From NCBI GenBank assembly GCA_011364905.1, contig RDNZ01000035.1, positions 1-29,702 of the forward strand: DNA of 29,702 bases. The letters are read 5' to 3'. The translations under genes and the position numbers were made by a program. Below, in pieces: positions 1 through 29,702 of this stretch (positions within the stretch are counted from its first letter, which is position 1; each line of letters starts with the position of its first letter). Source of the stretch: Candidatus Thorarchaeota archaeon (GTDB taxonomy: Archaea; Asgardarchaeota; Thorarchaeia; Thorarchaeales; Thorarchaeaceae). Below the pieces are notes generated by a model, which ran no database searches, was not told where the DNA came from, and worked only from the letters and a program-made list of their open reading frames with translations.

Positions 1-195
1 CATCCCTAAGATTATGGTACGCCTCGAAGAAATATGAATCTAACCGATTAAGTAGATTTCAAGGTTAGAGCCAGCATATTAGAAGTAGGAGATTCTGTAT
101 TTGAAACAAGTAATCAGTAAACGTGGTAACATTTGGAAGAAAGTGTTCTCTATGTTTACAAAAGTTGACATGAGATTCCTTAAGGAAAAAGTGTG

Positions 196-220
196 AGTAT
201 GGAGATGTTCTCTCCATACT
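196..220 (-). terminator. Hairpin terminator-like element downstream of the 232..822 gene
   Basis: Perfect 10-bp stem AGTATGGAGA/TCTCCATACT with a 5-nt loop, 11 nt past the stop codon, followed on the minus strand by CACACTTTTTCCTT. Confidence 0.6.
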
Positions 221-231
221 GACTATTTCGA

Positions 232-822
232 TTATAGATTCCAGTTGTATCGTAGAGTGAGGTCGATATTTACGCTCCAGGTACTAGTCTTTGAAGATGC
301 GTCAAACCAGAAAACCCAGACGTATGTGTCTGCATAGTTATTCAGATTGATGAAGTCCGAAGCTGTCGTTGTGTAGTCTCCCTGATTTACGAGGTATGAG
401 TCAAGACCAGACCAAGAAGATATCCCATCGAATGTCGTCTTATCTATCTCATAAACAGCAACATGCACCGTCACTGTAACTCCATCTGATCCAGTACTTG
501 TGACACTGATTTCAAAATCGAGATCGGGCTGAGTCGTTGTCTGTGTTTCATAGCTGGAAACGCTGAACTCATCATAGTAGTAACTCGGGAAAAGTGACAC
601 ATCTTGATTGCTGTAGGATGCAATCGACCTTGTTTGGTAGCCCGTTCCGCCTCCCCAATTGAATAGCGAGGCGAAGGTGCCCAGGAATACAACTGCAATG
701 ACCACCATCCCAATAATAAGAATCACGCATATTATTGCGCCGATTTTACAGCAGTCTGATGAGCTTGATTTTTTTGGAGCTTGCTGATAGGGTTCAGGAC
801 CCGGCATGGGAATCTCTGTCAT
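232..822 (-). CDS. Membrane-anchored hypothetical protein (N-terminal TM, Ser/Thr/Tyr-rich extracellular beta domain)
   Basis: Pro-rich N-terminus, CC-K then a ~30-aa hydrophobic helix, then a beta-rich domain. ATG at 822 preferred over the track start at 840. Confidence 0.75.
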   Translation of the reverse strand: MTEIPMPGPEPYQQAPKKSSSSDCCKIGAIICVILIIGMVVIAVVFLGTFASLFNWGGGTGYQTRSIASYSNQDVSLFPSYYYDEFSVSSYETQTTTQPDLDFEISVTSTGSDGVTVTVHVAVYEIDKTTFDGISSWSGLDSYLVNQGDYTTTASDFINLNNYADTYVWVFWFDASSKTSTWSVNIDLTLRYNWNL

Positions 823-934
823 GGTTATCCATTTCAGCAATGATACTCTCCGCTTTTATTTCAATTTCTGCTGAATACTATAGCCAAGCATTGCGTGACT
901 ATGATTAAATCCTGGTTACGCATTATCATTTTTG

Positions 935-1630
935 ATGCCGATCTCATTAGTTGAACAGATCATTAGAGAGCTTCAAAGACTAAGTAAGAGTGAGCGGAAG
1001 CAAAAAATTGCTGAGTATTTGAAAACATCTTCGCTGGATTTCATGGGAGTTGAGCTTCCAGATATTCATAGAACGGTTAAGAACAGCATTAAAGGTTTGA
1101 AGCTGGAGGATTTGCCTAGATTCATGGAAGAACTCTGGAGTAAGAGAATCTTCGAGGTCAGACTCGCTGCGATTGATGTTTTGAAGGTTTATGCAAAGAA
1201 AGGTTCTCTTGAAGTCGCGATGAAACTGGCTGACAAATGGGTGGGTGAAGGAGACACCTGGGGGATTATCGATCCTTTATGCTCTCCCACAATCGGTTCA
1301 ATGATACTACGAGACCCTAACATAGAAACAACACTGAAATCTTGGCAAACGTCAGAAAACTTCTGGAGAAGGAGGGCTTCCGTTCTGCCCTTTCTATATC
1401 TAGCATTGAAAACTCAGTATGTACCTGAATTCAACAATCGGATTCTCCGCGCAGTCACTCCTCATATATCTGATGAAGAATTCTTTGTAGCTAAGTCTGC
1501 AGGCTGGGTACTTCGAGAGCTGAGCAAAAGAGACCCCAAAATTGTGGAGGAATACTTCAAGGAGAACCGCAAGAAAATGTCCAAGCTAGTCATACGCGAA
1601 GGTTCGAAGAAACTGAAGTCAGCACGCTAG
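935..1630 (+). CDS. AlkD-like DNA alkylation repair protein (HEAT-like repeat glycosylase family)
   Basis: FMGV..P, ELW...FEVRLAA, TWGIID, W..SENFWRRRAS, DEEFFVAKSAGWVLRE..K motifs typical of the DNA_alkylation family. Confidence 0.88.
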   Translation: MPISLVEQIIRELQRLSKSERKQKIAEYLKTSSLDFMGVELPDIHRTVKNSIKGLKLEDLPRFMEELWSKRIFEVRLAAIDVLKVYAKKGSLEVAMKLADKWVGEGDTWGIIDPLCSPTIGSMILRDPNIETTLKSWQTSENFWRRRASVLPFLYLALKTQYVPEFNNRILRAVTPHISDEEFFVAKSAGWVLRELSKRDPKIVEEYFKENRKKMSKLVIREGSKKLKSAR

Positions 1631-2836
1631 TTGTTTAACGATTTTCCTTTTGGCCGATTTGGGACTAACGTTTTCAACTGTAATGCTTTCTACTTGATGA
1701 TACTTACCGAAATCCTTGAAGCCTTGAACTGCTCTCTCCAATCCATCTTTTTCTTTCCAGAAGTCGTTCTCAAGATATAGTGAAATCAGATTCATCCTGT
1801 TTTCATTTCTGTGGACTTTTACATCTACTCTTCCAACAAGGTTGAAACCATCAAGAAGAGGAAGAACATGATATCCATACACACGTTTGATCGCCGGAAC
1901 ATATGATTCCAATTTGTAATCGAAATTCCAAATGTTTAGAGGGTAGTGTCGCTCGCGTATAATATTGTCGAATGGGCTTAACAGTTTCACGGGTTCACCA
2001 GACACATCTATGTTATCATTCATCAATTGTTTGACGTTTTTGCTCAGTATATAGTATTGTTCGCTAACTCCTTCTATGGAAACCTGCTCGAGGAATCCCT
2101 CACCTACGAGCTCTTCCAAATAGTCATTGATCTTTCCTCTTGAATTCTTCCAAAGAAACTGAGCTGGCCAACGTCCCAAGTAGGTACGAATATCCTGATA
2201 GTTCCCAAGACCAAGAGACCCAAGCGTTGCTTGAATTGTAAACTGAGCAAGCTCCGAATCACTCATTGGTGTGGTTTCAGTAGTAGTAGGGAGCACCCTT
2301 TCTGTCAGATCATAGAATTTCTGAAAATTCTCTCTGAATGCTATCATTATTTGACCGGTGTAGTGAAGATATTGCATCGACCTGCTTTCAATGGATCCTC
2401 CCCATCCGAGACTCTCCCCCTTGAAATCGGAGCTAGAAGTCGCACCATTCTTTTTGATATGTTCATAGATTTCTCTGATTGTGTCTTTCATCTTCTCCCC
2501 GAATCTCTGAAAATATCCTTTGCTTTCCCTTCGGACCTGTTCCATTTTTCTCACATAAAACGGATAGGTTTCAATAGGGAGCAAGCATAATGAATGGGAC
2601 CAGTATTCGAAAAGTTTGCCTTTCTTGAGATCTTTCCATACATCTCTCTCTTGATACCTCGGGTATCTGTTGTAGATGATTAGATTGTGGCTTCTAGAAA
2701 CTACTGACATGGTATCTATTTGGATACTGTGAATCCTTCTTGCGACACTCAAAGCTGACTTACAGAGTTTTTGAGTCCTCAGTCCTTGAACATCAAGGAT
2801 GAATCCCCTGGCTTTTTCACTAGAAACCTCAATCAT
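1619..2836 (-). CDS. YcaQ/AlkZ (HTH_42) family interstrand-crosslink DNA glycosylase
   Basis: IQIDTMSVVSRSH (QxD motif), LFEYWSH, FQKFYDLTERVLP, LLSPFDN, FDYKLESYVPA.KR.YGY.VLPLL, GRVD.K. Confidence 0.9.
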   Translation of the reverse strand: MIEVSSEKARGFILDVQGLRTQKLCKSALSVARRIHSIQIDTMSVVSRSHNLIIYNRYPRYQERDVWKDLKKGKLFEYWSHSLCLLPIETYPFYVRKMEQVRRESKGYFQRFGEKMKDTIREIYEHIKKNGATSSSDFKGESLGWGGSIESRSMQYLHYTGQIMIAFRENFQKFYDLTERVLPTTTETTPMSDSELAQFTIQATLGSLGLGNYQDIRTYLGRWPAQFLWKNSRGKINDYLEELVGEGFLEQVSIEGVSEQYYILSKNVKQLMNDNIDVSGEPVKLLSPFDNIIRERHYPLNIWNFDYKLESYVPAIKRVYGYHVLPLLDGFNLVGRVDVKVHRNENRMNLISLYLENDFWKEKDGLERAVQGFKDFGKYHQVESITVENVSPKSAKRKIVKQLAC

Positions 2837-2884
2837 AGGGAATCACTAAACAAACTGATTTTGCAAACGTCTACAATGAAACTC

Positions 2885-3058
2885 TTACTTCCACTTTTTA
2901 AGTGCATCATCCAAATTCGAGATTGCTGATTGAACCAATTGCTTTGTTTTTCCTAGAAGGTACGCTCCCTTCGACCTTTTTTCATCTGGGAATTCCTCAA
3001 GTTTCCTCTCCAATATCTTTTGAAACAGCAAGTTCTCTAATTTGATTACAAAATGCAA
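2885..3058 (-). CDS. Possible 57-aa small helical protein (below the ORF-track cutoff)
   Basis: Hand-translated TTG..TAA frame (L/M)HFVIKLENLLFQKILERKLEEFPDEKRSKGAYLLGKTKQLVQSAISNLDDALKKWK. Fills the gap on the same strand as its neighbours. Confidence 0.35.
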   Translation of the reverse strand: MHFVIKLENLLFQKILERKLEEFPDEKRSKGAYLLGKTKQLVQSAISNLDDALKKWK

Positions 3059-3098
3059 TACTTTTGCTCACTTGTGCTTCGAAAACTCCAACTTAGAT

Positions 3099-3350
3099 CT
3101 AGCCTTTTATGGCTGCCATCTCAAGAAGTTCAGGACTTGGCGCTGTTCTCATGTTCCGAATAAGGCTTGTTGAAGCTCCTCTCCTCTTCAGTTCACGTTC
3201 GATCCTGTTCAAACAGATTGTGATATTGACCATTGCATTCTTCAGGGTGACCATGCTCAGTCGAAGTTCATCATCTGTACAATTGGAACATTCCCGAGGA
3301 ATGCAGCACTTGAAGGAGATTTTACGTTCTTTCTCTTCACCCTTTGTCAT
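3099..3350 (-). CDS. Small hypothetical Cys-containing protein
   Basis: MTKGEEKERKISFKCCIPRECSNC followed by an amphipathic helix. Purine-rich stretch upstream of ATG 3350. Confidence 0.5.
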   Translation of the reverse strand: MTKGEEKERKISFKCCIPRECSNCTDDELRLSMVTLKNAMVNITICLNRIERELKRRGASTSLIRNMRTAPSPELLEMAAIKG

Positions 3351-3571
3351 AGTACTTACACCTTTCATTTTCGATTATGTACGATAATATTAGGCACATT
3401 TGGATTAATAGGGTTATCTTTTCAAAAGGCAAATTCTGAAACGTCACAGGCTACAAACGGACATGGAATGAACCCCATAGGTATATTATAGGTTACAGAT
3501 TGAAAACATTATAGTAAACGCGAGTCCATTCTTGATTGTTCCAGATGTTTTCGTGCATCTCAACAATAACT

Positions 3572-4099
3572 CTATTGCCAGTGAATCCTTTCGCAATCAT
3601 ATTCACGAATTGCCCTGCTTAACTCTCCAATGTGCCACATGCTATGTCTCATTGTGTAGAGAATCTTTGCAAGACGGGATGGTTGCCATTCTGAAAAGCC
3701 ATCAGTTTTCACCATGTCACCATAGCTGAGTGAATGAAGTTTCTCCTTAAGTTGCTGTTTGGTTTCCTCGAGGTAGGTAAGCATCTCCTTCTTTGTTATG
3801 CGTGCTGCAGTTTCCTCTGGACTCTCCTCTTTCCACTTAATACCTCCAATTCTTGCGCCCCACTTCATCACTTTTGGATCGTCGTTACCATAGAATTCAA
3901 CAGTTTCAATAATGTGGAAAACCCTTTCTGAAAAGTACCAGACATTCTCTCCTTTCGTCTGATTCCATGGCTTGGTAATCGCATCTAACCCCACCGACCA
4001 CTTCTCATCAGGCACATTTTCGATAGATGCTTTGAGCATATTCCAAACAGACTCAAATTGATCCACTAGATGATTTGCGATTGCGTTTTGTTCTTCCAA
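3572..4099 (-). CDS. DinB/YfiT-like four-helix bundle protein
   Basis: L...IENVPDEKW, FHIIET, and C-terminal RHSMWHIGEL giving the His triad. GGAGG upstream of the TTG start. Confidence 0.8.
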   Translation of the reverse strand: MEEQNAIANHLVDQFESVWNMLKASIENVPDEKWSVGLDAITKPWNQTKGENVWYFSERVFHIIETVEFYGNDDPKVMKWGARIGGIKWKEESPEETAARITKKEMLTYLEETKQQLKEKLHSLSYGDMVKTDGFSEWQPSRLAKILYTMRHSMWHIGELSRAIREYDCERIHWQ

Positions 4100-4177
4100 A
4101 GCGACTCCTCCAACAACTAGCTGTCAATAGCAGGTTCTTTCATATTTGGTTTTTCATTAGGCTTGAAGGGGCTTATC

Positions 4178-5215
4178 CTAGAAGCGTTTTGTTGTCTTTG
4201 GATAGGGCGAGAATTTTCTCCTTTGTTTTGTGGTGATCCAATCTGTTGAATCATCAATATTCCTTAAAGACCTCAAGATATCGAAGGAAATCCATCTTGA
4301 CGCCTTTGGATGTGGTGCGTAATCCCAGAGTCCATACTCGCCTTGTTGGTCAAGAGTCCATTTGATCAGCTCCTTCACTCTGGGATCTGAGCGATTGGCG
4401 CCTACTCTCGAGCACAGGTCAAGTAGCAAAGCGGGATCGAATTTGGCATGATAGGTGAGTACACCACGATGCGGCTCAATGCCAATGTATCTTGCTACAT
4501 TGAATCCAAGATTGTTACGGTCTCGTGTTTCTCTTCCCAGAAGGTGATCCAATGCCTGACGAGCTTCTGTGCTATGCTTTCTTTTCGGATGATGTGCGAA
4601 ACACATCAAAGATTGAGTTGTGTTCGTTCTGCATCCCCACTTCGAGCGAGATAACCTCCTATATCCTGCGATGCCAACAAACACATCATTGACTTTTCCC
4701 GCTGGCCAGGTGCCATCCTCTAAACGCTTGTCAACTAGCCACTCGAATGCCCGTTCGGAGCGCGCGTCCTCTGCATAACCACACATTGCTAGACCCAGAA
4801 GTGGAACCGAGGTTTGCACTGGCGACATGGTATAGGGCCCTCGCGTGTATTCGAAGTCTGAAACTCTCTCAGGTAGTGGCCATGAACCATCCTTTCTCTG
4901 CTTGGAAAACAGATATTTTGCACCCCTCTTGATGGCATTATGATTTCTATCTATTCCAAGATAACCTAGACGCATCAATGCCGCTGTTGTAGCCCTGATA
5001 GATCCACCAATAGTGTAACCTGCCTGGTCGAGCTCTTTCCAGTTTCCACCATCTCTCTGCAGGTTTATGAGGTCTGATACCAGTGAATCCCTTGATCTAG
5101 AAGCTGCAAGTTCTTGCACCTCTTGTTCATCTGCGTCTTGGCCCATGAGCTGTGTGAGCACAAGATAGCGAAGATTAGGTGACCTGTCTGCAAGTAAAAG
5201 TGGAATCCAGGTCAT
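4178..5215 (-). CDS. Prenyltransferase/squalene-cyclase-repeat (alpha/alpha toroid) protein
   Basis: QW-type repeats LQRDGGNW, KQRKDGSW, KRLEDGTW, QQGEYGLW. Start overlaps the upstream UvrA stop (ATGA, 5212-5215). Confidence 0.8.
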   Translation of the reverse strand: MTWIPLLLADRSPNLRYLVLTQLMGQDADEQEVQELAASRSRDSLVSDLINLQRDGGNWKELDQAGYTIGGSIRATTAALMRLGYLGIDRNHNAIKRGAKYLFSKQRKDGSWPLPERVSDFEYTRGPYTMSPVQTSVPLLGLAMCGYAEDARSERAFEWLVDKRLEDGTWPAGKVNDVFVGIAGYRRLSRSKWGCRTNTTQSLMCFAHHPKRKHSTEARQALDHLLGRETRDRNNLGFNVARYIGIEPHRGVLTYHAKFDPALLLDLCSRVGANRSDPRVKELIKWTLDQQGEYGLWDYAPHPKASRWISFDILRSLRNIDDSTDWITTKQRRKFSPYPKTTKRF

Positions 5216-8200
5216 GGCATCTCCTCCAAGATTTCATTGATATACGGTGCTGTTGGGGTTTCAAGGTCCTTTATCTCGTATGGACTGCCTTCTGCGATAA
5301 CAGAACCTCCCCCAGGACCTCCTTTTGGTCCAAGCTCAATCAACCAATCACAGGCAGCCAGAACATGAGGGTGATGCTCAATCACAAAAACACTATTTCC
5401 AGCTGCAACCAACCTCTGAAGAACATCAATCAAACGTCTGACATCCTCCAGATGTTGCCCCACCGTGGGTTCATCTAGAATATAGAGTGTTCCTCTCGTA
5501 GACTTCTTCATCAATTCTTGTGTGATCTTTAATCGCTGAATTTCTCCTCCAGAGAGAGTCCAAGTTGGTTGCTTTAGAACAAGATAGCCAAGACCAACAT
5601 CCAGAGCTGGGCGAAGTCTTCTCTCTATGCGTTCATCATCCTTGAATAGATTGTGAATCTCACTCAATGTGAGACTGTTCAATTCAGGTAGTGAATAGCC
5701 CTTCATTCTCACATCCCATGCTTCGGGGGAGCGACCACTTCCTGCGCAGGTTTCGCAGGGTGTAAAAACCGCAGGAAGAAACCCGAGGTCCGTTCGTAGA
5801 TACCCTGCTCCCTCGCAAATGGAACAAGGCTGTGACAGTTTCTTTTTGTTGAGTCCAAGTGAAACTGCATCCTCGCTCTCAGCAAAGACATCAACCAATG
5901 AATCGAGCAGACCCAAAGCTTGTCCCGGCGAGCGAAGTCCTTTTCGTGCTTGATCAAGAACGACGACCCGCTCTGGCGCATTCGTGATGCTATCGTACTC
6001 CTCTGGCTGAGTTTCCTCATATGCAATACTGGTTGTGAATTTCTTCGGTGCCATTGCTCGAGCGAGTGTGTCAATAAGCAATGTGCTCTTTCCAGAACCA
6101 GACACCCCGCAGAATCCAACCAAAACGCCTAGGGGAATTTCAAGATTTACGTTTTGCAAGTTGTTTCCTCTAGCCCCAACAATCTTCATCCAGGCAATAG
6201 GCGTTCGTGGTGCGTCAGAGAACTGGAACTTACTTTCACCTCGCAACCATCTCCCTGTGACTGAGTTGCATTTGGCAACATCTATGGGAGAACCTACTGT
6301 GACAATCTTTCCTCCTGCTGTCCCTGCCCCAGGGCCCATATCAATCAGTTCATCTGCGGCTTTGATGATGCTCAAATCATGCTCGACAACGATGGGTGTA
6401 TTGCCCTCTTCCTTGAGTTCCCGAAGGGCCTCAATCAGACTATCTACTTCTGATGGGTGCATGCCTCGGGATGGTTCATCAAGCAGAATTGTCAGTGAAG
6501 TCAGGCCGCTGCCCAGCAAGCTTGAAAGAATGACTCTTTGCGCCTCACCGGCAGATAGCGACAATGCTGGACGGTTGAGATGTATATAACCGAGTCCGAC
6601 CTGCTCTAGAAACTTCAGGCGTTTCAAGATAGTTTCAAGATTTGAGGAAGTGAAGTATGCGTCTGTCTCAGGAACCTTGAGGTTTCTGAGGATCTCTCTT
6701 AGTTCAGAGATAGACTTGTCCTTTAACTCGTGGACGTTATAACCCAGAATTGTGAAGGCAAGGTACTCTTCCTTGAGACCCGTTCCTTTACAACTGCTAC
6801 AGGTGACTCGATTAGTGAAGGTCTGTCCCACGTCCCACTCATTTACAAGTTTATAGAATCCCCACCAAGCCTGTCTGCCAGTGATTCTGGTCCTCTCTCC
6901 TCTCCGTGTGCCCAGGTATGAAAACTCGAGCTTCTCAGAGTCACCGTAGAGAAATGCCTGCTTGCCCTCCTCTGATATTTCATTCCAGGGTGTTGTTTTG
7001 GGATTGAACCCGAACTTCTCTCCAAGGGCGACAAGTAATCCAGCTGCCGCACTTTTGGGATCACAGAAGTATTTCCCTGGATAGTATCCTGGAGAGTACA
7101 TTGCACCTTGACACAAGGCTTTCTCAGGAGCAATGATAAGCTTCTCGGGGGCTGGTATGTTTTTCGTGCCAACACCACTGCACTCGCTACAAGCCGCGAA
7201 GTATGTTGTTGATGAAAATGCTCTGGGACTTACCAGAGGTTTGACTGACCTGCATTTGGGACATGACCATTTCTCATTACGAATCATTTTTGTCCCACAG
7301 TCAATGCAGGTCCGTTCTGCAACAGTAGCATACAGAACATTAAGTTGGTTCGATATCTCAGTGACGGTCCCAATATTGGAACGACTTTGATAGACAGCAT
7401 ACCATCCTGATCCTCTACGTCGTCTCGATGAAATAGCCACGGACACTCCTAGACCACTCACACTGTCAACGGGTGCCTCGGGTCCCTCACTCGTACCCTG
7501 TCGCTCGTAAACAGAGAGCGACTCCAGAAATCTTCTGTCAGCTTCTGCTTGGAGCACATCCCTCACAAGAGAGGACTTCCCAGATCCTGATATGCCTGTG
7601 ACTACTGTGAGTTTGCCTTTCTTGATGTCTACATTGACCGACTTCAGATTATTCGCTCTAGCATTTCTGATGGATATCTTGTCTGCGAGTGTGTTTGTCT
7701 TCTTTGGTTTCTTATTGGGTATCACGTTTTCCTCATTCTCAAGGGCATTAGCGGTGAGTGAATTGGCAGTTGCATGGATTCCTGAGACCGGTCCACAGTA
7801 GAGCACTTCCCCGCCTTCCGGTCCTCCAAGAGGCCCCAGATCCATAATCCAGTCTGCTGACTTGATGATGTCAGTATTGTGTTCAACAACAACAATCGTT
7901 GCTCCTTCTTTAACGAGCTTGTCAAGCACGGACAGAAATCCAAAAAGATCGCTTGGATGAAGCCCTGTTGATGGCTCGTCGAGGATCAATAGCTTTGAAG
8001 ACAGTGATTTTCTTCCCAGATACTTTGCGAGCTTGACTCTCTGAGCTTCGCCTCCCGAAAGGCTTGGGGAGCTCTGACCAAGTTTCAGATAGCCAAGACC
8101 GATTGTGACAAGGGCATCCAGGATGTTATGTGCCGATTTCCTCTTACTCTCAGGGAGTCTAGTATCTCCTGATAGAATTGAGTGCACCTCGGCAATGGAG

Positions 8201-10101
8201 AGATTGTAAAAGTCCGCGATAGAGAGGTGTCTATCGCCAAATTCAATCCTGTTCTGCAGAACCTCTTCCTTGAATCTCTGGCTTTCACAGTCGGAGCACA
8301 TTATCCAAATCGAAGGGAGATATCGCATTTTTACTTCAACAGCTCCCATGCCTTTACAGGTGGGACAAGCTCCCTCAGGACGATTGAACGAGAAATGAGA
8401 TGCTGAAAGCCCTGTTTCCGAAGAATAGAGGTCTCTCACGATATCTGACAACTTCGTGTAGGTTCCCGGATTGGATCTCGGATTCTTGCCAATAGGCTTT
8501 TGGTCCACAATAACGGGTTTCAGCTGCTTTCCTTCAAATGCTCTGCAACCTATCGGCTTCCCCTTCTGCAGGGTGGGTACAAGCACATGCTGAACAAGAG
8601 TGCTCTTTCCTGAACCACTTACTCCTGTAACCACTGAGAACCTTTTCAATGGAAACTTAACTTCAATGTCTTTCAGGTTATGTTTGTTTGCTCCAAGAAT
8701 CTTGAAGAACTCAGTAGGCTGCTTGTGAGACTCAAGACTTGGCACTCGCTTTCGAAAGCTGAAGTAATGCCCGGTTGTCGTGTCTGTGTTCCACAGTTCG
8801 TAGGGTGTTCCTGAAAAGACGATTTCTCCACCAAGGTCTCCTGCTTTTGGACCAATGTCAATTGCTCTATCTGCCTGAGCAGCTGCTACCCTATCGTGTT
8901 CTACAAAGATCACCGGCCCCAAGAGCTTTCTGAATGCCGGCATCAAACGTACAACATCGGCTGGGTGTTGCCCTATGGTCGGCTCATCGAGCACATGCAC
9001 AATGTCTTCCAACCTGCTGGTCAGAGAAACAGCGAGCCGGACTCTTTGTGACTCCCCTCTCGAGAGGGTGGGAGAAGAACGGTCCAACTGAATGTAACCA
9101 AGTCCAACAGTCACTAAGGCATCAAGCCTGCGAGAGATCTCAGTCTTCAACCTCCTAGCTGTCGAGGGAAATTCTGCTTCTTTGAACTTCTTGTGAGCCT
9201 CATCAACTGTAAGCGACATCAATGATGGGAATGTCAAGCCCTCCCACTTGATTGCTGCCGCGAGATGGTGTAGTCCTGTGTCATTACATTTTTGACAGCC
9301 TTTGCCTCCACAGTGAATACACTTTATTCCAAAATGTTTTGGCTCAACGGTCCCAAACCAAGTTCCACACTTGGAACATACGTTACTCAAAGAGAGGTCT
9401 CGGGCCGAATTGCTAGATTGGACTCTGATGGAGCTCGAGCCTAAAGAGTAGGCTGTGCGTACAGCGTCCCTGATTTCGGAGGTTTTGGACTTTGCATTCA
9501 GTTCTGCGATCCACACTGAGATGTCATGTGGGCTCTTTGCGGCCAAATCTCTCTGATCCCAAGGCGCGTTATCAACCACGATATGACTGATACCGAATTC
9601 TGACACAAGCAATTCCAGGAGTGTCCTATGACTACCCTTTGTTGCTTGTAGAAGTGTTGCAGAGATCCTCACAACACCCTTCTTCATCTTCTTTTTGATG
9701 AGAGTGACAATCTCGTCCTCCGTAAGTACCTGAAGGCTCGCACCGCAATTCAGACAATAACGAGTCCCGAACCTAGCAAAGAGTAGCCTAAAGAATGGGT
9801 GCAAACCCGATGCTGACGCCAGAGTTGATAGAGGATTAAGATTGAGTAGATTTTGACCCACGGCGATGATCGGACCAACGCCTGTGACCGAACGAACGTT
9901 AGCTGGAGGCATTCGTGTCCTCGGACTGCTCGATCGAAATACATCCAAGAACCTTCTTTGAGCCTCATGGTAAAGGGTGTCAAAAACGAGCGATGTCTTT
10001 CCCGACCCGCTTATGCCCGTGACGACAGTGAGTCCATCAACTATGTCGACATCCACTGATTTGAGATTATTCTCACGGGCACCACGGATTCGGATATCCA
10101 T
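5212..10101 (-). CDS. uvrA: Tandem-fused double UvrA-like ABC ATPase (four nucleotide-binding domains)
   Basis: Four GA..NNL openers, four Walker A (GISGSGKT, GVSGSGKS, GISGSGKS, GVSGSGKS), four signatures (LSRGE, LSGGE, LSAGE, LSGGE), four LDEP Walker B, many CxxC Zn modules, FSFNRPEGACPTC. Confidence 0.92.
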   Translation of the reverse strand: MDIRIRGARENNLKSVDVDIVDGLTVVTGISGSGKTSLVFDTLYHEAQRRFLDVFRSSSPRTRMPPANVRSVTGVGPIIAVGQNLLNLNPLSTLASASGLHPFFRLLFARFGTRYCLNCGASLQVLTEDEIVTLIKKKMKKGVVRISATLLQATKGSHRTLLELLVSEFGISHIVVDNAPWDQRDLAAKSPHDISVWIAELNAKSKTSEIRDAVRTAYSLGSSSIRVQSSNSARDLSLSNVCSKCGTWFGTVEPKHFGIKCIHCGGKGCQKCNDTGLHHLAAAIKWEGLTFPSLMSLTVDEAHKKFKEAEFPSTARRLKTEISRRLDALVTVGLGYIQLDRSSPTLSRGESQRVRLAVSLTSRLEDIVHVLDEPTIGQHPADVVRLMPAFRKLLGPVIFVEHDRVAAAQADRAIDIGPKAGDLGGEIVFSGTPYELWNTDTTTGHYFSFRKRVPSLESHKQPTEFFKILGANKHNLKDIEVKFPLKRFSVVTGVSGSGKSTLVQHVLVPTLQKGKPIGCRAFEGKQLKPVIVDQKPIGKNPRSNPGTYTKLSDIVRDLYSSETGLSASHFSFNRPEGACPTCKGMGAVEVKMRYLPSIWIMCSDCESQRFKEEVLQNRIEFGDRHLSIADFYNLSIAEVHSILSGDTRLPESKRKSAHNILDALVTIGLGYLKLGQSSPSLSGGEAQRVKLAKYLGRKSLSSKLLILDEPSTGLHPSDLFGFLSVLDKLVKEGATIVVVEHNTDIIKSADWIMDLGPLGGPEGGEVLYCGPVSGIHATANSLTANALENEENVIPNKKPKKTNTLADKISIRNARANNLKSVNVDIKKGKLTVVTGISGSGKSSLVRDVLQAEADRRFLESLSVYERQGTSEGPEAPVDSVSGLGVSVAISSRRRRGSGWYAVYQSRSNIGTVTEISNQLNVLYATVAERTCIDCGTKMIRNEKWSCPKCRSVKPLVSPRAFSSTTYFAACSECSGVGTKNIPAPEKLIIAPEKALCQGAMYSPGYYPGKYFCDPKSAAAGLLVALGEKFGFNPKTTPWNEISEEGKQAFLYGDSEKLEFSYLGTRRGERTRITGRQAWWGFYKLVNEWDVGQTFTNRVTCSSCKGTGLKEEYLAFTILGYNVHELKDKSISELREILRNLKVPETDAYFTSSNLETILKRLKFLEQVGLGYIHLNRPALSLSAGEAQRVILSSLLGSGLTSLTILLDEPSRGMHPSEVDSLIEALRELKEEGNTPIVVEHDLSIIKAADELIDMGPGAGTAGGKIVTVGSPIDVAKCNSVTGRWLRGESKFQFSDAPRTPIAWMKIVGARGNNLQNVNLEIPLGVLVGFCGVSGSGKSTLLIDTLARAMAPKKFTTSIAYEETQPEEYDSITNAPERVVVLDQARKGLRSPGQALGLLDSLVDVFAESEDAVSLGLNKKKLSQPCSICEGAGYLRTDLGFLPAVFTPCETCAGSGRSPEAWDVRMKGYSLPELNSLTLSEIHNLFKDDERIERRLRPALDVGLGYLVLKQPTWTLSGGEIQRLKITQELMKKSTRGTLYILDEPTVGQHLEDVRRLIDVLQRLVAAGNSVFVIEHHPHVLAACDWLIELGPKGGPGGGSVIAEGSPYEIKDLETPTAPYINEILEEMP

Positions 10102-10261
10102 TCCCTCACGACGCTAACCCAAAAGTGAGCCTTCAGTATATTTCAATCTCTCGGAATCTTTGAGTACAGGAGTTCAGTAGAAGATTTCCTGCAAGTTTTT
10201 CTGAAGATTTTTATAGATGAATTTGTTCAAATATCTCAGCATCAGTTTGGGGGTAAAATGA

Positions 10262-10714
10262 GTGCAATTCAATTTCTGGTGGTTCACATCGGACCCTTCA
10301 ACCAACATCATTATTGCAACTATTATCTGGTTCATAATATGTAGTGTATGCCAAAGATCCTGCGGTAAAGATCAAACCATTCATCCCGCCGCATATATCG
10401 GATACGGCGTGGCTTCCTTTGGAATGGCCTTCACTTCTGTGTTTGGTATCTATGGCATTACTTTTGGAGCTCCATTTGTTTTCATCGGCATCTTACTTGT
10501 AGTTGTTATTGGTTGGATGTCGAAATCATACACGCCTTCGAGGCATGGTGAAGGTGTGGCTGCTATTCAAGCAATTCCAAGATTGGCACCGGATATTGAT
10601 TCCTCAACCACAACGTGCCCTAGTTGTGGTAATGAGGTTTCAATGCTTGGCGGAACTGTGAAACCAGATGGTTCAATCATCTGTCCAAATTGCTACAAGA
10701 GATTCGCACCTTAG
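10262..10714 (+). CDS. Membrane protein (about 3 TM) with C-terminal zinc ribbon
   Basis: Hydrophobic segments followed by CPSC-x16-CPNC. Confidence 0.7.
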   Translation: MQFNFWWFTSDPSTNIIIATIIWFIICSVCQRSCGKDQTIHPAAYIGYGVASFGMAFTSVFGIYGITFGAPFVFIGILLVVVIGWMSKSYTPSRHGEGVAAIQAIPRLAPDIDSSTTTCPSCGNEVSMLGGTVKPDGSIICPNCYKRFAP

Positions 10715-10872
10715 CTGGCAAGAGAATTCCATCTTCTGCAGTAATATGCAGTTGTGTTCAGTGCAGTTGAGAATGTACTTGAACAGGGAATCCATTCTAT
10801 ATAGATAGACGAAAACTTCGTACCGAAACTTATTCAGAGCTTGCCCTAATCTGTATTAGAGGTCGAAGTTCG

Positions 10873-11571
10873 ATGGACGAAGAGGGATTTGTTTCTTACA
10901 TGAAGAAGCAACGAAAAACGGAGCGTACAATCTCAACCTGCGTTGATAATGTAAAGGACTTCGAGGACTTCCTAAAACAGCATGGAACTTCTCTTGAAAA
11001 AGCTTCTAAACATGACCTTGAGTCGTTTGCAGCTGATCACCTAGAGAAGAAGCGAGTGTCTAAGGTCATGTGGGGATTAAGCCATTACTTCAGATATGTT
11101 GGGGCTGACCACTTGCTGAGTGCTGCTGGTCGTACTCGTGAGACGCGTGTCAAGGCTTCCAGAACGTCATTCAAACTACGAGGTTTTAGGGGTGTTGATC
11201 CAAAACACGCAAGCAGGCTATCGGCGCTCGGCGTAGACAACACGAAGAAGATGTTGGAGGCTGGAAAAACACCTTTGATGAGGGACGAGTTGTCTGAGAG
11301 GTCCGGCCTTGATATTAGTGTGATTGAGGAACTTGTCAGGCTCTCAGACCTGGCAAGAATACAGGGTGTCAAAGGTATTCGTGCACGTTTGTATTATGAT
11401 GCCGGGTTTGACTTACTAGAGAAACTCAGGAATGTCACTCCCGAGACCCTCTTGGCAGTGACTCGGGAGTTTGTTAAAAGAACTGGATTTGATGGTATAG
11501 CTCCTTTACCAAAAGAGGCTCAGAGCGCAATCGCAACTGCAAAGAAATTGCCAGATCTTGTTGAATGGTGA
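10873..11571 (+). CDS. Integrase-type SAM-like N-terminal domain fused to a DUF4332 (HhH) domain
   Basis: F..YM.....ERTI..C......F..FL helical N-terminus. C-terminal GV.....L...GV.....LL.AG.TP..R..L....G.......LV..SDLARIQGVKG. Confidence 0.75.
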   Translation: MDEEGFVSYMKKQRKTERTISTCVDNVKDFEDFLKQHGTSLEKASKHDLESFAADHLEKKRVSKVMWGLSHYFRYVGADHLLSAAGRTRETRVKASRTSFKLRGFRGVDPKHASRLSALGVDNTKKMLEAGKTPLMRDELSERSGLDISVIEELVRLSDLARIQGVKGIRARLYYDAGFDLLEKLRNVTPETLLAVTREFVKRTGFDGIAPLPKEAQSAIATAKKLPDLVEW

Positions 11572-11711
11572 AAAAGTTCCTTCGAGTGACAAACCAACAT
11601 TGAACACATCCAAGGTTTATGAACATGCGATGTTTTTCCGAATCTCTATCAGTAACCTTATTTTGCATCATGCAGTGCTTTTTTATCTAGTCAATTGAAA
11701 CGGGAGGGCCT

Positions 11712-12350
11712 TTGCCTACAAAAACCACCACTGCGGAACCAAATGCTGAGGAGAGAAACAACGTGCGCGACCAAGATGATGGCAGCAAAATAATGAAAGC
11801 AGTCCTCATAGGGGACGGGTCTGTCGGCAAGACAAGCATCCGCAGAAATTACTTAGGCGAGGACTTTATCGAGGGACATCTTGCTACAATAGGTGTTGAC
11901 CTAGCCACTAAGCGGGTTCTTTTTGAGCAGGATGTTGTGAAGTTCATAATTTGGGACCTTGCTGGCCAGCCAACCTTCGAGAAAGTCCGAGGGCACTACT
12001 ATAGTGGCTGCAATGGGATTCTACTGGTCTACTCAGTCGTTGATCGTAGCTCATTTGACAATGCGAGCAAATGGCTGGTTGAAGCGTACAAGAACATGGG
12101 TCCTTTGCCACCTACTGTCATTATTGGTAACAAGATTGATATTCGACAGTCCCTCGATCAGAAGAAGTATGTAACCCCTGAAGAAGGCCAGGCTTTTACT
12201 GAATACTTCATCAAGAAACTAGAGGTTCCAGCAATCTTCAGAGAAACCTCTGCGAAGACAGGCGCGAACATACAGGATACTTTCCATGAACTTCTCCGTA
12301 TGATGAGCGAGGCTCAAAACGGTAAGAACAACGACTTCTACATGCCTTAG
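11712..12350 (+). CDS. Rab-like small GTPase (Ras superfamily)
   Basis: G1 GDGSVGKT, ATIGVD, G3 WDLAGQ, G4 NKID, G5 TSAK. No C-terminal prenylation cysteines. Confidence 0.93.
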   Translation: MPTKTTTAEPNAEERNNVRDQDDGSKIMKAVLIGDGSVGKTSIRRNYLGEDFIEGHLATIGVDLATKRVLFEQDVVKFIIWDLAGQPTFEKVRGHYYSGCNGILLVYSVVDRSSFDNASKWLVEAYKNMGPLPPTVIIGNKIDIRQSLDQKKYVTPEEGQAFTEYFIKKLEVPAIFRETSAKTGANIQDTFHELLRMMSEAQNGKNNDFYMP

Positions 12351-12399
12351 GTTACTTGAAAACACTTGGTCCCATAGAAAACATTAATAATGCCCATCT

Positions 12400-12433
12400 A
12401 TATATCCTGTACGATATATCCAAAAGGATATTG
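12400..12433. promoter_or_regulatory. Candidate operator upstream of the PadR-TRASH regulator
   Basis: ATATATC-ctgtac-GATATAT (12400-12419) overlapping a degenerate ATATATC-caaaag-GATATTG (12414-12433). Confidence 0.7.
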
Positions 12434-12470
12434 TGCTTCGTATTCAATACATTGTTGAGAGGCGCTGTCA

Positions 12471-12935
12471 GTGAGTAAATCTGCTGAATCCGAATCAAAA
12501 CAGGTGTCTGACCTACAGGATATCCTGTCCGACTTCTCACAGTTCTATATTGTCCTGCTGTTGAGTGAAGGTCCTATTCACGGTTACGGGATGATTAGGG
12601 CATACAAACAACGTACAGGAAAGCCGCTTAGCGCTGGAACTCTCTACCCTTTCTTACAGAGTCTCGAATCAAAGGGATTTGTTGAGAAGAAGGATAAGTC
12701 CACTGGTAAAAGACCAAAGATCGTGTATTCATTGACAAGAAAAGGCAAGGGTTTCTGCGACAGGCTGTTCAAACGATTCGCTACAATAACAGTATCAGCT
12801 TTGGAACCAAGTCTGGAGACCTGCGCTAGCTGCGGTGCTAAGGTGTACGAAGGAGCTCACCATGAGACTATCGATGGTGTAGAGTTGGCTTTCTGTTGTG
12901 TACACTGCGCCAAGGCTTTCAAAGAGGGTCTCTGA
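12471..12935 (+). CDS. PadR-family regulator with C-terminal TRASH metal-binding domain (putative copper regulator)
   Basis: LLLSEGPIHGYGMI, LSAGTLYPFLQSLE.KG.V, RPKIVYSLT.KG (PadR). CASCG...FCCVHC (TRASH). Directly upstream of copA. Confidence 0.88.
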   Translation: MSKSAESESKQVSDLQDILSDFSQFYIVLLLSEGPIHGYGMIRAYKQRTGKPLSAGTLYPFLQSLESKGFVEKKDKSTGKRPKIVYSLTRKGKGFCDRLFKRFATITVSALEPSLETCASCGAKVYEGAHHETIDGVELAFCCVHCAKAFKEGL

Positions 12936-12972
12936 GACAACTGATTGAAGTCGTACCCAAGACCCAAGATTT

Positions 12973-13020
12973 ATATATCGACATGGATATATCTTAAGAT
13001 ATATATCGACACAGATATAT
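12973..13020. promoter_or_regulatory. Tandem candidate operators upstream of copA
   Basis: ATATATC-gacatg-GATATAT (12973-12992) and ATATATC-gacaca-GATATAT (13001-13020), 28-bp period, bridged by the perfect palindrome ATATATCTTAAGATATAT (12987-13004). Confidence 0.75.
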
Positions 13021-13057
13021 TTACAAGAAACGCTTCGAAAGTGCCATTAGGAGCTGA

Positions 13058-15874
13058 ATGGAAATGAACAAGGAACAGACTAGCACACAATCATCGCGAA
13101 TGTCGATAAACATAGAAGGAATGCATTGTGCTTCTTGCGTATCTACAATTGAACATGCATTGCAAAACGAAGATGGAGTCATCAATGTATCAGTGAGTCT
13201 TTTGGATGAGAAAGCTGTTGTTGAGTATGATTCTTCACGAGTTGATAGACCTAGTCTGGAGCGTGCTGTCGACTCAAGCGGTTACCGAGCAAAGAGATCA
13301 TCAATGTCAATGTGCATCTCCGGAGCAGAGACTAATGATGACTGGAACAGGATTTCGCAAGCATTATCCGAGCAACAGGGTGTCATCTCGGTCAATACAT
13401 TCCCAGATAGGAATAAGCTGTTCATTGAATATGACCAAGACCTTCTGACCTACAAGATTGTTAAGAAAACTATCCGTGAGCTTGGCTTTGAACCAGCCGA
13501 GGCTGAAGGCATAGAGAGTGACAGAGAAACCCTTGCGAGAGAAAAAGAGCGGCAGTATTATCTAAGACTTCTTACTCTATCAGTGATACTGACAATTCCA
13601 GTAGTACTTATTCACTTTGGTTTCTTGAATGCTATCATCACCCTGGAATCAACTCGAATGCTCATCATGTTTGTATTGGCGACTCCTGTACAATTCATCG
13701 GTGGACTTCCTTTCTATAGATCTGCACTTAGGTCTGCAAGACATCTGAAGACCAATATGGACACCTTGGTTATGTTGGGTACAAGCGCTGCTTACTTCTA
13801 TTCAGTTGCGACTACATTCGTTTTGACTGGCTATCCTTCATTCTATGATACAGCTGTTCTCTTGATTACATTCATCCTTATGGGACGCGCTCTGGAAGCC
13901 ATTGCGAAGGGTAGAACCTCTAGGGCAATAAGGAGCCTTATGGACCTCCAAGCGAAAGTGGCCATAGTTGTTAGGGACGGAGAAGAGATTACACTTCCCA
14001 TCGAAGATGTGGAGGTTGACGATATTGTTCTGGTGCGACCAGGAGACCGTGTCCCTGTTGATGGTCAAGTTCTCGAGGGTAAGTCGTCTGTTGATGAGTC
14101 GATGATCACAGGTGAACCATTACCGGTGAACAAAGAGGTTGGTGATTCGGTCGTCGGCGGTACTGTGAACAAGAATGGAATGTTACGAGTTCGTGCAGAA
14201 AAAGTGGGACAGGACACAGCGCTTTCACAAATTGTTAGGATGGTTGAAGAGGCGCAGACAAACAAGCCAGCTATTCAACGAAAGGCTGACAAAATCGCAG
14301 GAGTATTCACTCCTGTTATTCTTGTCATTGCATTGGCAACATATCTGTTTTGGGCAATTTTCATAACGATACCATGGCAAGATGCACTCAGCTTCACCAT
14401 TGCTGTCCTTGTTGCAGCATGCCCCTGCGCTCTAGGTCTGGCGACTCCAACAGCGATTATGGTGGGAATTGGCAAAGGAGCCCAATATGGAATACTCATC
14501 AAAACCGGTGATGGGCTTGAAACGATTCCGGTAATCGATACAGTGGTATTCGACAAGACAGGAACACTAACTATAGGTCGCCCGACAGTCACTGACATCT
14601 CTGTCATGTCAAATGAATCAGAGGATGAGGTTCTAAGTCTGGTCGCAGCTGTTGAGAGGAATAGTGAGCATCCTCTGGCTGAATCTATTGTCTATGAGGC
14701 AAGAGAACGAGCCGTTGATATTCCGGACTCCGAGAATTTTGTCTACACAACCGGAAAAGGTGTCAGCGCTTCTGTTAACGGAAAGAACATTCACGTTGGC
14801 AGCGATCAATTCATGCTCGAGAATGGTATTGACTTCTCGATGATGACTGACGAAATCATGTCGCTCCAAAAAGAGGGAAAGACTACAATCTTTGCAGCTA
14901 GTGGTCAAGAACCGTTAGCTGTCTTGGCTATATCAGATAAGTTGAAGGAATCGTCTGTGCAAGCCGTGAGTACCCTGAAGCATCTTGGGCTTGATGTCTG
15001 GATGATCACCGGTGATAGAGAGGAAACTGCGAAATCAATTGCAGCAACTGTCGGTATTGACAATGTTCTTGCAGAGGTACTCCCAGATGACAAGGCAGAA
15101 CAAGTCAAGAAACTTCAGAAAGAGGGTCGTACTGTCGCAATGACTGGTGATGGTGTGAATGATGCAATTGCTCTAGCTCAGGCTGACGTTGGTATAGCGT
15201 TGGGTTCTGGAACGGATGTGTCTGTCGAATCTGGCGATATAGTCCTTGTAAAGGATGACCTGTTGGATGTAGTGACAGGCATTCAGTTAGGAAAGAGCAC
15301 AATGGCTAAAATCAAGCAGGGCTTTTTCTGGGCTCTCATATACAACATAATCCTCTTGCCTATTGCAGCTGGTCTTCTATATCCTTCAACAGGGCTCGTT
15401 TTGAGACCTGAATTTGCTGGGTTGGCAATGGCCCTATCGAGTGTGAGCGTTGTCACGAATGCTCTTACTCTGAACCGCTTCAAACCAGAAAAAGCGATGC
15501 CTTCAGAGGTGACCGCGCTTCCAGCAGCATACAGGGAAGGAGATGTTGTTGTGGACCCAATATGCAAGATGAAGGTTGAAATAGCGACTGCTGAGCTTTA
15601 CAGCGACTTTGAAGGGAAGCGATATTATTTCTGCAGTCAAAACTGCAAAGACACCTTTGATGCCAATCCCGAGCAATACAAGGATGTGGACGCAGCCGAA
15701 CCCGAAGTCCCGGAGATTGCCATTGATCCTATCTGCAAGATGGATGTAGAAACGGCCACGGCAACGCTCGTCAGTGAGTATGATGGCAAGAAGTACTACT
15801 TCTGTAGTTCTCATTGCAAAGAAACCTTTGACAAGAACCCTGAGCAATACAAAAACCAAGACTTTCGAGAATAA
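13058..15874 (+). CDS. copA: Cu(I)-exporting P1B-type ATPase with two C-terminal YHS domains
   Basis: GMHCASC HMA domain, TGEP, CPC, DKTGT, SEHP, TGD, GDGVND, YN and MALSS Cu(I)-type TM motifs, two DPICKM..YYFCS..C repeats. Confidence 0.95.
15554..15850 (+). repeat. Intragenic duplication encoding two YHS domains
   Basis: Copies at 15554-15679 and 15725-15850 (171-nt period), DPICKM...NPEQY. Confidence 0.85.
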
Positions 15875-15945
15875 TGACAGAAGACAAGGACACTTAATAA
15901 CCCGTTCCAGCTCCGTCCTTTGCTACGGCGATTGGAGGAATTGTA

Positions 15946-17283
15946 ATGCTCACAGGTTTCCAAAAGATGTACTTCGGTATGGCTCGCTTAGGACCAAGTA
16001 TAATGCTTGATATACTTGACTTGGCTAGTGCGCTGTTCTACTTCTCTCTCAACTCTCTGCCCGCAATCTACACTGGAACAGCAATAGGTCTCAGCTACAT
16101 CTCTATCATGTTGTCTGAGTTGACATTCGGAAACTTGAGCGATAGATTTCCGACGAAGCGATGGGGAAGGCGGAAACCGTTTATTATGGTTGGAGCACCT
16201 CTAATGGCTGCCTCATTCCTATTGGTGTTTAGTCCTAGTCTATTTCTAGCAGAGGGAGATGTAATTGGGCTGTTTATCTATGCAACCATTTCAATGAGCC
16301 TCTTCAAAGTGTTTTATGGAATGACAATGACTCCTTTCCAATCATGGATGCCCGAATTGACCGAGCCTGAGGAGAGACCCGCAGTTTCATCCTGGCTGAA
16401 TGTTGCAAACTTTATTGGCTTCACTATTGGTACATTTGGAACTGCACTTCTTGCCATACAACTGACTACGTGGGGTATCCCACCGATGATAGAGATAATG
16501 ATTCTCGTTTTCGTAGCTATTGCACTTCTTGGATTCTTGCCATCTTTGATTGGACTACACAAAGAAGGTAGATTCATACCACAACCCTCGATAATGAAGG
16601 ATCTTAGCAGGGCACTCAGAAACCGTGACTATGTCGGGTGGCTTGTTGCACAGGGTTTACTCTCTGTGGGAGTTGCCATGGTCATAAAGACAACATTTCC
16701 TTTCATCAACGACTACCTTACTTTCGGAGTAACAGAGTTCGTTATCTTTGGTGTTGAACTTCTTTCAGTTGTCTTCATCTTCTTCGTCATTTACCAAATT
16801 ACAATTCGGCGGAAAGGAAAACGATTCACTCTACAGCTGGCAATGATGCTAGCAGTGATTTCTCTGCCATTCACTTTGGTTATCACAACAGCTTGGGAGG
16901 GATTCACTCTTCTAGCCTTTACTGGTGCAGGAATTGCAGGATACTATCTCTTACCGTATATCGTGTATGCTGATTTCGCACACAGGGATGAGATAGAAAC
17001 AGGAGAAGGGCATGCTGGATTCTATACAAGCTTCCCCACAATCCCAATAAACGGTATGAATGCGCTCTCTGGATTCCTCTGGGGCATCATCTTTTCACTT
17101 CCTGTGATTGTTCCCGTGCCTGGAAGAGCTGAACTGGTGACTCAAGGGTATCTCTTCTGGGGCCCTATTGCCGCACTGTTCCTCCTCATGTCGGTCTTAG
17201 TTCTCTTCAAGGTAAACATCGACCCTGATTTCAAAGCATTAGAAGCAACATACCAAGAAAATCAACCACAACTCGAATCATGA
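15946..17283 (+). CDS. MFS transporter, GPH/MelB-like family
   Basis: About 12 TM, G.LSDR....WGRRKPFI, PFQSWMPELT.PEER, AD..H.DE..TG...AG.Y. Confidence 0.88.
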   Translation: MLTGFQKMYFGMARLGPSIMLDILDLASALFYFSLNSLPAIYTGTAIGLSYISIMLSELTFGNLSDRFPTKRWGRRKPFIMVGAPLMAASFLLVFSPSLFLAEGDVIGLFIYATISMSLFKVFYGMTMTPFQSWMPELTEPEERPAVSSWLNVANFIGFTIGTFGTALLAIQLTTWGIPPMIEIMILVFVAIALLGFLPSLIGLHKEGRFIPQPSIMKDLSRALRNRDYVGWLVAQGLLSVGVAMVIKTTFPFINDYLTFGVTEFVIFGVELLSVVFIFFVIYQITIRRKGKRFTLQLAMMLAVISLPFTLVITTAWEGFTLLAFTGAGIAGYYLLPYIVYADFAHRDEIETGEGHAGFYTSFPTIPINGMNALSGFLWGIIFSLPVIVPVPGRAELVTQGYLFWGPIAALFLLMSVLVLFKVNIDPDFKALEATYQENQPQLES

Positions 17284-17345
17284 AATGAATTCGGAAACTA
17301 CTTACGCATTCAGGGATAGTGAAACTCTATCGAGGTCGTGTGGAT

Positions 17346-17780
17346 ATGAGTGTGATTGAACGCGTGGTTGTCAGGTTTGCAGGACCTGAAGACTTGGAGT
17401 GGTGTGTTGTCGAAGATGAACATGTCACAGAGCAGATCATTCGACACAAGATAGTGAATGATGAGATCATTATTGCAGAGTTGGATGGAAAGCAAGTAGG
17501 ATATCTCAGGCTTGAGTATCTGTGGTCTACTACTCCGTACATTGCTGTTGTTTTTGTTGAAGATGATTACCAAAAGGAAGGTATTGGACGAAAAATCCTT
17601 TCATTCTTGGAGGACTATCTCCGAAGCAGAGGTCATGATAGGCTTTTTAGTTCCTCAACAGTGAATGAGCCTGAACCTCAAGCGTGGCATCGAGCAGTGG
17701 GGTTTGTTGAATCAGGGATGATCAATGAAATCAATGATGATGGCATAGGTGAGATTTTCTTCCGAAAATCACTCAACTGA
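17346..17780 (+). CDS. GNAT family N-acetyltransferase
   Basis: V.VEDDYQKEGIGRKIL acetyl-CoA motif, A..WHRAVGFVESG. Confidence 0.88.
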   Translation: MSVIERVVVRFAGPEDLEWCVVEDEHVTEQIIRHKIVNDEIIIAELDGKQVGYLRLEYLWSTTPYIAVVFVEDDYQKEGIGRKILSFLEDYLRSRGHDRLFSSSTVNEPEPQAWHRAVGFVESGMINEINDDGIGEIFFRKSLN

Positions 17781-17899
17781 TACCTGAAACCTATCTCAAT
17801 GTCGACCGAACTTGTTCTCAGAGTAAGGCACGGCTGAAAAGAGAAGCAAGCATAGAATGGCCGCTGCTGTGTTGAACTCGATTATGCTGTTTGAGGATA

Positions 17900-18403
17900 T
17901 CACTTCTTGAAAAGGTGTGCACCAGCAGCATCAAACATCTCAAAGACGCCATCACCTGTTTTCGCAGACACTTCAAACACCGGTGCATCGTATTCCTTAG
18001 CGAACTCCTCAGCATCCTCGCGTGTGACTCCCATCCCCTCAATCCGTTCATCGATCTTGTTTCCGACGATGAATACTCCACATTCAGGTACTGCGTTGTG
18101 CAATCTGGAAATCCAATCTCTCAATCTGTGGAGGGTAAAGATACGATTCACATCATACACAGCGATACCAAGTCTCGAGCCAATGAAATAGTCAGAGATG
18201 ACATCTTGAAATCTTGGTTGCCCCCCTAGGTCCCATATCAAGAGGGTAACGGTAGTGAAATCCACCGTTACCTTCTTGGTCGCGAAGTTGACGCCAATTG
18301 TCATCTTCATCTTTTGGTCGAATCGATTCTCAGTGTACCTGACCGCCAAGCTAGTCTTACCGACACCGCCCTCACCGAGAAGAACGGTTTTGTAGACTGG
18401 CAT
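17900..18403 (-). CDS. Rab-like small GTPase (minimal G domain)
   Basis: GEGGVGKT, TIGVNF, WDLGGQ, NKID, VSAKTG. Start at MPVYK chosen because the G domain begins there. Confidence 0.93.
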   Translation of the reverse strand: MPVYKTVLLGEGGVGKTSLAVRYTENRFDQKMKMTIGVNFATKKVTVDFTTVTLLIWDLGGQPRFQDVISDYFIGSRLGIAVYDVNRIFTLHRLRDWISRLHNAVPECGVFIVGNKIDERIEGMGVTREDAEEFAKEYDAPVFEVSAKTGDGVFEMFDAAGAHLFKK

Positions 18404-18495
18404 ACGGGCGCTCAAGTGATACAACCTCGGAGGAGTGGTCTTTATCCTGCACATATAGCTTTTTAGTTGATATGGCGTGATGGTGTTGTTTCAGG

Positions 18496-19401
18496 TCATG
18501 GCAGGTAGAATGTTCCCTCAGCTACAAGCCTGACCTTTCCTGAAACATGGACCTCCTCCATGCCCTTATCAGGGACCCTCACTATCAAGTTACTGGGTCT
18601 CTTTATCTCGTATCCCTGTTCGATACTGATTGGTTCTCCAAACTGATGGTTCTGCAATACGCCATGCTTCTCAAGGTATGCTCCAAGTGGACCAGCTGCG
18701 CTTCCCGTGGCTGGATCTTCAACAACTCCCACTTCTGGGGCGAACATTCGTGCATGGACATGAGAATCAGAAAACGAGGTCTCAGTTGAGAATATCAAAA
18801 CCTGCTTGGTTGAGAAACTAGATAGGTCAGTCTGAAACGCTTCAGGAATTGGAGTCGCTCGTTTTACAGTTGAAAGTGTCTTCAGCGGCACGATGATGTA
18901 GGGAAAGCCCGTTGAAACGACCTGAACAGGAAGATCAGGATCAATGTCACTCAGTTCTAATCCAATAGCCCCTGTTACTCGTGATAGATCATCAAGAGGC
19001 TTCTCGAAGACTGGCGCTGGCTGTATCATTCGAATGCTGTCGTTCTCTAAGAAATCAACACGAATGGGTCCAACTCCAAGTTGTAGCAAAGCTGTTTTCT
19101 TCCCTGATTCTAATATTCCCTTTAGCCTTAGAACAAATGCTGTTCCAAGGGTCGGATGTCCAGCAAAAGGAATCTCTGCTGCAGGTGTGAAAATGCGGAC
19201 TTTGGTAAGGCAATCTTTAGTCGTTGGCTCCATAATAAAGGTAGACTCAGAAAAGTTCATCTCAAGAGCCATTCCCTGCATTTCTTCCTTTGAAAGGTCT
19301 TGGTTTGCTTTTTTGTTCCAATATGTGGCTAGCTGATTGCCGCCGAAAGGTTGCCGGTCATCAACAAATACACTAGTTTGGACATACGGAATCTCGCGCA
19401 T
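18496..19401 (-). CDS. PhzF-family isomerase/epimerase
   Basis: PFGGNQLA, EMNFSESTF, RIFTP..EIPFAGHPTLG, ARMFAP..GV.EDPATGSA, QG.EI.RPS. Confidence 0.93.
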   Translation of the reverse strand: MREIPYVQTSVFVDDRQPFGGNQLATYWNKKANQDLSKEEMQGMALEMNFSESTFIMEPTTKDCLTKVRIFTPAAEIPFAGHPTLGTAFVLRLKGILESGKKTALLQLGVGPIRVDFLENDSIRMIQPAPVFEKPLDDLSRVTGAIGLELSDIDPDLPVQVVSTGFPYIIVPLKTLSTVKRATPIPEAFQTDLSSFSTKQVLIFSTETSFSDSHVHARMFAPEVGVVEDPATGSAAGPLGAYLEKHGVLQNHQFGEPISIEQGYEIKRPSNLIVRVPDKGMEEVHVSGKVRLVAEGTFYLP

Positions 19402-19461
19402 ACCTGAGTTGGACTCAATCTGTCTTATCCAACTTTTGGTGTGTCATCTTCGAGCACTAGA

Positions 19462-19941
19462 TTAACACTTGACCTTGTCAAGCTCGCCCTGGCAGATCTG
19501 TTTGTCTTCTTTCCCTGAAATCGCATCGATTGCCTTCTGTGCCATTTCGCTGTACTTCTTGCACTCTGCCTTATTGCCACTCACTGAATGTGCCCGAGCA
19601 AGAGCCTCGTATATGAAAGGCATATCCCAGTCCTTCCAATTTTTATCCGTCTTCTCTGCTTCTTTTGCAAGCTCGAATCCCCTGTTTGCGTGGAACATTG
19701 CAGGTTCGCTTCTTTTCATGTGTGCGTAGATTCTTGCAAGCATGTATTCAGCTCTTACTGCGTTCACAATTGTCCCAACTTTGCTCCAGTGATAACGTGC
19801 GGTATGGGCCATATGCATGGCCTCTTCCAGTTCCTCAGCTGTTGGGTTTTCTTTGTCAAGAGTTGGCCATATCCCATTATTAGTTTGAGCTGCTATTTTT
19901 CTATGAAATTCCTTCAGAGTCATTTTTTCTTTATCTGGCAA
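19462..19941 (-). CDS. Hypothetical all-helical (TPR-like) protein
   Basis: FHRKIAA..NN..W, AHTARYHW..VG, R.EY.LARIYA, YEALARA pattern of a widespread uncharacterised family. Confidence 0.8.
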   Translation of the reverse strand: MPDKEKMTLKEFHRKIAAQTNNGIWPTLDKENPTAEELEEAMHMAHTARYHWSKVGTIVNAVRAEYMLARIYAHMKRSEPAMFHANRGFELAKEAEKTDKNWKDWDMPFIYEALARAHSVSGNKAECKKYSEMAQKAIDAISGKEDKQICQGELDKVKC

Positions 19942-20165
19942 TGAATATCTCTCCCTTACTCATTTCAAACATACAATCAAATAAAAATTTAACTATTGTT
20001 ATCTTTTGCTGTCAGATTTGCATAGTAACATGTTGTGACCCTATTTTGTGACACTGCTTTATATACCAGAAGTGCGTGATTTTAGATAGAAAGACACAAC
20101 GCAAACGGCTTAAGTGAGCATGCCGCTGATAAAAGCCAAAGCGTTGAATTTTGAGGTTTAAATAA

Positions 20166-21254
20166 ATGACACCAACTGACGACGATGTTACTCCACCTCC
20201 AGACGATATGCCTGAGGACGTCGAGGATGTGGAGGATGAGATTGAGAGGGAACCCGAGCCTCACAGAAGGAGGGGCCACACTCGACGTAGAAGGTCAAAG
20301 CTCCGAGAGTACAGCTCAATGGGTAGCTTCATAGCTTGGATGGCCTTTCTAGTTGTATGGTTGTTCTTTTTCGCAGGTAGCTACGGACTCTTCGAAAACA
20401 TAGCTGTTGTATTGATAGCTCTCCTGGTCGTGTTTGCTGCGAATGCTGTGCTCTGGATCCCACTTGATCAGGGCTGGAAAGCTCGGTCAAGTGCCATTAG
20501 TGCCTTCATCTGGTTTGCGTTTCTGATTCTGTGGATCTTCTTCTTTGCAGCAGACTTTGGAATCTATGAGAACATAGGAATTGGTATCGCATCTCTCTTG
20601 ATAATAGGTGCAGTCAATGTTGTTCTTTGGGTTCCATCTGCAGGAGAAGGACGTGGATCTCGAGTGAGTGCACTTGGCGGCATTGGATGGTTAACATTCA
20701 TGGTCTTATGGCTTCCATTCGCCAACGATTTCGCACTCATCTACCCGATTAATGGATATCAGAATATGGCCATAATTCTTGCTTCATTCTTATTGATGCT
20801 GCTTGTGGTGACATTCCCCTGGCGTTCAGAAATCTCCATTGGCATAGATGCGACGCCTGGTGTATCCATAAGAGCAAAAGGCAGTCTAGCTGGATTCCTG
20901 CTTTATCTCGTATTCTTGGTAATATGGATGTGGGCTTTCGCCTCCGGATTCTCAGCTAATCAAAATGTTGCAACGATTCTAGTATCATTTGCCATTTTTG
21001 CTGCGATCATGGTAGGCGCATGGTTGCCCTGGTCCCGTCGCAGAGGTGAAGGACCAGAGAACTGGTGGGCTATTGGATTGGCCTTTGTTTGGGTCATTGC
21101 ACTGTCAATCTGGTTCTGGTTCTTTGCAGACTCATTTAATGCATATCAAAACTTTGCTGTCTTCCTTGTTTCCTTAATGGCAATAGTTGCGATTAGTGGC
21201 GGTGCTCAGTGGAAGAAAATCCGCGACTTTGAGTCCTTGGACTGGGATGACTAA
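20166..21254 (+). CDS. Polytopic membrane protein made of five TM-hairpin repeats
   Basis: Five copies of approximately W..F...W..(F)FA..F..(Y)[EQ]N.[AG]. Acidic then Arg-rich soluble N-terminus. Confidence 0.85.
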   Translation: MTPTDDDVTPPPDDMPEDVEDVEDEIEREPEPHRRRGHTRRRRSKLREYSSMGSFIAWMAFLVVWLFFFAGSYGLFENIAVVLIALLVVFAANAVLWIPLDQGWKARSSAISAFIWFAFLILWIFFFAADFGIYENIGIGIASLLIIGAVNVVLWVPSAGEGRGSRVSALGGIGWLTFMVLWLPFANDFALIYPINGYQNMAIILASFLLMLLVVTFPWRSEISIGIDATPGVSIRAKGSLAGFLLYLVFLVIWMWAFASGFSANQNVATILVSFAIFAAIMVGAWLPWSRRRGEGPENWWAIGLAFVWVIALSIWFWFFADSFNAYQNFAVFLVSLMAIVAISGGAQWKKIRDFESLDWDD

Positions 21255-21265
21255 CTAGGGTTTTG

Positions 21266-21292
21266 AGGATGGTGGGATTTTCCTGCCATCCT
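21266..21292. terminator. Hairpin between convergent genes
   Basis: AGGATGGTGGGA-ttt-TCCTGCCATCCT, 12-bp stem with two G-U pairs on the + transcript, followed by TACTCTTTATTTT. Confidence 0.6.
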
Positions 21293-21308
21293 TACTCTTT
21301 ATTTTGGA

Positions 21309-22076
21309 CTAATAGGCCAACCAACCACCATCTACGGCCAAAGTATGACCTGTGATGTATCTAGCATCATCGCTCGCTAGGAAGCAGGCTGCGCCTCTAA
21401 TCCACTCATTTTCAGCAAACATCGGAAGCGCTGTTCGGGGTTTAATTACTCTGGCACTGATGGCTTTGTCCTCCATTGCCCCAATGGACATTGCGGTGGG
21501 AAAGAATCCTGGTGCAATGGCGTTTACTCGAATGTTGTATTTTCCAAGTTCTACTGCAAGAGCTTTTGTCATTGTAACCAACGCCCCCTTTGAAGCATAA
21601 TAGCTGACCTCGGTGAATTCGGTCGCTCCGAATCCAAAAGTCGAGGACATGTTAATAATGGATCCAGACTTCTTTGGAATCATTACCTTTGCAACTTCTC
21701 GCGTTGCTAGAAAGGCTGAGGTCAAATTTACGTCCATTACAGTGTGCCAGTCTTCAAGGGTTTGTTCTATTAATGGCTTTACGATGTACATTCCCGCATT
21801 GTTCACCAAAACATCGACAGTTCCAAGTTCTTTCACTGTTGAGTTAACGAGGTTAATGATATCTGACTCAACCGTTACATCAGTCTTGATGGAAAGCGAC
21901 TTTGTTTTGTATTTGTCAGAAACTTCATCGGCAACCTTCTTCAGAAGTCTATCGCGTCTTGCACCAAGTGCAACATTGGCTCCTGACTCTGCGAACGCAT
22001 GGGCAAACTGCTCGCCAAGACCGCCTGAAGCTCCTGTTATAATTACGACTTTTCCATCTAGATTGTACTTTGTCAT
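21309..22076 (-). CDS. Short-chain dehydrogenase/reductase (FabG/gluconate dehydrogenase-like)
   Basis: TGASGGLG, NNAG, YYASK, IRVNAIAPG, YITGHTLAVDGG. Confidence 0.93.
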   Translation of the reverse strand: MTKYNLDGKVVIITGASGGLGEQFAHAFAESGANVALGARRDRLLKKVADEVSDKYKTKSLSIKTDVTVESDIINLVNSTVKELGTVDVLVNNAGMYIVKPLIEQTLEDWHTVMDVNLTSAFLATREVAKVMIPKKSGSIINMSSTFGFGATEFTEVSYYASKGALVTMTKALAVELGKYNIRVNAIAPGFFPTAMSIGAMEDKAISARVIKPRTALPMFAENEWIRGAACFLASDDARYITGHTLAVDGGWLAY

Positions 22077-22153
22077 TGGCAACACCTAAGTGATACGATT
22101 TGTCTTGTCTTGAAATGCAGACTCCCTATTAAGTCCAAAGATACTCACTGATT

Positions 22154-23122
22154 CTACTCCGGAGTCGGCAGATCACACGGTTCTACTATTGTATCAAACT
22201 GATTCGTTTGTTTACGAATTTGGTATAGTCTGAAGAGTCCAATTGGCACAACTATCGCTAGCCAGATGATTATATCCCCAGCCGTGGATATGAGGACATT
22301 GCTACCAGAGGGATCTAACCACAATTGCCCTAGTTTCATCATTTTGACAAGTGGGAAAACCAGAACCAGACCAAAGACTCTTTTCAACTGCACTGAATTC
22401 ACCCTGCAAGCAAGCCTTGAACCGAACTGAGCTCCTATGACCATTCCAACTCCTAGGGCCAATGCATAGTACGGATTGATGTATCCCTGAATGAAGTTCA
22501 TGGCAGTTCCTGCTGATGCTGTAAACATCATAGTGAACATACTAGTTGCTACTGCAGCATGCATCGGCAGTCCCATAAGAACAGAGAGAACGGGAACGAT
22601 TATTGCACCGCCACCGATGCCTAAGAGCCCTGCAGAAATCCCTCCCACAAATCCGCCTACGAGGGAAATTACTAGCATTTTATTTTTCAAATCTGACATA
22701 CTATAACTCGCAAGCTCTGAGGCGATGTCGCCTTTTTCACGTCTGACAGCGAACAGCATCTTGATAGCTACTGGCATAAGTGCAAGTCCGAAAATGATTC
22801 GCAAAACATAGTCGTTTTCAATCAATGTGCGAAGTACGACTCCTAAAACAGAACCTGGAGCTGTTGTTATAGCGAGAAAAAGTCCCGCTCTTGAAATAAT
22901 TGGCCGAGGGTTCTGTCTCCAGTATACCATGCTGCTTGCTACTGCAAGAAACAAAGCGGCAACAAGTGATGTGGCAGGCGCAACTTGGGCACTCAAAAGG
23001 AAGATGATTATTAGAAGTGGAGTATTGAATACACCTCCACCTATTCCAACCATAGAAGAGATTGTTCCAACGCCAACCGCATAAAGAGCAATGAATGCCG
23101 CCATTATGACTATTTCTTGCAT
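22154..23122 (-). CDS. TauE/SafE sulfite-exporter (TSUP) family permease
   Basis: Duplicated G..S..VGIGGG...P and G..AGLLGIGGG.IIVP motifs, A.ATS. Confidence 0.9.
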   Translation of the reverse strand: MQEIVIMAAFIALYAVGVGTISSMVGIGGGVFNTPLLIIIFLLSAQVAPATSLVAALFLAVASSMVYWRQNPRPIISRAGLFLAITTAPGSVLGVVLRTLIENDYVLRIIFGLALMPVAIKMLFAVRREKGDIASELASYSMSDLKNKMLVISLVGGFVGGISAGLLGIGGGAIIVPVLSVLMGLPMHAAVATSMFTMMFTASAGTAMNFIQGYINPYYALALGVGMVIGAQFGSRLACRVNSVQLKRVFGLVLVFPLVKMMKLGQLWLDPSGSNVLISTAGDIIIWLAIVVPIGLFRLYQIRKQTNQFDTIVEPCDLPTPE

Positions 23123-23171
23123 TACAATCCTTCCGAGGAAGCTCCGCTTTCAGACCACTACTTAAGGTGTC

Positions 23172-23603
23172 CTATGGGGGAGTTGGATGTTTTGCAATCC
23201 AATAGAGACCAATGAATGCTACGATTAGCCCTAAGAGAAAAAGAATCGCCCCAACATTTTGTTCTAGGGTATTTCTGCCGTATACATATATGACGATGCC
23301 ACCCGCAATAACCAGAAATCCCACAACTGCAAGCGTCATCGCAGGTTTTGAATTGAAACTTAGAAAGCTTGGCAGAGAATTGTCTCTCTCTATTGCTGGT
23401 GCGCTTGATAGCTTCACATCAGATTTAAAGAACCTACTCTCATCTTCTGCTAAAGTTCCCTTCAACTCGCCCGAAGCGAGCAATTCCTTGATTATTTGCA
23501 CCACCTCATCAGATGTGAGTTCAAGTCGATCAGCAAGAATCTCTACAGCACTAACGTTCTCGTCCATTACTAGATGCAGCAACTCATCTCTCTTTTCTGA
23601 CAC
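23172..23603 (-). CDS. PCI-like winged-helix domain with two C-terminal TM helices
   Basis: LADRLELTSDEVVQIIKELLASGELKGTLAEDESRFF, then two hydrophobic helices. Confidence 0.7.
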   Translation of the reverse strand: MSEKRDELLHLVMDENVSAVEILADRLELTSDEVVQIIKELLASGELKGTLAEDESRFFKSDVKLSSAPAIERDNSLPSFLSFNSKPAMTLAVVGFLVIAGGIVIYVYGRNTLEQNVGAILFLLGLIVAFIGLYWIAKHPTPP

Positions 23604-23696
23604 GCTTTTTCACATCCTTTTATGCTCGCATCGCAATTAGCCATATTTCTTTTCCCCTGAATACTTCTGATTGGCAATACCTTTTGTATATACGTG

Positions 23697-24545
23697 TCAC
23701 GACCTTGTCGCATGAAATATAACTTCTCCAAGACTTGTTTCATAAATTTCTGAATCGGGGAAATATCGTCTGATGACTCTGTAGACTCGTTCTCCCTCAA
23801 CAACTCCAAGTTCCGGAAACAACTCGCTTGATGTTATCCTGATGAACTCACCGATTGTTGGTTTTGCGGGTTCATTGAAGAATGCGAAAGGTGCAACGAT
23901 ACGAAGTTTCCCATTCTTACTGAGGACTCGCTTACATTCCGATATTGCTTTCGGAAGTTGATTTGCTTTAGGAACGCCATGAAGGTGGATTTCTGAGAAA
24001 GTTTCCTTCTCAGCTGCCATCTTTGTGATGTCTTCTCCTACTACTTCGTAGTTGATTCCTGTTTTCTGCAGTATAAGGTCTGATCCAACAATGGATATGC
24101 TCGACTCTTCGGAGGATAAAAGGAGTTCACGAATAAAGTTGAGGTCATTTGTCTTCATGTAGGGGATAGCTGCGTAGAGGATTTTGCCTTTTCTTCTTTG
24201 TTCATGATACTTCTTAGAGAACGAATACAATTTCTGAGGGTTTTCGTGTCTATAGATGTCATAAAAGTGAAGGATTGTTTCGATACTACTCTTCAAATTC
24301 TCTCGCAGATATGACTCTGCGGCTGGTCCAATCTCGTATATTCTTCTGTAAGGTCCTAATGGTCCTGGCTGCAAGGCACTTGTGATGAGCTTGTCACTTT
24401 CCATTGCTTTCAGTAGCTTTGGTAATCTTGTTCTCTTTGGATCTATGTAACCTGCCATTGAGTATAAGATATCATAAATTGATGATGGGGTTTCATTAAG
24501 TTCCAGCAGAATCTTCCTGATCAATTCGGACCGAGCTGGTTTCAA
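23697..24545 (-). CDS. PadR-like wHTH regulator fused to a degenerate SAM-methyltransferase-like domain
   Basis: L..LL..ME...LITS....GP.GP.RRIYEI (PadR wing). VVGEDIT......ETFSEI and AISECKRVLSKNGKLRIV (class I MTase C-terminal half). Confidence 0.7.
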   Translation of the reverse strand: MKPARSELIRKILLELNETPSSIYDILYSMAGYIDPKRTRLPKLLKAMESDKLITSALQPGPLGPYRRIYEIGPAAESYLRENLKSSIETILHFYDIYRHENPQKLYSFSKKYHEQRRKGKILYAAIPYMKTNDLNFIRELLLSSEESSISIVGSDLILQKTGINYEVVGEDITKMAAEKETFSEIHLHGVPKANQLPKAISECKRVLSKNGKLRIVAPFAFFNEPAKPTIGEFIRITSSELFPELGVVEGERVYRVIRRYFPDSEIYETSLGEVIFHATRS

Positions 24546-24680
24546 TCAAACACCTCAATTGAAAAAGAAACTGCATTAATGACTTAATACTCAGACGTTT
24601 GACGTAATTTCCACCGAATTAACTCGTCTTCAGCTACTGCGCTAATGATTTCGCTTATTATTATGTAAGGATGACGTCTA

Positions 24681-24896
24681 ATGGGGATTTTAGCGTTGAA
24701 AAAGTGTCATTCTTGTGGCATGGTTGAAGAAGACGGCGAGGACTTACTCCGTGAGTTTGAAGGAGAAGTCTATTGCATATTCTGTTTGGATGGAAAAGGT
24801 AAGCCCCTAATCACGAATGAGGTCCGTAATAGTATCAGATCCTTTTGGGCGCATCGAGAGTTAAAGGATAACTTGTCCAAATCAAACATTGGATAG
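24681..24896 (+). CDS. Small zinc-ribbon protein (Zn_ribbon_2-like)
   Basis: CHSCGM...VYCIFCLDG. Divergent from the PadR fusion. Confidence 0.6.
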   Translation: MGILALKKCHSCGMVEEDGEDLLREFEGEVYCIFCLDGKGKPLITNEVRNSIRSFWAHRELKDNLSKSNIG

Positions 24897-25561
24897 TTTA
24901 ATTCCTGTAATTCTGCATTCTCACATGCTAAGTATTAGGAGGATGCTGCATAGAAAAAGACGCCATTTCGATTTGACCGCTCTTTCGAAGTGCAGAAGTC
25001 CTGAAGTTGGAGTGATAACACCAATTTGGCGCCAAATACACAGAAGTATCTTGTGACGAATCCTGCCTTAAATTGGCTTTCTGATCTGCATTTTCTTGAA
25101 AAATCATCATCTCTGTTGGATCGCAAAAACCATGTTTTCACACTAATTGTTTACCATTAAGGTTCCTCATGTGGACCATTTTTGACCTTTCGATAAATCG
25201 TCAGCTCTTGTTTTCACGTCATCTGTTAAAGGGTCAGGGGCTCTTTCTATAGGCCTTGGTATGCCCCAGTGCCTCCCGATATGCCTGTATATCCTTCAAC
25301 TCTTTGTACATGCAAGATTGGTCCATATATCGAGATACTCGTCGAAAAAGGGAAAGGTTTGAGAGTCATCCTCTCGGGACGGTAAAATGGAAAAACAGAC
25401 CGCAATTTTCATTGACGATTTTTCGAAAGGAGTTGAGAATGCGCAAAGACTTGCTCATCAAAACTGTATGGTCTTTTGTATGCAAAACAGCAATCAGCGA
25501 TTTTGTCGCTAGTGCTGTGAAAAAGAACGAGGGCGAATCAAAAAACGAAATGGGCATAGGG

Positions 25562-25660
25562 TTATATTATACCTTTGCAGACTTTCTCAACATCAGGTCC
25601 ATGCTGAACGGATCTCGTTCGTGGACCTGAGAACTGCGATCTGGAGGAACTTGTTCCTCC
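25562..25660 (+). promoter_or_regulatory. TATA-like box and two-hairpin structured 5' leader
   Basis: TTATATTATA (25562-25571). Stem TCAGGTCCAT/GTGGACCTGA with inner GAACG/CGTTC (25593-25630). GGAGGAAC/GTTCCTCC (25643-25660). Confidence 0.45.
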
Positions 25661-25682
25661 TGGTCTGAGAGAGGATGAAAAC

Positions 25683-26561
25683 ATGGGCGAGACCTATAGT
25701 GGGTCCGCCACAACACTACCTGACCAGAGGACCGACCAAATGATGATACTAGTATCTATCACACTTGTAGTTGCTCTAGTTGTTGGTGGATTTGTCGTGG
25801 CGGCCAATATCTATGGGGATCAAGATAAGGGTCCAATTGACAATGACCAACAGATCATTGCCATGGACCGCGTTGATCCCGCTGGAACCGCCCCACTGCA
25901 AGCTTCGAGAGCGCCTGATTTTGTGATGGAATCGGAAAGTAGTTGCTGGGGGCCACTCTATACTGAGCAAGGGACTATTGACTTCTATGATGAATACCTT
26001 CCGGAGTATCTTCCATTATGTGTCAATACCGCTGCTCTTTCGGACTATTATGTAGATGTTGTTGTTCATGGTGGCTACACTCCGGCGGAGTTTGCTAGCT
26101 ACATTAATGTTTGGCAAAAGACTGACTTCAAGGGACGAATTGATATCCAATGGACTAAGATGGAATTAGATGGCGACTGCTGTGCGACCTTCTTCCGTGC
26201 AACCTTCTATGTTGTGGAGGACTTCTGCTTAGACAGCAGTCAGTATCCATCTGTCAATGACCCGTGGGAGATCGATATGACTCCTGGAGATATGATTCCT
26301 GACAAGGAAGTATATCTCAAGATCCATACTGAATGGAGCGGGTGCGTACCAGGTGGCGACCAGGACTTCACGATAATCCAATCACAGTCGTATCAGGCGC
26401 TCTCAAAGCGTAGCATCCTCATTGTGAAACCGAACACCTTTTGCAAACATCTCGAACGTAAACAATCAGTCCGATGTTATAGCCAAACAGCATTAGTACA
26501 AGCCATTTTTGAACCGAAAAAAAACCGACAATGGAGGAGTGATAGAAACAAATACAATTAG
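25683..26561 (+). CDS. Membrane-anchored acidic, Cys-containing extracellular protein with a suspect C-terminal ~60 aa
   Basis: N-terminal TM, Asp-rich beta domain, GAGGA upstream. Composition turns basic and intergenic-like after about 26375. Confidence 0.65.
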   Translation: MGETYSGSATTLPDQRTDQMMILVSITLVVALVVGGFVVAANIYGDQDKGPIDNDQQIIAMDRVDPAGTAPLQASRAPDFVMESESSCWGPLYTEQGTIDFYDEYLPEYLPLCVNTAALSDYYVDVVVHGGYTPAEFASYINVWQKTDFKGRIDIQWTKMELDGDCCATFFRATFYVVEDFCLDSSQYPSVNDPWEIDMTPGDMIPDKEVYLKIHTEWSGCVPGGDQDFTIIQSQSYQALSKRSILIVKPNTFCKHLERKQSVRCYSQTALVQAIFEPKKNRQWRSDRNKYN

Positions 26562-26595
26562 GAACATTTAATTCAAACGTTGACTTTCGTAGTCG

Positions 26596-27522
26596 ATGTG
26601 GATAGGATTGAAGAAACTTGAAGGCGTCGAACCACATGAGTCTGTGATTCAAAGAGTCAGGTGCACCTACAAGAATCACTGGGGAGATCTCATACTAACA
26701 GACAAAGGTATCATCTTCCTCAAGATCAAAGGCATCCTCGGCCAAGGACGCGAACGACTCCATTGGTTCGACTTTGATGATATAGTTCGAATTCAAACTA
26801 AAAAGAAGAAAACAGGGATCTTCAGACAAGGCCTAGTACTAGACCATCAAACAGAATCCACACAGAAACGATCGTACTATTACGCATGTGAAGAGCACAA
26901 AGCCGTGCTCTTCCTTGCATTCTATGAAAGACAAAGACTCTTACCTGGGGCTTCAAGGGAAACCGAATCCACAATTCGGAGTCTATCGACATACAAACGT
27001 AACGCTGATTTGCTTAAAGTTGCCAAGAATCCAAAAATGCGACCTTATTTCTACTCCTACGCTCTTGAGAGGGTAGAAGAAGACATTCTAGGTCTTTTAA
27101 TACATAGATTTGACGCTGATCTGGTTGAAACAGCCAGTGAAAAGAGGGTTGTTTCTGATATAGCTTTACTACATGGGTCTGACTCACGCAAGGTTCCAAA
27201 AGATCAAGTGTACAATACTGTCGTCGATGTGGTGTCTTATCTGACCGATAAGGGCGAATTAGACGGAATAGTCACCGATCTGGGCAAGTACGTCTCCAAT
27301 AGGGCTTTAGCACGAGTGACGGTTCCGTTTGAGATGATATCCGACTTTCAGACCATTTTCTCTCAGTTGCATGACAAAGGACTACTGATCTGGGCCATTG
27401 AGTGTCCGAAATGCTTCAGAAAAATAAAGTATCCAAAGAATGGTCAAGAAACAACCTGTCAATTCTGTAATGAGACTATTCATGCAAAAGATGTGTTAGA
27501 GAAATATGCAGATTTGTTTTAG
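26596..27522 (+). CDS. PH-like + PCI/winged-helix + zinc-ribbon protein
   Basis: GDLILTDKGIIF...FDDIVRI (PH-like), L.DKGELDGIVTDLGKYVS (PCI-type wing), CPKC-x13-CQFC. Confidence 0.7.
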   Translation: MWIGLKKLEGVEPHESVIQRVRCTYKNHWGDLILTDKGIIFLKIKGILGQGRERLHWFDFDDIVRIQTKKKKTGIFRQGLVLDHQTESTQKRSYYYACEEHKAVLFLAFYERQRLLPGASRETESTIRSLSTYKRNADLLKVAKNPKMRPYFYSYALERVEEDILGLLIHRFDADLVETASEKRVVSDIALLHGSDSRKVPKDQVYNTVVDVVSYLTDKGELDGIVTDLGKYVSNRALARVTVPFEMISDFQTIFSQLHDKGLLIWAIECPKCFRKIKYPKNGQETTCQFCNETIHAKDVLEKYADLF

Positions 27523-27527
27523 CAGGT

Positions 27528-27566
27528 GCTCAAAAAGCGAACTTTTGAGTCTTTTTTCATTTTTTA
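27528..27566 (+). terminator. Hairpin plus oligo-T terminator
   Basis: GCTCAAAA..G-cgaa-CTTTTGAGT followed by CTTTTTTCATTTTTT, 5 nt after the stop. Confidence 0.6.
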
Positions 27567-27750
27567 TGGTCAACAGGTTCACAATCTCTTCAGTACCTTC
27601 AAAATTCGCCAAGTTTTGAAAACCTTGAAGACTCTGACACTGTTTGTCATTGAAAAATGCATACTAACAAGACGTTAACAACATACTTCGATTTTTCGAA
27701 AGTTCTTGATGTTGAAACAGTCTATGGCGATAGGATTTTAGAGAGTCAGA

Positions 27751-28047
27751 ATGATGTTGGTAGTGGGTCATAGTATGTTGATACTACTCCAATTCTTTGA
27801 TTGGCTAGGGTCAAACCTTGCATACATGATGTTTGCCCTTTCAATGCTGTTTCTCTTCATAATGATTATCTACATCAAGTTCTTTTTCCGCACCTTTTAC
27901 CCGGGCACACTCTATCGACACTATCGAAGAGGCAGACTGCTTGAAGAAAACGACCAAGGTGGAAAGGTCGTACTCATCCCCCTCATTGATAGACTTGAAG
28001 TGTTTGATGATGACGATGACGAAAACAATGAAGATGCTCCCCCATGA
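27751..28047 (+). CDS. Small membrane protein with acidic C-terminus
   Basis: Hydrophobic helix, basic juxtamembrane segment, DDDDDENNED tail. Start position uncertain. Confidence 0.55.
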   Translation: MMLVVGHSMLILLQFFDWLGSNLAYMMFALSMLFLFIMIIYIKFFFRTFYPGTLYRHYRRGRLLEENDQGGKVVLIPLIDRLEVFDDDDDENNEDAPP

Positions 28048-28117
28048 TGCTGGAGGAGCAATCCAAACTGACTTAGTGTTATGGTATAGGTAACTAGTGG
28101 CTTTTTCCGTATCCCGC

Positions 28118-28759
28118 TTAGCTACCTCTTCTCACCAAGAACGCAATCACAACTATGACCACGACAGCACCAACACCTACCAGAGCTATTGTCATCAGAT
28201 CCAAACCTCCGGGTTGCGTTGGGGGACTGGTTCCTGTAGATGTTGTGGGTGTTGTGGAGGTCGTAGTAGTTTGCGTTGTAGTTGTGGTAGTTGTGCTCGC
28301 GGTGGACACGGTCACAGCGATGTCCAGACTCGTTCCGACCCATCCTGTCGGTGATGCGGTCCATACGCGGACTGTCCAAGAGCCGACTGCGAGAGGTGTA
28401 AGCGTGACCGATATCGTCACCTGGTCAGATGTTGGATTGAGATCGCCGCTTTGGCCATCTTCGATGCCTTGATCTGTGAATGAGAACTGCGCATTGTCAG
28501 CCCATCCAGATTTGATGGCGATAGCAACCTTGCCATCTCCTCCAGAGTAGCCCGTCTGGCTAAGCATGAGAGTGAACGGAACTCCGACTGTTGCGTCAAC
28601 AGTCCCAGTTGCATTAGATGTTAGAATAAGCACACCTGTGGTATCGTGGCAGTTGCCACATGGATTTGTCTGAGTCGGAAACGCTGTCACAGAGAAAGCA
28701 CCGGCAGCAAACAGTACAACCACTCCAAGCGCGACAAGAAATAGTTCTTTTCTTTTCAA
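28118..28759 (-). CDS. Secreted, C-terminally anchored surface protein with a CxxCH motif
   Basis: Signal peptide, CGNCH, beta-sandwich-like region, poly-Thr linker, TM anchor ending RR. GAGGT upstream of TTG. Confidence 0.8.
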   Translation of the reverse strand: MKRKELFLVALGVVVLFAAGAFSVTAFPTQTNPCGNCHDTTGVLILTSNATGTVDATVGVPFTLMLSQTGYSGGDGKVAIAIKSGWADNAQFSFTDQGIEDGQSGDLNPTSDQVTISVTLTPLAVGSWTVRVWTASPTGWVGTSLDIAVTVSTASTTTTTTTQTTTTSTTPTTSTGTSPPTQPGGLDLMTIALVGVGAVVVIVVIAFLVRRGS

Positions 28760-28958
28760 TTTGAAACCTCGTTTAAAATCTGATTTATAAATTGAAAGTG
28801 GCGTACGTAAGCATCATTTGTCAGGTATAAAAATGTAACTTCTACAAATACAAATCATACATATTTTAACCACGTTGATTAGACACAAACGGACGTCCAC
28901 TTCAAGTGAACAAAGAAAAGAAACTACTTCTTGTGATGGAAGACTTCAGTGGAAGTCA

Positions 28959-29147
28959 TTAACCACGGATTCGAGTCCCGTGGACTTTCTTATGTGCCCA
29001 GTTATATTGACGCAACTTGGAAGAACTACCAAAACCACAGGCAGCGCATGTCTTATGTCTCACGTGAAATGCCCTCCTTCCACATCTTCTGCATCGTATG
29101 TGGTGTGGATTGTTTTTCTTACCTTTGGAGGGTGTACCCTTTCCCAT
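28959..29147 (-). CDS. rpl37e: 50S ribosomal protein L37e
   Basis: [10 protein letters not shown]...[13 protein letters not shown]....CAACGFG....R.YNW. Confidence 0.97.
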
Positions 29148-29165
29148 TATTCAACACTCCTTTGA

Positions 29166-29411
29166 CTACTTTGGCGGAGGTGAGACGATCACAACGTTGT
29201 CGCCTCTCACTATCACGGTCTTGACTACTTCTATTATTTGCTCACCGGTTTCAGGATTGACAGAGATCTCCTCAGCATCCTCAAGGATGAGGTTCAAGTG
29301 TTGGTCGTAGCCTCGCAGTTTTCCCTTGATTTTCTTCTTTCCCTTCAGTTCGACTAGTACTTGTGCGCCAATCGAGCTCTGAAGTAGTTCCATGGGCCTG
29401 CCTGCGTTCAT
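29166..29411 (-). CDS. Sm-like (Lsm/SmAP1) RNA-binding protein
   Basis: Sm1 V.VELK....I.GKLRGYDQHLNLILEDAEE, Sm2 VIVRGDNVV.VSP. Conserved archaeal linkage with rpl37e. Confidence 0.96.
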   Translation of the reverse strand: MNAGRPMELLQSSIGAQVLVELKGKKKIKGKLRGYDQHLNLILEDAEEISVNPETGEQIIEVVKTVIVRGDNVVIVSPPPK

Positions 29412-29567
29412 GCTATCACCGTCACAGAAGCAACATCATGTAGCCAATGGGCACACGATGTCCGCGGTACCCTTTGGACTTGGCTTAAAAAGATGACGAT
29501 GCCTACTGCGTTTTTGCCCTGTTCAATGACGTAGCTTTCAAAAGGATTGCATCATAGGAATTAGGTG

Positions 29568-29702
29568 ATGCCAAAGATAGAACGTATCAAAAAACGACAT
29601 CTCCTCAAGAAACGAGAGCAACGAGATGAGATTGCGAACATTGAGAAAGAAATAGGCTCTTCGATTAATGGACTTGACGATAAATCCCATATTGAAGGCG
29701 GG
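29568..29702 (+). CDS. 5' part of a probable DUF1947/PUA RNA-binding protein (runs off the window)
   Basis: Open frame MPKIERIKKRHLLKKREQRDEIANIEKEIG... to the window end. The KRHxLKKRE start and proximity to Sm fit the archaeal pre-PUA family. Confidence 0.55.
   Translation, partial: MPKIERIKKRHLLKKREQRDEIANIEKEIGSSINGLDDKSHIEGG

Follow-up and report, generated by a model that had tools for sequence, protein, structure and literature searches.

The window analysed here is a 29,702-nt stretch of Candidatus Thorarchaeota archaeon DNA (contig RDNZ01000035.1, assembly GCA_011364905.1), in which three genes follow one another on the minus strand. The first (5212..10101) is an ORF for a double, i.e. 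fused, UvrA of 1629 aa that matches TIGR00630 and NF001503 in four pieces. The second (4178..5215) encodes a single-domain (alpha/alpha)6 toroid of 345 aa, bearing QW repeats (Pfam SQHop_cyclase_C, 1.8e-11) and not a cyclase. Stop and start codons of the two genes overlap in an ATGA at 5212..5215, the UvrA TGA occupying 5214-5212 and the toroid ATG 5215-5213, and a Shine-Dalgarno-like GGAGGAG box lies ahead of the toroid start at 5227-5221; the overlap is the sequence signature of translational coupling. The third gene, for a DinB-fold protein of 175 aa (3572..4099), begins with a TTG 78 nt past the toroid stop, and another GGAGGAG lies ahead of it at 4111-4105. These ORFs bear out the order, overlap and spacing described in an earlier sequence-only reading of the window, which had taken the toroid to be an undescribed partner of a UvrA variant in a two- or three-gene system.

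The double UvrA contains four ABC nucleotide-binding domains and six zinc modules (CxxC pairs), its two halves being joined near residues 790-820. Orthologues measure 1595-1753 aa. Among 44 of them, the Walker A, Walker B and signature motifs are conserved at all four ATP sites, as are six out of six CxxC pairs. The accessory domains are shared out between the halves. Half 1 carries the sole UvrB-binding-like (UBD-like) domain (9379..9744, minus strand; residues ~120-241, between CLNC at 116 and CSKC at 242), which matches Pfam UvrA_inter over residues 127-229 (1.2e-7, 32 bits); this insert measures 122 aa in the window protein and 111-153 aa in 44/44 orthologues, and the equivalent site of half 2 is 11 aa long. 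Conversely, the sole insertion (DNA-binding) domain is found in half 2 (6802..7179, minus strand; residues ~975-1100, between CSEC at 971 and CSSC at 1101), with a Pfam UvrA_DNA-bind match at residues 988-1070; here the insert is 122-128 aa long in all orthologues, against 0-4 aa at the equivalent site of half 1. In terms of the TIGR00630 model, positions 278-403 are absent from half 1 and positions 126-246 from half 2. This reciprocal loss is kept in all 44 full orthologues and, since each half is without one of the two accessory domains, the molecule would be fixed in an asymmetric form. Conservation is not even along the chain: mean identity falls to 34% in the UBD-like domain, the lowest of the protein, versus 54-71% elsewhere.

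The AF2 model of the toroid (pLDDT 88.4, pTM 0.90) is an (alpha/alpha)6 toroid whose best structural matches are a squalene-hopene cyclase (1gsz, VIA Z 15.1) and a C5 thioester domain (TED; 9y6c, VIA Z 14.7). Several TEDs reach Z 13-14.7, equal to cyclases and glycosidases, and Foldseek TM scores do not exceed 0.48, so far as the model goes a set of matches generic for the fold. A sequence search of the PDB returned squalene cyclase repeat matches only. As had been noticed from the sequence, the protein has QW-like repeats and no DxDD: a complete QW motif spans residues 97-112 and QW-like ones lie at 53-59 and 290-297, and the DxDD found in 3/44 orthologues lies each time elsewhere in the sequence and is incidental. 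The likeness to class II terpene cyclases is thus one of fold and QW repeats. Squalene-hopene cyclase is a two-domain (beta-gamma) protein of ~620 aa with a DxDD, whereas the toroid is one 345-aa domain scoring 47 bits against a cut-off of 851 (TIGR03463) and 33 against 431 (TIGR01507); the missing DxDD and the single domain indicate that it is not a cyclase. The thioester domains of complement and alpha2-macroglobulin differ from it by their CGEQ motif, which the toroid does not have.

Invariant residues of the toroid include S12, R16, T76, T135, P138, Y185, R186, C195, R196, R242, D260, R279 and W308, the only invariant Cys falling within GCR[TS]NTT, and His209 is nearly invariant. The model places the invariant Ser, Thr, Asn, Arg and Cys residues at helix N-termini, or immediately ahead of them, in alternate helices; judging from the secondary structure of the model alone, these helices would be the inner ones and the invariant residues would line the mouth of the ring. 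The basic segments that had suggested a basic surface, YRRLSRSKW (185-193) and KQRRKFSPYPKTTKRF (330-345), are indeed present, but a generally basic, DNA-binding surface is not a trait of the family: over 44 orthologues the pI ranges from 5.3 to 10.0, and only the YRR...GCR segment and a basic C-terminal tail (...PFxxYPxxxKR[FY]) are conserved, not the overall basic charge. General DNA binding by the toroid is unlikely because its net charge varies from -10 to +22.

The association of the two genes extends well beyond Thorarchaeota. At nearly all of ~105 loci from Asgard archaea, Bathyarchaeia, Chloroflexi and a few other bacteria the toroid gene stands directly behind the double UvrA gene, clearly the opposite of the outcome that the earlier reading had named as a refutation (orthologues usually without a toroid gene behind them). 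The order is the same at 29/29 Asgard loci and at nearly all of 80 loci drawn from Asgard, Bathyarchaeia, Chloroflexi, Aminicenantes, Proteobacteria and Spirochaetales. Counted by genome, 44 of 201 Asgard genomes (about a fifth) have a double UvrA and 40 of these have the toroid; in the remaining four the UvrA gene is cut by a contig end, so that the figure for uncut genes is 40/40. In Anaerolineae, five of 151 genomes have the double UvrA, with the toroid adjacent in 4/4 assessable cases. The converse also holds: over ~100 loci, a toroid orthologue is found apart from UvrA only at L065, where the 7 kb upstream contain no UvrA-like gene, and at L071 and L085, where one or three genes intervene. 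As had been supposed, this UvrA variant thus has a dedicated partner in the toroid gene. Moreover, the junction could be assessed at 104 loci in other genomes, and 90 of them show an exact 4-nt NTGA overlap, held across 45-77% identity; its retention at so many junctions places the adjacency far beyond chance. UvrA and toroid pairwise distances are correlated (r = 0.888; Mantel 0/999) and the two trees are congruent, as expected of genes that are co-inherited. A natural UvrA-toroid fusion was considered as evidence of interaction and set aside: it is known from P0274 alone, on one 2.8-kb contig, and is probably a frameshift, given that single short contig and a UvrA similarity that ends ~40 residues early.

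These data strongly support a two-gene module. That the pair is instead a product of chance or of purely local juxtaposition, the toroid gene coding for an unrelated terpenoid or prenyl enzyme, a reading fed by the squalene cyclase repeats that make up all family matches of the toroid, appears vanishingly improbable: synteny, overlap and co-occurrence in two domains of life contradict it, as do the missing DxDD and the distance from the cyclase cut-off given above.

Does the module contain a third gene? The DinB-like protein scores below the Pfam gathering thresholds (21.2 bits vs 23 for DinB, 20.9 vs 24.8 for DinB_2) and a PDB sequence search gave nothing useful for it, but its AF2 model (pLDDT 90.5) has the four-helix-bundle DinB/YfiT fold. 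Its top Foldseek matches are almost all of the DinB/YfiT type (6iz2, 3gor, 8f5v, 1rxq and ClbS 6anr) and also include mycothiol S-transferase, with TM up to 0.69 and weak E-values (best 1.6e-3). Three His residues (H62, H152 and H156), which we take to be the equivalent of the metal-binding His triad of YfiT, are invariant in 17 homologues. The DinB-like assignment therefore stands. Membership in the system does not: the gene is beside the pair only in the window and in three close Thorarchaeota relatives (L015, L042 and L045), four loci in all, and the family comprises ~50 proteins whose members with a source name come from Thor- and Promethearchaeota MAGs. We consider it a lineage-specific neighbour. 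No other candidate takes its place, as no third gene cluster rises above 9/80 loci; of the two- or three-gene system first proposed, the two-gene part is what remains.

Two repair genes also belong to the local context of the window, an AlkZ-like DNA glycosylase (1619..2836, minus strand; Pfam AlkZ-like, 2.8e-41) and an AlkD-like 'DNA alkylation repair enzyme' (932..1630, plus strand; Pfam DNA_alkylation, 9.3e-49). The former is near the pair at 5/80 other loci (L042, L045, L055, L072 and L091) and the latter elsewhere only at L042, L043 and L045, and neither was retained as a module member. DNA-repair neighbours thus occur in few lineages, most contexts consisting of unrelated genes. Some orthologous operons are headed by PadR-type regulators. 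PadR and BtrH-like genes precede the double UvrA gene at four Thor-type loci, and at 10-11 loci of one Asgard family the same two genes are followed by a different toroid paralogue, without UvrA; as partners they are a lineage-limited lead only. Finally, one genome (G040) has a toroid paralogue, 28% identical, after an 833-aa single UvrA-like gene. A general link between toroid paralogues and UvrA-like genes was rejected, since this arrangement is found at 0/29 other loci of the paralogue family, including relatives at 67-70% identity.

The distribution of the module is patchy even inside the window's genus, where it occurs in four of 14 other genomes. Transfer between archaea and bacteria has carried the pair as a unit and its neighbourhoods are variable, and a self-contained, horizontally spread two-gene module is the best explanation. 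Patchiness and transfer as a unit are also what an anti-phage or anti-plasmid defence system would display, with the toroid as effector or adaptor to a UvrA-like ATPase that would sense modified or foreign DNA. PADLOC 2.0 even matches the double UvrA to mad3 of the MADS system (2.8e-113), but the canonical UvrA of the host matches it too (6.2e-85), so that the match is generic to UvrA. In addition, the toroid matches no PADLOC model and no nuclease, TIR, pore or other toxic-effector family, the neighbours of the pair are not defence genes and no relatives of the module were found on IMG/VR viral contigs or PLSDB plasmids. A role in defence is therefore quite improbable. Most source names of matching assemblies suggest sediments, groundwater or anaerobic reactors; if these names hold, UV is an unlikely driver for the module and chemical genotoxins are more plausible.

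How the module relates to ordinary excision repair may be approached from the host genome, where a uvrB-uvrA-uvrA cluster with two canonical uvrA genes lies on another contig. The UvrA-toroid pair is thus an addition. It could serve as an accessory front end of excision repair, its UBD-like arm recruiting one UvrB in a defined orientation and the toroid being a regulator, chaperone or specificity factor, not a stand-in for UvrB. The UBD-like domain does still match UvrA_inter, nucleotide excision repair (NER) does pass through an asymmetric UvrA2-UvrB1 intermediate (PMC11985968), and both the host and most module carriers have UvrB. With UvrB found in 154 of 201 Asgard genomes, though, its presence or absence is uninformative as a discriminator, and at least one fairly complete carrier (G140, 93%) gave no UvrB match. 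The low identity and low score of the UBD-like domain, together with the two canonical uvrA genes already beside uvrB in the host, also speak against this front end, and the tight 1:1 coupling marks the toroid, rather than UvrB, as the fixed partner. We consider the front-end role unlikely, while giving it some weight.

Alternatively, the toroid could be a small-molecule enzyme or binder acting on a genotoxin, by detoxification or sequestration, and share a pathway with UvrA but no complex; the earlier reading, too, had considered a drug-sequestering protein. Binding of small molecules in the central funnel is common among alpha/alpha toroids, Cys195, Arg196 and the nearly invariant His209 suggest chemistry, and the paralogue behind PadR and BtrH-like genes does without UvrA. 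On the other hand, an overlap kept over such a range of identity and evolutionary rates that match are typical of the subunits of one complex, and orthologues away from UvrA are confined to the three loci cited. Separate action of the two proteins thus seems very doubtful.

We rather favour, as somewhat probable when taken as a whole, a two-gene module that works alongside UvrABC, whose products form a complex and find DNA damage and in which the toroid handles the lesion or compound; it would serve as a hard-wired, asymmetric sensor of lesions or genotoxins that has a partner of its own. Gene 1 encodes a UvrA pseudo-dimer in one chain, with all four ATPase sites intact and complementary accessory-domain losses, half 2 keeping the insertion domain, the part of UvrA that clamps the lesion and reads it, and half 1 keeping the UvrB-binding-like arm. 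The non-cyclase toroid is made in step with it through the start/stop overlap, and the two proteins would most likely assemble into a complex. The UvrA part may then use ATP to find distorted DNA carrying bulky chemical adducts or DNA-bound genotoxins, and the toroid would take over a step that is UvrB's in canonical repair, its ligand being the displaced compound or else the lesion or base that has been exposed. Such a module would function beside ordinary UvrABC, not in its place. Context for a role of this kind comes from the drug resistance given by UvrA paralogues such as Ecm16 (see below), from the AlkZ-like, AlkD-like and DinB-fold genes beside the pair in the window and from the PadR-type regulators of some orthologous operons. 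That the UBD-like arm is the least conserved part of the protein weighs slightly against a fixed docking site for the toroid there, without refuting one. It is tempting to go further and to speculate that the toroid replaces UvrB on the single arm, with a funnel containing Cys195 and Arg196 that captures, possibly covalently, a flipped-out adducted base or a released reactive genotoxin. Asgard archaea, Bathyarchaeia and Chloroflexi would then share a pathway that deals with drug-bound or chemically damaged DNA independently of UvrB; this extension is in our opinion rather unlikely.

To our knowledge, no role in DNA repair is known for the alpha/alpha-toroid fold, and literature searches found no report of one. 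The module thus pairs a DNA-damage ATPase with a fold that has no known repair role, in a combination that is common both in anaerobic Chloroflexi and in Asgard archaea, where about a fifth of the genomes sampled have it. If the toroid is truly a lesion- or drug-handling partner, repair or resistance would gain a component of a new type.

The UvrA-toroid pair had been thought to be undescribed, and literature searches found no published description of it; its components can nonetheless be placed against known UvrA systems. Each half of the double UvrA shares with class I UvrA (TIGR00630/NF001503) the two composite ABC domains, the signature motifs and the three zinc modules; the protein as a whole also resembles it in its intact ATP sites, with one UBD-like and one insertion domain in total, although none of its pieces reaches the TIGR00630 or NF001503 cut-off. 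Class I UvrA is a homodimer of ~940-aa chains with a UBD and an insertion domain in each protomer, whereas here one 1629-aa chain is found, and its gene is coupled to a toroid gene, unlike canonical uvrA, which sits with uvrB. Class II UvrAs (DrrC, Ecm16 and Deinococcus UvrA2) are UvrA-derived ATPases without a UvrB-binding domain, as is half 2. Paralogues such as Ecm16 confer NER-independent, ATPase-dependent drug resistance, and the class lacks both the UBD and the first zinc finger throughout the protein (PMC9328131). Both Zn1 CxxC pairs are, in contrast, invariant in both halves of the double UvrA, and half 1 keeps a UBD-like domain without an insertion domain, while class IIa proteins are single-length homodimers; in the literature examined, no toroid partner of a class II UvrA has been reported. 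The Chlamydial-type double-length UvrA (NF001885/PRK00635, 1809 positions) is also tandem-fused with four nucleotide-binding domains, but the protein described here scores 853 bits against a cut-off of 3054 and so falls outside that equivalog. For bacterial excision repair, it is an open question how one lesion-bearing strand is handed off asymmetrically by a symmetric UvrA dimer (PMC11985968). In M. tuberculosis UvrA2-UvrB1-DNA, binding of UvrB by the UBD and of DNA by the insertion domain are mutually exclusive within one protomer, which yields an asymmetric intermediate, and it is this state that the fused double UvrA resembles (PMC11985968). A natural single-chain UvrA whose halves are permanently different would thus provide a direct experimental handle on UvrA asymmetry.

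The window belongs to an Asgard MAG of ~81% completeness, with Thorarchaeota proteins as its nearest named homologues, and its 1629-aa UvrA-like protein (5212-10101, minus strand) shares the ATGA at 5212-5215 with the 345-aa toroid gene (4178-5215, minus), whose ATG lies 6 bases downstream of a GGAGGAG. A 175-aa DinB-like ORF (3572-4099, minus) begins at a TTG 78 nt past the toroid stop, likewise behind a GGAGGAG of its own. The sequence features on which the sequence-only reading had based a UvrA-toroid system, with or without the DinB-like protein, are all present at the locus, as seen by sequence reading, Pfam and a motif check.

The pairing of UvrA and toroid is borne out well beyond the window. 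Among 201 Asgard genomes, the toroid orthologue was found in ~42, the double UvrA in 44 and both in 40; the UvrA-only genomes all have the double-UvrA gene cut by a contig end (4/4), the two toroid-only matches are fragments, and in 29/29 retrieved Asgard loci the toroid comes next after the 3' end of the UvrA. With each species represented by one genome, a scan returned 153 toroid-encoding stretches. The 80 loci examined came from Thor-, Hermod-, Heimdall- and Hodarchaeota, Bathyarchaeia, many Anaerolineae and other Chloroflexi, and from single MAGs of Aminicenantes, Proteobacteria, Patescibacteria and Spirochaetales; nearly all of those with upstream DNA carry a UvrA of 1.6-1.75 kaa directly 5' of the toroid. 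The exceptions are one locus with no UvrA within 7 kb of the toroid (L065), two with one or three genes inserted between them (L071, L085) and two with truncated UvrA remnants (L072, L092). Several long-read assemblies have the UvrA in pieces, and we take these splits to be frameshift errors. The exact 4-nt NTGA overlap is kept at 90 of the 104 assessable junctions. In Anaerolineae the double UvrA is rare (5/151 genomes); the toroid adjoins it in four, and the remaining one has its UvrA cut by the contig end. An absence of the toroid downstream of most orthologues, which the sequence-only reading had named, together with a lack of interaction, as fatal to its proposal, is thus the reverse of what the loci contain. 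Pairwise distances of the two proteins are correlated (r = 0.888, Mantel 0/999) and both trees recover one set of clades (Thor; Heimdall/Hod; Bathyarchaeia with Aminicenantes; Chloroflexi), from which it follows that the two genes have travelled together and evolved as a unit, their rates being similar.

No third gene is conserved among the 80 loci, the next largest neighbour cluster reaching 9/80; the genes around the pair encode, among others, PFL, histidine kinases, peptidases and VWA proteins. In seven Anaerolineae/Chloroflexia loci a calcineurin-like phosphoesterase gene (Metallophos, ~360 aa; e.g. L066:716-1792) immediately precedes the double UvrA in the same orientation. That the module is a defence system seems quite improbable: its UvrA does match the PADLOC mad3 profile, but this does not favour defence because the host's canonical UvrA matches mad3 too, and searches of IMG/VR viral contigs and PLSDB plasmids turned up no copies of the module.

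The proposed three-gene version falls, since, besides the window, just three close relatives have the DinB-like gene beside the pair. Its family is small, with ~50 members sharing 53% identity or more, and the source-named ones come from Thor-/Promethearchaeota MAGs. Pfam DinB matches are sub-threshold; the His triad is invariant and the confident AF2 model best matches DinB/YfiT proteins, mycothiol S-transferase and ClbS, and the DinB-fold call therefore holds. ClbS, the DNA-binding colibactin self-resistance protein, matches with a TM of 0.59; it is not known to carry the metal-binding His triad that the DinB-like protein keeps. An AlkZ-like gene (1619-2836) and an AlkD-like gene (932-1630) complete a local alkylation/crosslink repair set. 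They accompany the pair only sporadically elsewhere, AlkZ directly following the toroid at L055 alone. Two minus-strand ORFs with no Pfam match, of 89 aa (3099-3368) and 202 aa (232-840), are conserved at 60-72% identity in syntenic Thorarchaeota loci (both in L042 and L045, the longer also in L043) and are probably real, function-unassigned genes within this cluster. On the other side, ~0.8 kb past the double UvrA start and on the opposite strand, a 232-aa protein (10873-11571, plus) carries a phage-integrase SAM-like domain at its N-terminus together with DUF4332; a Ras-family GTPase (family match) lies at 11712-12350.

The toroid is named in databases as "hypothetical" or as a [quoted passage not shown]. 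It matches Pfam SQHop_cyclase_C (1.8e-11), and NCBIfam cyclase models align to no more than a ~100-residue QW region, scoring 33-47 bits where the best of them (TIGR03463/TIGR01507) require 431-851 bits. The AF2 model, built with 31 homologues, is a single (alpha/alpha)6 toroid (pLDDT 88.4, pTM 0.90) resembling squalene-hopene cyclase (Z 15.1) and the C5/C3/C4/TEP1/A2M thioester domains (Z 13-14.7), followed by epimerases, GH76 and LanC; these matches are generic for the fold. The DxDD motif is absent, being incidental in 3/44 orthologues, and so is CGEQ. The invariant residues (S12, R16, G110, T135, P138, W159, D167, G168, G173, Y185, R186, C195, R196, L226, G237, G245, G251, D260 and R279), QW loops excepted, sit in the model at the N-terminal end of every second helix or immediately ahead of it, where the central funnel of this fold is found; we infer that they face this funnel. 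A low-confidence C-terminal tail carries the conserved motif ...EPRTPFxxYPxxxKR[FY]. The basic surface first ascribed to the toroid is not a general trait: the charge of the whole protein varies among orthologues (pI 5.3-10.0), and the basic surface is therefore a Thor-clade feature.

Toroid paralogues occur in other settings. In another Asgard genome (G040:C27), a distant one, only 28% identical to the window toroid, lies 17 nt after an 833-aa single UvrA-like gene (L122:4986-8475) for which Pfam reports an insertion domain but not a UvrB-binding one; the 29 further loci of this paralogue family all lack the pairing. Another follows PadR and BtrH_N/DUF4872 genes at 10-11 loci of one Asgard family (L123:4890-7618, L158-L170); its host copy (C19:38960-39943) lacks them. 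The same two genes also stand ahead of the double UvrA at the Thor-type loci L047, L048 and L052, with the BtrH-like one alone at a fourth, L049. Four orthologues of the toroid-B paralogue from one Asgard genus (G008:C47:181749-182714, G150:C57:8881-9849, G189:C379:773-1735 and G192:C77:12367-13182) each contain a single in-frame TAA, which could reflect shared pseudogenisation, a split gene or readthrough. In a metagenomic 741-aa ORF (P0274; JGI, 2.8-kb contig) an entire toroid is joined to the final nucleotide-binding domain of a UvrA; since the UvrA similarity ends ~40 residues early, this probably reflects a frameshift or artefact rather than a genuine fusion. That the toroid is a small-molecule protein linked to the pathway and forming no complex with UvrA is, we think, very unlikely.

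TIGR00630 matches the double UvrA in four pieces, half 1 lacking model positions 278-403 (insertion domain) and half 2 positions 126-246 (UvrB-binding domain, UBD). CxxC-pair spacings in 44 full-length orthologues agree: in half 1, Zn1 encloses a UBD-like domain (111-153 aa) and Zn2 no insertion domain (0-4 aa), and in half 2, Zn1 has no UBD (11 aa; a single outlier has 42 aa) and Zn2 holds the insertion domain (122-128 aa). Four Walker A/Walker B/signature sets and six Zn modules are all conserved. Conservation is lowest in the UBD-like domain, with a mean identity of 34% vs 54-71% elsewhere. A specialised UvrB loader would be a rather unlikely reading of the module. In the host, uvrB also leads a tandem pair of full-length canonical uvrA genes (C47:20988-28626), and the presence of UvrB across carriers does not discriminate between the readings. 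We modestly favour an ATP-driven sensor of chemically distorted DNA, for which the toroid would be a fixed stoichiometric partner taking the exposed lesion or displaced compound.

We found no description of the pair in the literature searched. The module would couple a UvrA-family sensor, its architecture fixed in a new way, to a new partner. The double UvrA differs from the chlamydial double-UvrA equivalog, of which it is not a member (853 bits vs a cut-off of 3054). Class IIa UvrA paralogues, Ecm16 among them, confer protection from DNA-binding drugs that depends on their ATPase activity and not on UvrB or UvrC (PMC9328131); this sets a precedent for UvrA-derived machines outside NER. In the cryo-EM structure of M. 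tuberculosis UvrA2-UvrB1-DNA, one protomer's "recognition" insertion domain holds the lesion while the other presents its UBD, and UvrB binding to the UBD excludes DNA binding by the insertion domain of the same protomer (PMC11985968). The double UvrA has exactly one UBD-like and one insertion domain, in different halves, and by this analogy looks like the asymmetric UvrA2-UvrB1 intermediate made permanent.

Follow-up and report, generated by a model that had tools for sequence, protein, structure and literature searches.

The window analysed here, a stretch of 29,702 nucleotides from a Candidatus Thorarchaeota archaeon (contig RDNZ01000035.1), encodes on its reverse strand a UvrA of double length (P0001, 1629 aa, 5212..10101 (-)), for which four ABC ATPase modules and six zinc modules were mapped from the open reading frame list and the translation. 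The evidence supports the view that this protein is a hard-wired asymmetric UvrA pair, in which a docking-type domain and a DNA-clamping insertion domain each occur exactly once. Together with a translationally coupled gene for an alpha/alpha-toroid protein, this single-chain, permanently asymmetric UvrA 'dimer' would form a two-gene accessory lesion-sensing module independent of UvrB and UvrC, a reading to which we assign a probability of about 0.6.

Unit 1 of the chain spans aa 1-785 (7747..10101 (-)) and unit 2 spans aa 808-1629 (5215..7680 (-)), the latter beginning with KISIRNAR at aa 808, that is, at window position 7680, where the original prediction had placed the junction of two fused UvrA units. 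The units are joined by a linker (aa 786-807, 7681..7746 (-)) that, in the family alignment, is variable in sequence and conserved in length (about 20-25 aa). As in other members of the UvrA superfamily, the Walker A, signature, Walker B and H-loop motifs are present, here as four full sets that are conserved across 123 members of the family, and each unit harbors three Cys4 zinc modules, the twelve CxxC pairs comprising 24 cysteines that are all invariant in the family.

The prediction had further held that unit 1 keeps a segment resembling the UvrB-binding domain and has lost the insertion domain, and that the opposite is true of unit 2. Alignment to the domain boundaries of the Bacillus stearothermophilus and Thermotoga maritima UvrAs bears this out, with the two halves retaining different and reciprocal domain sets. 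Unit 1 was aligned by phmmer to residues 24-285 and 426-943 of the B. stearothermophilus protein (2r6f), skipping the insertion domain of the latter. Its first zinc module pairs (C116/C242) enclose 122 aa, and those of its second module (C261/C269) enclose just 4 aa, CIHCGGKGCQKC, so that a minimal module (C261, C264, C269, C272; 9286..9321 (-)), with four cysteines invariant in the family, replaces the insertion domain. The Pfam UvrA_inter (UvrB-binding) domain is found in the double UvrA at aa 127-229 only, within the UvrB-binding-type domain of unit 1 (aa 120-241, 9379..9744 (-)). This domain is strongly diverged, scoring 32 bits against PF17760 compared to 125 and 95 bits for the canonical UvrAs of the same genome, and no other folded region of the family alignment is as poorly conserved (majority fraction 0.52).

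Unit 2, in turn, was aligned by phmmer to residues 3-127 and 236-901 of the T. maritima UvrA (3pih), skipping the UvrB-binding domain. Only 11 aa separate C932 from C947, and the resulting minimal module (C932, C935, C947, C950; 7252..7308 (-)), again with cysteines invariant in the family, occupies the place of the UvrB-binding domain. Between C971 and C1101 of the second zinc module lie 126 aa, including TPWNEISEEGKQAFLYG (6993-6943), which correspond to the insertion (DNA-binding) domain (aa 975-1100, 6802..7179 (-)); the Pfam UvrA_DNA-bind domain is recognized in the chain at aa 988-1070 only. The domain has diverged from the canonical form, with a PF17755 score of 23.8 bits where the canonical paralogues reach 82 and 58 bits, and contains 27 positions that are near-invariant across the family (at least 95% conserved).

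Asymmetry of the two units extends beyond domain loss. A wedge remnant, SLSVYERQG (aa 861-869, 7495..7521 (-)), is conserved in the family in unit 2 and is lost from unit 1. When aligned onto the wedge residues named for Ct-UvrA (PMC12796330), it matches S58, Y62 (Y865) and Q65 (Q868), with F66 replaced by G. Conversely, only unit 1 retains the canonical PIGRTPRSNP and Zn3 motifs: a four-way alignment including the canonical UvrAs of the genome revealed PIGxxPRSNP and the FSFN/Zn3 hairpin (third module, C579/C602) in unit 1, and NBD-II motifs rendered degenerate by deletions of 3 aa and 5 aa in unit 2 (third module, C1426/C1449).

The reciprocal-loss arrangement is supported as the defining feature of a monophyletic and widespread family. 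The same twelve-CxxC spacing was recovered in 117 of 121 double-UvrA homologues (1615-1690 aa, 55-92% identical), and the same domain architecture, as assessed with purpose-built domain HMMs, in an equal fraction (117/121), indicating that the double UvrA is neither a chance product nor a misassembly; the concern that the fusion might be an assembly artefact can thus be set aside. In the phylogenetic tree, unit-1 and unit-2 sequences form separate clades, each with support of 100 and with congruent inner branching, and the pairwise distances of the two units correlate across the family (r = 0.91), even though within one double UvrA the units share only 30-40% identity. This shows that there was a single fusion origin and that both halves have diverged together since. 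Split forms of the double UvrA were not seen among the best 150 representatives, and UvrA matches of 900-1045 aa include the first part of unit 2 and appear to be truncated. The module occurs in Asgard archaea, Bathyarchaeia, Chloroflexota (Anaerolineae) and others, with no cultured host among the 80 named module loci listed. It is present in 73 of 301 Asgard genomes and in 7 of 24 genomes of the genus to which the window belongs, a patchy distribution such as an accessory system would give.

Directly downstream of the double uvrA lies the toroid gene (P0122, 345 aa, 4178..5215 (-)), matching PF13243. Its ATG overlaps the uvrA TGA by 4 bp (ATGA, 5212-5215) and is preceded by GGAGG 8 nt upstream. 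Coupling of the two genes is shown to be near-obligate: the toroid gene was found immediately 3' of the double uvrA in 8 of 8 loci, in all of a set of 47, where the two genes share an NTGA overlap in 40 cases, and in 62 of 72 named genome loci. It is absent downstream of three representatives of other double-UvrA architectures, and a 315-aa ORF located 3' of a double UvrA of the docking-only plus docking-only type has no kinship to it. The sole fused form found, a 741-aa protein on a 2.8-kb contig, is most simply explained by a frameshift across the 4-bp overlap, and so provides no Rosetta-stone evidence.

The predicted structure of the toroid protein (pLDDT 86.6, pTM 0.89), its fold matches and PF13243 concur in a single (alpha/alpha)6 barrel with three QW-like repeats. 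Its closest relatives are the class II terpene cyclases (SHC, MstE) and the TED domains of complement and alpha-2-macroglobulin, with which it shares the barrel and the repeats; a profile match covers SHC residues 496-613 (E 8.5e-19), and VIA-align Z scores of 14-15 were obtained against the C5 TE domain and SHC. It differs from these relatives in being always encoded beside a UvrA, in lacking DxDD, the catalytic motif of class II terpene cyclases (no D.DD occurs in P0122), and in having invariant motifs of its own, WGCRTNTT and RETRDR, along with a basic tail at the C-terminus whose last residues are RF or RY. The conserved Cys of WGCRTNTT is only a lead towards a TED-like thioester. No recognizable catalytic motif was detected in the toroid protein, and fold searches gave only generic (alpha/alpha)6 matches (TED domains, SHC, glycoside hydrolases) without a functional assignment. 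PADLOC found no defence-system match for the toroid, and only generic ABC-ATPase models for the UvrA halves.

The genome also harbors a separate canonical uvrB-uvrA-uvrA...uvrC cluster with two full-length uvrA genes, and the module is therefore an extra. In a genome search the TIGR00630 and NF001503 profiles matched the double UvrA in pieces, which scored 545, 485, 150 and 102 bits against TIGR00630, all below the curated cut-off of 729.8 bits, compared to 1340 and 1274 bits for the canonical paralogues; the full 1629 aa pass this threshold solely through the summed scores of both units. In five toroid-bearing Bathyarchaeia genomes neither uvrB (best 34 bits) nor uvrC (best 28 bits) was found. 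Three of these, including the closed chromosome CP070683.1, contain the double uvrA intact in a single frame, and in the remaining two it is split into shorter frames. Persistence of an intact module in genomes devoid of uvrB and uvrC implies that the single docking domain cannot be dedicated to UvrB. One uvrB-less Bathyarchaeia genome contains an orphan canonical uvrA, indicating that UvrA genes can be maintained in the absence of uvrB, which counts against the UvrB-independent reading. In addition, uvrB occurs in 66 of the 73 module-bearing Asgard genomes, so that cooperation with UvrB is possible where UvrB exists.

Class I UvrA is the canonical damage sensor of nucleotide excision repair. 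Its members (TIGR00630/NF001503; 2r6f, 3pih, 3zqj, 9gxk) share with the double UvrA the unit plan of two ABC and three zinc modules with signature domains; all ATPase motifs are intact in the latter, and each of its units is about 39-40% identical in the core to the canonical UvrAs of the same genome. Class I protomers carry both accessory domains, whereas the double UvrA joins two units per chain with each accessory domain present once and the wedge in one unit, has a dedicated toroid gene, and occurs in some genomes without uvrB and uvrC. Class II UvrAs (Deinococcus UvrA2, DrrC, Ecm16) resemble it in being accessory paralogues beside a canonical UvrA and, like unit 2, in lacking the UvrB-binding domain. 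Class IIa proteins are single-length chains without the UvrB-binding domain and zinc module 1 that keep the insertion domain (PMC9328131), forming homodimers in which both insertion domains are kept. In contrast, the double UvrA has twice the length, retains the Zn1 cysteines in unit 2 and a docking-type domain of PF17760 type in unit 1, and has no insertion domain in unit 1. The double UvrA probably functions independently of UvrB and UvrC, a property that Ecm16 has been shown to possess (PMC9328131).

Other fused double UvrAs (from Planctomycetes, of the Chlamydia type NF001885, and from many metagenomic families) display the same head-to-tail fusion, and in them, too, the second Walker A motif is separated from the third by about 340-360 aa. 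Against NF001885 the double UvrA scores 853 bits, with a cut-off of 3054, and the alignment pairs its residues 267-932 with profile positions 397-1058, indicating about 130 more residues in the first unit of NF001885. Among the best 150 representatives, other architectures included a full unit plus a docking-only unit (45), two insertion-only units (23) and two full units (21), besides others. One-sided domain losses are thus common in double UvrAs, and the reciprocal loss represents just one of several such arrangements. Neither this architecture nor a toroid partner is described in the literature found on class III, duplicated or fused UvrA, Asgard UvrA and UvrA with AlkZ, where only the fused UvrA of Planctomycetes (PMC8567305) was encountered.

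In the mechanism we propose, units 1 and 2 would contact each other via the ATP-binding-I domains, in the manner of the UvrA2 homodimer. Both have kept residues of the interface (R50/F51/G74/P77 in unit 1, R857/F858/G883/L884 in unit 2), and these, with the conserved length of the linker (about 22 aa), suggest intramolecular pairing. The chain would scan DNA using ATP, with the only wedge, that of unit 2, probing the helix and the only insertion domain clamping it. Coupled translation would make the toroid in a 1:1 ratio with the double UvrA, and the single docking-type domain would recruit it as a partner that acts as a lesion or ligand reader or as an effector. Given its invariable coupling and the intact module in genomes without uvrB and uvrC, the toroid is a better candidate partner than UvrB, although for a dedicated interface the low conservation of the docking-type domain is unexpected. 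Thus, of the built-in heterodimer with one docking site and one clamping arm that had originally been predicted, the one-domain-each part stands, the assumption of UvrB as the partner calls for revision, and the directional mechanism would be a further conjecture.

Some of the genes around the module bear on its possible substrates. A DinB-superfamily-like gene (3572..4099 (-), weak Pfam DinB match) adjoins it only in the genus of the window and in near-identical named records, as judged from the 47 loci and the named loci. An AlkZ/YcaQ-like DNA glycosylase gene (1619..2836 (-), PF06224, E 2.8e-41) adjoins it in 4 of the 47 loci, one of them in another genus, and an AlkD-type DNA alkylation repair gene (932..1630 (+), PF08713, E 9e-49) in 5. 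All three neighbours are lineage-specific. The recurrence of such non-obligate neighbours (AlkZ/YcaQ, AlkD, Nei glycosylases) suggests bulky, alkylating or crosslinking adducts as substrates of the module.

The double UvrA could instead be an alternative UvrB loader, sensing special lesions and using its sole UvrB-binding domain to pass the DNA on to the one UvrB of the genome (A2B1-type), with the toroid being merely accessory or regulatory. The unit 1 domain does still match PF17760, uvrB is present in this genome as in most module-bearing Asgard genomes, and PMC12796330 refers to a UvrA2:UvrB complex. We regard this as unlikely, in view of the low score of that match relative to the canonical paralogues, of deletions in signature II of unit 2, which corresponds to the protomer that offers UvrB its second contact surface, and of the Bathyarchaeia that lack uvrB and uvrC, where three copies are intact and two more split. 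A drug or genotoxin resistance ATPase of class II kind (compare DrrC and Ecm16), stripping DNA-bound small molecules without excision while a terpene-cyclase-like cavity of the toroid traps the released hydrophobic compound, would accord with UvrB/UvrC independence as described for Ecm16 (PMC9328131) and with the kinship of the toroid to squalene-hopene cyclase repeats. Moreover, AlkZ and AlkD, which part of the literature names as known genotoxin self-resistance glycosylases, adjoin the module in some lineages. Nevertheless, the double UvrA taken as a whole retains a docking-type domain and zinc module 1, both missing in class IIa (PMC9328131), DxDD is absent and ligand binding by the toroid is hypothetical, the window contains no biosynthetic gene cluster, and for its hosts, anaerobes of sediments that are uncultured, exposure to such compounds is likewise hypothetical, which makes this explanation quite unlikely.

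Pairing within the chain could itself be mistaken, if two chains joined head to head or swapped into a symmetric particle with two docking and two insertion domains. The quaternary structure is a proposal made from sequence, and R54/F55-type interface residues are kept in both units, which makes either pairing chemically possible. Yet domains, wedge and Zn3 motifs have been lost in a complementary pattern, conserved throughout the history of the family, that an obligate intramolecular heterodimer predicts, the linker is conserved in length and not in sequence, and coupled 1:1 synthesis of the toroid suits one docking-type domain per chain; we consider the two-chain particle improbable. Hardly tenable is a housekeeping UvrA in fused form, for which the precedent is that the fused protein of Planctomycetes is their normal UvrA (PMC8567305). 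This reading was rejected on account of the two full-length canonical uvrA genes beside uvrB in the same genome and of the patchy occurrence of the module even within the genus; each half of the double UvrA also scores below the TIGR00630 cut-off.

The preferred reading, an asymmetric lesion-sensing pair with its own toroid partner, bears on a long-standing question of bacterial excision repair, namely the extent to which the symmetric UvrA2 dimer works asymmetrically, which affects the number of UvrB molecules loaded, the side of the lesion on which they are placed, and the order in which individual ATP sites come into play. The family represents a natural, conserved 'experiment' on this point, having distinguishable halves with one docking domain, one clamp and one wedge, so that the half-sites could be mutated separately. 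To our knowledge, what is known of DNA repair in Asgard archaea, Bathyarchaeia and Anaerolineae is almost wholly inferred. The double UvrA and toroid pair looks like an undescribed DNA-damage module able to work without UvrB and UvrC, and points to an uncharacterized partner protein and a damage-response route that persists in archaea lacking both. More tentatively, it is possible that Asgard archaea, Bathyarchaeia and Chloroflexota possess a self-contained damage pathway independent of UvrB and UvrC, in which the asymmetric UvrA would deliver lesions to an (alpha/alpha)6-barrel effector that replaces UvrB on the docking domain; this effector might be a new lesion-verifying or lesion-processing enzyme, acting for example on a flipped-out adducted base in the cavity of the barrel.

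The double uvrA occupies a frame of 1629 codons on the minus strand (window positions 5212-10101), delimited from the ORF list and its translation. According to a motif scan, the product contains four copies each of Walker A (aa 29, 493, 836 and 1332), the LSxGE signature and the LDEP Walker B motif, together with twelve CxxC motifs. The second UvrA unit starts with KISIRNAR at aa 808, corresponding to window position 7680, where the original prediction had located the junction. In unit 1, zinc module 1 (C116/C242) encloses 122 residues, of which aa 127-229 are recognized by Pfam as the UvrA interaction (UvrB-binding) domain (PF17760), and zinc module 2 has shrunk to CIHCGGKGCQKC, in which only 4 residues separate the cysteine pairs. 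Unit 2 has 11 residues inside zinc module 1 and 126 inside zinc module 2 (C971/C1101), where aa 988-1070 match UvrA_DNA-bind (PF17755), the insertion domain. Alignment of each half to solved UvrAs, as had been proposed, gives the same domain picture: unit 1 aligns with residues 24-285 and 426-943 of Bacillus stearothermophilus UvrA, skipping the insertion domain of the reference, and unit 2 with residues 3-127 and 236-901 of Thermotoga maritima UvrA, skipping its UvrB-binding domain. Motif spacing, Pfam and structure-based references therefore concur, and the predicted reciprocal domain loss, with unit 1 retaining only the UvrB-binding domain and unit 2 only the insertion domain, is confirmed to the residue.

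The fused architecture defines a genuine conserved family. The best 120 homologues share 55-92% identity over the full length, are nearly all 1615-1690 aa long and, where named, derive from Thorarchaeota, Promethearchaeota, Lokiarchaeota, Bathyarchaeota, Chloroflexi and Anaerolineae. Exactly twelve CxxC motifs occur in 117 of 121 proteins, at near-invariant spacings (126, 19, 8, 310, 23, 330, 15, 24, 128, 325 and 23), and the proteins that depart from this pattern are truncated or carry one extra cysteine. In an alignment of 123 members, each of the four ATPase sites has conserved Walker A, signature, Walker B and H-loop residues, and 24 of 24 zinc-ligand cysteines are invariant, including those of the two "empty" zinc modules. 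The docking-type (UvrB-binding) domain is the least conserved of the folded parts of the family alignment (majority fraction 0.52), below the insertion domain (0.65; 27 of its positions reach at least 95% conservation), and the 22-residue inter-unit linker is constant in length and variable in sequence. The accessory domain kept in each unit differs strongly from the canonical form: the docking-type domain of unit 1 scores 32 bits versus 125 and 95 bits in the two canonical UvrAs of the same genome, and the insertion domain of unit 2 scores 23.8 bits versus 82 and 58.

A FastTree phylogeny was built from 118 unit cores from which the accessory domains had been removed. Unit-1 and unit-2 sequences form one clade each on long stems, both with support of 100, a value to be read cautiously. 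The inner branching of the two clades matches and pairwise distances correlate half against half (r = 0.91); the fusion therefore arose once, and both halves have diverged together since. The deeper placement of the two clades obtained no resolution in this tree. The window protein scores 853 bits against the model of the Chlamydia-type double UvrA (NF001885), below its cut-off of 3054, which sets it apart from that type; a fused UvrA has also been mentioned in Planctomycetes (PMC8567305). Double UvrAs come in several architectures, of which the reciprocal type is one. When unit 1 was the query of an exhaustive search, the best 150 cluster representatives were almost all double-length. Classified with domain HMMs built here, in a sample biased by the unit-1 query and with HMMs that overlook some domains (for instance in P0277), these comprise full plus docking-only proteins (45, the commonest in the sample, in which the second unit has lost its insertion domain), two insertion-only units (23, and 7 more in which a Walker motif was missed), full plus full (21), the reciprocal type (10, plus fragments), full plus insertion-only (5) and, for the rest, rarer combinations. 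Metagenomes are rich in double-length UvrAs, with at least seven domain architectures (representatives P0257-P0392).

The asymmetry extends beyond domain loss. Cryo-EM has located the UvrA dimer interface in the ATP-binding-I domains, with contacts including R54-L507, Y55-Y55, F66-F66 and G80/L81/P83, and has described a wedge (Y62, Q65, F66) that enters the helix as a probe (PMC12796330). When these residues were looked up in an alignment of both units with the canonical UvrAs of this genome, interface residues were found to be kept in unit 1 (R50, F51, G74, P77) and in unit 2 (R857, F858, S861, G883, L884). In unit 1 the wedge has given way to RSSSPR, and 2 residues are deleted; unit 2 keeps Y865 and Q868, with G869 at the F66 equivalent, a family-conserved arrangement. 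Unit 1 keeps the PIGxxPRSNP motif and the FSFN...Zn3 hairpin, in which unit 2 bears deletions of 3 and 5 residues, respectively. This division of wedge and Zn3 elements is the kind of sub-functionalisation to be expected if the units are mutual obligate partners. Core identity between units 1 and 2 is 34% (30-40% across the family), below the 39-40% of either unit to canonical UvrA. The built-in heterodimer remains a proposal, well supported by sequence logic.

The double uvrA is followed by a 345-codon gene encoding an alpha/alpha-toroid (P0122; 4178-5215, minus strand), whose start overlaps the uvrA stop (...GAGGAGATGCCATGACC) and whose ATG has a GGAGG 8 nt ahead of it. The product matches squalene-hopene cyclase (SHC) repeats (PF13243; profile match to SHC residues 496-613, E = 8.5e-19) and is predicted to form a single (alpha/alpha)6 barrel (pLDDT 86.6, pTM 0.89), with generic structural neighbours (TED domains, SHC, glycoside hydrolases; Z 10-15). 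No DxDD motif is found in the toroid. Two motifs, GYRR...WGCRTNTT and RETRDR, are invariant in its family (P0122 aa 184-200 and 228-233), and the C-terminal tail (aa 326-345) is basic and ends in RF or RY. The i+3 spacing of Cys195 and Asn198 is reminiscent of the CGEQ thioester of TED domains. The toroid gene lies downstream of the double uvrA in all 8 loci reached through protein homologues as distant as 38% identity, and in 47 of 47 assessable loci, 40 of them from different Asgard genomes and 40 with an NTGA overlap. Among 72 named genome loci it follows directly in 62, and in nine of the other 10 uvrA lies somewhat further upstream. This neighbour is absent from three representatives of other double-UvrA architectures. 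The finding should accordingly be widened to a two-gene module.

Across 185,579 species genomes, relatives turned up in 223 stretches. Named hosts, all metagenome-assembled genomes, comprise Thor-, Hermod-, Heimdall- and Hodarchaeota, Bathyarchaeia, Anaerolineae/Chloroflexia/Thermoflexales, Zixibacteria and Aminicenantes. Distribution in Asgard archaea is patchy, with the toroid gene in 73 of 301 genomes and in 7 of 24 of the window's own genus. One locus of a Thorarchaeota-family genome (L038; G155:C4:230744-246678) appears to hold a decaying copy, with a partial unit-2 match (423 bits), a uvrA frame ending 255 nt before the toroid and an in-frame TGA within the toroid match.

Directly downstream of the module, the window encodes a DinB-superfamily-like protein (3572-4099, minus strand), an AlkZ/YcaQ-like crosslink glycosylase (1619-2836, minus strand) and an AlkD-type alkylation repair protein (932-1630, plus strand). 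As a whole, this set is confined to the window's own genus. In one other genus (L033/L078) the toroid is followed by AlkZ alone, and one closed chromosome of Thorarchaeota (L011, CP070761.1) has a Nei/Fpg-type glycosylase gene 92 nt upstream of the module; the glycosylase association is thus recurrent, not obligate. Such adduct-glycosylase neighbours support a role in DNA damage without fixing the substrate. That chromosome also has an ATP-dependent DNA ligase gene ahead of the module and, 6 kb downstream of it, a gene for an XPB-type helicase (4204-7909, 18794-20500). Also near the module of the window is a Ras-family small GTPase gene (11712-12350; PF00071, E = 1e-40), of a kind typical of Asgard archaea. 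The window further contains a PadR-TRASH regulator gene and, after it, a gene for a CopA-type P-type ATPase with HMA and YHS domains (12471-15874).

On contig 47 of the same genome, uvrB is accompanied by two full-length uvrA genes lying side by side and, a few kb on, by uvrC (C47:20988-34041; L001, L002, L009, L010). Both canonical UvrAs have the complete domain set and share 57% core identity, and these tandem proteins could pair as a heterodimer. Given this complete canonical cluster, a role of the double UvrA as housekeeping sensor is ruled out, and it is therefore an additional paralogue. The original prediction assumed UvrB as the partner of its docking site. The presence of uvrB in 66 of 73 module-bearing Asgard genomes says little for or against such dependence. 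In five toroid-bearing Bathyarchaeia genomes neither uvrB (best 34 bits) nor uvrC (best 28 bits) was found. Three of these (G306, which is the closed chromosome CP070683.1, G307 and G308) encode the double UvrA in one intact frame of 1634-1669 aa, and in two (G301, which is CP070784.1, and G302) it is split, being seen only as shorter frames. The closed chromosome CP070683.1 also harbors an orphan full-length canonical uvrA (C1:133955-136774, 1152 bits). Where the module is conserved in genomes without UvrB and UvrC it would be independent of them, so that UvrB as assumed partner is probably wrong or at least unnecessary, and the single docking-type domain probably binds a different protein. 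The evident candidate for docking there is the toroid, which coupled translation would supply in a 1:1 ratio. Searches of a literature library yielded no account of UvrA domain loss that is one-sided or reciprocal, and no publication on a double-uvrA/toroid module; what is new within the known UvrA family is the domain architecture and the partner.
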